This document shows, piece after piece, positions 1 to 64,000 of a DNA stretch of 64,000 nt. The number at the start of each line of letters is the position of its first letter. Within the stretch, counting starts at the first letter, position 1. The DNA comes from Promethearchaeia archaeon. Its GTDB lineage: Archaea > Asgardarchaeota > Lokiarchaeia > Sigyniarchaeales > SOKP01. The position numbers and the translations under genes were made by a program. Location of the stretch: positions 19,037 to 83,036 of the forward strand of contig JAHQWJ010000139.1 in assembly GCA_029856125.1 (NCBI GenBank), read 5' to 3'. The notes below the pieces were generated by a model that saw only the letters and a list, made by a program, of their open reading frames with translations, was not told the DNA's origin and ran no database searches.

Positions 1-713
1 TTCTTGGAGCGGTAACAGTGGGATTGGCATCATTCATAGCATACAAGAGGATCCACTCGCGTCAAAGAACTAAACTCGAAAAATTCTTGAATCAATTTAC
101 AGATATTTCAAAAATCAACGAAATCATCGTGATTGATACGAAATCTGGAATCGATGTATTCTCCCAATCGTTTGGTGGAAGAAAAATAGATACTAGCTTA
201 ATTTCAGGATTCCTGCAAGCTATTAGTAACTTTGGAACGACGATTTCAGAAACAGCAAAGGAATCTCGTACATTGAATATAGAGTACAAGGATTCAATAG
301 TAATGCAAACTGAATTTGTAAATTTAAAATTAATTGTAACTTTAAAAGAAAACCCTTCTGCTAATTTTAAATTTATAATGGAAGACTTAGCTTATGATAT
401 TTATAATCAATATGGAAAAGAGATTGACGACTTCGCAGGAATTTTGAAACCATTCCACAAAATGAAAGAATTGATAGAAAAGCATTTGAAAGTTTCGTTT
501 CTTTACCAGCTAAAAATCGCAGAAAATCCTAAGATCAAAATAAATACGTCTGAGAAAGAGATGGTTAGTAAAGCCCGAACTTTTATGAAAGAAAATAATT
601 TCAACTATTTCTATTCGCTTTATTTAATGCCAGAAAACACCTCTTCCCCAAAAGATTATCAAACAATTTTTAATCTGATTGAAAAAGGAATATTTCAGCC
701 GACTGAAAAATGA
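1..713 (+). CDS. C-terminal part of a membrane-anchored protein with cytoplasmic longin/roadblock-like domain (5' truncated by window)
   Basis: Frame is open to the window edge (LGAVTVGLASFIAYKR = TM end plus basic stop-transfer). Then IIVIDTKSGIDVFSQSF...LISGFLQAISNFG...W/FxG pattern typical of Asgard longin-like domains. Confidence 0.65.
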   Translation, partial: LGAVTVGLASFIAYKRIHSRQRTKLEKFLNQFTDISKINEIIVIDTKSGIDVFSQSFGGRKIDTSLISGFLQAISNFGTTISETAKESRTLNIEYKDSIVMQTEFVNLKLIVTLKENPSANFKFIMEDLAYDIYNQYGKEIDDFAGILKPFHKMKELIEKHLKVSFLYQLKIAENPKIKINTSEKEMVSKARTFMKENNFNYFYSLYLMPENTSSPKDYQTIFNLIEKGIFQPTEK

Positions 714-760
714 TTTTTCTAAATACCTTAGTATTTTTATATCTTATCTCTCAGTAAAAT

Positions 761-774
761 AAAAAAAAAAAAAA
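761..774 (-). terminator. Oligo-U archaeal terminator candidate for 781..1371
   Basis: Long A run on + strand (T run on -) immediately after the stop codon, between convergent genes. Confidence 0.4.
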
Positions 775-780
775 TTTGTT

Positions 781-1371
781 TTATTCTGATTTCTTCCGCC
801 ATACCGTCAAATAAACAATAAGGAGAATAATACACGCTGGAATTCCTATAATAATAAATATCCACATTAATGTATAGAACATACCATAAACCCAGTAACT
901 ATACGGTTGGCTGCTAAATGGAGCATAGTAATTAATACCATTAGAAGAAAGGGAAATATAAATACAATATGCTATAAACATAAATAATCCACCTCCACCG
1001 CTACCTCCCGCATTTCTCTTTCTATGCTTATTCTTCTTCTCTCTGGCTTTAAACTCGGCTTTCTCTTCATCTGGTAATCTACTCCACCAGATATAGCCTC
1101 CCACTCCAAAAAACAATCCTGCTGGTATCCCCACAAATAATAACTCAAATAGAATTATAAGTATATAAAATCCAACAATCCAATCAAGGCTCCAATCACC
1201 AATTAATGCCGTACCTTGCGCTCCAATCGGAGATGTTTCAATAAACCATATTACTACTAGTAGTGCTCCTATAAAGGCGATAGCTCCAGCTATAATTACT
1301 ACAATAAATGCCGTCAAATGGTTCTTTATTGTTTTTTTCCAATATAATTCATCGCTTAATTCTTCACTCAT
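781..1371 (-). CDS. Hypothetical 4-TM membrane protein
   Basis: Four hydrophobic segments, basic/Gly-rich loop; GAGG SD upstream. Confidence 0.7.
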   Translation of the reverse strand: MSEELSDELYWKKTIKNHLTAFIVVIIAGAIAFIGALLVVIWFIETSPIGAQGTALIGDWSLDWIVGFYILIILFELLFVGIPAGLFFGVGGYIWWSRLPDEEKAEFKAREKKNKHRKRNAGGSGGGGLFMFIAYCIYISLSSNGINYYAPFSSQPYSYWVYGMFYTLMWIFIIIGIPACIILLIVYLTVWRKKSE

Positions 1372-1624
1372 AAGATTTAACCTCTAATTTTTGAGATTTT
1401 CTTTTTATATTAATAGTTAGGAAATAGTAGGATCTCACTTAATTTAAGTTTATATGCAATTATTACATGGAAACAAATTGTAGGGCCTATTTTGAATGAT
1501 TATTCTCTAAAAAGGTAAATAAAACCTTCAATATCCATTTGATTTAGATTATTTGATATAAAAAGGTTAATGTAAAAATTTCCTCTAATTGATGCATATA
1601 GTAATAAACAAAAAAGAAAAAACT

Positions 1625-2518
1625 TTAGATCCATTGAACTCTTAAGGGTTTTCGAGCTGGGATTCGTTTATACTTTACATCTGGATACCCCATTGTTAAG
1701 GAATACCCTACGATATGGTTATTAGGAATCTTGAGTAATTCTCTAATTGTTTGCGATTCGTTTATAAAATAGGTCAAATATCCTAATGAACAAGCTCCTA
1801 ACCCTAAAATTTCAGCAGCGAGCATGATATTAGCTGCTGCTAAAGCGGTATTTGAAGGAATCCCTCCTACAGTTTTGTCTCCATGAATAATAATTAACTC
1901 CCCATTCCAACACCAAAAATCAATACCTTGCTTGATCATTTCGAGTTTTCTTTTTGATTTAGGAAGATTTTCAACAGCGAGTCTCATTTCATCTTCTGTA
2001 AATCTTTTTTCTAATAATTTCCGGCCCTGTTGATCCTCAAGCGCGTTAACTAACTTAGTCACTTTACTAGTTATGTGTTTTGATATCGCAGTTACAGTTG
2101 CTCTTTCTTGAACTATAGTATAGCTGATGTTTTCAGTATTGCTGCCAGTTGGTGAATATTTTCCGATCTTCAATAATTTTTCTATTAAATCTTTTGGAAT
2201 TGTTTTTTCTTTAAATCGCCTGATAGATCTCCTATTTAAAACCAGTTTTAAAAAAGAATTATATGATGGGAATTCTTCTCTTATCGAACTATGTTCTAGT
2301 TCTTCTTCCTCATGAAATTTTAGTTGAATAGCATTTACAGGACACACGGCTTCACAGTGTCCGCATTCTATGCAAACTTCCTCAAAAGAATCATCTAAAC
2401 GCAAAAAACCTTGGTTGAAAGAAAATAAATTAGCTACGCAATCTTTCACGCATTCTTTACATTTTGTACAATTATCAATATCGATTTTAATTTTTGAATT
2501 TTCTATTTCATTTATCAT
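1625..2518 (-). CDS. Nitroreductase family protein with N-terminal 2x[4Fe-4S] ferredoxin domain
   Basis: CTKCKECVKDC and CIECGHCEAVCP; RRSIRRF and SPTGSN nitroreductase motifs; LGLGAC. Confidence 0.9.
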   Translation of the reverse strand: MINEIENSKIKIDIDNCTKCKECVKDCVANLFSFNQGFLRLDDSFEEVCIECGHCEAVCPVNAIQLKFHEEEELEHSSIREEFPSYNSFLKLVLNRRSIRRFKEKTIPKDLIEKLLKIGKYSPTGSNTENISYTIVQERATVTAISKHITSKVTKLVNALEDQQGRKLLEKRFTEDEMRLAVENLPKSKRKLEMIKQGIDFWCWNGELIIIHGDKTVGGIPSNTALAAANIMLAAEILGLGACSLGYLTYFINESQTIRELLKIPNNHIVGYSLTMGYPDVKYKRIPARKPLRVQWI

Positions 2519-2637
2519 CAGAAATCATTTTAAGAATTCTAAATAGCTATAGAATATGAGCTAATTTTGTAAAACTCGTATCCCTTAAAAACATAATTAT
2601 TTAATTTTAAAAATAGATATCAGTACGGAAAAATTAT

Positions 2638-3423
2638 TTAAGAAATTGTCCAATAACTCTTTTCCGAGGCTTTATTTTTATTAATTTTCACTTTCTGTAT
2701 GGAATTATTTTCAAATGCCAAATAAAGCTTTTCTAAACTAGTTTTTTTATAAGGGAGATTCCAATGATTTCTTAAGATTTCATAATATATATTTATTGGA
2801 ATGCCTATATCAGCTACATATAATTCCCCAATGTTTTTAGGCTCTGTAATGAGTAGTCCCTTTTTTACGAATCCTAGCGTTAAGGTTGCTAATGGATTGA
2901 TGCTCGAATAACTGCTTCCCGTTGTTGCATCTAGTCCAGATGGAATATCCAAAGAAAGAATTTTATTTACGTTTGAAAGAAAATTAAAAACACTTTCAGA
3001 AATATCATCTTGACGGGGAGTAAACCCATATCCGAGATAAGCATCTATAAAAAAGCTATCATCCTTAAACTCTAAATTATTAACTGGTAATTCTTTGACA
3101 ATTTTGATTCCCAATTGTTTCGCTCTTATAAACTGGTGTTTGGAAACGTCTTTAAGTTCATTTACACCCTTTGGAAAGATAATTTGAGCATTTAATCCCC
3201 AAGAAGCTAAACGCCTCGCTGCCACAATACCGCCTCCAGCGTTGTTTCCAGTGCCAGCAATTATTATGTAGTTAGAATATTTAATTTTTGATAGATTTAG
3301 AGCTAAAATTGCTAAGTTTAAGCCTGCGAGTTCCATCATTAGCTCAACAGGGATTTTAAAATCTTCTACCATTATACGGTCTACTTCAGCCATCTGCTCT
3401 TTCGTAATGCCTGGTAAGCCCAT
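2638..3423 (-). CDS. nnrE: NAD(P)H-hydrate epimerase (YjeF_N, stand-alone)
   Basis: MMELAG, AGTGNNAGGG, DAYLGYG, LDIPSG, ADIGIP motifs. Confidence 0.85.
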   Translation of the reverse strand: MGLPGITKEQMAEVDRIMVEDFKIPVELMMELAGLNLAILALNLSKIKYSNYIIIAGTGNNAGGGIVAARRLASWGLNAQIIFPKGVNELKDVSKHQFIRAKQLGIKIVKELPVNNLEFKDDSFFIDAYLGYGFTPRQDDISESVFNFLSNVNKILSLDIPSGLDATTGSSYSSINPLATLTLGFVKKGLLITEPKNIGELYVADIGIPINIYYEILRNHWNLPYKKTSLEKLYLAFENNSIQKVKINKNKASEKSYWTIS

Positions 3424-3462
3424 AATTACCCCTTTTAGCTTAAATTAGAAAAATAAAAATTA

Positions 3463-4587
3463 TTAAGTTTGAGTTTTTTCAGCTCTTGCTAGTTCTGCTT
3501 TTTTATCCATGATTTTTACGTAAGTTGAGTAAGTATTTTTCGGAGGAAGTGTTTCCTCTTCTTTCTTAAAAAGCTTCATTGCTTCTGAAGTACAAGTAGG
3601 AACGCATACTCCGCATCCTATGCACCTTCCTTTATCTACTTGAGCGATATTGTCTTCAATAGTAATGGCATCCAAATTACATCTATCTTCACAGATTCCG
3701 CACCCTATGCATAAATCAGGATCAACTTCAGCATAAAAATTAGTAGCGAAAAAATGTGATAATTCAGGAAGCTGTTTTTGGCTTGTAAGCACTCCGCAAC
3801 AACAACCACAACAAGTACATATATTCATTGGTCGTTGAGAATTTCCCGGTTGAAGCACTAAACCATCTTCTTCGGCTTTCTGTAAGATTTCTAGAGCTTC
3901 TTCTTTAGTAATTTCTCTAGCAAGACCTTTTTCTATAAAACTCTTAGCACCAGCTCTAAATGAAAAGCATGACTCGCGTAGTTTCGTCTTTGTACATGGT
4001 TCTCCTATAAGATCATTTCCTTTTCGGCAGATGCAGTCCATTACTGCGATCGGTTCTCCCACAATCTCAATAAGTTGTTTAAGATCATCGTAATTCGCAA
4101 TTGATTGTTCAAAATTAACAGACTGATCTAGCGGAATCACGCGTAATTGAGGAACACCCGAACTATTATATTCTTCACTAAAAAATGTTTCACGCGTGTA
4201 TTGATGGGCATCTTTAAAAAATTCAGGTGTCAATTGATTTAGTTGATACTCAAACATTCCTATTACAAAAGGAGCACTACCGTAATATTTAGTTTCTGTT
4301 TCTCCTTCTTTTACAACCCCACGATTGATTAAACCCTTGAAATACATCTCATCTAGTTTCTTCTCCAATTCATCCGAAGAAAAACCACTTTTTTTCAATC
4401 TTCTATATATCTTCTTTAGCGGATCTGCAATAAAATTCAACTTTAATGCAATTTGAGCTTGTTCTGGCGTGAAAAGATGTTTCAAAATTTTAATTTCAAG
4501 TCCAGATTCTGTAGCTGGATAACCAACTGGCATCTTATCAAGATGCTTCTGTAATTCTCGATAATAATCAAAATTTTCTTGGGTCAT
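3463..4587 (-). CDS. Fe-S cluster protein (N-terminal wHTH-like region, Cys-rich core, C-terminal 2x[4Fe-4S])
   Basis: CICR, CTCCGCCC, CIGCGICEDRC and CIGCGVCVPTC; likely start MTQENF at 4587. Confidence 0.8.
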   Translation of the reverse strand: MTQENFDYYRELQKHLDKMPVGYPATESGLEIKILKHLFTPEQAQIALKLNFIADPLKKIYRRLKKSGFSSDELEKKLDEMYFKGLINRGVVKEGETETKYYGSAPFVIGMFEYQLNQLTPEFFKDAHQYTRETFFSEEYNSSGVPQLRVIPLDQSVNFEQSIANYDDLKQLIEIVGEPIAVMDCICRKGNDLIGEPCTKTKLRESCFSFRAGAKSFIEKGLAREITKEEALEILQKAEEDGLVLQPGNSQRPMNICTCCGCCCGVLTSQKQLPELSHFFATNFYAEVDPDLCIGCGICEDRCNLDAITIEDNIAQVDKGRCIGCGVCVPTCTSEAMKLFKKEEETLPPKNTYSTYVKIMDKKAELARAEKTQT

Positions 4588-4662
4588 ACAATATAGCAAT
4601 AGTTCTTAATTAAAAAAGTTGATAATTATGTTTTTTAAGGTTGAAGTAGTGAACATGAATTT

Positions 4663-5631
4663 TTATTTATTGTAATCTTTCCATTCAGAAGGAACCTTAG
4701 ATACTTTTTCTCGACCTGTAGGTTGATACACTTTTTTTCCTAAAGGTCTAAATTTTAAATCACCTTCAAAAAATTGTGTAATTCTTTGCCTAGCTATTTT
4801 AATGTATTCCAATTCTTTATCTACACCGATGACCTTTCGAGAATGTTTTAGTCCCGCAACCAAGGTCGTTCCTACACCGCAAAAAGGATCTAAAACATAA
4901 TCTCCTTTATTTGTGAGAGCGAGAATACATCTTTCTACTAGTTCTATCGGAAATTGGCAAGGATGAATAGTTTTTTCTGGATGGTTAGATTTAACGTTAG
5001 GAAACTCCCAGAAAGCAGTCATCCAATCATCTTCTAATATTTTCCACACATCCGAAGGATTTTTTCCTAATGGGTTTCCGGAAAGTTTACCCTTATTTGG
5101 TCCTTTATACGCGCGTTTCCCGGGATATTTAGCTGGTACTCTTATTGAATCTAAATTGAAAACATAATTATCAGTTTTTGTAAACCATAGTATTGTCTCA
5201 TACCTTCCAGATAATCGATTCTTACAATGTAATCCGTGTCCAAAATGCCATACAATTCTATTTCTCAATTTCATACCTATTCTTTTGAAAATATCGTAAA
5301 AATAAATGTCTAAAGGATAAATTTCGCCGTTATTTACGTAATTTCCGACTTCCCAACAAACACTTCCTTCATTTTTAAGTTTGTTATGAAGCTGTCTAAT
5401 AATCATTTCTTGATTTTTCAAATATGCTTCTAAGGTTGCTTTTTCTTCATACTCTTTGCCAATATTGTAAGGAGGTGAGGTCACGATTAAATTTACGCTG
5501 TTATCCGGCACAGTATTCAGGAATTTTAGTGAATCTCCATGATGTAAAATGATCTTCCTTTCTTTAGCAAATTCGGTATAAATTTTATAAGTTTCCGATT
5601 TAGAGGTCATCTTTTTTTGTGTTGTCATCAT
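4663..5631 (-). CDS. Site-specific DNA methyltransferase (N4-C/N6-A, beta class)
   Basis: TSPPY motif IV precedes HPCQFP and VLDPFCGVGTT motif I. Confidence 0.9.
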   Translation of the reverse strand: MMTTQKKMTSKSETYKIYTEFAKERKIILHHGDSLKFLNTVPDNSVNLIVTSPPYNIGKEYEEKATLEAYLKNQEMIIRQLHNKLKNEGSVCWEVGNYVNNGEIYPLDIYFYDIFKRIGMKLRNRIVWHFGHGLHCKNRLSGRYETILWFTKTDNYVFNLDSIRVPAKYPGKRAYKGPNKGKLSGNPLGKNPSDVWKILEDDWMTAFWEFPNVKSNHPEKTIHPCQFPIELVERCILALTNKGDYVLDPFCGVGTTLVAGLKHSRKVIGVDKELEYIKIARQRITQFFEGDLKFRPLGKKVYQPTGREKVSKVPSEWKDYNK

Positions 5632-5847
5632 TCATTCATTATTAAATCCTAATAAGTGAAGGATAAGAATTATTACTACTATTGACCTTTAGTCAGATTT
5701 TTTAAATTAAATTATTTGTTAAGCCTTTATCAAAAGTGCAAACCATTTTTTTATCTTTCTAACTTAAAATGAAACATGTTCGAATTTAGGTTTATAAACA
5801 CTTTACAATTATAATATTTAAAAAATTATTAAAATTGAAAAGTAGAT

Positions 5848-6186
5848 GTGAAATATTTGAGCGACCATAATAAAGAAAATCCTGAAATTTTAGATTTAGA
5901 AAGCTTACTTGATTATCAAGAAGGCTCCGTTGTTAGTAGGATGCTGATGAACAAAAAAATAGGCACTGTAACATTGTTTTCTTTTGATAAAGGAGAGGGT
6001 TTAAGTGAACACACAACTCCATTTGATGCGTTAGTTTACATTATCGATGGCAAGGCGGAAATTATAATTTCTAAAAAGCCTTACATTTTAGAAAAAGGGC
6101 AAATGATAACGATGCCTGCTAATGACCCACATGCTCTTAAGGCTTTAGAGCGCTTTAAAATGATGCTAATAATGGTTAAAGCTTAG
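5848..6186 (+). CDS. Cupin domain protein
   Basis: FDKGEGLSEHTTP...MPANDPHAL cupin motifs. Confidence 0.85.
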   Translation: MKYLSDHNKENPEILDLESLLDYQEGSVVSRMLMNKKIGTVTLFSFDKGEGLSEHTTPFDALVYIIDGKAEIIISKKPYILEKGQMITMPANDPHALKALERFKMMLIMVKA

Positions 6187-6237
6187 AAAATAAGTGATTT
6201 TTTCTTTTATCTCTAATAGAAAAACCCTTTATTTTTT

Positions 6238-7029
6238 CTAATTATATTTTTTCTTTTTCTCCAGAAATTGTTGATCAATCAAAATATCCATCTGAGCATT
6301 CAACCAACACAACTCGTCATAAGTGCTAGATGAATTAAACACTTCTTCTGCCTTTTTGCGAATATCTTCAAGCGAAGGCATGTTTAATGCTATGTTTTGA
6401 ATAACTTCGGCTAATAGCCAACATAAGTCGTTATACGAATATTTTTTTAATGAGAGATAATAAGCAGCTACTCTGATTTGAGGTTCTAAACCAATCTCTT
6501 CATCATCTGTAGGCACTACTTCTTTTTCCATAGATTCCTTAGCTTCAACTTCTTCATTTTCTGTAATAAGCGTTCTGTGTTTTTTTAGTTGCGTTAACCA
6601 TGCAAACACCCCTGGTTCAGCGCCTTCCTCTTTTATCTCTGGGCTTTTAATCTCTTGGGGTTCATTCTCTGAAATGGTTGATGTGGATGGTGTTTCTTCT
6701 TTAGGTGCTACTAGTACCAGCTCAGGTCTGCGTCCAGTTGATTTACCAGGTATTAACCCCTTTTTTAACTGATCCATCATCGATAAAAATGATCCATATT
6801 CTCGTTTTTGCATCATTATTAATATTTTGCACGCACCTCCGCGATCTTTGTCAAATCTTCTAGCCCAAGCTGCTGTGAGGTCTTTTTTATACTGTGGAAC
6901 TTTAAGCCCCACCCAAATATAAAGTGTCTTCTTCTCAATATCGTCAATCAAATACACATGATTATCGTCAAACTCTAAATTACTTCGATCAATTAAATTT
7001 CCTTTTTCATCAAGACTATAAAAAATCAA
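6238..7029 (-). CDS. Asgard gelsolin-domain protein with acidic linker and C-terminal duplicated helical (DUF2934-like) domain
   Basis: VYLID...LYIWVG...A..A...D...E...FL gelsolin repeat; two IRxxA...YxxLCWLxA units. Confidence 0.75.
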   Translation of the reverse strand: MIFYSLDEKGNLIDRSNLEFDDNHVYLIDDIEKKTLYIWVGLKVPQYKKDLTAAWARRFDKDRGGACKILIMMQKREYGSFLSMMDQLKKGLIPGKSTGRRPELVLVAPKEETPSTSTISENEPQEIKSPEIKEEGAEPGVFAWLTQLKKHRTLITENEEVEAKESMEKEVVPTDDEEIGLEPQIRVAAYYLSLKKYSYNDLCWLLAEVIQNIALNMPSLEDIRKKAEEVFNSSSTYDELCWLNAQMDILIDQQFLEKKKKYN

Positions 7030-7228
7030 ATATAAACCACACTAAAGTTGAATAAGCTTATAAAAATAGATTCAATTAAGGTATAAAAATTTTTATTAAT
7101 CACATGAATTACTTGAAATATTAATCAATTAATACTTATTAAACTATTAATAAATAGAAATTTCTTCCATTCTCGTTGAATTAAAATTATGGCATATCTA
7201 CCATAAAATCTCTACAGGTGTATTTAAA

Positions 7229-8176
7229 ATTAAAAAAATCGAACTTCTCTCTAAAAATGGTGATTCTCGCGGTTTTTACGATCTCGCTAATCAGGTTAAC
7301 GATTTAACAGGTAAAGAGTGGGTATTTTCGACAAAATCAGTAATTCCAAAAGGATATCCTCCGAGTTTTCAATTAAATCTAAGGAATAAACATGGAGGTC
7401 AAAAACCGCCGGAATTATGTGAAAAGTTGATTAAAACTTTTACAAAAGAGAATGATCTAATTCTTGATCCTTTTTGTGGAGTTGGAGGAACTTTGATCGC
7501 ATGCAATTTGAGCAATCGTAACGGCATTGGGATTGAAATCAACCAAGAATGGATAGACATTTATCATAAAGTCTGCGAAATTGAATCTATCCCGCCTCAG
7601 AGGGTTATTAAAGGTGATTCTCGCGAGATTCTTCATAATTTAAGTGAAGACCCAAACTTTAAGGTAGATTTTATATTGACCGATGTTCCATTTTGGAAGA
7701 TGGACACTGTTGAGAAATCGAAGGGCACCTACAAAAAAGTTGGAGAAGATTCTAAAGGAGTTTATTCTGATAAATCAAAATTAACTAGATTTATCCCTAG
7801 CTCTCAAGATTCACAACAAAAAAAAAATGATTGGGAACTTTTAATGAAGCAAACTTTCAGCGAATGCTTTAAACTTTTAAAGCCCGGGCGATATTGTGCT
7901 GTTTTTATAGGAAACATGTATACGGAAGGCCGTTACCATCTTTTAAACGCTGATGTTGCCCGCATCTTAAGTCAAATCGGTTACGTCTTAAAATCAGAAA
8001 TAATATGGTACGATGTTAACAAAAAACTACATCTTTACGGTATCAATTATTCATGGATCCCAAGCATTGTGCACCAATTTATTATGGTTTTTAGAAAAGA
8101 AAGAAGTGAAAAACTTACTCAAGAAGAAAAAGATAAAATCAAAGCGAAAAACCTTAAGATGATTGAAAAAGGATGA
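7229..8176 (+). CDS. DNA methyltransferase (N4/N6 family, motif I before motif IV); start extended upstream of ORF-track call 7427
   Basis: In-frame upstream NQVNDLTGKEW...HGGQKPPEL; ILDPFCGVGGT; atypical motif IV TDVPF. AGGTG SD at 7216-7220 precedes ATT at 7229. Confidence 0.75.
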   Translation: MKKIELLSKNGDSRGFYDLANQVNDLTGKEWVFSTKSVIPKGYPPSFQLNLRNKHGGQKPPELCEKLIKTFTKENDLILDPFCGVGGTLIACNLSNRNGIGIEINQEWIDIYHKVCEIESIPPQRVIKGDSREILHNLSEDPNFKVDFILTDVPFWKMDTVEKSKGTYKKVGEDSKGVYSDKSKLTRFIPSSQDSQQKKNDWELLMKQTFSECFKLLKPGRYCAVFIGNMYTEGRYHLLNADVARILSQIGYVLKSEIIWYDVNKKLHLYGINYSWIPSIVHQFIMVFRKERSEKLTQEEKDKIKAKNLKMIEKG

Positions 8177-8185
8177 TAAGTGAAA

Positions 8186-8830
8186 TTATCCTTTTTGTTT
8201 CATAGCGATAGCAGTAATCCAACCCTTTTCTTTTTGTTCGTATACATCTATTTCAGTAAATCCTGCTTTCGTTAAAAAATTCCTATACTCCTCAGGTGAA
8301 TGAAGCTTAAAATCTCCGAGTTTCGCCCAATTCTCTACTACTTTTCTTATCTCTTTGTTTTCGCATTTATAACCCTCGTTGACTAATAGTAATACACCGT
8401 TGATTTTCAAAACGCGATGTATCTCTTTTAAATCGTTAATTAAATCTGGCCAGAAATAACAAGCTTCAAAGCCTGAAACTACATCGAAGATTTTATCCTC
8501 AAAAGGAAGACTTGAGACTGAGCTCTCATGAATCTCAACAATTCCCTCTTCGATGTATTTTTTATTAACTTCTTTACTGACTTTCACTGAAGTGGGTGAA
8601 TAATCAATTCCGAACACCCTCCCACTTGTCACAATTTGCGCAAAATGATTAATATTAGCTCCACCTCCACATCCTACGTCTAAAATTATCATTTCTTTCT
8701 TTAATTTTATGTGAGATAAACCCCACTCTGCTAACAAAGCGTGAGAAATGTTCATCCTCTTGGCGATTCTTTTGCCAAATAATCCCCTTGGTTTTTTTAC
8801 TTGATTAACAATGTAGTTAAGATATCCGAT
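8186..8830 (-). CDS. Class I SAM-dependent methyltransferase; start extended upstream of 8755
   Basis: LDVGCGGG, GIDYS, LPFED; conserved N-terminal QxxKPxGxxGxxxxxxMNxxH lies upstream of the first ATG. Confidence 0.8.
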   Translation of the reverse strand: MGYLNYIVNQVKKPRGLFGKRIAKRMNISHALLAEWGLSHIKLKKEMIILDVGCGGGANINHFAQIVTSGRVFGIDYSPTSVKVSKEVNKKYIEEGIVEIHESSVSSLPFEDKIFDVVSGFEACYFWPDLINDLKEIHRVLKINGVLLLVNEGYKCENKEIRKVVENWAKLGDFKLHSPEEYRNFLTKAGFTEIDVYEQKEKGWITAIAMKQKG

Positions 8831-9013
8831 AAGTACTCACTTCTTTCTGATTTTTGATATTTTTAGCAATAATTGGTCTATAGAAAATTTTTATTAGGCG
8901 TGACTAATTTTTGTAATATAAAGTAACATTTAATTGTTGATATCATTTAACAGTCAATAATTTAATTGTTAATCATTATAATTTACTAACTTAAAAACTT
9001 AAATTGATAAAAA

Positions 9014-9499
9014 ATGGGCCATAATCATGAACATAGGTTGGGAATCGAGGCACCACATTCTCATCTAATACAAGGACTTTCTCCTATTGTTTTTACTATA
9101 ATATGGATTCTAGATTCACTGGTTTTCTCGTTTTCAACGGTAATGAATAATTTTGTTCCTTGGATAGTTAGACTCATCTTGTTTATTATAGTTATCGCCA
9201 TAGCTTTCGCGTTTATTCGCGCTTCCCACAACATTTTATTTAGGCACCCAGAAAATAAAGACGATCTCATAACAGATGGAATACTTGGGCATGTAAGAAA
9301 TCCGATGTATTTTGGCGTTCTCTTAATTTATCTTGCGTGTATATTTCTATCGATTTCATTAATTAGCATAGCGATATGGATTGTAATAATTGTTATTTAC
9401 GATAAGTTGGCTACTTTTGAACAAAAACAACTAGAAAACCTATTTGGAGAGAAATATATAGAATATAAGAAAAAAGTACCTAAATGGATTCCTCGATAG
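9014..9499 (+). CDS. Isoprenylcysteine carboxyl methyltransferase/PEMT family membrane protein
   Basis: LITDG...VRNPMYFG...EQKQLENLFGEKYIEYKKKVPKWIP. Confidence 0.85.
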   Translation: MGHNHEHRLGIEAPHSHLIQGLSPIVFTIIWILDSLVFSFSTVMNNFVPWIVRLILFIIVIAIAFAFIRASHNILFRHPENKDDLITDGILGHVRNPMYFGVLLIYLACIFLSISLISIAIWIVIIVIYDKLATFEQKQLENLFGEKYIEYKKKVPKWIPR

Positions 9500-9992
9500 A
9501 TCGATTCTTTCGCAATGTAAAAATAAAAGCAAGTAGATAAGGCAAAGTGGTTATTAGCATTAATAATCCCAACATGAAAAGACCAAGAATAAAACTAAAA
9601 ATAGCGTAAAAACAAGCAATTACTAATAAGCTGCTTGGTGGGATTAGATCAAACCATTCAGTGCGTTTTAGGTTTTCTCTCTTCCAAATAATAATACCGG
9701 AAGCCCACACGATGGTAAAAATCATCCATACCACTAGAAAAATTAAAGGCAAATTAAATATCAAAGGGATTCGAGTAAACGATCCTACTAAGAATAGTAT
9801 TCCCAATCCCATTGGAATTACAAGCAACACTGTATATAATCTTCGAAGTAAAGAGCGTCTAGCATCAACTTTGGCAACATTCAATAATTTTAGTTTTTTG
9901 CTATCTTTCTCCCAACTTAATCCGTAAAGCACTAAATACGCTATGGGGATAAAAAACCAACCAAAAAAATTAAACGCAGGGATATTGAAGTA
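9480..9992 (-). pseudogene. Membrane protein fragment, probably the C-terminal part of a CruF/carotenoid-biosynthesis-like (DUF422) protein
   Basis: Frame continues upstream of GTG 9932 as YFNIPAFNFFGWFF (family-like YFxIPxxNFxGW) up to an in-frame TAG, with no in-frame ATG. Confidence 0.4.
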
Positions 9993-10141
9993 CTAATCCC
10001 GACATCTTATCTCTCTAACATCTTGAAATATGATAATATAAATAAATGACTTCAATATTTATTTTATTGATTATTACTATAAAAATTTAATAAGGAATAG
10101 TTTGAAATACAAATCCTTAACTTCTGTAAAGAGGAATCAAA

Positions 10142-10705
10142 TTGGCGAGCATGAATAACATAGAGGTCAATGAAGACCTTCTACCTCGACCAGGCTCTTC
10201 TCTTTATAATCTAAATCATAAGGATGTAATGATTAAGAATAAGACGCTTAAAAAATTTAAAATTTATAACAAATACATCGTTCTTCCATTATATCGATTA
10301 AGAATTTTGCCTCTTTTAGGTTTTGGACGAATTTTTCTCATTTTAACGACACAAGGAAGAAAAACAGGGAAGAAAAGAAGAACACCGTTAGAATACCATC
10401 GGATAGAGGACAATATTACAATTTTTTCTGGTAGAGGTGAAGATGCAGGCTGGATGAAGAATCTCCGGGCTCATCCTGATGCTCTTTTGGTAAGACATGG
10501 GTTCCATCGTTTCCAACCGCAGGTAGAATTTGTAGCAAATGAAGACCAAAAGCTTGAAATTATGAAATGGTACGTAGTGAACCATGGAAAATCAGCAAAA
10601 ATGCTTTTCGGTTGGTATCCTAAAACTGACGATCCAGAAACAACAGATTTCACAAACTTAGTAAACCTAATTTCTATAGTAAAATTGCATCGCCAAAAGG
10701 ATTAG
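10142..10705 (+). CDS. Deazaflavin (F420)-dependent nitroreductase family oxidoreductase (DDN-like)
   Basis: LTTQGRKTGKKRRTPL and WMKNLRAHP motifs. Confidence 0.8.
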   Translation: MASMNNIEVNEDLLPRPGSSLYNLNHKDVMIKNKTLKKFKIYNKYIVLPLYRLRILPLLGFGRIFLILTTQGRKTGKKRRTPLEYHRIEDNITIFSGRGEDAGWMKNLRAHPDALLVRHGFHRFQPQVEFVANEDQKLEIMKWYVVNHGKSAKMLFGWYPKTDDPETTDFTNLVNLISIVKLHRQKD

Positions 10706-10860
10706 AATTTAGTTTTGAAAATATTCCTTAAACAAATCGAATACAGCACTTTTCGAGCTTATATTTCTTCATACAAAGATATTAAAATCAGAAATTTTTA
10801 TAAAAATCAAGGTAATTAATACTTTAAAATTGTATTTACAGCTCTGGAGCCTAATTTAAT

Positions 10861-11979
10861 ATGACAGCAGAGGAAATTACAGACCCTTACGAGATAATTT
10901 TGCAAAATATGCGTGAATATCCTAACGATATCCCTTTTGTAGATGGAGAGGTATCAGAAGCATTTAGGGCGTATATTAAATTATTGTTTACACGTGAAGA
11001 GGCAGAAGTTTCTCAATACTTAACTGTTAAGCCCCAATCCATTAATCGAATTGCAAAGAAAATTGGAAAAAGCAAAGAAGAGATTAAAAAAATTCTGGAA
11101 GAAATGACCAATTCGGGTGTTATTCAAGATATCGGTGGTTATTCCTATTTTTTAGCTATGGCACATCTTTTGAATATGGGATTTAAAAACTCAAAAACAT
11201 TCGAAAGGCTAGGAAAGAAAGGAGCTGAATTGTATCATCAATTCTTCCATGAAGAAAAATATTACAAGCGATACGAATCTTCCGACGCTGGTACTCCAAT
11301 TACTAGAATAGTTCCCATAGACACATCGATTGATCATAAGTCTAAAATATCCAATGCTGAAGAGATACATGGAATATTAGACATGTGTAAAGGTCCAATT
11401 GTAGTAACAGATTGTCCTTGTCGTAATAGAACAGAGACCTTAGGAATAAGAGAATGTAAAGATAAATTTCCTATTTCAGAAACCTGTTTTCAAGTTGGTT
11501 TGTTCGGGGAATATTTTTTACGAAGAGGAGAAGGACGAGAACTCTCTCGCGTAGAAGCCCATAACCTAGTAACGAAATTAGCAAAAAAAGGTTTAGTTTT
11601 TACAGTTGCAAACAGTAAAAGTCCAATCCACCAAGTAATTTGTTCTTGTTGCGCCTGTTGTTGTGCTCTTCTAAGAGGAATGACGCGATTTGAAGATAAA
11701 AACGAAAATTGTACAGCTAAATCGAACTATGTCTCTAAAGTTAATCGTAATTTATGCACGGGATGTGCTTTGTGTGCTAAAAGATGTCCATTCAATGCAA
11801 TTACAATAAAAGAAGAGAAAGCTAAAGTAAATCCTAAAAAGTGTTATGGTTGTGGAATTTGTGCGGTATGTTGCCCTGTAGAAGCAATCAAACTTCATCG
11901 AATAGAACAATCTTATATTTATCCTGACACTGTCCAATTATTTGAAAAAATATACCAAGAAAATAGGAGAAATGATTAA
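10861..11979 (+). CDS. Fe-S cluster protein, paralog of 3463..4587
   Basis: CPCR, CSCCACCC, CTGCALCAKRCP and CYGCGICAVCCP. Confidence 0.8.
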   Translation: MTAEEITDPYEIILQNMREYPNDIPFVDGEVSEAFRAYIKLLFTREEAEVSQYLTVKPQSINRIAKKIGKSKEEIKKILEEMTNSGVIQDIGGYSYFLAMAHLLNMGFKNSKTFERLGKKGAELYHQFFHEEKYYKRYESSDAGTPITRIVPIDTSIDHKSKISNAEEIHGILDMCKGPIVVTDCPCRNRTETLGIRECKDKFPISETCFQVGLFGEYFLRRGEGRELSRVEAHNLVTKLAKKGLVFTVANSKSPIHQVICSCCACCCALLRGMTRFEDKNENCTAKSNYVSKVNRNLCTGCALCAKRCPFNAITIKEEKAKVNPKKCYGCGICAVCCPVEAIKLHRIEQSYIYPDTVQLFEKIYQENRRND

Positions 11980-11994
11980 CTAGTTACGAGAAAG

Positions 11995-13230
11995 TTAGTC
12001 TTTATTCCATTCTGTAGCACATTGTCCGCACTTATATTTTTTCGCATAAAAGCCTGGAAAAATTACTCGCGTTTTATCATCAATCTCGCGTATTTGTGAT
12101 TTATTTGTATTTCCACAATTTGGACAGATTTTTTTACGATAACCAGTTTGTTCATTAATTTCAGTTGAAACGCCTTCTTCCAATCTTGAATCTTCAGGTT
12201 CCGCTAAATTTGGTATCTGATCAATGTTTTCAGTTGCAATTTCTTCTCTACCATTTTTCGATTGAAGTTCTTCGCTATATACAACTTCTATTGATTTCTC
12301 AACGATCTTTTCTTCTTTCTTTTTTAAATCCTTTTCACTAGTATCTATAATATTTATAGATGCCGCTAAATGTTCTCTTTTTTCATTTTCAATAACATTA
12401 ATCGTTTTTGCAAGAAGAAGAGCATCATCTTGCTTTAACTTTTCATTTTCCTTTTTTAATTCGATAATTTTATTCTCTAAATAAGAAACTTTCCCCTCAA
12501 ATTCTGTTAAACGAGAGTTTTCATTTTTAACGGTCTCTATTAGCTTAGATGTCTTTTGATTTTGTTTTGTTAATTCGAGATTATTGTCTTTCAAAACCTC
12601 TATTGTCTTTTGTAATTCTTCGACTGAAATTTCTTTGTTTCGAAAAGTAGAATTTATATCTTCAAGTAATTTCTTTTCTCTCTCCAGATCATTTAATTTT
12701 TTGTTTAAATCCTTTAAATCTATCTCTATTTGCTCTACGTTGGAACTTTCAGTTTGAATTTTAGTGGTGTTTTCTAAAAGTAGCTTGTTTTCGTTTTCTA
12801 TCGTGGAAATTTCGTCCTTAAGGGATTTATTCGTGCTTTCCAATCTCCCGTAATCTTCGATCAAATTATTAAGAGAATTTTGAGTTTTCAATATAATTTG
12901 ATCTTTTACAGAATCATTTTGACTAAGGGTTTTTAATTCCTGCGTATAACTATCAATATTTTGTTGAAGTACTTCATTATCCTGTTGCGTTTGAGTTAGT
13001 ACTTGTTTTTGTGAACTAATTACTTTCTTCAAAATAGGGATCTCTTCGGATTCAGGTTTTTCCTCTTTAGGTTTTTGATATTCTGGTTTGGAAGAATCTT
13101 TTTTTTTTTTTAACTTCGTTTCTAATTTTGCTACCTTCAGCTCTAAATTTTCAACTGTTTTTTCTAATTGAGCATGTGTTTTTTCTTCTTCTTCAGCGTT
13201 GTCTATTAAATCCTTTAAGTTTTTACTCAT
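11995..13230 (-). CDS. Long coiled-coil protein with C-terminal zinc ribbon
   Basis: About 300 aa of heptad-rich E/K/L sequence; CPNCGN...KKYKCGQC..EW. Start probably MSKNLK. Confidence 0.75.
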   Translation of the reverse strand: MSKNLKDLIDNAEEEEKTHAQLEKTVENLELKVAKLETKLKKKKDSSKPEYQKPKEEKPESEEIPILKKVISSQKQVLTQTQQDNEVLQQNIDSYTQELKTLSQNDSVKDQIILKTQNSLNNLIEDYGRLESTNKSLKDEISTIENENKLLLENTTKIQTESSNVEQIEIDLKDLNKKLNDLEREKKLLEDINSTFRNKEISVEELQKTIEVLKDNNLELTKQNQKTSKLIETVKNENSRLTEFEGKVSYLENKIIELKKENEKLKQDDALLLAKTINVIENEKREHLAASINIIDTSEKDLKKKEEKIVEKSIEVVYSEELQSKNGREEIATENIDQIPNLAEPEDSRLEEGVSTEINEQTGYRKKICPNCGNTNKSQIREIDDKTRVIFPGFYAKKYKCGQCATEWNKD

Positions 13231-13413
13231 ATCAAATAACACTCGTTTTTTTTCATTAACTGATTACACTTAAAATATAAAAGATTTCATATTATTAATA
13301 TTTCGAAGTATTACAATGAACTCTACAAATTTCATTGATTTATATCTAATACTTGTATATAATATAAAAATATAAGTCCAAATCACTATTTAATTTAGAA
13401 ATACCGGTTAGGA

Positions 13414-13971
13414 ATGTCAAAAATGGTAGGATCAAACAAATACTTTTTTAAAATTTGTATTGTCGGCGATTCAGAAGTAGGAAAAACCACTATTCTTAAC
13501 CAATATTTGAAAAGGAGATTCGTACCTGACGCTCAAAGAACAATTGGCTCTAATTTTTTCGTAAAATACGTTAAAATCCCCGAAGTTGATAGTATGGTTA
13601 TTCTGCAGTTCTGGGATTTGGCCGGACAACCGAGATTTAGATGGGTTCGATACGCGTTCTATAAAGGTGCCAAAGGTATAATATATGCTTTTGATTTAAC
13701 TAGGAAAGATACTTTGGATCACATATTAACTTGGAAAGAAGAAGTGGAAAGTAAAATTGGAATCGTTCCAAATATACTCGTCGGAAACAAGGTAGATCTT
13801 ATAACTTCAGAAAATAGAATAATTAATTTAGATGAAGTAAAGCACGTCAAACAACAAGTTTCCGCAAGCGAATATATAGAAACAAGCGCAAAAGTTGGAA
13901 CCAAGGTAGAAGATGTCTTTTCCAAATTAACATTAGAAATATTTAAAGTTAACAAGGAGAACTTAGAATAA
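13414..13971 (+). CDS. Rab-like small GTPase
   Basis: GDSEVGKT, TIGSNF, WDLAGQ, GNKVD, ETSAK; no C-terminal prenylation Cys. Confidence 0.92.
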   Translation: MSKMVGSNKYFFKICIVGDSEVGKTTILNQYLKRRFVPDAQRTIGSNFFVKYVKIPEVDSMVILQFWDLAGQPRFRWVRYAFYKGAKGIIYAFDLTRKDTLDHILTWKEEVESKIGIVPNILVGNKVDLITSENRIINLDEVKHVKQQVSASEYIETSAKVGTKVEDVFSKLTLEIFKVNKENLE

Positions 13972-14019
13972 ACCATTTTTTCGTTAAATATTTGTTTTTT
14001 ATTGATTCATTTGGCCAAG

Positions 14020-15150
14020 TTATGATAGAGTTTTTATCGATTTAGCCACTGCGTAAGCCATTAAAGGCGGTACTGCGTTACCAACTTGTTTGTATTTGTC
14101 TCTCATGGTCCCGCAAAACTTATATCTATCTGGAAAGGATTGTAATCTCGCTGCTTCTCTAATAGAGATTGCTCTATTTTGAATTGGATGAATAAATCTC
14201 CCCGGTGCACTTACACATCCGCAGTTTCCCGTTATTGTATCTGCTGGGGAATCTAAATGAAGTCTCCCATAAATGTTCGGGTATCCCCCTTTGAGTTGAA
14301 ATTCCTTCGGTAAAGAACTATGATTCATCCCCTGGGCAATATGGGATATTCTTCTTTCCACGATTTCACCATGATTGGGGGCAAAATGGTCACACAACTC
14401 GTCAGAGTTTTCCCTTAAATACTCCTGATAGTTAGTTAATGGTGGTCCGTTATATTTTATTGTTGAGTTCTCGACTCGCTGTTTTGTCAGGGGATTTATC
14501 TTGAGAATATCAGAAAGAGCGTCTTGAACGGTCAAATAAGAAGGTAACGCATTTTTTTCTAAATCTGATTTCAATACGATATTATTTTTGTTAGTTTTCT
14601 GGATTTTAAAAGAATAAACTGATTTGTTTTGAGTTCCTATAAAAAATACTCGCTGCCGTAATTGTGGGACACCATAATCTGCTGCCAACAATATTTCCAT
14701 TTTACAATTATATCCCATTTCTTTGTACATATTAACAACTTTTTCTACTACTTTTCCCTTTCCCATAGAAAGAATTCCAGGAACATTTTCCATAACGAAA
14801 AATTTCGGTTTAAAGTATTTAACCCACTGAATAAAATAAAAAATTAGCATATTACGAGGATCGTCGGGTCTCCTATTTCCAACCGAAGAAAATCCTATAC
14901 ATGGAGGACCTCCAATTATTCCGTCTATTTCTTTGTTTTTAAGATATTTATCAGAGATTTTCTCGCAATTTAATGAGGTTATATCTTTATATAATGACAG
15001 AGTTTCAGAATGATTTCTTCTATAGGCTCTATAATAATTTTCTTCCAATTCTATCGCTAAATCAATCTTAAAATTAGCCATTTCGAAACCTAGCGATAAA
15101 CCCCCCGCTCCACAGAACAAATCTATTATATGATTACCTTCTTCAGTCAT
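14020..15150 (-). CDS. dcm: DNA (cytosine-5)-methyltransferase
   Basis: DLFCGAGG, GGPPC, ENVPG, QxRxRVF, REAARLQSFPD, QVGNAVPP; likely start MTEEG at 15150. Confidence 0.93.
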   Translation of the reverse strand: MTEEGNHIIDLFCGAGGLSLGFEMANFKIDLAIELEENYYRAYRRNHSETLSLYKDITSLNCEKISDKYLKNKEIDGIIGGPPCIGFSSVGNRRPDDPRNMLIFYFIQWVKYFKPKFFVMENVPGILSMGKGKVVEKVVNMYKEMGYNCKMEILLAADYGVPQLRQRVFFIGTQNKSVYSFKIQKTNKNNIVLKSDLEKNALPSYLTVQDALSDILKINPLTKQRVENSTIKYNGPPLTNYQEYLRENSDELCDHFAPNHGEIVERRISHIAQGMNHSSLPKEFQLKGGYPNIYGRLHLDSPADTITGNCGCVSAPGRFIHPIQNRAISIREAARLQSFPDRYKFCGTMRDKYKQVGNAVPPLMAYAVAKSIKTLS

Positions 15151-15281
15151 AGCAATAATAAGGAATACAATATATAGTGATAATCTTAACAATAAGAATA
15201 AAATGAAACTAATCTTTAATTAATAACTATAAAGCTAAGTTGAAAATTGAATAATGCATAATTAATCCCAATCAGAAGAAA

Positions 15282-15935
15282 ATGGTTAAGGAAAGTAAAT
15301 ATACCTTGATTAGGAATATACTGCTAAAATGGTACGATGATAACAAGCGCGATTATCCATGGAGGAAATCAAACGATCTTTATAAAATATTGGTTACGGA
15401 AATTTTACTACAAAAAACAATTGCGTTGAACGTCTCCAATATGTATACTCTCTTTTTTAAGAAATACAAGGATTTCTCTTCAATTAACAATGCAAATATT
15501 TCCGATTTACAACCCACGATAAAAGTATTGGGGTTATCAAATAAACGAGCTCAGATTTTGAAAGCCTTGAGTCAAATTATCGTAACTAAATATAATGGAG
15601 AAATCCCTCGAGATACAGACAAACTTAAAGAAGTAAATGGCATAGCTAATTATGTGAGTAATGCTTTTGGGTGCTTTGGATTGAACAAAAGAACGTTGTT
15701 TTTTGATGTTAACATAAAAAGAGTTATATTGAGGGTGTTTGAACCTCAAGGCTCTAAATTTAACCGTGATTCCATGTATTCTCATTTGGACAAATTATTA
15801 CCTAAAATGGAGTTTAAATACATATACTGGGCAATACTTGACTTTGGAGCCCTGATTTGCTCCAAAAATAAGCCTAAATGCGAACTATGTCCTATTTCTG
15901 ATAATTGTTTTTATTTTTTAAAATCTCAGTCGTAA
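15282..15935 (+). CDS. HhH-GPD DNA glycosylase, short MutY/MIG (T:G mismatch) type with [4Fe-4S]
   Basis: WY..NKRDYPWR, EILLQKT, HhH GIANY, catalytic D in FDVN, CSKNKPKCELCPISDNC; no C-terminal NUDIX domain. Confidence 0.85.
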   Translation: MVKESKYTLIRNILLKWYDDNKRDYPWRKSNDLYKILVTEILLQKTIALNVSNMYTLFFKKYKDFSSINNANISDLQPTIKVLGLSNKRAQILKALSQIIVTKYNGEIPRDTDKLKEVNGIANYVSNAFGCFGLNKRTLFFDVNIKRVILRVFEPQGSKFNRDSMYSHLDKLLPKMEFKYIYWAILDFGALICSKNKPKCELCPISDNCFYFLKSQS

Positions 15936-15994
15936 TCAAATCTGATTTACTTGAAAAATTAAAAAAAAAAAGAGAATTTGGTGTTAATTTTTAT

Positions 15995-16321
15995 TTACTC
16001 TGGTATCTTCATCCCTAACATCTCTAAGGCTTCTGTTACTTTAAATCGAACTTCCATTTTGTATTTATACCCTGGAATCACATGGTAAGCGAGTAGTTGT
16101 TTTTGGTTTAATGCTAGGGCTTCTTCTAGCTTTCCTTCCTTAACATCCCAAACACCAATCACAGTCATACCTTCTGTAGTTGATTTTACAGCGTTAGGGA
16201 TTACTTCTTTACCTAAAGGCCTTAAAGCAGCTCGAGCTTCTTTAATTTCCTTTAAATAGACTTTCGAGATATTTTCTGCTTGATCAGGTGGGAAGATATT
16301 ATACGTAAATATATATGGCAT
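15995..16321 (-). CDS. Small alpha/beta protein of a Loki-expanded family (copy 1 of 3)
   Basis: MPYIFT..FPP...VKEGKLEEAL...Y..I.GYKY...EALEMLG; GAGGTGA SD before ATG 16321. Confidence 0.75.
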   Translation of the reverse strand: MPYIFTYNIFPPDQAENISKVYLKEIKEARAALRPLGKEVIPNAVKSTTEGMTVIGVWDVKEGKLEEALALNQKQLLAYHVIPGYKYKMEVRFKVTEALEMLGMKIPE

Positions 16322-16599
16322 ACTTTTCACCTCTCTATTAGATGTAATTTTTAATAAGGTTCTATGAGGTTTTAGTTAAATTGGATTATCATACTTAGAA
16401 TTTTTTTACTTTTTAATATTTCCATTTGTGTCAAATTTTTTAAACGATGTTAAAAATTAATTTTAAATACATACACTTTATCTTACTTATGACGTGATCT
16501 GAGTATTGAATATAAATTAAAAGAGGAATAATTCAGATTATTGTAAAATTGGTAAATTTAATAACAGATTGATAAGTAAAAAAGCATCTGTGAGCAGAT

Positions 16600-17085
16600 A
16601 TGCTAGTTAGTTTAAGGGAAGTCTATCTACCGGTTATGATATTTTCGATTATCTTAGACTTTCAATTAGCAATATATTTTTTATATTTATATGGTAAACA
16701 CCGAAAAGATAAAATCGACAAGCTTTTTCTCATGAGGGCTTCTGGAATTTGCGTCTATTATAAATTTTTCAAGGATCCAGCAAATAGACGTGGAGATCAA
16801 ATCATGTCCGGTGCTATAAATACTATTAAAATGATGTTAAAAGAAATCTCTCAGGATGAAGGGGAGATGGTCATAGAAAAAGAAGGAAAAGTGCTAATAA
16901 CATACCAAGGCAAATATATTACTGGAGTAATTGTAGCAGATCAAAACTTAAGCTCCCTTAATTTCTTGCTCAAACGCTTTATTGAGAAAGTAGAATTCCT
17001 ATATTCTAATATTATACGAGATTGGGATGGAGCTATGGAAATATTTCTCCCAATTGAAAATATTACTAAAGAGATCTTCTTTTAA
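16600..17085 (+). CDS. Single-TM protein with longin-like domain
   Basis: N-terminal TM, then LFLMRASGICVY...IMSGAINTI...LKRFIEKVE...WDG..EIF. Confidence 0.65.
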   Translation: MLVSLREVYLPVMIFSIILDFQLAIYFLYLYGKHRKDKIDKLFLMRASGICVYYKFFKDPANRRGDQIMSGAINTIKMMLKEISQDEGEMVIEKEGKVLITYQGKYITGVIVADQNLSSLNFLLKRFIEKVEFLYSNIIRDWDGAMEIFLPIENITKEIFF

Positions 17086-17095
17086 AGGTGAATTC

Positions 17096-17413
17096 TCACT
17101 TTCGCTTTTTTGAAAAAACGAGAATCGGCTTTAAAAATACATTTTGGCACATAGGGCAAGAATTATGCTTCGTTAACCAAGCAGATACGCAAGAATAATG
17201 GTATTGGCTACCGCAGAAAGAACATTTAATCGTTCGACTTCGTCCATGCCAGATAAATTCGTGACATACTGTGCATTGTATTCTGTCGTGTAAATTTACC
17301 TTCTTAATTTTTAACTCTCGCCCACAATAACAGCAAAAATTAACCTTTTTGCTAGTAGATTTTTGTATTTTCTTACCACAATTGGGACAATAATTAAAAC
17401 TGATGCCAGGCAT
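17096..17413 (-). CDS. Zinc-ribbon + RING-finger protein (putative E3 ligase)
   Basis: CPNCG...CCYCG; CTVC...CSFC....HYSC...W.....CPMC. Confidence 0.8.
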   Translation of the reverse strand: MPGISFNYCPNCGKKIQKSTSKKVNFCCYCGRELKIKKVNLHDRIQCTVCHEFIWHGRSRTIKCSFCGSQYHYSCVSAWLTKHNSCPMCQNVFLKPILVFSKKRK

Positions 17414-17666
17414 AAAATTTTCACACTAATAATAATTCAAATATAAATGGTACAATAGTAAAACAACATTAACAGTTAAAAAATGATTTTTAGTCCAATT
17501 TTTATTAAAGGAGATTAGGGTTGAAATGGAACTAAAATTAAATCGGACTAAAAAATCTAAACATCTTTTTTTTCTATTTTTAAACCTATTAATCATCATT
17601 TAAGAAAATATTTGAGCAAAGCACTACTTTTTTAAAAAACATAAAAAAAAATAAAGTAATTCTATA

Positions 17667-18947
17667 GTGCCATTTTCGAAAATTTTTCCTTTTTATCAAA
17701 AAATGCAAAGCAAGAAAGAAATGACCTCAGAATTATATCGAGCTTGGCCGATATTCTTACTTGCGTTCATTAGATTATTATTTTTTTCTATTTTTGAAAG
17801 AGCGCTTTCAAATTACCTTTATTTTGTTGTGGATATTAGTGAAAGCACTCTAGGAATTATATCTTCTGCTGGAGCAATCGCTTATATTTTTGCTCCTATT
17901 CTTGGACAATTTATTACTTCAAAGACAGGAATCCGTAATGCCCTTATATTGTCTTCCGTTTTAGCACCCATTTTAATGGGAGCTCAAATTATATACTTTG
18001 AACCATGGTTTTTAATCCTGTGTCGAGCAACATTAGGATTAACCATGGGGCTCTATTGGCCAAATTGTATGAATCTGTTAAGTAAATGGCAGAAGATAAG
18101 TAGTCCTGAAAGAGCAAAAAGGGATTTTAGAAATTTTAATTTTTCTTGGAATTTTGGTTTTATCTTTGGGCTTCTCATTGGTTATGTATGGAGTTTTTCT
18201 TGGAATGATTATTCTGCTATGATTTTTTCGTGGTCTCTGTCGTTTTTACTTATCCCAATTAGTTTTTTTATAAATAAAGATACCAAAAACCATTTTCCAA
18301 AAGAGAAATTAGAAATCCACTTAGAAAATCCCGAATATGAAGAAGATTTTAAAATGATTTCCAAGACCAATTCAAATTCATCTATGATAATTTATCCCAT
18401 TCTATTCTCGTGGATCGGAATAATTTTCTTAGCTACAACAAAATCAATCTTACTATTTACTTATCCGGTTTTTTTAAAATTATACTCATTAGAATCACAT
18501 TCAACTTACCTTGTCCAAGGGGGTATACAATTAGCTCAACTTATTGGTTTAACTTGGATTAATGTAATGAATGTATATAAACGAAAAATTTCTGTTTTCA
18601 TCAGCTTTATTTCCATTATTGTGATTTCGTTCACTATTTTTTCTGTAGGTTCTATATGGTACCTTGCAATCATATTCTCAGTTACAGGCCTATTTTTTGG
18701 TTTTATACACGGAACGTCAATGAAAATCATGCTCGATTATGGATCTGTTAAGAATACAGCGAGATATTCAACTATGAATGAAATCATAATAGGAATTGGC
18801 TTTGGGGTAACCCCAATCATATCGGGTTATGTTGTAGAAATCAACTTATACGCTGTTTTTGTTTTTATTATAATATGTGGGTTTGCTTTTTTAGCTACTT
18901 TGATATATCTTTCCCGAAACATTAAAAGAGAGAGATTGAATAGCTAA
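17667..18947 (+). CDS. MFS transporter
   Basis: About 12 TM in a 6+6 arrangement; paralog of 27177..28451 (shared WPIF, FNFSWN, YST.NE). Confidence 0.85.
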   Translation: MPFSKIFPFYQKMQSKKEMTSELYRAWPIFLLAFIRLLFFSIFERALSNYLYFVVDISESTLGIISSAGAIAYIFAPILGQFITSKTGIRNALILSSVLAPILMGAQIIYFEPWFLILCRATLGLTMGLYWPNCMNLLSKWQKISSPERAKRDFRNFNFSWNFGFIFGLLIGYVWSFSWNDYSAMIFSWSLSFLLIPISFFINKDTKNHFPKEKLEIHLENPEYEEDFKMISKTNSNSSMIIYPILFSWIGIIFLATTKSILLFTYPVFLKLYSLESHSTYLVQGGIQLAQLIGLTWINVMNVYKRKISVFISFISIIVISFTIFSVGSIWYLAIIFSVTGLFFGFIHGTSMKIMLDYGSVKNTARYSTMNEIIIGIGFGVTPIISGYVVEINLYAVFVFIIICGFAFLATLIYLSRNIKRERLNS

Positions 18948-19051
18948 AAAGTGCGTCATTATTTACTATTAGACTTCGAAATTGAATAATCTTTTATTCA
19001 AGCCGTCTTAAATGTTAATTAAATAGGAATTATTTATAGGGTGATAATAGT

Positions 19052-19564
19052 ATGACTTTATTTGATCAACTCAATAAACATCAATTAAAAGAACTTCTCG
19101 TTAAGTGTTGGATGACTCATGACGGTTCGTGGTTTTATAACTGCGTCCTAGAATTTGGTATTGAGACCGCAAACAAATTAAATAAAGCAGCAATTAAAAC
19201 ACTTTCTCCATTTGAAGTCCAAAGAGTTCAGAAAGCTTTAGAGATGGAGAAAGTCAAAGTAAAAACCTTTGAACAATTAAAAGCATTTATCAGCAACGGG
19301 TTTTCAATTTTAAAAGGTGATTTCATGGATTTTAACTACACCTTTCCTAGACACAATGTTTTGCATTGGGAAATGGGAAAATGTTTCGCTTACGAGGGAA
19401 TGAAAAGGATTGGAATAAAGGATAAATATGAATGTGGTCTTCTATATCGCCTTGGTTGCTGGCTAGATGTAATAGGTGTCAAATTTAAACTTGAACCTGA
19501 AATTATTGAGTGTTTATTGCATTCTCAAGAAACGTGTGTCGGAGATATGATATTTAATTTTTAA
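19052..19564 (+). CDS. DUF6125-like / V4R-like Cys-containing protein
   Basis: WMTHDGSWF...FG...A..LN; C...C...C...C pattern. Confidence 0.6.
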   Translation: MTLFDQLNKHQLKELLVKCWMTHDGSWFYNCVLEFGIETANKLNKAAIKTLSPFEVQRVQKALEMEKVKVKTFEQLKAFISNGFSILKGDFMDFNYTFPRHNVLHWEMGKCFAYEGMKRIGIKDKYECGLLYRLGCWLDVIGVKFKLEPEIIECLLHSQETCVGDMIFNF

Positions 19565-19585
19565 AAATACAAAAGGCTTATAAAA

Positions 19586-20221
19586 ATGTATCCGTGGTTT
19601 ATTTTATCTATTTTAGGTATGTGTTTTATGGTTCCACTTCATTTTTTATCAGTCGAACATGTAAAGTTTCAAAAAAAATATGGAGCGGATAAAGGGAATA
19701 AAATCACCGGAATACTCGGGCTCACTTCTGGATGGGGGTTTTTTATATTTTGGTTTGGAATATGGATTTCGCCTCAACCTCGTCTAAGTATTCCTTTTTT
19801 TCAAAATCCTAGTTTTTTTATTCCAATTATTAACTTTTCAATACCAATATTCTATTTAATAATCTCTATTCCTTTAATTTTGATAGGTGCTTGGTTAGGA
19901 ATTGTGAGCGTAAAAGAAACCTCTCTCAAAGTAGCGGAAACTCATAGGACAGAAAAAATCGTTTCCTCAAAAATTTATTCTTTAATTAGACATCCACAAT
20001 ACTTTGGGGGATTATTGGCCCATATTGGAATTTCTTTTCTGTTATCGTCGTTATTTTCTTTAATTTTTACACCTTTAGTATTTCTACTAAACTTTTTGGT
20101 TGCTTGGAAAGAAGAAAAAGAGTTAATTAAAGAATTTGGAAAAGAATATGAGAGCTATAAAGAAAAAGTCCCGATGTTCTTTCCGAAATTAAAGAAACAA
20201 AAGAAAAACTTAGAGAAATAA
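19586..20221 (+). CDS. ICMT/PEMT family membrane methyltransferase
   Basis: IYSLIRHPQYFG...EEKELIKEFGKEYESYKEKVPMFFP. Confidence 0.85.
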   Translation: MYPWFILSILGMCFMVPLHFLSVEHVKFQKKYGADKGNKITGILGLTSGWGFFIFWFGIWISPQPRLSIPFFQNPSFFIPIINFSIPIFYLIISIPLILIGAWLGIVSVKETSLKVAETHRTEKIVSSKIYSLIRHPQYFGGLLAHIGISFLLSSLFSLIFTPLVFLLNFLVAWKEEKELIKEFGKEYESYKEKVPMFFPKLKKQKKNLEK

Positions 20222-21013
20222 TCAAATTTTCTGGTTGGCCATATCTTTAACTGTTATTTCGGGATGGTGATATCTCTGCGTTTTTAACGTTTTATCACCA
20301 AATTGAATACATTTCTCAGGACAAAAGTTAATACAAGCCAAACATTGCTGGCATTTATGTTCCCATTGAGGTATACCCTCTTCAAGCGTGATATTATTTA
20401 CCGGACATACTTTTACACATATACCGCAACTGGTACAAGTGTCTTCAGCGTAGAATGATTTGTCGTATCCATAAACATTATCTCGAAAACCCTTATTGAA
20501 CTTTTCGCTCTTAATTCTACGTTTCTCAAAAATGTCTTTCCCCAGATTCTTTTCATTTTTCTCAACGGTTTTATGAATAGATTCAATTTTTTTGTTTGCT
20601 TCTTCAAAAAATTCTATTTGGCGTGCTTCTGAGTGAATATCGTAACCAATAATATAGTTGTTAGGCATCATGATAAAAAATCCAGCGCTCAATGTTTTCG
20701 ATTTCGTATTTAAAATTGTCTCTATTTGGTGTAAGGGTGTGTTGTTAATATCTCCAGCATTCGTTATAACAGCAAAGAAATAATTGGATTTAGAGAGTTC
20801 TATTTTGCTTAGGAAATCATAGACAATTTTTGGTAATCCTGCGTAATACAGAGGAAAAATAAAACCAACTTTTTCGCTGGACGAAGCAAGGTGATCATCC
20901 TCCCAAACTTTCGCAATAGGTACAAGTTCACATTCTTCTAATTTTTCTGAAAGGTTCTTGGCAATTTTCAACGAATTACCTGTTCCAGTAAAGTAGTATA
21001 TTGTTGTTTTCAT
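20222..21013 (-). CDS. EFR1-family flavodoxin-ferredoxin fusion
   Basis: YFTGTGNS flavodoxin loop, MPNNY, CTSCGICVKVCP and CQQCLACINFCP. Confidence 0.9.
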   Translation of the reverse strand: MKTTIYYFTGTGNSLKIAKNLSEKLEECELVPIAKVWEDDHLASSSEKVGFIFPLYYAGLPKIVYDFLSKIELSKSNYFFAVITNAGDINNTPLHQIETILNTKSKTLSAGFFIMMPNNYIIGYDIHSEARQIEFFEEANKKIESIHKTVEKNEKNLGKDIFEKRRIKSEKFNKGFRDNVYGYDKSFYAEDTCTSCGICVKVCPVNNITLEEGIPQWEHKCQQCLACINFCPEKCIQFGDKTLKTQRYHHPEITVKDMANQKI

Positions 21014-21074
21014 ATCTCTTCAAGACTTTTTAGGTTAATAAGTTTTATTAATCGAAATGTTGATATAGTTAGTA

Positions 21075-21650
21075 TTAATAGGTCTTCACTAACTTCCATC
21101 TCCTCTTAGAAAAAAGAACTAGAACAAAGATTATTCCTATAATAGAAACAAGAAATACAGGTAATGCGAAATCAATGTTATTTACTGCCTCATTTAGCCA
21201 ATAATCATAACCCTCAGCTATCCACTCAGAAATTCCTCCCAACATGTTATAAACTTTCGTAAAATTATAATAATTGTTATCAATCAAGATATCGCTAGCT
21301 TGCCCACTTCTAAATCCAGTATTACAATATACTATAATCTCCGTATCATTATAGGGTGCGAGTTCAGCCAACCTTCCTTCAAGTTCGGCAAGTGGGATCA
21401 AAGTAGCGTTGTATAAATGATTCGTGTTAAATTCCCCTGAGGTTCTTACATCTAAAACAAGCAGATCCGGATATGCAGTGTTATTATTTATCATATCGTT
21501 TGCTACTTGAACGGTAATATCAGTTCTTACCGGATCAGCTGCTATCCCCGGCGAAGCAAAATTATAAAATTGGATTAAAAGTAACGAAATCACGATTAGA
21601 TATAACGTGCTTCTACTCTTCCTACTTTTCTTAAATTTTATTTTTAGCAT
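21075..21650 (-). CDS. Exported rhodanese-domain protein with C-terminal membrane anchor
   Basis: Signal-like N-terminus; LDVRT..EF...H, VYCNTGFRS, MLGGISEW; C-terminal TM plus KRRWK. Confidence 0.85.
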   Translation of the reverse strand: MLKIKFKKSRKSRSTLYLIVISLLLIQFYNFASPGIAADPVRTDITVQVANDMINNNTAYPDLLVLDVRTSGEFNTNHLYNATLIPLAELEGRLAELAPYNDTEIIVYCNTGFRSGQASDILIDNNYYNFTKVYNMLGGISEWIAEGYDYWLNEAVNNIDFALPVFLVSIIGIIFVLVLFSKRRWKLVKTY

Positions 21651-21854
21651 AAGAATCTTAATTTAGTTTACTAAAACTTAGTTTAAATTAGAATTTCCAC
21701 TTTTTAATTTTTATTCTTATTTTATAAAGGTTTATTATGTTATAGAACAATTTCCTTGGATGTTTGAGTGAGTTTAGTGAAGGAAGAATTTATAAAAGAA
21801 CAAATTCAATTTGATATTTAGGTTAGAAATTTAAATAAAACACGCACGATAATT

Positions 21855-22655
21855 ATGAATGCTGAAAATAATTTTATGGGTTGGGAGAATCCGGGATCAG
21901 CTTTAATAACAGGTTCTTCATCTGGAATTGGAGCTGAATTTGCCCGACAATTAGCACAACAAGGTTTTAACTTAATTTTAGTAGCTAGAAGAAAAGAAAA
22001 GTTAGATGCTCTTAGCAAAACATTACAAGAAAAATATTCTAATGATGTTGAAGTGCTTGTTGCTGATTTATCCAATATTTCTGATAACAAACAAGTTATT
22101 TCAAGAATCAATGAAATAGAAAATCTTGACATACTTATAAACAACGCTGGATTTGGAATTTTGGATAATTTCCTACAGATAGAGAGGATGAAACATGTCG
22201 AAATGATAAATGTCCATTTCACAAGTCCCGTGATGCTTTGTCACGCTACGATTCCCGGAATGGTAAGAAGAAAGCGGGGAGTTATTATCAATACATCGTC
22301 AATCTTTGCAATAAATAAGGATTCCTCGCTAATAATGTATACAACTACTAAATCAGCTGTAGCTATTTTTTCGGAGTTACTCAAAGTAAAAGTCAAGGGA
22401 ACTGGAATTTTTGTACAAGCATTGTGTCCCGGTTTTACCTATACCGAATTTCACGACACCGATGCTATGAGCGGCTTTCAAAGAAGCTTGTATAAAGCAG
22501 AACAATGGATGAAAGCAGAAGAAGTTGTTTCGCTTTCACTTGACGCTGTTAAATCCAAATCTGTAATCTTCATACCTGGAGAGATAAATTTAGTTGAAGG
22601 TAAAAACTTGCGTAAAAAGAAACTCAAAAAGTACCTTAATTGCGAATGGTTATAA
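21855..22655 (+). CDS. Short-chain dehydrogenase/reductase
   Basis: TGSSSGIG, NNAG, YTTTK, LCPGFT. Confidence 0.92.
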   Translation: MNAENNFMGWENPGSALITGSSSGIGAEFARQLAQQGFNLILVARRKEKLDALSKTLQEKYSNDVEVLVADLSNISDNKQVISRINEIENLDILINNAGFGILDNFLQIERMKHVEMINVHFTSPVMLCHATIPGMVRRKRGVIINTSSIFAINKDSSLIMYTTTKSAVAIFSELLKVKVKGTGIFVQALCPGFTYTEFHDTDAMSGFQRSLYKAEQWMKAEEVVSLSLDAVKSKSVIFIPGEINLVEGKNLRKKKLKKYLNCEWL

Positions 22656-22770
22656 CTCTTCTTATGATTGAGCACCCTATCCACTTAAATTAGTATTTTC
22701 TTAAGCTTTAAAATTATAACGTAAATAGTTAAATACTAAATTATTAAATTTAAAACTATTATTCACTTAA

Positions 22771-23268
22771 GTGAAGTTCATAACCAATACTTTGATAAAA
22801 ATGCTAAAAAAAAAAACTTATTATGCTTTATCGGTCTTCTTTATCGTATTCTTAACCATAGCAGGCGTTAATGTTAGAGCACACCCACCTGATGCTATGT
22901 CCCTGGAATTCAATTCAGGTACAAATACACTTAAAGTTTCAATCACGCACGGAGTTTCTGATAACACATCTCATTATGTAGTTTCAGTAGTAGTTAGAGT
23001 TAATGGATCTATAGACCAGACCGAATTCTACACAAGCCAACCCGATGTGGCTTTTTTTATTTATGAGTATACTGTAATAACAAATAATGGGTCTACTATT
23101 CAGGTAACAGCAACATGTAGCCAAGGAGGCTCCATAACACGAACATTGGGGGGTGAAAGCACACCTACCGATGGAGCTATTCCTGGATATATGGGGCTAT
23201 ATATAGTTCTAGTAGTTTCTGTAATTACTCTACTAATGACTTTTCGTAAAAAATTAAAAAGAATATGA
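22771..23268 (+). CDS. Secreted His-rich beta protein (SOR/desulfoferrodoxin-like) with Loki-CTERM-type anchor
   Basis: Signal peptide ending VRA-HPP; H..., HYV, C; C-terminal IPGY + TM + RKKLKR. Start may be ATG 22801. Confidence 0.7.
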   Translation: MKFITNTLIKMLKKKTYYALSVFFIVFLTIAGVNVRAHPPDAMSLEFNSGTNTLKVSITHGVSDNTSHYVVSVVVRVNGSIDQTEFYTSQPDVAFFIYEYTVITNNGSTIQVTATCSQGGSITRTLGGESTPTDGAIPGYMGLYIVLVVSVITLLMTFRKKLKRI

Positions 23269-23404
23269 GTTAAAGCAGTAAACAACAATTTTTTTTTATT
23301 TTTTTTTTAAAAGATTAATACTTGGTTGTTACCCAAAAATTAAGATATGATATACAATAGATACAATATAGCAAAATTAGAAATAAAACTGAGGTATAAA
23401 CAAG

Positions 23405-24244
23405 ATGGAAGTAATTATAGGCTTTTTAACGATATTTCTTATTGGGAGTCTCAGTTTAATTGGATTATTTATGATTTCAATTAGAGAAAAGACATTAGAT
23501 AAAATCCTTTTCATTCTGGTGGCGTTTGCAACTGGCACAATTCTGGCATCTGCGTTATTCGATTTAATTCCAGAATCCATTCACCATCTAGAAGAATTGA
23601 ATTCAGGTGGAGCTGAAATTGCTGAAAACTTAGTTTTTGTGTTTATTATTTTTGGTTTTGTGATATTTTTTGTCATTGAACGCTTTATTTATTGGTTTCA
23701 TGGACATGCTCACGAAAATGAAAACAAGTTGGTGTGTTATACCGGATTAGGAGAGGGTGAGGACTATTCGTTGTCACGAGATAGTGGCGTTAAAAATTTT
23801 GCTCTTCTTAACTTAATCGGGGATGGACTTCATAACTATTTAGATGGGATAATCATAATGGTTGCTTTTTTAAGTGGAACCAGAAATGGTATAATTATTA
23901 CACTCGCTGTACTATTCCACGAGTTTCCTCAAGAAATCGGCGATTTCGGAATACTTTTATTCGGTGGTTTTTCAAAGAAAAAAGCACTATTCTTCAATTT
24001 TATGAGTGGAATGATTGCCTTATTAGGTGGATTAACAGCATTTATCTTGTCAGACACAGTAGAAATCTTTAATCTGTTTTTCTTAGCATTCTCGGGTGGT
24101 GGTTTTTTATATATCGCTAGTACTGAACTCATGCCTGAATTGATAAAGGAAAAGGATTTAAAAAAATCGATAATACAAGCACTCATTTTTTTATGTGGGG
24201 TAATCTTAATAATGTCTTTAGTAACTTTACTACCACATGAATAA
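23405..24244 (+). CDS. ZIP family metal transporter
   Basis: HGHAH loop, GDGLHNYLDG, HEFPQEIGD, GGFLYIASTELMPE. Confidence 0.93.
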   Translation: MEVIIGFLTIFLIGSLSLIGLFMISIREKTLDKILFILVAFATGTILASALFDLIPESIHHLEELNSGGAEIAENLVFVFIIFGFVIFFVIERFIYWFHGHAHENENKLVCYTGLGEGEDYSLSRDSGVKNFALLNLIGDGLHNYLDGIIIMVAFLSGTRNGIIITLAVLFHEFPQEIGDFGILLFGGFSKKKALFFNFMSGMIALLGGLTAFILSDTVEIFNLFFLAFSGGGFLYIASTELMPELIKEKDLKKSIIQALIFLCGVILIMSLVTLLPHE

Positions 24245-24284
24245 ACAACTTATAAGGATATAAAAAAAAATAAATTAGTATTTT

Positions 24285-24473
24285 TTACTGCTTCTTCCTG
24301 GTAATATAAGGAAACTTATCAGAGTATTCGAATAACTCTGGATAATTGAGTTTCCACCCTCGAGATTTAAGTATTTTTTTCCTATTTTTTTGTTTATGGA
24401 TGACTTTTCTACTTATTCTATTTCGAGGATATTTCTTCTTTTTTCTTCTTTGCTTCTGATATATTACTGACAT
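24285..24473 (-). other. Doubtful basic ORF overlapping a long hairpin (24310-24355); possibly a degraded gene or ncRNA
   Basis: K/R-rich low-complexity ORF; strong GGTGAGGTGG SD-like motif upstream is not matched to its ATG. Confidence 0.25.
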
Positions 24474-25062
24474 GCTAATCCGTCATATCGAATTAGCCAC
24501 CTCACCAATTAGGTCTTAATACATTTCTTGTTCAATTAAATGTTACAATATGGTAAATGAAAGTAAATTTTAATTCAATATAAATAAGATATCAGTTCTC
24601 TTATTTAAACCTTTCCTTCTTCTGTATTATTAATCTATCCGTAAATATCACTAGGAAAATCGCTCGATTTAAATAAATAATCACAAAAATGAAGGTACTC
24701 ACTTTTTTGAGCCATTATTTAATATATCTTCTATCTATTTTTAACTACTTCCTAATATAATTTCAACAACTAAATTAGTTGATGGAAGTTAAAAATCTTG
24801 CTAATGTGTTTTCCGAAGTAGTCTTCAAGGACTACAAGTGTGCTATTGAAACGAGCATTGAAAACAGTCTGTTTTTTTGAAAGAAAAAAAAGCCAATAGA
24901 ACCTGGCAACAATAATTCCCCAGATTTAAGTTCAATTTACTAAAATAATGATTCTTTTCTAACATTTTTCATCAAATGTTAAAACTAAGTTACTTTTTAT
25001 TTGATTAAATAAAGTAGATCGTAAGTAATATAAAGAAGAATTAAAATTTAAAAATATCTGAT

Positions 25063-27045
25063 TTAGTTTTTGTATTCATCTGAGGATTTCATTTCATCTT
25101 CATCCTCGATTTCTTCATCATCTTCGGGCTTAGGCTTATAAAAAGGTTCTGAGACTATATCATGTTCTGGTTCGGGAATAGGTTCGTATACTGGTTCCGG
25201 TTCTGATTCCGGCTCTGGTGTAGCTTCATATACTGGTTTTGATTCTGGCTCTGATGTAGCTTCATATACTGGTTTTGATTCTGGCTCTGGAGTAGGTTCA
25301 TATACTGGTTCTGGTTCCGGTTCTGGCGTAGGTTCGTACATTGTTTCATATACTGGTTCCGGTTCTGGTTCCGGCTCAGTTTCTAGCGTAGGTTCATATA
25401 CTGGTTCTGGTTCTGGCGTAGGTTCATATACTGGTTCAGGCTCTGGCGTAGGTTCATATACTGGTTCAGGCTCTGGCGTAGGTTCATATACTGGTTCTGG
25501 CGTAGGTTCATATACTGGTTCTGGTTCTGGAGTAGGTTCATATACTGGTTCTGGTTCTGGAGTAGGTTCATATACTGGTTCTGGTTCCGGTTCTGGCGTA
25601 GGTTCGTACATTGTTTCATATACTGGTTCCGGTTCTGGTTCCGGTTCTGGTTCCGGTTCTGGTTCCGGCTCAGTTTCTAGCGTAGGTTCATATACTGGTT
25701 CTGGTTCTGGCGTAGGTTCATATACTGGTTCAGGCTCTGGCGTAGGTTCATATACTGGTTCTGGTTCAGGCTCTGGCGTAGGTTCATATGCTGGTTCAAG
25801 TTCAGGCTCTGGAGTAGATTCATATACTGGTTCTGGTTCCGGTTCAGTTTCTAGCGTAGGTTCATATACTGGTTCTGGTTCTGGCGTAGGTTCGTACATT
25901 GTTTCATATACTGGTTCCGGTTCTGGTTCCAGTTCTGGTTCCGGCTCAGTTTCTAGCGTAGGTTCATATACTGGTTCCGGCTCTGGCGTAGGTTCATATG
26001 CTGGTTCAAGTTCAGGCTCTGGAGTAGATTCATATACTGGTTCTGGTTCCGGTTCAGTTTCTAGCGTAGGTTCATATACTGGTTCTGGTTCTGGTTCTGG
26101 CGTAGGTTCATATACTGGTTCAGGCTCTGGAGTAGATTCATATACTGGTTCTGGTTCCGGCTCAGGTTCAGGAGTAGATTCATATACTGGTTCTGGTTCA
26201 GGTTCTGGCGTAGGTTCATATACTGGTTCTGGCTCTGGAGTAGGTTCATATAATGGTTCTGGCTCTGGAGTAGGTTCATATAATGGTTCTGGCTCTGGAG
26301 TAGGTTCATATACTGGCTCAGGCTCTGGAGTAGGTTCATATACTGGCTCAGGCTCTGGAGTAGGTTCATATACTGGCTCAGGCTCTGGAGTAGGTTCATA
26401 TACTGGCTCAGGCTCTGGAGTAGGTTCATATACTGGCTCAGGTTCCCGCTCAGGTTCAGGAGTAGGTTCATATACTGGTTCTGGTTCCGGTTCTGGGGTA
26501 GGTTCATATACTGGTTCTGGTTCTGGTTCTTGGGTAGGTTCATATACTGGTTCCGGTTCTGGTTCTTGGGTAGGTTCATATACTGGTTCTGGTTCTGGCT
26601 CAGCTCTTTTTTTTACAATGGGTTCATCAATTATATATTTTTTATCAGGAGCTTTTTGAGTTATCGTAAATGGATTACTCTCAGGTTGTATCATTTGAGG
26701 TCCCAGAAAAATGTTTTTTGGTTTTATTTTTTTCTTATCTATTAGTAGTTCTAATTCGAAGCTTCCTGGAGTGAGGAAATCTACGCCATCAATATCATTT
26801 TTTAATGTAGTATCCCATTCAATCGTTTTACTCTCTGATTTTTTTATATTATCCTTAGATTCTGGTCTGAGCTTTTTAGTTAGTAAAACTTTAGTCTGAA
26901 ATATTATCTTTCCTTGAAAATCGTGTTCCTTCTTCCCTTTAGTTGTCCACCTCAGGTGAAAACCATCAGAATGTTTCCATAAAACATATCCTAAGAATTG
27001 ACCTGAACTGAAATCTGTACGACCTTTGATCTCTTTTACATTCAT
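25063..27045 (-). CDS. N-terminal beta-rich domain fused to ~480 aa Pro/Glu tandem-repeat region ([10 protein letters not shown])n and acidic tail
   Basis: Open frame; likely start MNVKE at 27045. Globular part [17 protein letters not shown]...DGVDF...NPF; about 42 YE-containing repeats counted by eye. Confidence 0.85.
25160..26600 (-). repeat. Intragenic tandem repeat array; 30-nt base unit with 6-nt (EP) expansions and higher-order duplications
   Basis: TACTGGCTCAGGCTCTGGAGTAGGTTCATA in perfect tandem around 26311-26400; VYETMYEPT and ELEPAYEPT blocks recur. Confidence 0.97.
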
Positions 27046-27176
27046 TTTTATTTCTCTTAAATTATGAAGTAATTTCAGATAAATTATGTAACAATTTGTT
27101 AATAAATTTTTACTAAACGAAAAAGTATTTGAGATATGTTTTGTTCTATTTCTTATTAAAAAATTAGGTAACAAAA

Positions 27177-28451
27177 TTGGGGATTACTGAGGATACGCCC
27201 TCTTTCCATGCTGGAGAGGTAGATAAATGTGATAATCTATTCTCTTATCGTGTCTGGCCCATTTTTATGCTTTCCTTTTGTCGATTATTTTTCTTATCTA
27301 TTTTTGAAAGAGCATTTCAAAATTATATCTATTTCAATCAAGATGTAAGCGAGAGTATGCTAGGAATAATAAGTTCAGCACCTGCAATTGCTTATATTTT
27401 CGGTCCTATTCTTGGCCACCTAATTACAAAAAAACTGGGAATTCGAAATTCAATTATAATATCTGCGATTGGCACTCCTTTCTTAATAGGTGCTCAGATG
27501 ATATATTTTGAGCCAATTTATCTCATTTTTATTCGAGTTATAAATGGATTATTATTAGGCATATTTTGGCCTAATTGTTATAACTTGCTAAGTAGATGGC
27601 AAAGTGTCAGTAGTGATGCTAAATCTAATAAAAATTTTAGGCATTTTAATTTCTCTTGGAATCTAGGCTTTATTTCTGGACTTTTGGTTGGTTACTTTTT
27701 GGCTTTCGCTCAGGACGAATATTTCGCTATGACCTTCGCGTTTGTAATTTCATTTTCACTACCTTTCTTTAGTCTATTCCTTAAAAAGGAATCAGAATTA
27801 AACCATGTGGATAGGAATTTCAAAAACAACAATAATGGCCTGAAACTGAACAGTAATGTCGTACCTCAAGACCAACAAAATTCAAACAATAAGATGATTG
27901 CTTATCCTATTTTATTTTCATGGATCATTTTATTAATATATGCTGCATCAAAATCTGTATTCCGGTTTGGTTACCCCGTATTTCTAAAAAATTCAGGTAG
28001 TCCCTCATATCATTCATATCTAATTCAACTTTCAATGCAAATCGGACAGTTAGGTGGCTTAACCTGGAGTAACTCTATGAAAATTTATTCAAGAAAAATA
28101 TCAGTCTATGTTAGTCTTATTATGATAATACTTAGCTCCATAGCAATCGTATTAGTTCAAGATATAATATTTATATCTATAATAAGTGCATCTATCGGAC
28201 TTTTTATAGGACTGATTCAGGGTACTTCGTTAAAAATTATGATTGATTACGGTGCTGCGAAAAATACTAAAAAATATTCTACTATAAATGAAGTATTAAA
28301 GGGTATCGGATTTGGTTTAACCCCTATTGCTGCGGGTTTTATCGCAGAAATTAACATCTATGGTGTCTTTGTATTCCTTATAATCCTTGGAGTGTCCGTC
28401 TTAATACCCTTACTTTACCTCTCCCGAAATCTAAAATTTAAAAATCGCTGA
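27177..28451 (+). CDS. MFS transporter (paralog of 17667..18947)
   Basis: About 12 TM; motifs shared with the paralog. Confidence 0.85.
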
Positions 28452-28465
28452 TATTCTCTGATAGA

Positions 28466-29059
28466 TTAATCCCCATAGGCGACGTGGGCTATATGGAGGG
28501 AAATAATTATTATAAAAATTATTAGGCTAGTGTGGAATCTAAACAAGGGTTTTCTTAGCTTTTTTAGTTTCTTTATCTTTTTTAGAACTACTTTAATTAT
28601 TATGCCCGTAATTCCGAAAGTTAGATAGAGACTAGCAGTTGTTAAACCTAATATAGCTTTAATGTTACCTTCAACTATTAACGTTGCCCCATGTATAAGC
28701 AAAAGAGTTATCGCTGTACCCCCAGCAAAAAAGTGTAAGAGTGAAAGTGGTTTTTTAACTTTTAAAAATGCTTTCTGAATCTTTGCACGCCGTTCTTCAA
28801 ATTTATCGTTTTTGGGCAAAATCTTCTTTGAATTAATGAAAGTTTGATAAAAAAACACATATATAATTGACACCGAAAACAAACCAAGCGCAGCTACACC
28901 GAGATTTTTTGCTCTATCTTTGAAATCGTCGTCTTCTCCGTCTTCAGCAACTACTGTCGAAGACACACATATCACTCCTAAAGTAAAAATCGTTAAAAAA
29001 AGAACTACTTCTAAATAACGCTTATTGAGAGCTGGGAATTCGAATTTATTATGGAACAT
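28466..29059 (-). CDS. Membrane protein, possible di-heme cytochrome b-like
   Basis: TM helices with spaced His (LLHFF, LIHG, RFHT, LHIAH). Confidence 0.5.
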   Translation of the reverse strand: MFHNKFEFPALNKRYLEVVLFLTIFTLGVICVSSTVVAEDGEDDDFKDRAKNLGVAALGLFSVSIIYVFFYQTFINSKKILPKNDKFEERRAKIQKAFLKVKKPLSLLHFFAGGTAITLLLIHGATLIVEGNIKAILGLTTASLYLTFGITGIIIKVVLKKIKKLKKLRKPLFRFHTSLIIFIIIISLHIAHVAYGD

Positions 29060-29087
29060 TTTTCTCTTACTTTGTTGATGTTAGCTC

Positions 29088-29143
29088 AATAGTTAGATTA
29101 TCCAACTATTCTAATAAGTCTACTATAAGCTAAAGACTTATTA
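29088..29143. promoter_or_regulatory. Two adjacent inverted repeats between divergent genes
   Basis: AATAGTT-N9-AACTATT (29088-29110) and TAATAAGTCT-N12-AGACTTATTA (29112-29143). Confidence 0.45.
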
Positions 29144-29216
29144 TCTTTTTTGGTTCTAATTTGTTAGATCATAATTTTTTAGAAGAGATTAATAGCAATA
29201 GAAAATTACTTTATCT

Positions 29217-29834
29217 GTGTTTAACGACCTAGATAATCTCTTTAGATTCGATAAAACAAATATTCGTTTAGCTGGAAAAGTTGCTGCTAAAGCTTATTTT
29301 GAAGTCGACGATTTTACGAATTCTTCTAAAGATCCCTCTAAACAGATGAAATATTTAATAAAATTAATGAACTTAACATTTCAGATATCTGTAAAATTTG
29401 GTAGTGTCTATGCTCCAAGCAAAGCTATTGAGGGAGTTGCCGCTTGGCTACCTCATGATGAATTTAATTTATCAATTTGGCAATACATACGACATGGAGC
29501 TCTTTCCGCGTTTTTTAGAGCAGGAAATGAAGGGCGAAGAAATTTACTGCGATATTCCAACATAGCTAGTAGAAAACATAAGCAGTATGCAAATTTTCCT
29601 CACATGTACTTATATAATCTTGCGATAGACCCCAAATATCAAGGTCTTGGTTATGCTAGCAGATTATTAAAACCTATGCTTGCCAAAATTGACGAGAACA
29701 ACTTACCTTGTTATTTAGAATCGCCCGAAAGAAATTTGGCTCTGTACGAACATTTTGGATTTGAAATTGTTGAACATATAGCTTTGCCTGAATTCGATAA
29801 TGAAATATGGTTGATGCTCAGAAGTAATAAATAA
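29217..29834 (+). CDS. GNAT N-acetyltransferase
   Basis: YLYNLAIDPKYQGLGYAS, CYLES, LYEHFGFE. Confidence 0.88.
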   Translation: MFNDLDNLFRFDKTNIRLAGKVAAKAYFEVDDFTNSSKDPSKQMKYLIKLMNLTFQISVKFGSVYAPSKAIEGVAAWLPHDEFNLSIWQYIRHGALSAFFRAGNEGRRNLLRYSNIASRKHKQYANFPHMYLYNLAIDPKYQGLGYASRLLKPMLAKIDENNLPCYLESPERNLALYEHFGFEIVEHIALPEFDNEIWLMLRSNK

Positions 29835-30075
29835 CAATCTACCTAAAGTTTTAATAGCATTGCATCTCTATCCATGAAAAATTAGGCTTCAAATATAAAT
29901 GTGGAAAGGTATTGATTCCTGTTTATAATAGAAGAAATAAAATTAATCCAAAATCCTTTTTCTATAGGATCGTAGTTCATAAATATACCATATTCCTTTA
30001 TTTAATACCTAATGATAGTTATTATTAGGTACACATGAATAAACCACCTAATAATATTTTACGGAGGTAATAAAA

Positions 30076-30243
30076 ATGAAAGCACTGAAAGAACGGATTT
30101 GGTTCGATGAAAGTATAGAAATGCTTACGAAGAGTCCAAAAGAATATTATAGAGGAATTTTCAATGAAGTTGTAGAAGAAATTAAAAAAAATAATAAATT
30201 CGTTAAAAATTTCGACACTTGTCTTACTTGTCCTGAACTATGA
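30076..30243 (+). CDS. Small 55-aa protein with C-terminal CxxCP (not in ORF track)
   Basis: GGAGGT SD at 30063-30068; MKALKERIWFDESIEMLTKSPKEYYRGIFNEVVEEIKKNNKFVKNFDTCLTCPEL; fills an otherwise empty gap. Confidence 0.7.
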   Translation: MKALKERIWFDESIEMLTKSPKEYYRGIFNEVVEEIKKNNKFVKNFDTCLTCPEL

Positions 30244-30297
30244 AAATAGAAATAGGGAAAATCCCTCAGAACAATTAATATTTCTTTTGATCTTTTT

Positions 30298-30876
30298 TTA
30301 ATTTAATGCTATTCCTTCTAATAACGCTTTTCGATTTAAATCTAAAATTGGGCCTTTAAAATGTTGATTTATAGATGCTAAAAGATCCTCCTCAGTTAAA
30401 GGTAAGAATCTTGCGATGTATCCTAAAATAATCGTGTTTATCATTTTAATGTTCTTAAATTTATCAACTATTGGCATTACTGGAACAGTGTAGACATTAT
30501 CCGAATTCTCATTTAGAACTATTGATAGATCTTCTTCCAAAGGATATTCACGAGTCCGTGTTTCTTTTTGGTAAGTTGCTACAATCAGTTTAGAACTTCG
30601 ATCAGGTTTTGCAAATTCTAATACGTCTAAAATGCTTGCCTTTTCAGTGGAGATTATCATATCAGCTGATCCTATAATAGGTATAGGGGCAGCAATCTTT
30701 TCTCCAAAACGAAGGAAGCAAATTACCTTTCCGCCCCTCTGGCTAAGACCGTGTTTTTCAGAAGTTATTACTTTATATCCTTTTTGCATTAGACTGTTTC
30801 CTAATATTTGTAAAAACCTAATTAAACCTTGCCCACCTAAGCCTGTAATAACAATTGTGTAGTTATTACTATTCAT
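30298..30876 (-). CDS. iorB: Indolepyruvate:ferredoxin oxidoreductase beta subunit
   Basis: GLGGQG, EKHGLSQRGG; overlaps the iorA stop. Confidence 0.9.
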   Translation of the reverse strand: MNSNNYTIVITGLGGQGLIRFLQILGNSLMQKGYKVITSEKHGLSQRGGKVICFLRFGEKIAAPIPIIGSADMIISTEKASILDVLEFAKPDRSSKLIVATYQKETRTREYPLEEDLSIVLNENSDNVYTVPVMPIVDKFKNIKMINTIILGYIARFLPLTEEDLLASINQHFKGPILDLNRKALLEGIALN

Positions 30877-32821
30877 TATTATTTCCTCCTAAAATTGCAT
30901 CGTTTGGACATAGGTATTCACAGATACCGCACCCTAAGCATTCATTTGAGTTAATATGAGCGATGTCGTTTTTTTTAGTTAACGCAGGACAGTAAAATTG
31001 ATTGTAACACAAACCACAGTTAGTGCATAATTCTTCGTCAACATACCTTACTTCCAGTGTGTTTCTTTGATTATATTTTTGGATGCATTCATCTTCAATT
31101 ACAATAACTTGCATGTCATTTTTCTCTAAGACACTTTGACCTTTTTCATATAAAATTTCTTCCAGATTATGGAGATAATTCTCATCATTTCCTTTTTGGT
31201 GCTTGATTATACTGACATTTGCACCAGTACCTTGTAAAAGCCTCCCTAAATCTACTTTTTTCTTATTGGATCCTTCCTGATAATAACGATTATCACTTCC
31301 TGGGTGTGGTTGTTGGCCAGTCATCCCGATCCACCCATTATCTAAAATTAATACTAAAATAGGGGCTTTATTGTAGACACCATTTATTAATGCCGGTATT
31401 CCAGAATGAAAAAAAGTGCCATCTCCAATAATAGCAATATTTAAGCTGTCGTCAGTGTGCGCAACTCCTTGAGCTAACGCAATACTCGATCCCATACAGT
31501 ACTTCACGTTAGCAAACGAATACGGCGAGAAAGAAAGAAGTGTATAGCACCCAATATCTTGATAAAAGTAAATTTCTTTTGCGAAGTCTAATTTTAATTT
31601 CTTGACCGCTTTCCTTAAAGCATATCCAATCGTACCGTAAGGACAACCTGGGCATAATATGGGCCTCCTTCTAACTGTTTCATATCTTTTACCGTTAATT
31701 TGCCTTAGGTTTGTTATTGGTGTTAGATTAGTTATTTTTGTTAACGCAAGAGCAACTTTAGTCGGATTTAATTCTCCAACAAAATTCAATGCTGAACTTT
31801 CTTTTGAATAGGAAAATGGATCTTTCCCGTGTATTTTCGTTTGAACGCCGTTCTTTTGAGCAATCGCTAAAACTTCTGTTTCGATGTACGCATCGTTTTC
31901 TTCTACTACAAATACTTGTTTAAACTGTTTAAGGAATGTAACGATTTTTCTTTCAGGTAGAGGGTTAATAAAGCCAAGTTTAAGGACAGGTGCTTTTATG
32001 TTAAGTGATTCTAGTGCTTCAAGCACATATGTATATGACACTCCACTTGTAATGATTCCTAAATCGAATTCATTTGACACATTTTTATATTCGATTTTAT
32101 TTAAAGAGCTATTTTCTGACTTTGATAATGCTCGATTCATCCTATTATATATCTGATCTTGCTTCAAATCTAAGAAATAGAGTCTTGACGCTACATTAAC
32201 CTCAGGTGATAAATCAAAATTTTCGTTAAGTTTAGGTGGTACTAGTTTTCCAACTTTAACATTACTCCTTGCGTGAGCCACCATAGTAACCAACCGTATA
32301 ATTACAGGAATTTTTAACTCCCTTGAAATTTCGAACGCAAGTTTAGTATATTCCAAACATTCTTGGGGATTACTGGGTTCCAGAGCGGGCACCTTTAATA
32401 GTTTCAAGTAATATCTTGAATCCATTTCGACAGCACTGGAATACTGTTGAGGATCGTCAGCAACTAAAACAACCATAGCGGAATTTTCATTTTTTGGGCG
32501 TGTAGTAGCAAGAGCAAAGAAGGCATCTGAAGCGACGTTCAAACCTACATTTTTCATACCAACCATAGCTTTAGCTCCTCGAGAATATGCAGCACCTGCA
32601 ACTTCAATTGCAACCTTTTCGTTAACGCTACTTTCTACCCAATTCAATCCTGCATCTTTAAATAATTCTGTAAAAGTCTCTCCTACTTCTGAACTTGGAG
32701 TACCTGGGTAATAGGTGTAAACATTTATACCGCTTTCCAGAGCACCACGAGTAACGGCTACATTCCCTAAAAGAAAGAATTCTTCACCAAATTGGCCTTG
32801 TAAGATTTTGGAGCGTTCCAT
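30869..32821 (-). CDS. iorA: Indolepyruvate:ferredoxin oxidoreductase alpha subunit
   Basis: YPGTPSSE, NEKVA, K.VGLNVASD, LCPGCP, DIGCY, GDGTFFHSG, C-terminal ferredoxin. Confidence 0.93.
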   Translation of the reverse strand: MERSKILQGQFGEEFFLLGNVAVTRGALESGINVYTYYPGTPSSEVGETFTELFKDAGLNWVESSVNEKVAIEVAGAAYSRGAKAMVGMKNVGLNVASDAFFALATTRPKNENSAMVVLVADDPQQYSSAVEMDSRYYLKLLKVPALEPSNPQECLEYTKLAFEISRELKIPVIIRLVTMVAHARSNVKVGKLVPPKLNENFDLSPEVNVASRLYFLDLKQDQIYNRMNRALSKSENSSLNKIEYKNVSNEFDLGIITSGVSYTYVLEALESLNIKAPVLKLGFINPLPERKIVTFLKQFKQVFVVEENDAYIETEVLAIAQKNGVQTKIHGKDPFSYSKESSALNFVGELNPTKVALALTKITNLTPITNLRQINGKRYETVRRRPILCPGCPYGTIGYALRKAVKKLKLDFAKEIYFYQDIGCYTLLSFSPYSFANVKYCMGSSIALAQGVAHTDDSLNIAIIGDGTFFHSGIPALINGVYNKAPILVLILDNGWIGMTGQQPHPGSDNRYYQEGSNKKKVDLGRLLQGTGANVSIIKHQKGNDENYLHNLEEILYEKGQSVLEKNDMQVIVIEDECIQKYNQRNTLEVRYVDEELCTNCGLCYNQFYCPALTKKNDIAHINSNECLGCGICEYLCPNDAILGGNNNE

Positions 32822-32994
32822 TGTCTTGTGAAATTACTTTCCTAATTAATTTTTAATTTAGTAAATTGTACTTTCACTTGCATTAAACTTTTATATAAAT
32901 AAAATAAATGCATTTTATCGGTATTAAATTGAATTCTATTACTAATGATACCATCTAAGAGAAAAAATTAACAATAGCTTGCGAGGTGCAAGAA

Positions 32995-34644
32995 TTGGTC
33001 AAATACAAAAGAGGTCACCTTTATTATCCCACAATTCCTATCCATAAAGTTTTAGAGGATACTGCTGAAAGATTTCCGGACAAATTAGCTTTTCTTTACC
33101 CTATGGAAATGACTTTCAAACAGTTTAAAGAGCAAGTAGATATCTTCGCTACTGCATTGAAAAACTTAGGTGTGAAAAAGGGCGATAGAGTAGCCCTTTA
33201 TATCCCAAATTCCATCCAGTGGGAAATCGCGTTTTATGGGTTAGAGAAAGCAGGGGCAACAATGGTGCCCATGAATCCCTTATTTAAAGAAACTGAGGTC
33301 AAATACGAAGCTAATGACTCTGGAGCGAAAACTATAGTAGTTTTCCAGCCATTATACCCAATTGTAGCTGCAGTCAAAGATAAAACAGAACTTAATACAA
33401 TAATAATAATCGAATCAGAAGAGAATAAGGAGAATCTTAAAATGCCGGAGGGGACCATAGGATGGTCAGAACTAATGAAAAGTACAAAATCTGATCCTCC
33501 AGAATATGTATTCAATCCGAAAGAGGATCTTGCTGCGCTGGTATACACAAGCGGAACTACAGGATTACCAAAAGGAACAATGCTTACGCATTACAATATG
33601 GTATCAAATGTAGTTCAAGCTAGTACAATGTTCGAGTTAAGTGAATTTGATATCGCCATGACTGTGCTTCCACTTTATCATATCTATGGCCTTAATGTTT
33701 GTATGAACCAGGCTATTTGGTTAGGTGCATCACAGGTTGTGACACCTCGATTCGATGCGAAAGAGTTTTGTGAGTTGGTAGAAAAATATAGAATTACCTA
33801 CAGCCTATGTGTCCCTCCAATATTTCTCGCAGTTGTTAGACACTTAGAAGAACCGAGAGTTAAAGGATACGATTGGGAGGATCTTAAAATTGTTAATAAT
33901 GGTGGGGCTCCAATTCCGCTAGAACTTCTTGAGAGGTTTTATAAATTAGCAAAAAAGAAATGTAACGCTAAAAATGTAACCATCCAACACGGTTGGGGAT
34001 TAACCGAAGCTTCCCCTGTAGTTGCCGCTAATCCTATGTCTCGACCTAAGATGGAATCCCAAGGAATTTTAATTCCAGATACTTTTCATAAGATTATCGA
34101 CTTAGAAACAGGTGAAGAACTACCAAAACGCGGAGATGTTGGTGAGCTTGTTATAAAGGGCCCTCAAGTTATGAAAGGCTATTGGAACCGATCAGAGGCT
34201 ACCGAAAGCGCATTTTGGACAGATTCTAAAACCGGAGAAAAATGGTTAAGAACGGGCGATATGGCATACATAGACGAAGAAGAATACGAACACCTTCTTG
34301 ATCGGATAAAAGAAATGATTAAATATAAAGGTTGGAGTATCGCACCTGCAGAACTTGAAGACATGCTCTTTAACAATCCTCATATCTTTGACGCTGCTGT
34401 TATAGGCAAACCATCTAAAGAATTAGATGTAGGAGAAATTCCGAAAGCTTTCATCATTTTAAAACCAGAGTCCAAAGGAAAAGTGTCAGAACTAGAAATT
34501 ATAGATTGGATTGCCGAAAGGATTTCTGCTTACAAAAAGATTCGAGAGGTTGAATTCGTTGATGAAATTCCAAAATCAGGCTCTGGAAAAATTTTGAGAA
34601 GAGAACTGGTCGAATTAGAAAAAAAAAGGCTTGGTATAAAATAA
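32995..34644 (+). CDS. Long-chain fatty acid--CoA ligase (AMP-binding)
   Basis: YTSGTTGLPKG, GWGLTEASP, RTGD, PKSGSGKILRR; GAGGTG SD before TTG 32995. Confidence 0.92.
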   Translation: MVKYKRGHLYYPTIPIHKVLEDTAERFPDKLAFLYPMEMTFKQFKEQVDIFATALKNLGVKKGDRVALYIPNSIQWEIAFYGLEKAGATMVPMNPLFKETEVKYEANDSGAKTIVVFQPLYPIVAAVKDKTELNTIIIIESEENKENLKMPEGTIGWSELMKSTKSDPPEYVFNPKEDLAALVYTSGTTGLPKGTMLTHYNMVSNVVQASTMFELSEFDIAMTVLPLYHIYGLNVCMNQAIWLGASQVVTPRFDAKEFCELVEKYRITYSLCVPPIFLAVVRHLEEPRVKGYDWEDLKIVNNGGAPIPLELLERFYKLAKKKCNAKNVTIQHGWGLTEASPVVAANPMSRPKMESQGILIPDTFHKIIDLETGEELPKRGDVGELVIKGPQVMKGYWNRSEATESAFWTDSKTGEKWLRTGDMAYIDEEEYEHLLDRIKEMIKYKGWSIAPAELEDMLFNNPHIFDAAVIGKPSKELDVGEIPKAFIILKPESKGKVSELEIIDWIAERISAYKKIREVEFVDEIPKSGSGKILRRELVELEKKRLGIK

Positions 34645-34651
34645 AAAAAAA

Positions 34652-35020
34652 TTATATGGCAGTAGGATCGTTCTGCATAATTCCGGAAATAACACCCTCA
34701 GAATCTTTAAAATAAGCTAACCAGCCTACATGAGGCACTGCGTGCTTTGGCCTCACGATTTCGCCGCCTTTACTTTCGATTTTCTCGATTATATCGTCAA
34801 TATTAGCTACATCAATAGTGTTTACCACTTTTGGGAAACCTTCTTCTGCGTAACCTAAACCCCCATCAATCCCTGTTTCGTCTTCGTCACCAGTCATAAT
34901 GAGCCAATAATCCATAGGGCCATCCCATTTTTCAAACCTCCAACCAAATACATCTTCATAAAAAGATATTGCCTTATGAACATCCTTTACATTCATTTCA
35001 AAATGCACTAATCTCGGCAT
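34652..35020 (-). CDS. VOC/glyoxalase family protein
   Basis: VHFE...FYEDVFGW...GIDGG...GWLAYFKDSEG. Confidence 0.9.
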   Translation of the reverse strand: MPRLVHFEMNVKDVHKAISFYEDVFGWRFEKWDGPMDYWLIMTGDEDETGIDGGLGYAEEGFPKVVNTIDVANIDDIIEKIESKGGEIVRPKHAVPHVGWLAYFKDSEGVISGIMQNDPTAI

Positions 35021-35101
35021 TAAAACACCTCTTAATGTTTTTACATTATAACTTAAAAGTTAATTATAAAAAAGTTTTACTTATAATGTAAAAATTCCAC
35101 T

Positions 35102-35701
35102 CTATACTTTTCTTTCTTTTTTACCTGCCTTCCTTAAAATAATTAAACCAATTATCGCTCCTATAATAAAGGGAATGATTATTTGAAGCCACATTAATTC
35201 AATAGGTAGCAAGTAAATAGGGGGATGATGTTGTGTAAGGGGTGGTATTGTTCTTAAGTAATAAGAAATAGCAGAAGTAATCCAATTATAAGACCACGCA
35301 ATAAAAGTGGCAACTCCTAACCAATTCCATGTCTTATAAATTAATCGCTTATTAAAGTATGATAGATATGTCTTTAGTATTACTATAACTGCAATGGGAA
35401 AACTAGGCCAAAAGTGAAAGTTAAAGCTTAAACTAGTTATTTCAAATGGCGGTGATGCATAGATTAAAGATCCAATATACCCCGTGATCCCTGCAAATAA
35501 TCCCAAAAAGAAGAGCGTTGTAGCAAATCCACCAAAAGCCCTGTGGGATCTAAACAATATATCGTTTGTTTTTAATAAACCTATCTTTTTCTTCCTAAAA
35601 CCGGCGTAGTAGCCGGTTGCCGCTTGCACTGTAGCACATAAACACCCTAACATGGTAACAATTGTGTTAAATTCTGCTGGTTCAGCTGTAAATCCCGCCA
35701 T
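35102..35701 (-). CDS. Membrane protein, DUF6529/cytochrome b-like
   Basis: TM helices with FRSHRAFG and FHFW. Confidence 0.55.
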   Translation of the reverse strand: MAGFTAEPAEFNTIVTMLGCLCATVQAATGYYAGFRKKKIGLLKTNDILFRSHRAFGGFATTLFFLGLFAGITGYIGSLIYASPPFEITSLSFNFHFWPSFPIAVIVILKTYLSYFNKRLIYKTWNWLGVATFIAWSYNWITSAISYYLRTIPPLTQHHPPIYLLPIELMWLQIIIPFIIGAIIGLIILRKAGKKERKV

Positions 35702-35856
35702 AATTAGTCGATTCCTTATTTTGTGATAAAACTCGCTTAATCAAGAGTATGTTTTAGATTATAATAATATATGATATAGTTTAACATTCAGTATAGATTT
35801 TTGTTCTTCTTAATAATTTTGATTATACTCTATGAATTGCTCAAATAAGGTTTAAT

Positions 35857-36306
35857 TTATTTTATTATTGCCTCGCAAGGAGGTGCGTCCTCTCCAATTG
35901 ACCATAAGAAAAAATGGGCTCCTGTTGGTCCTAACCACTTAAACTGTTTTGCTATTATTTTCTGTTTTTCTCCGTAGGGTTTATCTCTAAAAGATTTCAA
36001 ATAATTGTCAAACGAACTGTGCTTTTCTATTAGTTCAAGAAAAATTTTAGCATTAGAAATTATTGCTTGTACTTTCTTTCCGTTACGGATAATTTTAGGT
36101 GATTCTAACGCATCAGAAATTTCATCTATAGTCCAATTCGAGATAATTTCGGGGTCGAATTCGTTAAAAACTTCTTTGATACCCTTCCATTTTGTATTCA
36201 CCACTTGATATGAGAATCCCGCATTAAAAACAGCTTTACTTAAAATTTCAAAGTATCCCTTTTCGTCATCAGGCTTTTCTTGAGGTGGAATAATTTTGTG
36301 CGCCAT
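35857..36306 (-). CDS. tag: DNA-3-methyladenine glycosylase I family
   Basis: FEILSKAVFNAGFSY...F..FDP...IIRN.KKV.AII.NA...FKWLGPT...FL.SIG. Confidence 0.8.
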   Translation of the reverse strand: MAHKIIPPQEKPDDEKGYFEILSKAVFNAGFSYQVVNTKWKGIKEVFNEFDPEIISNWTIDEISDALESPKIIRNGKKVQAIISNAKIFLELIEKHSSFDNYLKSFRDKPYGEKQKIIAKQFKWLGPTGAHFFLWSIGEDAPPCEAIIK

Positions 36307-36452
36307 GGTTATTTCGTAAATTTGACAAAATTATACTTTAGGATTATTTTTCATTAAAAGAAAACCTCATAAGGTTATTAAAAATTAAGCGTATTAAAAA
36401 ATAATAATTTTAAAAGATAAATACGATAAGTAAGAATTAAACCAACCAACCC

Positions 36453-37550
36453 TCATGACTCAAAATCTAATTTTGTTTGACGAAACTTAATTTCTTGTTC
36501 CCTTTTTTTATTTAAGGACTCCTTAAAATGAGTAATCCTTTTTTCAAGGCTTCTCTTAAACGAATTGTCAATATTTAGATTATTTAAGACTTCATTAACA
36601 ATTCGAAAATTATTAAATTCCGCTTTAGACTTAATTACAGGTATTATTATTGAGGTGTCTGACAAAAAATCATTTATTAAATTTAGGGATAGCTCTAAAT
36701 GAGGTATCAGATTTTCTTCACTTTCGTGAAAGTTTTTTCCTTCAAGAATTCTCGATTTAATAACTTCAACGCGGGGGTATTTTTCGTAAGCATACCCCTT
36801 TATCCCTAATTTCAGACAAGCCGCTAAGGTTGAACAGGTCCCCCCAAAGGGGTCTAATACTGTTTTTGCATCTGGAACCATTTTAATACATTTATGTGGG
36901 AGACCTATTGGAAATGGAGCCTCGTGCCCTTTTTTAATCGATGCTCCTGTAGTCTTCATATATGGGATTAACCATACATTGCCGGGATCTCTTAAATCGG
37001 TGTCAGAATACCTTCCAATATTGGATTTATCTGTGTAAGGTATACCAATCGCTTTTGGGTCGATCTTGTATTCTTTAGTATTTTTTGCAAAGAGGAAAAT
37101 ATGTTCCCAGAGATTATTTAACCGTCGATTTCCTCCGGAGGGAGTGTAGTGTCCTTTCCCAAGAAACGATTTAACCCAGATAATATCTTGAATTCGCTTC
37201 CAGGATGCGTTTTCAGCAGATTTAGCGACTTTTTCAGATTTCCCTTGATCTCCGGCAGAATCACCAATATTCAGAAAGAATAATGCACTTTTTTTTGCTA
37301 CTCTATAACATTCAGACCAGATGGTAGTTAAGAAGGAATAATATTCAGCATCATCCATTTTATCATCATGAATTTCACCGTTATCTGAAGAATATGTTTT
37401 TCCACGATTATAAGGGGGAGAAGTTATTACTACATCAATTGATTCGTCCTCTAATTCAGACATGTGTTCTGACGATTTGAAAAAAATCGTCTGATTTTTA
37501 AATTCCAATTTTCCCTCATTAATAATGTTACCTTTTTTTTCTAGTGCCAC
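36453..37550 (-). CDS. Site-specific DNA methyltransferase (N4-C/N6-A, beta class) with C-terminal extension
   Basis: ITSPPYN, HEAPFP, VLDPFGGT. Confidence 0.88.
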   Translation of the reverse strand: MALEKKGNIINEGKLEFKNQTIFFKSSEHMSELEDESIDVVITSPPYNRGKTYSSDNGEIHDDKMDDAEYYSFLTTIWSECYRVAKKSALFFLNIGDSAGDQGKSEKVAKSAENASWKRIQDIIWVKSFLGKGHYTPSGGNRRLNNLWEHIFLFAKNTKEYKIDPKAIGIPYTDKSNIGRYSDTDLRDPGNVWLIPYMKTTGASIKKGHEAPFPIGLPHKCIKMVPDAKTVLDPFGGTCSTLAACLKLGIKGYAYEKYPRVEVIKSRILEGKNFHESEENLIPHLELSLNLINDFLSDTSIIIPVIKSKAEFNNFRIVNEVLNNLNIDNSFKRSLEKRITHFKESLNKKREQEIKFRQTKLDFES

Positions 37551-37659
37551 AATTCGTCCTTCCTATATGGTTATGCTCAATCTAAGAGAAAGTTTGCATA
37601 AAATCTCTCAATCAAGTTGTTTAAAATCCTTTTTAATATTTTAATAGGAAATCGTAATT

Positions 37660-37830
37660 TATTTATTTGAGCCTTATGCTGTTAAAGTTATTTTTAATTT
37701 CCTTTCATGGAATTAAAATTTTATTCTATCGAATTCTATATTTACAATATAGCAATAGAATACGGATATAACCCTACACCCTCTATCCCATCAACCAATA
37801 CGGCATTTGGGATTACTTTCTTAATTATAT
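37660..37830 (-). ncRNA. Predicted omegaRNA/reRNA overlapping the tnpB 3' end (scaffold plus flanking guide)
   Basis: Inferred from TnpB biology and the right-end hairpin; exact ends cannot be read from the sequence. Confidence 0.45.
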
Positions 37831-38990
37831 TATACCCCGCGTTGACATCGGCATTTATGATAATTCCTTTCTTACTTCGAAATAGCCCTCTGTTAATTCG
37901 CTTCCCGGCATAGGATTTGTGTTTTTGAATCGATTCGTTATCTAAAAAACTGCATTTAGATGTATAAGATTCCTTTTCTAAGATAACATCAATTCCTATT
38001 AATTTGGATTTGTATTGAATTTGAGAAATCAATTTGAAATAGGGAAGTTGAACGAATTTTTGGTTATTTCTCCGCCCCATGTTAACTTTTTGTTTCCAGA
38101 AGCGATTATACCCTATAACAATCGTTCCAAAATTATTTACGACACAATGGTTAATAATTTTCCTTGAAATTTTATGAAATTGGTCGTTAATCTTGTTATT
38201 TCGTCTTTGAGTAAGTTTCTGAATTCTTCTCGTTCCAAGCGGGATACCCTGCTTATCTTTAATTCTATTATATTTTGCAACTTGTTTATTGTAAAATTGA
38301 TTAGTGGACTTCGCAATACCGCCTTTAATAATTACAGGTTGTAGTCCTGCATTATTTACCATAGTTACAATATTTGCTAATCCTAAATCAATCCCTAATA
38401 TTCTTTTTTTATCTACTTTTAGATTTTTTACTTCTTTCTCGTATATAATCTCTACAATATAATAAAATCCTCTAGGAACGAGCCTTACCTGATGTAATTG
38501 GTTTTTAATGCGCGTTTTTATAGGAGATATGGCGACTTTTTTAGGAAAATATAAGTTGCCCTCCCTGATTCGGCATTGTTGATTAGTGAAAATTAGTGTG
38601 AACTCTCCGTTTCTTTTCTTATACTTTGGAGGTCTAGGGCGTCCTTGATACTTTCTTGGTTGTACCTTCCAATTTTTAAGAGATTTAAAAAATGATTTCC
38701 AATTCTTATCAACTAATCTTAATATCTGCTGAGATGTTTGCGACGGAAGTTTTTGATATGTTTTTTTATCTTTTAACATATACCATAAATCGTAGTATCT
38801 TAACCAGTTTCCTAGATAAAATAATTCTTGCCTTACATAATAATTTGCTACATTATAGAGGTTTTTGGATAAATGACATAAGCACGAGATGTGTGGTGTC
38901 TTTTTTGTTTGAATTTGTTCTGTCAGTCTCATCCCTATGTCTTTCAATAGATAAATATACTAATAAAAAATAAGAGAGTGTAAATTTACA
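37681..38990 (-). mobile_element. Solo (tnpA-less) IS200/IS605-family element; boundaries approximate
   Basis: tnpB plus subterminal hairpin 37691-37718 followed by TAACTTTAAC on the - strand; left end uncertain. Confidence 0.6.
37742..38932 (-). CDS. tnpB: RNA-guided endonuclease TnpB
   Basis: SKNLYNVANY, GIDLG (RuvC-I), IVIGYN..WKQ, ESYTSKCSFLD, NADVNAGYNI (RuvC-III), GIEGVGL.P tail; likely start MRLTE at 38932. Confidence 0.95.
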   Translation of the reverse strand: MRLTEQIQTKKTPHISCLCHLSKNLYNVANYYVRQELFYLGNWLRYYDLWYMLKDKKTYQKLPSQTSQQILRLVDKNWKSFFKSLKNWKVQPRKYQGRPRPPKYKKRNGEFTLIFTNQQCRIREGNLYFPKKVAISPIKTRIKNQLHQVRLVPRGFYYIVEIIYEKEVKNLKVDKKRILGIDLGLANIVTMVNNAGLQPVIIKGGIAKSTNQFYNKQVAKYNRIKDKQGIPLGTRRIQKLTQRRNNKINDQFHKISRKIINHCVVNNFGTIVIGYNRFWKQKVNMGRRNNQKFVQLPYFKLISQIQYKSKLIGIDVILEKESYTSKCSFLDNESIQKHKSYAGKRINRGLFRSKKGIIINADVNAGYNIIKKVIPNAVLVDGIEGVGLYPYSIAIL

Positions 38991-39348
38991 GATAATTTAG
39001 AGGGATTTTAAGGAAGATATAAATGAAGGGAAATTAAAATTAATCTGCTGTTAATAAGGTAAAATTACGAGACTCATTATCTTTTCAATTTATAGATTTC
39101 ATATTTAGATAGAGAGCGAATAATTTAAAATTCAGCGAGATCAGGCGGTTTTCTTGATATGAGGAAATAAGGAAGAACACCAACACATTAAGAGTTTCAC
39201 AGATACTCCTCTTTGTATAAACAAATCGTTATACAAATTAACATTGGTTTGAGGAATTAAGAGAATATAATAGTTACATTTAATAATCTCCAAATTAAAC
39301 TTTCTATCGGAGAAGAAAGGTTACTTTTTCCAAATGAGGAGGTATAAA

Positions 39349-39519
39349 ATGAATACGGAAGTCAAACCTTGGGAAGACTCGTTATTATCGTGCCCATTTA
39401 CGCGTTCGTGCCACCTACCCAAAGCTAAGGAAGTTTGTGACTTTCCTAATTACAAAATGTGCTCCGATTACCAATCTGGGTTAAATAAACTTAAATCTAC
39501 TTCTAAGGTATTACATTAA
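39349..39519 (+). CDS. Small 56-aa four-Cys protein
   Basis: GAGGAGGT SD just before ATG 39349; CPFTRSC...C...C. Confidence 0.7.
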   Translation: MNTEVKPWEDSLLSCPFTRSCHLPKAKEVCDFPNYKMCSDYQSGLNKLKSTSKVLH

Positions 39520-39621
39520 TAGTATAGCAGTCTTATTTTTTAACTTCTTTTTTCATATTACTGATTTCAAGTTTATTTAATATGCGACAATTAATTTAGA
39601 TATTCAAATATCAAATTTTTA

Positions 39622-40968
39622 GTGGAAAAAATGGCTAGACCTAAAGTAGTATTACCAGAAAATGGAATCTCAGAAGAAGAACTTCTTAAAAAAATGGAAG
39701 TAATTCGTGAAGACGACATAAAGTGGAAGGATGGAAAAGTATGGAGCCTCGTGTATCACGCTTCAGAAAAACACACAGAAATGCTTAAAAAAGCCTCTGC
39801 AATGTTTTTTTCAAAGAACGCCCTTAGTCCCATGGCTTTTCCCAGTTTAAAACAATTTGAAACGGAAGTAATTTCCATGGCAATAGACTTGTTTGGAGGA
39901 GATAATAGGTGTTGCGGAAGTATGACCTCGGGTGGAACTGAAAGTCTTTTAATGGCAGTAAAAACGTATAGAGATTGGGCACGGGAAAAATTCCCCCATA
40001 TTAAAGAACCTGAGATGGTTGTACCCAGTTCAGCACATCCATCCTTTGACAAAGCAGCAGATTATTTTGGAGTAAAAATAGTTAAAGCACCAGTGGATAA
40101 AGAAACTCATCGGGCAGATGTAAAAGCTATGGAAAACGCACTGACCGAGAACACTATACTAATGGTCGGTTCTGCGTGTGATTTTCCAAGGGGCGTAGTG
40201 GATCCCATCTCCGAACTCGCATCTATTGCTCGCGAACGAGGCATTGGAATGCATGTTGATGCGTGTCTTGGAGGTTTTATGCTTCCTTTTGTAAAGAAAC
40301 TTGGAAATAATATTCCTGATTTTGATTTCTCAGTCCCGGGAGTGACCTCTATTTCGGCAGATGTCCACAAGTATGGGTATGGAGCAAAGGGTGCCTCTAC
40401 AATAATGTATCGCAAAGAAAGAGTGTGGAAGCATCAATTTTCAGTCTATACGGACTGGTCAGGTGGCATTTATATATCTCCTTCTATGAGAGGCACTCGG
40501 CCTGGCGGTCCAATTGCTGCAGCATGGGCTTCAATGAAGGCTTTAGGAAACGATGGTTATTTACAGCTGGCTAAAATCGTCATGAAGGCTACCAAAGAAT
40601 TAATTGACGGAATTAATCAAATCCCTGAACTATATATTATTGGAGACCCGGTAATGAGCGTTTTCTCCTTTACATCTGACATAGTGGACATCTATAATTT
40701 AGGAGACATAATGGATAAAAAAGGGTGGCATTTAGACCGAATTCAATTTCCAAACGCTTTACACATGATGGTTAATCCTCACCATGCTAGTATAGTAGCT
40801 ACATTCTTGAACGATCTTAAGGACGCTGTTAAAGATATTAAGGAGCATCCCGAAGCATCTTCAGATGGGGATGCTGCTATATACGGTATGGTAGCAAGTT
40901 TACCGGACCGAAATAAAGTCAAAGACTACATAACCAATTTCTTAAAAGCCCAATATAAAATTAAATAA
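39622..40968 (+). CDS. Sphingosine-1-phosphate lyase-like PLP-dependent enzyme (group II decarboxylase fold)
   Basis: TSGGTES, AHPSFDKA, HVDACLGGF, SISADVHKYGY (PLP Lys), AIYG. Confidence 0.85.
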   Translation: MEKMARPKVVLPENGISEEELLKKMEVIREDDIKWKDGKVWSLVYHASEKHTEMLKKASAMFFSKNALSPMAFPSLKQFETEVISMAIDLFGGDNRCCGSMTSGGTESLLMAVKTYRDWAREKFPHIKEPEMVVPSSAHPSFDKAADYFGVKIVKAPVDKETHRADVKAMENALTENTILMVGSACDFPRGVVDPISELASIARERGIGMHVDACLGGFMLPFVKKLGNNIPDFDFSVPGVTSISADVHKYGYGAKGASTIMYRKERVWKHQFSVYTDWSGGIYISPSMRGTRPGGPIAAAWASMKALGNDGYLQLAKIVMKATKELIDGINQIPELYIIGDPVMSVFSFTSDIVDIYNLGDIMDKKGWHLDRIQFPNALHMMVNPHHASIVATFLNDLKDAVKDIKEHPEASSDGDAAIYGMVASLPDRNKVKDYITNFLKAQYKIK

Positions 40969-40992
40969 TTTTAAAATCCTATTTTTATTAAT

Positions 40993-41331
40993 ATGAAGCT
41001 AAACAGATTAAAATCTATAGTTAACGATGGTGTAAGAACGTCCATTTCTAGCTCAAATGGTAATTATTTACTTGATCCTTTTGAACATTATACACCTAAA
41101 GTAGAAATTAATATAGATTTGAAAAATAAGACGTTCACACCTGAATTAGAGGGGGACGCCGTTGAAACGTATTATAGCGCTATTTGTGACTGGTTTCATG
41201 AAGTGTTACCAAAAGAAGGAATCCCAATCGATGTAATCGATAGCGCAATTCTAAATATTTCTCCGAATGGAAAAGAATGTATTATAAAAGCTAACAAAAG
41301 AGAATTTAGATCTTTCTATTCATTTAAATGA
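40993..41331 (+). CDS. Hypothetical protein
   Basis: Open frame with normal composition; no recognised motif. Confidence 0.6.
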   Translation: MKLNRLKSIVNDGVRTSISSSNGNYLLDPFEHYTPKVEINIDLKNKTFTPELEGDAVETYYSAICDWFHEVLPKEGIPIDVIDSAILNISPNGKECIIKANKREFRSFYSFK

Positions 41332-41353
41332 AAATACCATAAAGCAACATCAA

Positions 41354-41866
41354 TCAAAATCTACTTAACATCATTCTTGTTAATTTTTCAAACGATTCTT
41401 CTACATTTTCACCCGTCTTGCTAGAGCATTCAGTGAAACCGCTAAAACCCTTTGCTTTAGCAAATTTTTTACCTTCTTTAAAAGGAATTTCTCTAATTAT
41501 ATCTAAATCCGCTTTACCACCAAGTAAAACAAGTGGAAATCGTTCCTTTTTACCGTTTATAACGGATAACCATTCGTCAATGTGAATAAGAGAAGGATAA
41601 TGTGTAATATCGTACATTAATATCCCTCCCATTGTACCATTTAAATATTCAGGCATCATGAATCGAAATCTTTCCTCACCACCAAAATCCCAGATCATTA
41701 ACTTTATGGTTTTTCCATCAACCTCAAAAGTTTTAGTTTCAAAGTCAACTCCGATAGTCATCTGAGAATCTGATATGAATAAATCTGTTTTAAATCTTTT
41801 TGTTAGTGTTGTTTTTCCACTACCCGCATCACCGAAAATGATAATTTTAAAAATTGCGTCAAGCAT
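41354..41866 (-). CDS. Rab-like small GTPase
   Basis: GDAGSGKT, TIGVDF, WDFGGEERF, GGKAD, ECSSK. Confidence 0.92.
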   Translation of the reverse strand: MLDAIFKIIIFGDAGSGKTTLTKRFKTDLFISDSQMTIGVDFETKTFEVDGKTIKLMIWDFGGEERFRFMMPEYLNGTMGGILMYDITHYPSLIHIDEWLSVINGKKERFPLVLLGGKADLDIIREIPFKEGKKFAKAKGFSGFTECSSKTGENVEESFEKLTRMMLSRF

Positions 41867-42215
41867 GATATCCTAATTAAAACTCTTTAATTTTTTTAAC
41901 CAACTTTGTTGAAAGTGTATTATCTTTATGAAACTTGCCCCGCCGTAATGTTTCTCTTAAACACGCCTTTTTTGTAAAAAAATAATACAAATATAGACAT
42001 AATAATTTTAATATTTAAATCTTTTCTAATTCTTTAACCCGTTTTTCATTTTTTTCACGCTGATTAATAGTAAAATTAAATTCCGTAAGACACATACGAC
42101 TTTTTCCTTTTTGTCCTATGAATTGAGGGAAAAAATTAACACATATCTAAATTTCTAAATGTATTCTTTATAATTGCCAAAATAAAAAAAAATAGAGTTT
42201 AATGTTTATGTTAAA

Positions 42216-42539
42216 TTAATCGGGTACTTTAAGCCCTACAAGGGCCATAGATTCTACTAGTGTTGCCATTGTGTGTATTGTCGAATTCACGCCCTCAATT
42301 TCAGAGTAACCGGCTAAAATTTCATTAAGCCAATCAAAAGCGGCTTCAAGTTTTCCTTCCTTTACTTCGAAAATCGATATAACTTTAATACCATATTTGG
42401 TTCTCATTAACGCGCCAGCTAATACCGTTTTTCCAATGCTTTTATCTGCAGGATGTTTCTTCATAACTTCAAGAAACTTCTTTCCAACTTCCTCTCCCTT
42501 AACGGGAGGAAACCATACTGTCGAAAACAAATAACCCAT
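42216..42539 (-). CDS. Small alpha/beta protein of a Loki-expanded family (copy 2 of 3)
   Basis: MGYLFSTVWFPP...EVGKKF...VKEGKLEAA...Y..IEG...MALVGL; GGTGA SD. Confidence 0.75.
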   Translation of the reverse strand: MGYLFSTVWFPPVKGEEVGKKFLEVMKKHPADKSIGKTVLAGALMRTKYGIKVISIFEVKEGKLEAAFDWLNEILAGYSEIEGVNSTIHTMATLVESMALVGLKVPD

Positions 42540-42590
42540 AAATTTCACCATAAATTAATTTGTATTGAAATTAATCGAGTTTTATTAGAA

Positions 42591-42614
42591 ATTCGCAATG
42601 ATAAGAATGCGAAT
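42591..42614. promoter_or_regulatory. Operator-like palindrome downstream of TATA box
   Basis: ATTCGCA-N10-TGCGAAT; TTTAAATA box at about 42619-42626 on the - strand. Confidence 0.5.
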
Positions 42615-42702
42615 CATCTATTTAAACTTTTAGATTATCGTCAAGAATGTAATAAGAAGAAATTTACAATATACAAGGAATTGTAAAGAGGAGAGAAACG
42701 TT

Positions 42703-43209
42703 TTATTTTTCTCTTAATTGAAGCATGAGATCAAATTTCATATTAATTGTGTTTTTCTCAACTAAAGTAGAATACCAGTTTAAATATTCCTCAAAACCTA
42801 ATTCATATCCATATTCTCCTTTCGTTTCACCAATATACTGATGTTCGCTATTTTCAACCCATTTCCATAATCCTGGCCAGATAATACTCATTTCTTCCAC
42901 TCCGTTGCATTTAACCACTGCATAAAGTCCTCCCGGTATTAAACGGACTGGTACTTCGCTCTCTACTTTAGTATTGGGTGGAATTGTTATATATATCCCA
43001 TATCCATGTGGCTCAGGGTTTTCCGTTGGATAAATATTTCTACCAAAAATCCGAATATTTGAATCAATTTGCAGAAATCCTCTCTCTTTAACCCAAGATT
43101 CTGCTTTATTCCAAGCATCTTCTTCCGGGGTATTTGAGAGGGAATAGAAAAACGCTGCACGCATATCTTCCAACTTTTTAAGTCTAACTTTAATTTTTTC
43201 ACTCATCAT
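42703..43209 (-). CDS. GyrI-like effector-binding domain protein
   Basis: PEEDAW...RIFG.N...GY...I..P...IPGGLYAV...W..L.KWV..S...FEEY. Confidence 0.8.
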   Translation of the reverse strand: MMSEKIKVRLKKLEDMRAAFFYSLSNTPEEDAWNKAESWVKERGFLQIDSNIRIFGRNIYPTENPEPHGYGIYITIPPNTKVESEVPVRLIPGGLYAVVKCNGVEEMSIIWPGLWKWVENSEHQYIGETKGEYGYELGFEEYLNWYSTLVEKNTINMKFDLMLQLREK

Positions 43210-43447
43210 TCTTGCTCCGTTTAATTATAAACTTCTTTTTAGAACTATACAAGTGCTACTATTGATTTCTATTAAATTTTAACAATACCGTCTTAAGAAA
43301 TCTAATTTATAGTATTTTTTATTGTTTGTTCTTAAGCTCACAAATTTGAAGAATTGTTTGGTAGATAATTTAGCTTTATAACATAAGATTTCTTAAAGTA
43401 AAGTAAAACCTTTACGATAAATATTAAAATTATTAGAGGGAATCAGG

Positions 43448-43633
43448 TTGCCAGATTATGAAGTTAAGGTAAAATTCCACATTTTTCCATATAGGAAATT
43501 CAAAATAGGCGCTAAAAATGAAGAGGAAGCAAGAGAAATCGCAACTGATCAGGCCCAACATATCATTGACACTTTAGATTTTAGCATAACTGATATAAAG
43601 GCAAAGAAATACCTCATGGACAAATTTCTGTGA
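43448..43633 (+). CDS. Small hypothetical protein
   Basis: GAGGG upstream of TTG; AKNEEEAREIA motif. Confidence 0.6.
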   Translation: MPDYEVKVKFHIFPYRKFKIGAKNEEEAREIATDQAQHIIDTLDFSITDIKAKKYLMDKFL

Positions 43634-43639
43634 AAATTA

Positions 43640-44062
43640 TTATTTCTCTAGCATTTCTTTAAGCGGTTCCCAATAATAAGTTTCCCATCCTTCTTTCACA
43701 GATTCATAAGACGCTTCAGGAATGTCTATATGCGTAAATTTTATCAAAGTTCCCTTATCATCGGGTTCAAAGATGAGTGTAATTGTAGAATAATACCCCT
43801 TTGGCCAATTCTCGCCATCACCACGCCATGTTTGGACTATCTTCTTATCTTGGATTAATTCGACATTTTTTCCACTTAATGCTCCTTCGAATATTGAAAA
43901 ACTTCCACCAATTTTACGACTTACCTTAGCTTTGCTCTCAGTTAATTTAGAATGTTTTTTTGTATCCATAAACACTTCATAAATTTCATGAGGGGTGCCC
44001 TTAATTTTTATTTCCTGTTCAATACTTTTTTTCTTATTCATCATGATCATCTCTTTAGACAT
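43640..44062 (-). CDS. SRPBCC/AHSA1 (Aha1-C-like) domain protein
   Basis: GGSFSIFEG, KKIVQTWR...WP, GWETYYWEPLK. Confidence 0.88.
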   Translation of the reverse strand: MSKEMIMMNKKKSIEQEIKIKGTPHEIYEVFMDTKKHSKLTESKAKVSRKIGGSFSIFEGALSGKNVELIQDKKIVQTWRGDGENWPKGYYSTITLIFEPDDKGTLIKFTHIDIPEASYESVKEGWETYYWEPLKEMLEK

Positions 44063-44103
44063 ACCTAAATTGATTACAACAAAAAATTGAAAAATAAAAA
44101 AAA

Positions 44104-44568
44104 TTATTTAGCGATTAAAACATCCACGTTCACGTGATTAATAACATACTCAGGGACCGTACCGACAAACGTACGTCTTAACTTTGAATGTTTCCCTCCA
44201 CATCCTAACACAACAAGATCAAACCCTTCTTCTTTTACCCTTTCTTCAATGTAATACTCTGGTCCAAAGTCAAAAATCCTTCTGGTTTCGACTTTTAATC
44301 CTTTGCTCTCAAATTTTTTCTTAATATCATCTAAGAGTTTAGTTCCCTCTTTAACAATATCGGTGTGGATCTCATAACTTAATGACGTGTCAGGTATATG
44401 ACTTACCCCAAAGGCGGGTCTCATTTCTGAAATGTGGTGCAAAAACGAGTGGAACAATACAACTTCAGAGTTAGTTTCTTTCTGTATCTCGATTACTTTA
44501 TCAACAGCTTTCGTCGAATTTTCAGAATTGTCAACGCCTAGCAATATTTTTTTAAACATTTTATTCAT
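44104..44568 (-). CDS. Universal stress protein
   Basis: KKILLGVDNS, DLVVLG..G, VGTV...V.....DVLI; start later than ORF-track 44628. Confidence 0.88.
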   Translation of the reverse strand: MNKMFKKILLGVDNSENSTKAVDKVIEIQKETNSEVVLFHSFLHHISEMRPAFGVSHIPDTSLSYEIHTDIVKEGTKLLDDIKKKFESKGLKVETRRIFDFGPEYYIEERVKEEGFDLVVLGCGGKHSKLRRTFVGTVPEYVINHVNVDVLIAK

Positions 44569-44781
44569 CTCTATTATAATTATTTGTCTAATTATTAGAC
44601 GCATAACTACCCGTATAAAGCTCTCCATTATAGATTATTAAAGAGTTCTATTTCTGATAGTAGATTCATAATAATAAGACCACCAGAATTAATGATTTAT
44701 AAAATTCAAATAAAAGACGATTTTAAATAATACTACATATTCAATCAACTAATTTTCATAAAAAAAAAGAGTGGAGTCTAT

Positions 44782-45279
44782 ATGGGACATAAATTTGGAT
44801 ACTACTCCTTAGATTTGCCTTTAGAAGAAGTCCTCAATAGAACAAACTCATTTTGGGCAAATAATAGCGGAAAAATTAACAGTCAAATAAAATCACCAAA
44901 TTCGCTAATATATACCCTTATTATCCAGCGCGATATATCTATGATGTCGTACGGAGAAACGTACACATTGAAGATAGGATATAATCCTGATAACGAGACA
45001 ACCTACGTGAGCGTTGAAGTAGCGCTATCCTTTGGATATGGCATGCAATGGCTGAAACCACAAGGTGTTATTAAGCGATGGGCTCTTGAATTGGGAACTA
45101 ACCCTATGAAACTCGAACGAACCATTGATCCAAACTTTATAAGAATGTTTGCTGAAATAGAAAACATCCACCCTCAACCACACATAAAAGAATATTCCAT
45201 CTTTTGCCCAAGTTGTGGAAAAAAGAATAACCGAAATAACACTTTTTGTCAGGAATGTGGAACTAAATTACCAGTATAA
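44782..45279 (+). CDS. Hypothetical protein with C-terminal zinc ribbon
   Basis: FCPSCG...FCQECGTKL. Confidence 0.75.
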   Translation: MGHKFGYYSLDLPLEEVLNRTNSFWANNSGKINSQIKSPNSLIYTLIIQRDISMMSYGETYTLKIGYNPDNETTYVSVEVALSFGYGMQWLKPQGVIKRWALELGTNPMKLERTIDPNFIRMFAEIENIHPQPHIKEYSIFCPSCGKKNNRNNTFCQECGTKLPV

Positions 45280-45344
45280 AAAATTAAAATAAATATAATA
45301 ATTAATAGAAACCAAAGTAAAACTTAAGAAAAAGTGATAAAAAA

Positions 45345-45878
45345 ATGATATGGGTAACTCGAGATTACGTACATATTGATAGGGTAGCTAGCCCTTGGTT
45401 AATCAAAAGATTCGTTGATAAACGCGCTCAATTCGTTTTCCTGCCAAGAGATAAAATAGCCGATTTCGCAGCGAGTACTGGAGCAATTCCATTTGATACT
45501 GCTGGTACGGGAGTAGAACTTGATCACCATGTATGCAACGGTGAGAAGCATTGCACTTTTGACGCCATCGCGGAAAAATACGAGCTTGAAAACGATGAAG
45601 CCTTGCAAAGAGTTAGAAAACTTGTTAGAGCTGCAGATACAGGTGGAATAGATGAGGAGCCTCTGGCGTGGGCTTTAGAAATTGTGGCAGTTGGAACTCC
45701 GTTTTTAGTAGATTCAGATCATGAAGCATTAGAAAAGGAATTTCCCGTTTACGACGCCGTATACACGTACTTTAAGCAACAAATAATCCGTGAAAAATAT
45801 AAAGATGAAATAGCGAAAATCAAAACGCGACCTGAAAGGCATGCGTTCATTAAACAAAAACTCAATGAGTCTCTATGA
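45345..45878 (+). CDS. ChrB (chromate resistance) C-terminal domain protein
   Basis: WVTR..VHIDRVASPWLIKRFVD..A.F.F, PFD, H....CTFD, YDA.Y. Confidence 0.85.
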   Translation: MIWVTRDYVHIDRVASPWLIKRFVDKRAQFVFLPRDKIADFAASTGAIPFDTAGTGVELDHHVCNGEKHCTFDAIAEKYELENDEALQRVRKLVRAADTGGIDEEPLAWALEIVAVGTPFLVDSDHEALEKEFPVYDAVYTYFKQQIIREKYKDEIAKIKTRPERHAFIKQKLNESL

Positions 45879-47095
45879 CCAACGAAATACAAGATAAAAA
45901 AGGTGTCAAAAACCTTAAAATAATTTCTTTTTTCATTATCAGCTTTATCGGATTTTTTGCGTTGTTTAGTTCTACAATGTCCAAAAGCCCAATTTTACCT
46001 CTCTTCGCAGAATCTTTAATTACTTCGGAATTCGAAGCGCAGTTTATTGGCTACGTTATTGCGGCCTCCACTGTTCCCGGAATTTTAGTTAGTATGATCG
46101 CTGGAAGATTATCAGACATGTACGGTCGAAGGAAACTCATTCTCGTTTCGACCTTTATATTTGCGACAGCTCCCTTTTTTTATCTTTTTGCGATAAATAT
46201 CTGGATTTTGATGATTGTTCGTTTCTATCACGGCTTTTCTACGGCAATTTTCGTTCCCGTTGCTATGGCTGCGATTGCTGAATCGTATCCCGAAAATAAG
46301 GGAAAGTATATCTCGTCTTTTTCTTCAATTATTCTCGTTGGACGCTTCATGGCGCCTATAACTGGAGGGACAATTCTCTTTATAACAACTAATTATTATT
46401 ATGGCGTCTACATTGCATGTGCGATTTCAGGAGCTATCGCTCTTACGCTTACGGTGTTCTTTTATCGAGATCGAACTACACAAACTGAATTCAAGGACGC
46501 AGCGAAAAGACCTTCACTCACAATAAAAATCTTCGCGAGAGGAATTAAAGAAGTCCTAACCCATAAGATCATACTATCAACTTCCATCGTTCAAGCTAGC
46601 CAATATTTTGCCTTCGGAATTATTGAAGCTTACATAATACTATATGCCAGCTCGCTTCATTTCGACGCGTGGTTGATTGGACTAATTCCAGCGATCTTAA
46701 CTTTGATGCTTGTTGTGTTCAAACCGTTAATGGGATATTTTTCGGACAAGGTTGGTCGTCGCTTAATTATTCTCCTTGGGCTCCTACTAGGGGGAGGCGT
46801 ATCGTGGATGGTACCAATTACGACCAATTATATCTTGGTAATTTTGATACTTTGCGGTTTTGGAATCGGTATGGCATTGGTTGTATCTTCTACCACCGCT
46901 TATGTGTCAGATATTTCTAAAAAAGAAGATTATGGCGCCGCTATTGGGACTCTGAGTACAATCATGGACATAGGACAAACTATTGGCCCTATCCTAAGTG
47001 GATATATTTTAATCGCTTTTTCTTTTGGAGGTGTATTTTTTATGATTAGCATCGTCCTTATTATCTCAGCACTGATATTTTATCTCATTAAGTAA
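45875..47095 (+). CDS. MFS transporter, translationally coupled to the ChrB-domain gene
   Basis: GRLSDMYGRR and FSDKVGRR motif A; ATGA overlap. Confidence 0.92.
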   Translation: MTNEIQDKKGVKNLKIISFFIISFIGFFALFSSTMSKSPILPLFAESLITSEFEAQFIGYVIAASTVPGILVSMIAGRLSDMYGRRKLILVSTFIFATAPFFYLFAINIWILMIVRFYHGFSTAIFVPVAMAAIAESYPENKGKYISSFSSIILVGRFMAPITGGTILFITTNYYYGVYIACAISGAIALTLTVFFYRDRTTQTEFKDAAKRPSLTIKIFARGIKEVLTHKIILSTSIVQASQYFAFGIIEAYIILYASSLHFDAWLIGLIPAILTLMLVVFKPLMGYFSDKVGRRLIILLGLLLGGGVSWMVPITTNYILVILILCGFGIGMALVVSSTTAYVSDISKKEDYGAAIGTLSTIMDIGQTIGPILSGYILIAFSFGGVFFMISIVLIISALIFYLIK

Positions 47096-47211
47096 TTTCA
47101 AATGTAATATTACTCAGATCTAATTTCCATCTTATTTTTCATTAAACTTAAAGATTTTAGTAGATAAAAGTAATTTAAAAATAATACAAATATTACTATC
47201 TGATTAGAAAG

Positions 47212-47769
47212 ATGACGGGACAAATACCAGATAATTTAATTTATAACAAAAACTCGTATTCCATAGTGGGGCTAAAAGGCGAAGGATTACCATCACCCTT
47301 CGATTTTGGTTTAGAACCAACCTCCCCACATACAGCAAATTGGCGAGGGTTTATAATGACGTATAAAATCGCAGAAAATCGCTTAATCGTACAGGAAATG
47401 AACGTGACTGTTAAGGGTCTGAAGGAAAAACCTCCACTAATCAATAATGTAAATCCTGAAACTAAAAAAGAAGGTTTAATCCATCTTGCTTATAAAAGTT
47501 TGAAGTTAAAAACTCAATTCACAGGCAAAATTTTAATTGCTAATGACTTCATTAACTCCATGTACGTTCATATGGGCTTCCAGAGTCCGATCTCTTTCGA
47601 GAAGGTTATTGAGTTAAAAATTTCAGATGGGAATTTAATTGAAGTCACTGATTTTTCTGAAATAATGAAAAAATATCGAAATCGTAAAGTTTCTGATGGA
47701 AAATTAGTCCGTACTGAAAACATCCAAGAGTGGATTGCTCGAACATTTTCTCTTGATTACGATTTTTAA
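47212..47769 (+). CDS. Conserved hypothetical protein
   Basis: MTGQIPD...TANWRGF..TY.I pattern; function unknown. Confidence 0.7.
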   Translation: MTGQIPDNLIYNKNSYSIVGLKGEGLPSPFDFGLEPTSPHTANWRGFIMTYKIAENRLIVQEMNVTVKGLKEKPPLINNVNPETKKEGLIHLAYKSLKLKTQFTGKILIANDFINSMYVHMGFQSPISFEKVIELKISDGNLIEVTDFSEIMKKYRNRKVSDGKLVRTENIQEWIARTFSLDYDF

Positions 47770-47793
47770 TTGCTTCTACAAAACTTTTTAGCT

Positions 47794-48681
47794 TTAATTT
47801 TCTCCTAAAGGATTTTCTAAAGGACCATTGATACCTAATTTTTCCGCCCATTTCAGAGTATATCTTTTTCTTCTTTCATAAGTAATATCCTGAATTATAA
47901 ATGTCGGAACCATGAAGGAGGCGATGAGGAACGGTATAAATGGCCAAGTCACTAAATTCATTAAATAATAAACAGATTCTAAACCTTGTAGCGTGGTAAT
48001 AAATGTTATAACTAGACTAAAAACACTAATTATTACAGCAATGCCCGCATAACCTTTAAGATAATATAAAAAATATCCACCTACAGACCTTACTTCAATT
48101 GGAAAGGAGCCACGTCGTACTTTTTTTTGTTCCTTATTACTATATTCAATTCCCGAATCAAGTAAAAAAATGGCTGCCGAAAAGACAGCAATTCCTATGC
48201 CAGAGACAAGCGGAAAAAGCATTATTAATGTGAGAATCTGAAGTATCGGAAGTGACATCCCTGTTATGAATACCTCTACAAAAATAAGATCGTGAATAAA
48301 GGGCTCATCAATCAGTAATGTCCCAATATTTAATGCTAAGAATGCTGGAAAAAGTGACATTAGAAATACACCTTTAAAATCTTTCGGTCGATTTCTATCT
48401 TTAATCCCATATGTAAGATGTCTTCCTATTATTTTTTTATGAACAACTAAAAAAAGCGGAGTAAGGATATATCCGCCGACTATGAAAGCTATTATACAAA
48501 CGAATGGAATCGATAAAAATAGAAGTGCTACATCAGTCCACAGATTTTGGGTTAATATTTTATATATATTAAATGTTCCTTGGAGTTGCGAGTTCAGCAC
48601 TATCATGAGACTAAATGAGATTATTGTAATAATCCATACTATTAACCATTTCTTATACCTTGAGAAAGATGTGTTTACCAT
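47794..48681 (-). CDS. Hypothetical multi-pass membrane protein
   Basis: About 6 TM; LLDSGI.Y, VG......LKGYAG. Confidence 0.75.
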   Translation of the reverse strand: MVNTSFSRYKKWLIVWIITIISFSLMIVLNSQLQGTFNIYKILTQNLWTDVALLFLSIPFVCIIAFIVGGYILTPLFLVVHKKIIGRHLTYGIKDRNRPKDFKGVFLMSLFPAFLALNIGTLLIDEPFIHDLIFVEVFITGMSLPILQILTLIMLFPLVSGIGIAVFSAAIFLLDSGIEYSNKEQKKVRRGSFPIEVRSVGGYFLYYLKGYAGIAVIISVFSLVITFITTLQGLESVYYLMNLVTWPFIPFLIASFMVPTFIIQDITYERRKRYTLKWAEKLGINGPLENPLGEN

Positions 48682-49050
48682 TATTGTTTCTGCCTGAAAT
48701 TATTATTATAGGTAACTATCTTAGTCGAAGGTTTATGAACTTTTTGTAGTATTTAATAGGACAATAATTCTTGACAGAATTGTATGGACACTACGAATAG
48801 ATACAAATTTTCAGAAATCATAAAGAAAATAAGGCTACTGCTTAATAAGGAATAAATTTAAATCATTTTTTTTTTCTATTTTTACACATTGATCTTATTT
48901 AAAGAAATCTCAAAGCTAAAAAGATAGCAGGGTGATATTTTGTATTTAAAGTCTATGATACTAATTCTCTAAAAAGAAAAAATTTTATTCTCAAAATATT
49001 AGAACGTATCTATACTAAAAAAATAAAAATAAAAAAAAATTTAATAGAAA

Positions 49051-49686
49051 TTATTTTGCTACTTGAGTATAATATCCATGTGCTACTAACCAAGCCATTA
49101 GTGAAAAATATGCCATCCATTCGAAGAAACATGCGAGGAGTCTGAAGGTTTCTGAAATCAGTTCAGAGATTTCAAAACCAAGAAATAAAACATAACAAGC
49201 GACAACGAGAATTCCAAGCACAGGTAAATATTTAGGCATATTTTCTGCTTTTAACTCCATTTTAGATATATTTATTTGAATGATAACAACACCAATAAAA
49301 TATACAAAAGCTCCAAGCATGTGGAATAGTCGTGAAATGTCATGAGGATTCAATGCGAGAACAGTTGAACCGATGGCAGCAATCACCATGAAATAAGTTG
49401 TGATCTTAATGGTTTTTTTATTAGCACCTCTGTTTTCTAAGAATTTAAGTAAATAGAAGCCAAATAAAAGTCGAATTGGAACTATTAGTATCATGCTTAT
49501 ATTCCATAATAACGCTGAACCCTTCGTAGACGCACCGAGATCACTTATATAATGAGTGAAAATTGTAAAGCTGGGATCATTATACAATATTATAGCTATG
49601 GACATAAAAACTATTGAAAATATAAAACCAAAATAAGCTACATAACTTCCAGGGAATTTTTCATAAAAGCTATTTAATTTTTCCAT
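49051..49686 (-). CDS. DUF998/Frag1-like membrane protein
   Basis: YISDLG, H..GA..YF, FEW; 6 TM. Confidence 0.7.
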   Translation of the reverse strand: MEKLNSFYEKFPGSYVAYFGFIFSIVFMSIAIILYNDPSFTIFTHYISDLGASTKGSALLWNISMILIVPIRLLFGFYLLKFLENRGANKKTIKITTYFMVIAAIGSTVLALNPHDISRLFHMLGAFVYFIGVVIIQINISKMELKAENMPKYLPVLGILVVACYVLFLGFEISELISETFRLLACFFEWMAYFSLMAWLVAHGYYTQVAK

Positions 49687-49721
49687 TTTTTTTACATCAT
49701 TTTTTATTACTTTGTATGAAA

Positions 49722-49762
49722 AGTGAGTTTATGCTCACTAATATAAATGAGTTTCTACTCAT
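49722..49762. promoter_or_regulatory. Tandem TetR-type operators
   Basis: AGTGAG-TTTATG-CTCACT (49722-49739) and ATGAGT-TTCT-ACTCAT (49747-49762), between the TATA box and start of the divergent membrane gene. Confidence 0.7.
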
Positions 49763-49892
49763 ATATAAATCTTTTGAATTCTTTTTGATTGAAGTAAGAA
49801 AAAACATAGTTTTATATGTAGATTTATATATATAATATATAATAGATGTATGAAATAATTCATACTTTCAAAATCTAAAGGGAAGACATTTA

Positions 49893-50870
49893 ATGGAGAC
49901 TAAAAAAATCAATAAAGAACTTAAAGACGATCCATTAGATATGTACATTTCAATGAATAAAGATCAGGCATTGACTGAGTATATTAAAAATACTCCAAAT
50001 GCTTTAAAGAAAGATCTCGTGTTTGAACTCACTCATAAATATTTAACCAACGAAAACGAAAATCTACGAGTTGATAAGTATCTTAAAAAATATCCTTCTA
50101 CGGAATATGATCTCCAGTTTTTCCAAAAAGATCGAGGAAGAATTATTAAAATACACAGATTAATGTCGTACTTCACATTACATCAAAAATTGAAACAACT
50201 AGTTGAGTCTGATTATCTAAAATATGATGAAACGAAAAAAACTTATTCCTATAATAAACAAACGATAAAATTCACGCGAAATAAGCAGGAAAAAATTGAA
50301 TCGATTTATAAAACTTTTTTCGATCTTGTATTAGAGATGGGATATGCGAAGACTAGCACGAATAAAGTTGCTGAATTAGCAGATATAAGCATAGGAACAA
50401 TATATAGGTATTTTCCTGATGGTAAAAAAGATATCATAAGAAAATACTTTGAAAATTCTGTAGAAACATCGTTCGAACTTGGAGAATTTGAGAAATTTGA
50501 TATGTCAAATATTGCTTCCGTGTTTAGAGGTTTTGTTTCAAACGTACTGAGAAATCATAAAGAAAATAAGGCTTATCATATTGCTTTCAGATCTGCCATA
50601 CTATCAGATGAAAGCTTAGCTCAAGCTCACAAAGAAAGAGTTCTTGAAATTTCTACTCGATTCGCAAATAAATTGCAGGAGGTAAGTGGGTTTTTTAAAC
50701 CAATAGCGACTTCACGCCTGATTAGAAGTTTTGTTTTCGTTTACAATATCGTCAACGCTATTATTTATCACCATATCGTATTCATGGACTTATTTGAGAA
50801 GGATGAGGATTTAATAGATTATGTTTCAAATTTATTAGCATTTACCATAAAATACAGACAAAAACAATAA
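49893..50870 (+). CDS. TetR/AcrR regulator with ~120-aa N-terminal extension
   Basis: GYAKTSTNKVAELADISIGTIYRYFPDGK HTH. Confidence 0.88.
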   Translation: METKKINKELKDDPLDMYISMNKDQALTEYIKNTPNALKKDLVFELTHKYLTNENENLRVDKYLKKYPSTEYDLQFFQKDRGRIIKIHRLMSYFTLHQKLKQLVESDYLKYDETKKTYSYNKQTIKFTRNKQEKIESIYKTFFDLVLEMGYAKTSTNKVAELADISIGTIYRYFPDGKKDIIRKYFENSVETSFELGEFEKFDMSNIASVFRGFVSNVLRNHKENKAYHIAFRSAILSDESLAQAHKERVLEISTRFANKLQEVSGFFKPIATSRLIRSFVFVYNIVNAIIYHHIVFMDLFEKDEDLIDYVSNLLAFTIKYRQKQ

Positions 50871-50932
50871 GAATATTATGAACTTAACCACTTTCAAAAA
50901 TTATTACTTTGCCATTATAATCCATAACAATA

Positions 50933-52108
50933 TCAACTCGAACGATCTAGGTTCTTTTTAATTTTGTCAGTTAGCGATTCTGGTAAACTCTCCAAGATTG
51001 AGTCTGATATATTGTTTAAGAATGTTAGACTTTCTAACACCGCATCCAATTCTTCATTATCTAAATATTTTAAATAACCTTCACTCTCTAAGTATAATAC
51101 AACGCTAGGATAGCCACTTTCGAGCCTTTTAGCAATTTCTTCCTTAAACACTTTTTTTGCTTGAGGATCTCCCGCATCCACTAATGCTTTTAACATAGGA
51201 AACGCAAGATTTCGATGTAAAATACGAGTGTCGTACCCAAATTTAGCCCACGCCTGAATATTGGAGCAATGTCCCCAAAATTCTGCTTCAGGAGTTATTT
51301 CGGATTCCAGTGTTCTTCTCGTTGCCATTGGAGTTTGTAGTTTTTCCTCAGCTTCATCAATAGATTCAATATCACCATAGTCTCTTGTTTCATCAACAAG
51401 AATATCTAATAACAAAAATTTGCATTGCTGAAATATCTTTCCTCCAATATATATATTAGATTTAGAATCCTCTAGTCTAAGGGCTATGTATTTATTTATT
51501 TTAAAGGTAGGAACCTTCTTTCTATGTCTCTTAAACTTTAGATTCACTTTAGGTCTGCGAGGTCTCCTATTGACTTCAATTTGATTAGGTTGATAACGAG
51601 TAAAAAGAATTTCCGTCATTTTTTCAAAAAGTGCGTCCACATTCTGCCCCGTTTTGGACGAGACTTCCATGTATCCAGCTAAGTTATGAATACGAGCTGC
51701 AAGTATGCCTTCCTCTCTCGTGACGGTTCTAAATTCGTTTAAATCAACATTTGTCCCTACCATCATTATAGGGATATCTCCTGCATGTTCTCGTATGATT
51801 TGAGTCCAATCGGGTAAAACGTCTAAAGACGAGCGGTTAGTAATGTCATATAAGAATAAAGCAGCATTAGCACCTTTGCAATATTGGTGCAAGAGGAATC
51901 GGAAACGTTCTTCGCCCCCAAAATCCCATATCTGTAATTTTACCTTCCTACCATTATGACTCGTTGTCTTAGAATAAAAATCCACTCCTATTGTTAATTT
52001 AAGATCATCCAGGAAAAAACCAGATATGTATCGAATTGTTAAAGAAGTTTTTGCAGCGGAGTCATCCCCTAGCATCATGATTTTCCAAGTATAATCATAT
52101 CCACTCAT
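50933..52108 (-). CDS. Rab-like GTPase domain fused to a Loki-specific domain usually seen N-terminal to LRRs
   Basis: TIGVDF, WDFGGEERF, EVSSK; degenerate G1 (GDDSAAKT) and G4 (TNVD); C-half F.QCKFLL...EFWGHCSNIQAW...YDTRILHRNLAFP. Confidence 0.85.
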   Translation of the reverse strand: MSGYDYTWKIMMLGDDSAAKTSLTIRYISGFFLDDLKLTIGVDFYSKTTSHNGRKVKLQIWDFGGEERFRFLLHQYCKGANAALFLYDITNRSSLDVLPDWTQIIREHAGDIPIMMVGTNVDLNEFRTVTREEGILAARIHNLAGYMEVSSKTGQNVDALFEKMTEILFTRYQPNQIEVNRRPRRPKVNLKFKRHRKKVPTFKINKYIALRLEDSKSNIYIGGKIFQQCKFLLLDILVDETRDYGDIESIDEAEEKLQTPMATRRTLESEITPEAEFWGHCSNIQAWAKFGYDTRILHRNLAFPMLKALVDAGDPQAKKVFKEEIAKRLESGYPSVVLYLESEGYLKYLDNEELDAVLESLTFLNNISDSILESLPESLTDKIKKNLDRSS

Positions 52109-52353
52109 TTTCTCACCCACAACCCTGGTTTTTAGACAAAAAATCTTTATCTCCAGCGAAACTTACGCAATTGAGACTACTAATAAATATTATATATCGA
52201 ATTCGTTCTCAGCTAAATATTAAATAGATACTTAAGCATATAAATCTCACACATCTCCCTCTTTTTCACATGACATTAAGGATATTTGAGATAATATGAA
52301 ATAAGGAGATATTTGTTTAGAATTAGAGTTTTTTCACTTCGAGAAAACTGTTT

Positions 52354-52584
52354 CTATTTATCGTATTTCTCTCTCAAATATTCTTCGGAGTTTAAAAAAA
52401 TTTCACAATCGCAAAATCCACCAGAATATCTACAATCCTCTAAAAATTCTTCCTGCTTTTCTTTAGGAATACTCATTTCTTTTAATATGATTTCTGCATT
52501 GGTTAAATCGCGCGCATTACACCCATTAGTTTCTAATAATTCTTCCAATCTATTAAAAAACTTCTCTAAATCCCTTTTATTCAA
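52354..52584 (-). CDS. DUF2695-family small protein
   Basis: GC....L...GGFCDCEIFLN; AAGGTGA SD. Confidence 0.75.
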   Translation of the reverse strand: MNKRDLEKFFNRLEELLETNGCNARDLTNAEIILKEMSIPKEKQEEFLEDCRYSGGFCDCEIFLNSEEYLREKYDK

Positions 52585-52720
52585 CCGTCGTTCACCTTTA
52601 GAGTTATATTATTCTATCGTTTATTAGATATTTAAAATTGTAGACTCTACTGGTAATAATAAGAATACTAAAATAATTAAATTAAATATAAAAAGCTTAA
52701 AAAAAAATTCGAGATATAAA

Positions 52721-53428
52721 TCATCTACTCTCAGAGACTGTTTTTCTCACAGAAATAGGTTTCTCAAGCATAAGGTTATAGATTTCATTCGCTCTTCGCT
52801 CGATTAACTCTCTTATTTGAGCCCTACCTCTCCTAGACTGTTGATAGCGCTCAATAGCAATATTACGCCACTTCTTTTTCCACGCGGGGAAGCCCGTCTT
52901 AACGTAGCGCTCCCGATTTGGAAAATCCTGACATACCCAGTTAAACGAGATAAAGTACCTCTTGATACCTGAGTCTTTCGTAAGGTTCTTTGAGCCCATT
53001 CCTAATCTTCTGAGGTGTTGAATAAATCTGCCTTCCACAGCGTCTTGGAGTTCTCCTTCAACAATTGCCGCCTCGTAATATATCTTGTTCTCGTCAAAAT
53101 ATTCTCTAACAAGATCAAAACAATTACCCCGGCATAGGAGTATTCTATCTCCTTTGCTATGATTAAGTGCTCTAAGAGCTTTGATAACTATCTTTAGAAT
53201 ATGTTTCTTTGGTCGATCCTCTTCCTTGTTCTCTTTGTTATATAGGATAACTGGAACCGATTCAAAAATAATCTTTCCCGTGTTCGTGTCTCGAAAGCCA
53301 ATAAAGGCATCTCCGACGAGATCACCCGTCCCAGCGTCGTCAATTTCTATCGTTCTTCCCTTCCACTCGCTGGGATTTATTGTGGATTGGCACGACTCTC
53401 GGTCGTCTTTTTCTGTTTCTGTCTTCAT
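52721..53428 (-). CDS. Uncharacterised protein with RNase HII-like N-terminal motif
   Basis: IEIDDAGTGDLVG; LCRG..FD; LQ..VE; likely start MKTETE (ORF-track start 53554 is too long). Confidence 0.6.
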   Translation of the reverse strand: MKTETEKDDRESCQSTINPSEWKGRTIEIDDAGTGDLVGDAFIGFRDTNTGKIIFESVPVILYNKENKEEDRPKKHILKIVIKALRALNHSKGDRILLCRGNCFDLVREYFDENKIYYEAAIVEGELQDAVEGRFIQHLRRLGMGSKNLTKDSGIKRYFISFNWVCQDFPNRERYVKTGFPAWKKKWRNIAIERYQQSRRGRAQIRELIERRANEIYNLMLEKPISVRKTVSESR

Positions 53429-53628
53429 TATTACATGTACATAAATAATTACAGTCATAAAAATATTTCGATTTACCGCTGTAAAAGGAATAGAGAAAAA
53501 AACAAACTTGCTCAAACCATCATAACTTCTTTTTTTTATTTTTATGATACTCATTTTATTACTTATAATAATTATTTAGATAATGTAGTTAATGAAACAT
53601 TTAAAAATCAAAAAAACTGTGGAATAGT

Positions 53629-54558
53629 ATGGCGTATAATGAAAAAATTCTAAAAGATGATGTGTTGAGAGTATTTTTAATAGGATCAGGGGGACCTATC
53701 AACAATGAGGTAAGGGTTGCTCCATGCATCGCTGTTATTGCAGGCGGGGAGTTCTTTCTTGTTGATGTTGGACCTGGCACATACCGAATTGTCGATGTTA
53801 TGAGACTTCCTATACCACACTTAAGTAAAATTCTTCTTACGCACTTTCATTCAGACCACATAGGAGATCTTGGCGAGGCAAACATGATGTCGTGGGCTAA
53901 CGGAAGAACCAAGGCACTAGAAGTTTACGGTCCTGAAGGAGTTGAAAAAGTAGTTAACGGATTTATCATGGCATATGAACACGATACCGGTTATAGAATT
54001 GCCCATCATGGTAAGGATATAATGCTACCAGAAGCAGGCACACCAATAAGCAAAATCGTTAAATTCTCTGATCCTAAAGAAAGGATATTATGTTTTGAGA
54101 CAGATGGATTAAAAGTTTATGCCTTTCAAGTTGATCATTCTCCTGTAAAATCTGCTGTCGGTTATAGGATAGAATATAAGGGGAATGTAGTCGTAATAAC
54201 AGGAGATACGAAAAAAACCAATAACTTGGCAGAGCACTGCAAAGACGCCGATATCCTCTTCAGCGAAGCAATATCTTATGAAATGTTAAATAACATGATT
54301 GAGGGCCTAAAAAGAATTAATCTTACCAGATCTACTAAGATATTAAAAGACATTCAAGATTATCACATGGAACCAGTTGTTGCAGCAAGAATAGCAAAAG
54401 AAGCCGGCGTAAAAAAGCTTGTATACGTCCATATAACGCCTCCATTGACCAATAAAGCAACAGAAGAACTATATCTGAAAGGTGTCAGCGATATCTTTGA
54501 CGGAGAGATTATTTTAGGCAGAGATCGCATGAAATTCAAGTTAAAACCAAAAGAATAG
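53629..54558 (+). CDS. MBL-fold hydrolase, RNase Z/AtsA family
   Basis: GSGGP, THFHSDH, VDH, TGDT, DYH, VH. Confidence 0.9.
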   Translation: MAYNEKILKDDVLRVFLIGSGGPINNEVRVAPCIAVIAGGEFFLVDVGPGTYRIVDVMRLPIPHLSKILLTHFHSDHIGDLGEANMMSWANGRTKALEVYGPEGVEKVVNGFIMAYEHDTGYRIAHHGKDIMLPEAGTPISKIVKFSDPKERILCFETDGLKVYAFQVDHSPVKSAVGYRIEYKGNVVVITGDTKKTNNLAEHCKDADILFSEAISYEMLNNMIEGLKRINLTRSTKILKDIQDYHMEPVVAARIAKEAGVKKLVYVHITPPLTNKATEELYLKGVSDIFDGEIILGRDRMKFKLKPKE

Positions 54559-54574
54559 AATTTTTTCACTTTTT

Positions 54575-55402
54575 TTACCTAAAGAGTTTTGCTAACCCTA
54601 AAATTTCTTCTGTTTTCTTCCAGAGTGTTTTCTGAACTTCAATATCGTAAGTAATTTCTTTTGAGGATACTGAACGATTATTTACAAAATACTTTCCAGT
54701 TACTTTTTCTAATTCCGGAGCTGTAGCTGCGAAAACTAATGTCTTAGAACCCTCTGCTAGTGATAGACCCCCCGCTCCAAACGCAGTTCTCAATAGTTTA
54801 GTATTAATTACACCTGGATGAAGACAATTTACAGTTATATCTTGATTACAAAATTTTTTTGCAAGGAGATAAGTAAACATAATAAGCGCCGTTTTAGATT
54901 TTGCATATGCTTTAACAGCAGTATATTCCTTTTCTAATTGTAAATCCTCAGTATAAAGTTGATTAGATTGAACTCGCGAAACTACATTTACAATTCGACT
55001 CGATGTTCCCTTTTTCAGCAAATCGAGTAAAAGATTTGTAAGGAGAAAAGGAGCTACATAATTTATTGCAAAAGTTTCTTCTAATCCTTCTTGGTTAACT
55101 GTTCGTTCTGGTCTAATTATCCCCGCGTTATTTATTAACACATCCAATTTATCAAATCGCTTGTAAAGATCACTAACCATTTCTTTGATTTGACTGAAAG
55201 ATCCCAAATCAGCATAAACATAACTTAAATTATAACTATTGGTTACTTCTTCAATTTTCCTCATTGCTAACTCGGCTTTTTCTTGATTTCTTCCGTGCAC
55301 TATTACATGATTCCCAGATTTAGCAAGATCAATTGCCGTTTGATAGCCAATCCCATCTGTGGAACCCGTAATCAAAATAAATTTTTTCTCCATATTATTC
55401 AA
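54575..55402 (-). CDS. SDR (retinol dehydrogenase-like)
   Basis: TGSTDGIG, NNAG, YAKSK, LHPGVINT. Confidence 0.92.
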   Translation of the reverse strand: MNNMEKKFILITGSTDGIGYQTAIDLAKSGNHVIVHGRNQEKAELAMRKIEEVTNSYNLSYVYADLGSFSQIKEMVSDLYKRFDKLDVLINNAGIIRPERTVNQEGLEETFAINYVAPFLLTNLLLDLLKKGTSSRIVNVVSRVQSNQLYTEDLQLEKEYTAVKAYAKSKTALIMFTYLLAKKFCNQDITVNCLHPGVINTKLLRTAFGAGGLSLAEGSKTLVFAATAPELEKVTGKYFVNNRSVSSKEITYDIEVQKTLWKKTEEILGLAKLFR

Positions 55403-55443
55403 CTATCTTTAACTCTTAGCTTTTTTTATTGAAATATAGGCTA

Positions 55444-56052
55444 TTATGATTCCAATTTTTTTCCAAAAATCCAATATTGATATTCTCCTCCTCTTTCCAA
55501 AACAGCTTCAGATATGATTGAGAATCCTGCTTCTTTTACGAGATTGAGAGTGGTTTTTGGACCGAAATTACTCCAAAACATTGGAACCCCAAAAAACCGG
55601 CTCGTTCCTTCTGATTCTGAGACCCCATTATTAATCATTAAAATACCACCAGGTTTCAATACTTCAAAAAATTTCTTAAATATTTCGAAGTGGTTTTCTT
55701 TAGGAACATGAAAGAGGGCATATACACTTACAATCCCATCAAAGGTTTTTTCATTAAAATTTAACTCATTCATATCCATTTTAATGAATTCAGCACTCGG
55801 CACATTCTTTCCCGCTAGATTTAACATTGTATCAGATAAATCAATCCCAGTTACTCTAATATCCTTTTCTATTAAAAATTTAGCTGTAGGAATACCCGCA
55901 CCACACCCCACATCTAATATATGAGCGTTTTCTGGGAGTAAAGATACAAATTCCTCCAGTTCATTATTGAACTTACTTAGATTCCTATGACTATAGTAAT
56001 CTTCAGCAATTCTATTATAACCTTTCTCTACTAATTTAGTTATTGCATCCAT
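55444..56052 (-). CDS. Class I SAM-dependent methyltransferase
   Basis: LDVGCGAG, GIDLS, LFHVP, LKPGG. Confidence 0.9.
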   Translation of the reverse strand: MDAITKLVEKGYNRIAEDYYSHRNLSKFNNELEEFVSLLPENAHILDVGCGAGIPTAKFLIEKDIRVTGIDLSDTMLNLAGKNVPSAEFIKMDMNELNFNEKTFDGIVSVYALFHVPKENHFEIFKKFFEVLKPGGILMINNGVSESEGTSRFFGVPMFWSNFGPKTTLNLVKEAGFSIISEAVLERGGEYQYWIFGKKLES

Positions 56053-56162
56053 ATTAATAATACAATAAATAAATCTTAAGTAGGCACTGTTAATATTTTA
56101 TTACTGAGAAGAGTTCTAAGCATTATAAAAGTTAATCCCTTATAGAAAAGGGTTTATAATTT

Positions 56163-56627
56163 TTAACAATGAATTTCTTTAATTTGTCCAAAATTCTCGA
56201 TTCTATCGTATTTCTTATTCTTGGATTGAAAATGAACTATAATATCAGAATTTTCGATTTCTGGCATCTCCTCAATAAGTTTCTTATCTCCATATTTAAA
56301 TGCTTGAAGTACGAGTGGCAAATGATAACAAAAGATTCTGTCTCGTAATCCCGCCCAACCAAAACAAAAACCTCCACTAACATGCATATAGATATGTAGC
56401 TCGTACTGATCATTATTCTTTTGCCATTCAGCTAACACCTCATCCCTCATAAAACGCGTATAAAGACTTGAAATTTGTTCAAAATCATAATCGGATCCTA
56501 TTGTAAGAAAAAGATCTCCCGTTGAATCAGAATGAGTTAATGTGTATTTGCGAGGTAATTTAAGGCTTACTTCATCAATCGAGTCTTTATAGACAACATG
56601 CAAATTATCAGGATTTAAATCTGTCAT
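56163..56627 (-). CDS. Staygreen (SGR) family protein
   Basis: LPRKYTLTHSDSTGDLFLTIG, RDEVLAEW, LH...HVSGG, VHFQS. Confidence 0.9.
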   Translation of the reverse strand: MTDLNPDNLHVVYKDSIDEVSLKLPRKYTLTHSDSTGDLFLTIGSDYDFEQISSLYTRFMRDEVLAEWQKNNDQYELHIYMHVSGGFCFGWAGLRDRIFCYHLPLVLQAFKYGDKKLIEEMPEIENSDIIVHFQSKNKKYDRIENFGQIKEIHC

Positions 56628-56851
56628 GAATATGAATAAAGTAGGATAACAAGAAGTTTAAACCATTTTCTTATGAAATATTAAGTAATACTCTTTATAA
56701 TTGTAGCGGGATCTCGAATCTCACAGAGTATAGAATTATTTATTAAAAAGAAATGAATGTGTATTTTTTCCTAATTTTAAATTATCTTATATGAAATTAT
56801 TAAATTTTTTATTATCTCAAGCCTTATTACAGTAATTTCACCTATTTAACT

Positions 56852-58111
56852 ATGATTAAGATAAAATCTGAATATCAAAAACTAACTCCTCTTTGGATTG
56901 CGGTTTTCGTAGACATTCTTGGATTTAGTATTATTCTTCCGTTTTTACCTTTTTTTATTGTAGAATTCAATAGTTCCCCAGTAATAATTGGATTTCTTTT
57001 AAGTTCGAATGCTATTTTTGGTTTTTTCTTTGGACCAATACTCGGTAAATTGAGTGATAATTATGGGCGGAAACCAGTTATGTTGATTTCATTAGCAGGA
57101 ACCTTAGTAGGTTTTATTGTTTTGATACTTTCCAATAATATTTTACTCTTGTTTATTGCTAGAATTATAGATGGAGTATTTAGTGGTCAATTTCCAATAG
57201 CAAAAGCTATAATAGGTGATATAGTACCTCCAAAAGAACGACCAAAACAGATGACCAATATTGGAATAGCATTTGGTTTGGCATTCATAATAGGTCCTGC
57301 AATTGGTGGAATTTTATCTCCTTTCGGTCTTATTTGGCCTGGTATTCTTGCTTCCATTTTGACCGGATTCTCACTGGTTTACACTACAATCTATTTAGAA
57401 GAGAGCTTACCTAAAAAAATTCAATCAAAATGGCAAACTAGTCCCATAGAAAGTCGTGATTTGAAAAAGAATTCTGTTTCGATTTGGAAAAATAATAAAA
57501 CTGTAACACTTGTCATTCAGTATAGTTTTATTGCAATTACGGGAGGAATTCTTCAAACAACCTTTAGTATTTTTGCGGGTATTCGACTTGGATTAAGTCC
57601 ATTTATAGTAGGAATTCTATTGATGCTTTTAGGCATATTTCAAATTATTTTTAGGTTATTAGTATTCAATCGACTGAGAAAATCAATTGGAGACCCAATT
57701 ACTGCGCTCTTAGGATTAGGAACTTACATAGGTACATATATATTCTTCGGTATTGTAACTCAAGTTTGGGAATTAGTAATCTTATTGTTTTTTCTTAGTT
57801 TTGCTGGTTCCATATCTCAGGGTATCATAACTGGATTTATAAGTCGTTCTGTAGATAATCAAAATCAAGGTAAAATAATGGGTATTACTACTGGAATAGA
57901 TAATCTAACTCAAATAATAGGACCGATTGTAGGGGGAATCTTACTTAGTTTATCCGGTAATATTCCGTATGCACTAGTTTTGAGTTTATTAAGTGTTATA
58001 CCTTTTCTTATAGGGTTTCGAGTATTAAAATTCGGATATGACAATAGAGAAAAAAACCCCGAAATCGAGAATATGCCTAAAGAAGTTATAGAGACTGGAG
58101 TAATATTATAA
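56852..58111 (+). CDS. MFS transporter (TetA/DHA1-like)
   Basis: DILGFSIILP, GKLSDNYGRKP, ARIIDG, GPAIGG. Confidence 0.92.
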   Translation: MIKIKSEYQKLTPLWIAVFVDILGFSIILPFLPFFIVEFNSSPVIIGFLLSSNAIFGFFFGPILGKLSDNYGRKPVMLISLAGTLVGFIVLILSNNILLLFIARIIDGVFSGQFPIAKAIIGDIVPPKERPKQMTNIGIAFGLAFIIGPAIGGILSPFGLIWPGILASILTGFSLVYTTIYLEESLPKKIQSKWQTSPIESRDLKKNSVSIWKNNKTVTLVIQYSFIAITGGILQTTFSIFAGIRLGLSPFIVGILLMLLGIFQIIFRLLVFNRLRKSIGDPITALLGLGTYIGTYIFFGIVTQVWELVILLFFLSFAGSISQGIITGFISRSVDNQNQGKIMGITTGIDNLTQIIGPIVGGILLSLSGNIPYALVLSLLSVIPFLIGFRVLKFGYDNREKNPEIENMPKEVIETGVIL

Positions 58112-58241
58112 ATTTTCACCATTTCCTAATTCTTTTTTTACAAAATAAGCTATTAATCTTATAATTTTTATAGATTCAATTTAAGTTTCCAAAAATATTT
58201 TTTAGTAATAATAAAACAGCTTATCAACTTGTAAGGTTATT

Positions 58242-59264
58242 ATGATGAAATTGCCCCTCGAATCAATAACAAATTTGACCCCGAATCTTAAAATCTCTCG
58301 TGTCATTAATGGCATGTGGCAAGTTTCTGGAGCTCACGGTTATATAAATAAAGAGAAGGCAATAAAAAGCATGAATTTACATGTAGATAATGGGTTCATA
58401 ACGTGGGATTTAGCAGATCATTACGGACCCGCTGAAGATTTTGTTAAAATCTTTAGAGAACAGAGAGATAAAGAACAAAAAGACCCATCTCTCGAAGATA
58501 TGAACTTTTTTACCAAATGGGTGCCCCGACCACAAAAAATCACGAGAGACATAGTCTATAATGCTATTAATATTTCTAGAAGAAGAATGGGAATGAACTC
58601 TTTAGATATGCTTCAATTTCACTGGTGGGACTATCAAGATAAGAACTATCTTAAAGCTATGGCCTACTTAGATGATTTAAGAAAAGAAGGAATAATATCA
58701 ACATTAGGATTAACTAATTTTGACACAAAACATACTGAAGAATTTTTAAAAATGGGAATTAATATCGTTTCAAATCAAGTTCAATATTCCTTAATAGATA
58801 GGAGACCAGAACAACTTATGGCCCGCTTGTGTAAAAAATATAATCTAAAACTTCTTGCATATGGTACTTTATGTGGAGGATTATTATCGGAAAAATTTTT
58901 AAATCGATCAGAACCAGATGAAGATCAGCTCTATACAGCCTCACTATATAAATATAAAAATATGATAGATCGCTGGGGAGACTGGAAACTCTTTCAAGAA
59001 TTACTTAATACTCTAAAAAAGATTGCTTTAAAGTATAAGGTATCAATTGCGAATGTTGCTGTCCGTTACGTTCTAGAAAATCCGATTGTAGGCGGTGCTA
59101 TAATAGGCGTTCGTTTAGGAATTTCCGAGCATATCGAACAAAATTCTAGAATCTTTAAATTTTCTCTAAACCAAGACGATATTGAAGATATTAACCGAGT
59201 TTTATCTAAATCTAAGGATCTACTTCACATTATAGGAGATTGTGGAGATGAATATCGAAGATAA
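58242..59264 (+). CDS. Aldo/keto reductase
   Basis: GMWQ, DLADHYG, LQFHWW, GLTNFD, SNQVQYSLID, GDCGDEYR. Confidence 0.9.
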   Translation: MMKLPLESITNLTPNLKISRVINGMWQVSGAHGYINKEKAIKSMNLHVDNGFITWDLADHYGPAEDFVKIFREQRDKEQKDPSLEDMNFFTKWVPRPQKITRDIVYNAINISRRRMGMNSLDMLQFHWWDYQDKNYLKAMAYLDDLRKEGIISTLGLTNFDTKHTEEFLKMGINIVSNQVQYSLIDRRPEQLMARLCKKYNLKLLAYGTLCGGLLSEKFLNRSEPDEDQLYTASLYKYKNMIDRWGDWKLFQELLNTLKKIALKYKVSIANVAVRYVLENPIVGGAIIGVRLGISEHIEQNSRIFKFSLNQDDIEDINRVLSKSKDLLHIIGDCGDEYRR

Positions 59265-59416
59265 GCCTTTCCATCTTTATTATATTTTATAGATTTTTAC
59301 AAAATTCTGATTATATAAGATTAAATAAACCTTCTTCAATCGAATGTATCATTATACAAGCTTTTTAATAATTTATAAAAGTGTTATTTACTAAAAGAAA
59401 AAAAAGAGATGAAAAA

Positions 59417-59875
59417 ATGAAATTTCCTGATTTATCAGGTGATAATTTAGAAAAGAAGAAATACAATATACCCTACGATCTCGAGGGTGAACTTAATGTC
59501 TTAATTTTACCTTTTCAGCGTTGGCATCAAAACCTTGTAGATGAATGGAGCTTATTTTTAAATGACATTGAACGTTCAAACAATAATTTTCGATATTATG
59601 AGGTTCCAACTTTAAATTCGGCTTATAAGGTAATGAGATTTATGATTGATGGAGGAATGAGAGCCGGAATTCCTGATAGAAGCGTACGAGAGCGAACAAT
59701 TACACTCTACACAAATAAACCTCTATTTGAACACCATTTGGACATAAGATCTGAAAATACTATATATTTGTTTTTAATACGGAAAAACGGTGAAATTCTC
59801 TGGAGGAGCGAAGGAGAATATGAGTCACAAAAGGGGGAAAAGCTCTTAAAAGCGATTAAAAAGCTGAATGCTTAA
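59417..59875 (+). CDS. ATP10-like thioredoxin-fold protein (no CxxC)
   Basis: FP...G.NL....P.DL...FQRWHQ..VD.W...YE.P...IDGGMRAGIP...TITLY; start MKFPD. Confidence 0.6.
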   Translation: MKFPDLSGDNLEKKKYNIPYDLEGELNVLILPFQRWHQNLVDEWSLFLNDIERSNNNFRYYEVPTLNSAYKVMRFMIDGGMRAGIPDRSVRERTITLYTNKPLFEHHLDIRSENTIYLFLIRKNGEILWRSEGEYESQKGEKLLKAIKKLNA

Positions 59876-59890
59876 TTTCTTTTTTAGATA

Positions 59891-60583
59891 CTATGATAAC
59901 GAAAAATCTACAGCTGCTCTTAAATGAATTTTTAAAGTATCAAAAAGAGGAACTCTTACGTCTTGATGTTTTATTAAGATAGGGAGTTCAGTACATCCAA
60001 GAATTATCCCTTTTGCTCCATTTCTTATTAAGCTTTCAATTATCTCTAAGAACTTTTTCTTAGTTGATTCAAGGAATTTTCCATTGGCAAACTCTTGGTA
60101 AATCGCCTTATGGATGTAATCCCTTTCGATTTTATGAGGGATTATTGCATTTATTTCATACTTTTTCGTTAGTTTTTCAACATAAAAAGCACTTTCCATC
60201 GTAAATTTTGTGCCTAATAAGCCCACACTCTTAATATTCATAGATCTTATAGCCCTAGCGGTCTCATCTACCACATTTATGAGGGGAATTGAAATTTCTG
60301 CTTCAATTTCAGTAGCAATCTTATGCATTGTGTTAGAGCAGATAACGATTGCTTTACTTCCAGCTAATTCAAGTTTCTTACATATTATAATCATTAATTT
60401 TAAGAGTTGATTCCAGTTATCTTGGTTTTGTAACTGAAGAACTTCTTTAAAATTGACAGAATATAGTAGAATCTCTGCTGAATACCAATCCCCTAGCCTA
60501 TTTTTTACCATTTCATTAATAATACGATAGTAATCTATTGTATTCTCCCAACTCATACCCCCAATTAAACCTATTAACTTCAA
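59891..60583 (-). CDS. Aspartate/glutamate racemase family
   Basis: IGLIGGMSWE, CSNTMH, GLLGTKFTM, ILGCTELP. Confidence 0.92.
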   Translation of the reverse strand: MKLIGLIGGMSWENTIDYYRIINEMVKNRLGDWYSAEILLYSVNFKEVLQLQNQDNWNQLLKLMIIICKKLELAGSKAIVICSNTMHKIATEIEAEISIPLINVVDETARAIRSMNIKSVGLLGTKFTMESAFYVEKLTKKYEINAIIPHKIERDYIHKAIYQEFANGKFLESTKKKFLEIIESLIRNGAKGIILGCTELPILIKHQDVRVPLFDTLKIHLRAAVDFSLS

Positions 60584-60643
60584 AATTATCAATTCAAATT
60601 TTCAATTTAAATTTATAAAAAAAAAAAAATTAAAGGATTTAAA

Positions 60644-61456
60644 TTATGCTGGTTGTAATACTCCTGCAAATACTAACCATGCTAGAAGAGTTTTAGACCA
60701 CAAACTGAGTAGAATATATCCTCTTTCTCCATGCAAATAATCCTTCCATTTCCCAACTTTTTTATATTGAAGGATCATATTAATCGGGAAAGTATTGAAG
60801 AATAATATGTAAGATCCAAAAATCGCCCATACAAACCACGGAATCTCGGTAATATTACCGTTGCCAAATAGATATAGAAGAATTATTACCCATGGAATAA
60901 GACCTGCAAATGTTCCTATGTAAAATGCGGTCCATTTCGTTTTCTCAGTCGTTTGGTTATGAAGTTCCATCATCAAACCTAAAAGATTCATCGTAGCGTT
61001 GATACAGAAAATTAAAATTAAAGTGGAAAGATCGTAGACTCCGAAAAACCACGCAATTAAAACTATCATCAAGGAGGAACTTAAGGCGTATTCAAACCAT
61101 CTAAAGTAGTTAATTCTCTCTCCCAATTTTCTGTTATAGAAGTTGTTGACTTTGGGTAATACGATTAATAAATGAGCGATCGCTGAGAGAAGTAAAAACA
61201 TAGCAACCAGAGGACCAATAGGGACCGTCGTTAATTGAGTGTAATTAGGCACCAACCTTGGAGGTATTAAGAGATCGTTGTAATACAAGTAAGATGTAGT
61301 AATCGGTAGCTCAAAATCCCTTATTTGAGGTATTGTATAAGACATAATTATCATTATACTGGCTTGGATTAAGTGTAAAAATCCCATAATCAAGTTGAAT
61401 CGTCTTAAATAAGAGAAAGTTATTTTAGATTCTTTTTTTTCGTTCATATATTTCAC
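60644..61456 (-). CDS. heR: Heliorhodopsin
   Basis: 7 TM; LH.IQ, AIAH, N.FRWFEYALSSSLM, GERGYILLSLWSKTLLAW (SxxxK retinal Lys). Confidence 0.93.
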   Translation of the reverse strand: MKYMNEKKESKITFSYLRRFNLIMGFLHLIQASIMIIMSYTIPQIRDFELPITTSYLYYNDLLIPPRLVPNYTQLTTVPIGPLVAMFLLLSAIAHLLIVLPKVNNFYNRKLGERINYFRWFEYALSSSLMIVLIAWFFGVYDLSTLILIFCINATMNLLGLMMELHNQTTEKTKWTAFYIGTFAGLIPWVIILLYLFGNGNITEIPWFVWAIFGSYILFFNTFPINMILQYKKVGKWKDYLHGERGYILLSLWSKTLLAWLVFAGVLQPA

Positions 61457-61674
61457 ATTTTTGTAAATTTTATTAGTTTTATATTTTTTTTACATAATAA
61501 AAAACTTCTTTAAATAATCTATAAAACTCTGCTTTATATTCAGAAAAAGTAAGAAACCGTCAGAGTGCCTTATTAACCATTATATTCCAATCTTTTTTAA
61601 TTCAATTCCTCACATTACCCACTGGTGTAATTTTCCAAATTTTTTAATCTTACCACAAATTTAGAACAATAATT

Positions 61675-61788
61675 ATGACAGATTTATTGTACAAAAAATG
61701 CGTTCCCTGTGAAGGCGGTATTCCACCTCTTTCTTCTTCAGAAAAATTTTTCAAGACCATGCTACCTGATAAGATAAATATCTCTTAA
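61675..61788 (+). pseudogene. phhB: N-terminal remnant of pterin-4a-carbinolamine dehydratase
   Basis: MTDLLYKKCVPCEGGIPPLS..., then unrelated sequence and a stop after 37 aa; catalytic HHP region absent. Confidence 0.6.
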
Positions 61789-61894
61789 ATTAAGCATTTT
61801 GATTATAGTTTAAAGTATTAATGAATAAAATGAAAAGAATTGATTGATTATTGGTCTATAGTATTTTTTTATTGAAATAATCTAATTCTATATT

Positions 61895-62515
61895 ATGTTA
61901 TCAAAAAATTCAATTATAAAGTTAGATAAAACTCAAATCAAAACAGCAGGTGAAGTTTTGGGTCGCGCTTTACAGGATGATCCTGTTTCTGTTTATGATG
62001 TTCCTGACAAAGAGAAAAGGCACGCAGTAATGAAACATGTTTTTCAAATGACAAGCTGTTTGGGCGTTAAATACGGCGAGACACATACGACATCCCTCAA
62101 TTTTGAAGGCATAGCTGTATGGTTACCATATATTAATAAAAAATATAAGTTAATTGTCAACATAGGATGCTTGCTTAAAGCAAAAGTCTATAAAATGGGA
62201 CGTGAAGCTTCTAAGCGGATTAAACCTATTGAAGAACATAGCACTATCGTGCATCGGGAGTTTGCTCCTGGCGATCACTGGTACCTGCAAACGCTTGGTG
62301 TAGAACCCGCTCATCAAGGGAAAGGATATGGAAGTCTGCTGATGGAATATATGCTTGAAAAAATTGATAATAATCATCCTCTACCCGTATTTCTTGAAAC
62401 TTCTACCGAAATAAATGTGAAATTTTATAAACGGTTTGGATTTGAGGTAATGAAGGAAGGGATCATACCCGAAACTGATGTAGATCAGTGGTATCTCCTC
62501 CGTAGTGCCAAGTAA
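61895..62515 (+). CDS. GNAT N-acetyltransferase (paralog of 29217..29834)
   Basis: WYLQTLGVEPAHQGKGYGS, FLETS, FYKRFGFE. Confidence 0.9.
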   Translation: MLSKNSIIKLDKTQIKTAGEVLGRALQDDPVSVYDVPDKEKRHAVMKHVFQMTSCLGVKYGETHTTSLNFEGIAVWLPYINKKYKLIVNIGCLLKAKVYKMGREASKRIKPIEEHSTIVHREFAPGDHWYLQTLGVEPAHQGKGYGSLLMEYMLEKIDNNHPLPVFLETSTEINVKFYKRFGFEVMKEGIIPETDVDQWYLLRSAK

Positions 62516-62642
62516 TTCAATATTATTGCACTTAATATCGTAAAAGTTTTATACAAAATTGTCTTAAATCACTTAACGAAATCTAACTAAAATTATCAAA
62601 TTCGTAATTTTATCCGATAAATAAGAAAAGGAGGTAGAACTA

Positions 62643-62942
62643 ATGGCTTATATTGTTATCACGGGAAGTTTCCCAGCTCATGTTGGAATGGAAGTTGGAA
62701 AAACTTTTTTAAAACTTGAAAAATTACCTGATTATATAAAAACCGAACACGTATTTAACTCTGCGGCGGGTGATTATATTTTTTTCACGATTTATAAGAT
62801 TGAAGACGATAGTAAATACTTCGACGCTTTAAAAGCAATCACTAAAAGATTCTCTGGATATATGAACATAGTGGGCTACAAATATACTGTCCATCCCGTT
62901 TTAGAAGCGAAAGACGCCTTGAGTATGGTTGGTCTAGGTTAG
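62643..62942 (+). CDS. Small alpha/beta protein of a Loki-expanded family (copy 3 of 3)
   Basis: MAYIVIT..FP....EVGKTF...Y..I.GYKY...DALSMVGL; GGAGGT SD. Confidence 0.75.
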   Translation: MAYIVITGSFPAHVGMEVGKTFLKLEKLPDYIKTEHVFNSAAGDYIFFTIYKIEDDSKYFDALKAITKRFSGYMNIVGYKYTVHPVLEAKDALSMVGLG

Positions 62943-63017
62943 AGTTCAAAATAATACTATTTCTCTCTAAGATATGCGTGTACGAAAAATAAATATATAA
63001 AAAAATAAAAAATTAAT

Positions 63018-63530
63018 TTACCATTTTTTTCTTAAATCTTTTTTCATTAGTTTTCTCACGTGGTCAACCGCCCATATCACAAACTTATTACAGGTTGTTT
63101 CCCAGGTGTTATTCTGCTGATATCCCATAAAAGCAGCAGGATCACTAAAATCATATCCACACAACCCAGAACATACAACGGTGCCAAACTCTTTTTCGAA
63201 ATCCGTCGCAAATTTTGCCGCTTTCAAATAGGCAACCGGAATTGATGCGTCTGGCATCCTTTCTTTTCCTCCTAAAATCACTCCTGTCGCAGCACAACCT
63301 CCGCAGACAGCTCCACAGGCACCCTGCCACCCTTTCTCAGATTTATAACCTCCAAGTCCACCAGCTAAAGGAATCATAAGGTTATTAATAATACCATTCT
63401 TGATTCCTAGCACATCTAAAATACTTGTCAATGTCAATTCAGCACAATTCACGCCAACTGTCATCTTAGGCAGCTTCTCTTCTAACTCCTTAATCTTCTC
63501 GTCAAATTTCGCATTTATATCTTGTTCCAT
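63018..63530 (-). CDS. C_GCAxxG_C_C family redox protein
   Basis: NCAE, GG.GG, CGAVCGG, FG.V.C..L, terminal C. Confidence 0.85.
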   Translation of the reverse strand: MEQDINAKFDEKIKELEEKLPKMTVGVNCAELTLTSILDVLGIKNGIINNLMIPLAGGLGGYKSEKGWQGACGAVCGGCAATGVILGGKERMPDASIPVAYLKAAKFATDFEKEFGTVVCSGLCGYDFSDPAAFMGYQQNNTWETTCNKFVIWAVDHVRKLMKKDLRKKW

Positions 63531-63717
63531 AATCTCACCAACTCTCTATTAATTATAGTATAAGTATTGTTTGTTATATTGAACTTTTAAATCTTCACCT
63601 TTTTGTAAAAATCATTTACATACCGCTATCAATGTGATAAAAAAGTCAGAAGTGAAGATATAAAAGTGTAAAATAGGACTTTTATGTAGGAGAAGAGAAT
63701 ATAAATAGGGGTAAATT

Positions 63718-64000
63718 GTGAGTATAAGTAAGGATCTTTTTTATGAAGCTAAGAGTTTCTATCAAGAAAAGAATTATGAAAGAGCCTTGAGGCTTTATAA
63801 GGAACTTTCTAGATCGCATCCTACCGATTACAGAGTATGGAATAATCTCGGATTATGCCATGCAAGATTAAAGGATTATAAGAAGGCTATCGTTGCTTTT
63901 GAAAAAGCCGTTGAAGTTAACGAGAAGAAAGAACTCATTTGGAGTAATTTAGGTAAAGCTTATTATCATAATGGTGAATCTACTAAAGTAATCAAGACAT
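63718..64000 (+). CDS. TPR-repeat protein (3' truncated by window; not in ORF track)
   Basis: GTG start; ...YERALRLY...VWNNLGLCHARLKDYKKAIVAFEKAVEVN...IWSNLGKAYY. Confidence 0.85.
   Translation, partial: MSISKDLFYEAKSFYQEKNYERALRLYKELSRSHPTDYRVWNNLGLCHARLKDYKKAIVAFEKAVEVNEKKELIWSNLGKAYYHNGESTKVIKT

Follow-up and report, generated by a model that had tools for sequence, protein, structure and literature searches.

Related repeat proteins and the gene P0001

Surface proteins typically have stalks built from Glu/Pro/Thr-rich repeats. The EP form of trypanosome procyclin (PARP, PF05887) has a long acidic (Glu-Pro)n repeat, which is expected to be an extended rod, and the periplasmic (EP)n-(KP)n spacer of TonB is a rigid extended Glu-Pro link from an anchor to a distant site. 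Titin PEVK and the neurofilament side-arms are intracellular, repeat-built and polyproline-II-rich segments, the length of which sets a physical distance or force. Several Ig-like adhesin domains of the MSCRAMM, Als and CNA type bind extended or polyproline-II-type peptides. The composition of titin PEVK is rich in Pro, Glu and Val (PMC7691732).

In this study, the gene P0001 was analysed in the window, that is, the whole stretch of 64,000 nt of DNA under examination. The protein consists of four parts, which are, in order, a head, a Lys-rich linker, a long series of Tyr-ended units and an acidic tail (Table 1). The likeness of its tail to procyclin is one of composition only, at 64.3 bits against the 100-bit gathering threshold of PF05887, and no stretch passes alone. 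Procyclins carry a signal peptide together with a GPI anchor but have neither periodic Tyr nor an N-terminal folded domain, whereas the window protein is without hydrophobic ends and its C-terminus is acidic. Compared with TonB, it has no N-terminal transmembrane (TM) anchor, no Lys-Pro half and no TonB_C or other Pfam domain, and its array is punctuated by Tyr and about ten times longer than the TonB spacer. Unlike titin PEVK and bristle-type disordered regions, the tail is a pure polyanion without Lys, its units are much shorter, and no sequence relationship exists. The seven-residue period of the Pol II CTD, with its conserved Ser/Thr-Pro, differs from the Tyr spacing of 10, 12 or 14 residues in the window protein. 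A literature search on the motif and on Asgard Pro-rich repeat proteins returned nothing relevant.

Table 1. Positions of the gene P0001, its parts and its upstream element in the window
Feature	Position	Strand	Basis or remark
Complete gene P0001	25063..27045	(-)	660 aa + stop; start MNVK shared by orthologs
Conserved upstream element AGTAAAAATTTATTAACAAATTGTTACATAATTTATCTG	27076..27113	(-)	Alignment of 14 orthologous upstream regions
Head domain, aa 1-133, predicted all-beta sandwich	26647..27045	(-)	AlphaFold2 and homologs
Lys-rich linker, ~aa 134-149	26599..26646	(-)	pLDDT drops to 68; orthologs also Lys-rich here
Tandem array of ~43 (EP)n-V-Y-E-P-T-P units, aa 150-628	25164..26598	(-)	Tandem Repeats Finder and unit table
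C-terminal cap and acidic tail	25066..25163	(-)	Related cap in orthologs

The reading frame is backed by homologs of the head. The ATG at 27045 on the minus strand is the start, because a stop codon sits directly 5' of MNVK in more distant orthologs. If translation began instead at the upstream TTG (27174), the protein would gain 43 residues, which are not hydrophobic. This in-frame extension was rejected, as its apparent conservation is that of the promoter region and distant orthologs have stop codons there. By comparison with the archaeal consensus, the conserved upstream element is likely a BRE/TATA promoter, with the TATA-like TTTATTAA at 27099-27106, 54-61 nt before the ATG.

The original prediction of a head of about 150 aa, some 480 aa of repeats and an acidic tail agrees with the parts listed in Table 1, and its estimate of about 42 Tyr-punctuated repeats is close to the 43 Tyr-terminated units that we counted (44 Tyr after residue 150). 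Tandem Repeats Finder detected a single array of 35-42 copies, the period being 30 or 36 nt. The modal 10-residue unit occurs 14 times and a 12-residue unit six times, the others being variants; all unit lengths are even in residues because the spacer changes by EP steps. A constant core beside a varying spacer had also been predicted and was found: across 42 cores the Tyr and the next Glu are invariant, the Tyr is followed by EP in 33, ES in 4, ET in 3 and EA in 2, and V stands before it in 35. Pro makes up 33% of the repeat region and Glu 32%, and the charge of the region is about -163. Selection acts on the repeat peptide (pN/pS among units, 0.29). The cap is related in orthologs, where it reads Y-E-S-L-P-E-x-K-P-E before a Glu/Lys-rich end.

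The 43 units have 29 distinct nucleotide versions, and exact internal repeats reach 122 nt (five identical 30-nt units in a row), the next longest being 116 nt and 115 nt. In related genomes, arrays lie at contig ends or contain N gaps. Because of these long exact repeats and the broken arrays in relatives, the exact unit number is uncertain by a few units in this short-read-type assembly. An 890-aa "long form" in a single-contig genome was rejected, since an N gap there links the array with a frame that resembles catalase-peroxidase. For strain typing, the array offers a natural marker that is polymorphic in length, and it routinely breaks short-read assemblies of these genomes.

Head domain family, orthologs and cellular location

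With an alignment of 68 sequences, AlphaFold2 modelled the head with about 10 strands at a pLDDT of 91.4; this model replaced one from the single sequence (pLDDT 33). The head segment of 150 aa is basic (pI 9.5). A phmmer search with the head against 1.84 billion cluster representatives gave 273 matches at E<=1e-3 and 80 at E<=1e-10, spanning query residues 1-147. The head is a clear sequence member of a large, unannotated beta-sandwich domain family, whose members are mostly bacterial and secreted and share the signature W-x4-G-x-H-L-R-W-T-T … D-G-x-D-F … N-P-F. Across the family, W23 and G115 are invariant and H30, G45, G87 and P121 are at least 90% conserved; all six are kept here, and the family profile recovers the window gene at E 7e-48. 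Sequence and profile searches of Pfam, NCBIfam and the PDB with the head gave nothing above threshold, and the Pfam matches to Herpes_U55 and DUF6941 were discarded as sub-threshold noise. An ESM Atlas search gave unnamed clusters only, with scores <0.9. With hundreds of 50%-identity clusters, this is a sizeable family that needs a model.

Foldseek found nothing in the PDB at E<=1e-3, the best match being to cohesins (E 3.7e-3). In structure, the head is matched best by Ig-like domains of adhesins and pilins, at Z 7.0-7.7, values below 8 that may reflect a common arrangement only: 9ifr (Z 7.7), Als9-2 (2y7l, Z 7.6), CNA (2f6a, Z 7.3) and ACE19 (Z 7.2). About 100 residues were aligned at ~3 Å with each of Als9-2, CNA and ACE19, which are domains of the peptide- or collagen-binding adhesin type. 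The MSCRAMM / Als / CNA-type domains that match best (CLIPPER, Als9-2, CNA N2 and ACE19) are secreted and share 6-13% identity with the head, so that sandwich topology alone may be what they have in common.

The closest loci are in metagenome-assembled genomes of Promethearchaeota / Promethearchaeia (Lokiarchaeia), which bears out the predicted Asgard origin. Only two genera of a single Lokiarchaeial family yielded the leaderless form with an EP tail (51 of 134 genomes), which was not found in 82 other Asgard genera; one head-only homolog occurs elsewhere in class Lokiarchaeia. The gene is present in a single copy per genome, and synteny is kept, with an MFS or GNAT gene upstream and a ZIP gene downstream. 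The EP-tail protein is genuine, chromosomally fixed and lineage-specific to one Lokiarchaeial family. In about half of the genomes of its two genera the gene was undetected, so it appears to be dispensable. Part of this absence is assembly failure, as in a genome whose contig stops inside the array (G014).

The array had been supposed to be tunable in length, and complete orthologs do range from 247 to 660 aa, with repeat numbers that differ strongly between species. In 44 ortholog tails the conserved core is (V/I)-Y-E-P at a spacing of 8, 10 or 12, with V or I usually before the aromatic residue and E-P after it. The expectation that the Tyr positions are conserved was largely confirmed by 352 Tyr; it fails at 53 Phe and 25 Trp, that is, at 18% of the aromatic positions, and in one ortholog (P0009) with a tail devoid of Tyr. 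In the sister genus, the units read EPEPEPVY and contain no Thr.

No signal peptide, TM segment or C-terminal anchor was detected in the protein (maximum 19-residue Kyte-Doolittle hydropathy 0.66), as had been predicted for the first two, or in any of about 60 leaderless relatives. In all orthologs the protein starts with MNVK, and this start lines up with the region of the first strand in the mature bacterial domain. Whether orthologs would carry signal peptides had been left as a test of an intracellular role, and the answer depends on distance: the orthologs have none, whereas head homologs outside the Lokiarchaeial clade, mostly bacterial, almost always have one. Within the head family, 66 proteins are leaderless and 108 have a hydrophobic leader; 36 of the leaderless proteins have an EP tail, compared with 0 of the 108. 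Other members are single domains of about 155 aa, two to seven tandem copies, or parts of large multidomain surface-type proteins, some being fused to NHL propellers, He_PIG or PKD modules, whereas the members of the Lokiarchaeial clade are fused to the EP-Tyr tail. On the domain tree the leaderless state is clustered; three changes suffice to explain it, and a single origin is compatible with the tree. The leaderless clade shows how a secreted module was put to use again without its leader, and we believe that the protein is most likely cytoplasmic. A Ras-family GTPase in the same genome, a cytoplasmic type of protein, carries EPEPELEYEAPPVPEP linkers, which provides a precedent for intracellular EP/Tyr segments.

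Proposed function and alternative explanations

We speculated that the protein works in the cytoplasm as an extended polyanionic tether, or as a strip for multivalent docking, and that its adhesin-like head anchors it; we give this reading about an even chance. The basic, Ig-like head would anchor the protein to a partner, for which a protein, a peptide and an anionic surface are all candidates. With Pro and Glu each accounting for a third of its approximately 480 residues and with no positive charge, the tail would be unable to fold and is expected to form an extended, polyproline-II-rich polyelectrolyte with a reach of tens of nanometres. Along this spacer, the conserved (V/I)-Y-E-P motifs recur at regular distances and would be its sole hydrophobic "stickers". 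The whole may then act as an anchored polyanionic bristle or tether with many weak, identical docking sites, the length of which would be tuned through gain and loss of units. Several observations count against a cytoplasmic tether: the head homologs outside the clade look secreted, the nearest folds are those of surface adhesins and pilins, with Z-scores that may reflect a common sandwich only, repeat stalks of this composition are typical of surface proteins, and the gene appears to be dispensable.

The main rival is a surface stalk or coat that would be exported by an unconventional, signal-peptide-independent route, with a head that attaches to the envelope or to a ligand outside, and with the EP-Tyr rod as an extracellular spacer of procyclin, TonB or fibrillar-adhesin type. 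We consider it rather unlikely. It stays a candidate because the distant head homologs are nearly all leader-bearing (the 108 proteins above, many of them tandem arrays or NHL/He_PIG/PKD fusions) and because the fold is nearest to surface-adhesin domains; the tail matches procyclin in composition, and acidic repeats rich in Thr-Pro are characteristic of the glycosylated surface stalks of archaea and bacteria. Against it, a leader, a TM segment or a C-terminal sorting signal was found in none of the roughly 60 leaderless relatives, although the organism does use ordinary signals, since a neighbouring ORF in the same window (22771-23268) has a classical leader and a C-terminal anchor (19-residue hydropathy of 1.97 at the N-terminus and 2.23 at the C-terminus). 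The protein also contains no Cys, and its PF05887 score lies below the cut-off.

That the tail is a polyanionic sink or chaperone seems very unlikely to us. The tail would take up polycations, among them basic proteins (e.g. histones or ribosomal proteins), polyamines and divalent metals, much as calsequestrin or the acidic tails of nucleoplasmin and prothymosin-alpha do. The net charge of about -155 and the combination of a beta-sandwich core with an acidic tail would suit such a role; however, nucleoplasmin-type cores are not among the fold matches listed, and simple charge buffering needs no periodic, conserved V-Y-E-P. The ZIP metal transporter that lies downstream in several species is convergent with the gene and not co-transcribed, and synteny alone is no evidence of a link, so the connection to metals was set aside. 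A strongly basic 62-aa ORF (24285-24473), 590 nt downstream, was rejected as a polycation partner: it occurs in 22 of 135 family genomes, of which 11 have both genes and 11 the small ORF alone, and the half without the head includes two headless genera. The conserved 590-nt downstream spacer had no Rfam or tRNA match that would point to a structured RNA.

The original prediction had also read the repeats as a phospho-Tyr/Thr array and likened YEPT to the Pol II CTD. Kinase-substrate repeats of this CTD- or EPIYA-like kind would recruit reader domains, and we regard this as highly improbable. The Tyr are conserved and regularly spaced in an acidic, Pro-rich context, E-P-V-Y-E is a sequence that we take to resemble E-P-I-Y-A-type motifs, and the genome has one kinase-domain ORF. 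Nevertheless, the CTD analogy fails on the period, which is 8, 10 or 12 across the orthologs and not 7, and both it and the phospho-Thr idea fail on the Thr, which is absent from the sister-genus units. The Phe and Trp substitutions and the ortholog without any Tyr also count against the array reading. For phospho-Tyr signalling no support was obtained from the genome. No dedicated Tyr kinase was found there, where the one kinase-domain match is generic and of a kind also found in bacteria and other archaea, and Pfam searches of the genome for SH2, WW, SH3_1 and profilin gave no match, the SH2, WW and profilin models being silent in the controls too. The parts of the earlier interpretation that hold up are the Asgard origin, the leaderless state, the variable array and the aromatic core, and those left without support are the CTD and phosphorylation readings.

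Finally, an assembly artefact or a decaying, non-functional low-complexity ORF is barely credible: the exact repeats, the arrays broken at contig ends or by N gaps in several related genomes and the further frames open across the repeat would fit it, but intact head-plus-array genes stand at a conserved locus in more than 50 genomes of two genera, so that the architecture is no one-off, the promoter element and the C-terminal cap are conserved, the low pN/pS speaks for the peptide, and the many distinct nucleotide versions of the unit make wholesale mis-assembly unlikely.

Significance for Asgard archaea

A more specific form of the cytoplasmic tether can be imagined, in which the head is a peptide-binding module for (V/I)-Y-E-P on tails of its own kind or on other EP/Tyr linkers, for example those of the Ras-family GTPase. 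Heads and tails would then join into a multivalent cytoplasmic network of tunable length, or would coat membranes or the actin cytoskeleton. We consider this form quite unlikely. If it were true, Lokiarchaeia would have invented a sticker-and-spacer scaffold of eukaryotic style, starting from a bacterial-type domain that was once secreted.

The weight of the finding is limited by its narrow distribution (two genera), by the apparent dispensability of the gene and by a function that we infer entirely. Proteins that join a folded anchor to a very long, Pro-rich disordered array are common in eukaryotes and rare in prokaryotes, and a conserved, apparently intracellular, polyanionic and Tyr-punctuated array protein is an unusual type for a prokaryote. 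Asgard archaea are the closest known relatives of eukaryotes, and the protein bears on the question of how cytoplasm, cytoskeleton and membranes are organised in them. If the repeats are docking sites or a spacer, the protein would provide a tractable case of how disordered regions can organise Asgard cells in a multivalent way.

The EP-Tyr gene and its repeat array

The open reading frame of the EP-Tyr gene is real, reads as the original prediction described it and encodes P0001, a protein of 660 aa. Comparison with orthologs places its start codon firmly at the ATG at 27045. The protein opens with MNVKEIKG…, the same N-terminal residues open every ortholog, and a stop codon lies directly upstream of the start in more distant orthologs. 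An in-frame coding extension upstream of this ATG in close relatives was considered and rejected; the apparent conservation there belongs to a non-coding element, which is common to 14 species and carries a TATA-like TTTATTAA 54-61 nt before the ATG.

Features in and around the EP-Tyr locus and at one further locus
Feature	Position	Strand	Properties
EP-Tyr gene (P0001)	25063-27045	-	660 aa
Repeat array	25164-26598		periods 30 and 36 nt, 35-42 copies
Spacer downstream of EP-Tyr gene	24474-25062		590 nt; mean identity 85% over four species
Conserved basic ORF	24285-24473	-	62 aa, pI 11, 23 Lys+Arg; C-terminal half SRGWKLNYPELFEYSDKFPYI
Signal-bearing control ORF	22771-23268	+	hydropathy 1.97 at N-terminus, 2.23 at C-terminus
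Ras-family GTPase (L055)	G000:C63:150983-152731	-	Pfam Ras, E 3e-52

Tandem Repeats Finder identified a single array, with a GC content of 41-44% against approximately 31% around it, as its CCN and GAR codons would give. After residue 150, P0001 has 44 Tyr and 43 Tyr-ended units, including one 10-residue form 14 times, one 12-residue form 6 times and rarer variants, and the unit lengths always differ by EP dipeptides. A YE(P/S/T/A) core had been proposed to persist while the spacer varies, and this was borne out. In a ten-residue window around the 42 core Tyr, Tyr and the following Glu were invariant, V preceded Tyr in 35 units, and position +2 was P, S, T or A. Pro makes up 33% of the repeat part and Glu 32%, giving this part a charge of about -163; the first 150 residues are basic (pI 9.5). 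The pS and pN of the array were 0.35 and 0.10, respectively (ratio 0.29), and identical peptide units occur in six nucleotide versions, which argues strongly for a peptide under selection and against a stack of identical copies. Since the longest exact repeats measure only 122, 116 and 115 nt, reads of 150 nt can span most of the array; the number of units in the run of five identical ones is not reliably countable.

Repeat number was also compared across relatives, as had been suggested, and the complete orthologs ranged from 247 to 660 aa, P0001 being the longest complete one seen. The unit form depends on the lineage: it has 10 residues in P0001 and is EPEPEPVY in the sister genus, and EPEPTYEP, EPEYEPAMP and one 16-residue form are found elsewhere. 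The aromatic positions in 44 ortholog tails were 352 Tyr, 53 Phe and 25 Trp, preceded by V or I in 56% and followed by E-P in 53%, with preferred spacings of 12, 8 and 10. The aromatic position is largely conserved, with Phe or Trp in place of Tyr at some sites, and the tail of one ortholog, P0009, has no Tyr. Most orthologs end in a cap, Y-E-S-L-P-E-x-K-P-E, followed by a Glu/Lys-rich tail; in P0001 the cap is diverged. In more divergent orthologs (L010, L015, L017, L018; P0003, P0007, P0009, P0014, P0016, P0162) an amphipathic, helix-like motif, R-[IV]-x-x-W-[LF]-x-Q-L-x-x-x-R-K, is present once or twice, either separating repeat blocks or placed at the extreme C-terminus. This motif, which could be a docking or membrane-binding helix, is absent from P0001.

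Relatives and fold of the head domain

Pfam, NCBIfam, PDB sequence and profile searches gave no name for the N-terminal head. phmmer, run over all 1.84 billion cluster representatives, found 273 relatives, 80 of them at E<=1e-10, and we firmly believe from these that the head is a member of a real, unnamed domain family. Close relatives (45-85% identity) start at residue 1 with M-N-V-K and run into EP/Tyr tails. In distant relatives (23-43% identity) the domain occurs singly, with about 155 aa, or is repeated in tandem 2-7 times, almost always behind a classical hydrophobic leader, and in some it is part of a large protein that also has NHL propellers, He_PIG, PKD or GDSL modules. In a scripted count, none of 108 proteins with a hydrophobic N-terminus had an EP tail, and 36 of 66 leaderless proteins had a tail of at least 40% Glu+Pro; most leaderless proteins without an EP tail end at contig ends or have mixed tails. 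The leaderless state corresponds to only three changes on a FastTree tree of 169 domains, and a single origin might still be considered.

AlphaFold2, run on a 68-sequence alignment, confidently predicted an all-beta sandwich over residues ~16-133 (mean pLDDT 91.4, pTM 0.84), for which Foldseek gave no match at E<=1e-3. The best VIA-align matches were the Ig-like adhesin/pilin domains CLIPPER 9ifr (Z 7.7), Als9-2 (Z 7.6), CNA (Z 7.3) and ACE19 (Z 7.2), with about 100 residues aligned at about 3 Å in each. Because Z values under 8 may mean no more than a common arrangement, the head was graded as an adhesin-like sandwich instead of a member of these families.

Distribution and genomic neighbourhood

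The head profile was searched in 400 genomes of the phylum. Matches came from 22 of the 41 genomes in the window's genus and from 29 of the 54 in one sister genus; outside these, a single genome in another family of the class gave a match, to a head-only form of 132 aa. Nothing was found in 82 other genera, including a family with closed genomes of 4.4 and 6.0 Mb. The leaderless head-only homolog of 132 aa, P0027 (L020, G057:C22), lies on a 4783-nt contig of a genome of the window's class. A protein identical to it is labelled 'Candidatus Deferrimicrobium sp.' at NCBI, which may reflect conflicting taxonomic labels or faulty binning.

Genomes nearly always carry a single copy of the gene; G032 has a second, fragmentary match. 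An MFS or GNAT gene lies divergently upstream, and a convergent ZIP gene lies downstream, followed by SDR, rhodanese and flavodoxin genes. This conserved neighbourhood indicates that the gene is vertically inherited and does not belong to a mobile element.

Some of the non-detection is technical, and the array regularly breaks assemblies. Genome G014 was scored as gene-less by the head-based search because its ZIP contig (L042) ends inside the C-terminal part of the array. N gaps lie inside the array in G229 (L029, G229:C1), G265 (L031) and G015 (L017); in the single-contig genome G229, the gap creates an in-frame fusion of the array with a catalase-peroxidase-like ORF. In the databases, many entries bear the label 'partial'. 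Real loss also occurs, since the gene is missing from its locus in G035 and G017. The 3' end and downstream spacer of the gene in G028 (L009) are nearly identical to those in G007 (L002/L022), whereas the two heads are 62% and 86% identical to that of P0001. This pattern points to intragenic recombination or gene conversion, or to a chimeric bin.

The downstream spacer contains invariant blocks, such as AATCAGATATTTTTAAATT directly after the stop codon and the GTAGTCCTTGAAGACTAC hairpin. It has no ORF, Rfam family or tRNA match and may be a 3' UTR, a terminator region or an unknown RNA. Intact copies of the basic ORF beyond it, for which Pfam gave no match, are present in four genera and in 22 of the family's 135 genomes, and substitutions in this ORF show a third-codon-position bias. 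The 48 nt spanning its start do not vary among four species and include a GCTAAT…ATTAGC hairpin just before the ATG.

Placement and possible function of P0001

The original prediction of no export signal stood. A 19-residue hydropathy scan found no hydrophobic segment anywhere in P0001 (maximum 0.66, or 0.86 with the TTG extension included), and no ortholog has an export signal. The control ORF, for which Pfam gave no match, served solely as an internal reference for export signals: it starts with a hydrophobic leader and closes with a C-terminal TM segment and then a basic tail (…GYMGLYIVLVVSVITLLMTFRKKLKRI), as sorted surface proteins typically do. This indicates that the organism uses ordinary leaders and C-terminal anchors; P0001 has neither.

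In P0001 a basic, folded head is joined through a Lys-rich linker to a long tail that lacks cationic residues and has Pro as every third residue. This composition makes a compact fold impossible, and the tail would be an extended, polyproline-II-rich chain spanning tens of nanometres (contour length ~150 nm, 480 residues at 0.31 nm per residue), because Pro-rich polyelectrolytes, the EP segments of TonB and procyclin, and titin PEVK behave so. Evenly spaced (V/I)-Y pairs are the only hydrophobic features on the tail; the tail sequences argue strongly that selection keeps these pairs while spacer length drifts. We infer that P0001 functions as an anchored polyanionic bristle or tether, whose tail would present many weak identical docking sites, and that, given the lack of export signals in all orthologs, it would act in the cytoplasm. 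This is the most economical reading, and we give it an even chance.

Only three ORFs of the genome have comparably EP-rich windows, and one encodes a Ras-family GTPase with a disordered extension of about 380 aa that ends in a Zn ribbon; the linker to the ribbon carries a EPEPELEYEAPPVPEP-type motif three times. Since Ras-family GTPases are a cytoplasmic protein type, this organism does place EP/Tyr linkers on proteins of that kind.

An exported surface stalk is the serious alternative, since every other line of evidence on the head favours a place outside the cell, but it would require an unconventional export route and we consider it unlikely. A polyanion sink or chaperone is possible on charge alone; however, the basic ORF, its candidate partner, does not share the distribution of the EP-Tyr gene, and the ZIP gene is simply convergent, making this role very improbable. 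A phospho-Tyr/Thr array, proposed from the likeness of YEPT to the Pol II CTD, is more doubtful still: Thr is not conserved across ortholog tails, the repeats form no heptad and a period of 7 never occurs, the sole kinase match was generic, and no SH2 domain was found, though the controls for these eukaryotic families gave no signal, so such domains may still be present. An assembly artefact, feared earlier, or a pseudogene is scarcely credible, as conservation in more than 50 genomes contradicts it.

When P0001 was checked for the features that define the procyclin, TonB and CTD-like families, it lacked them and is therefore not a member; from EP rods and PEVK-type springs we infer only that it may work like them. 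Literature searches turned up no publication on the motif or the family, and the database names of its proteins are all 'hypothetical protein'. We rated P0001 in kind as a repeat-built acidic Pro-rich tether, and as new in its family the leaderless adhesin-like head, the Tyr-periodic polyanion and the restriction to two Lokiarchaeial genera. P0001 is real and well delimited, and the family is more interesting than the single gene.
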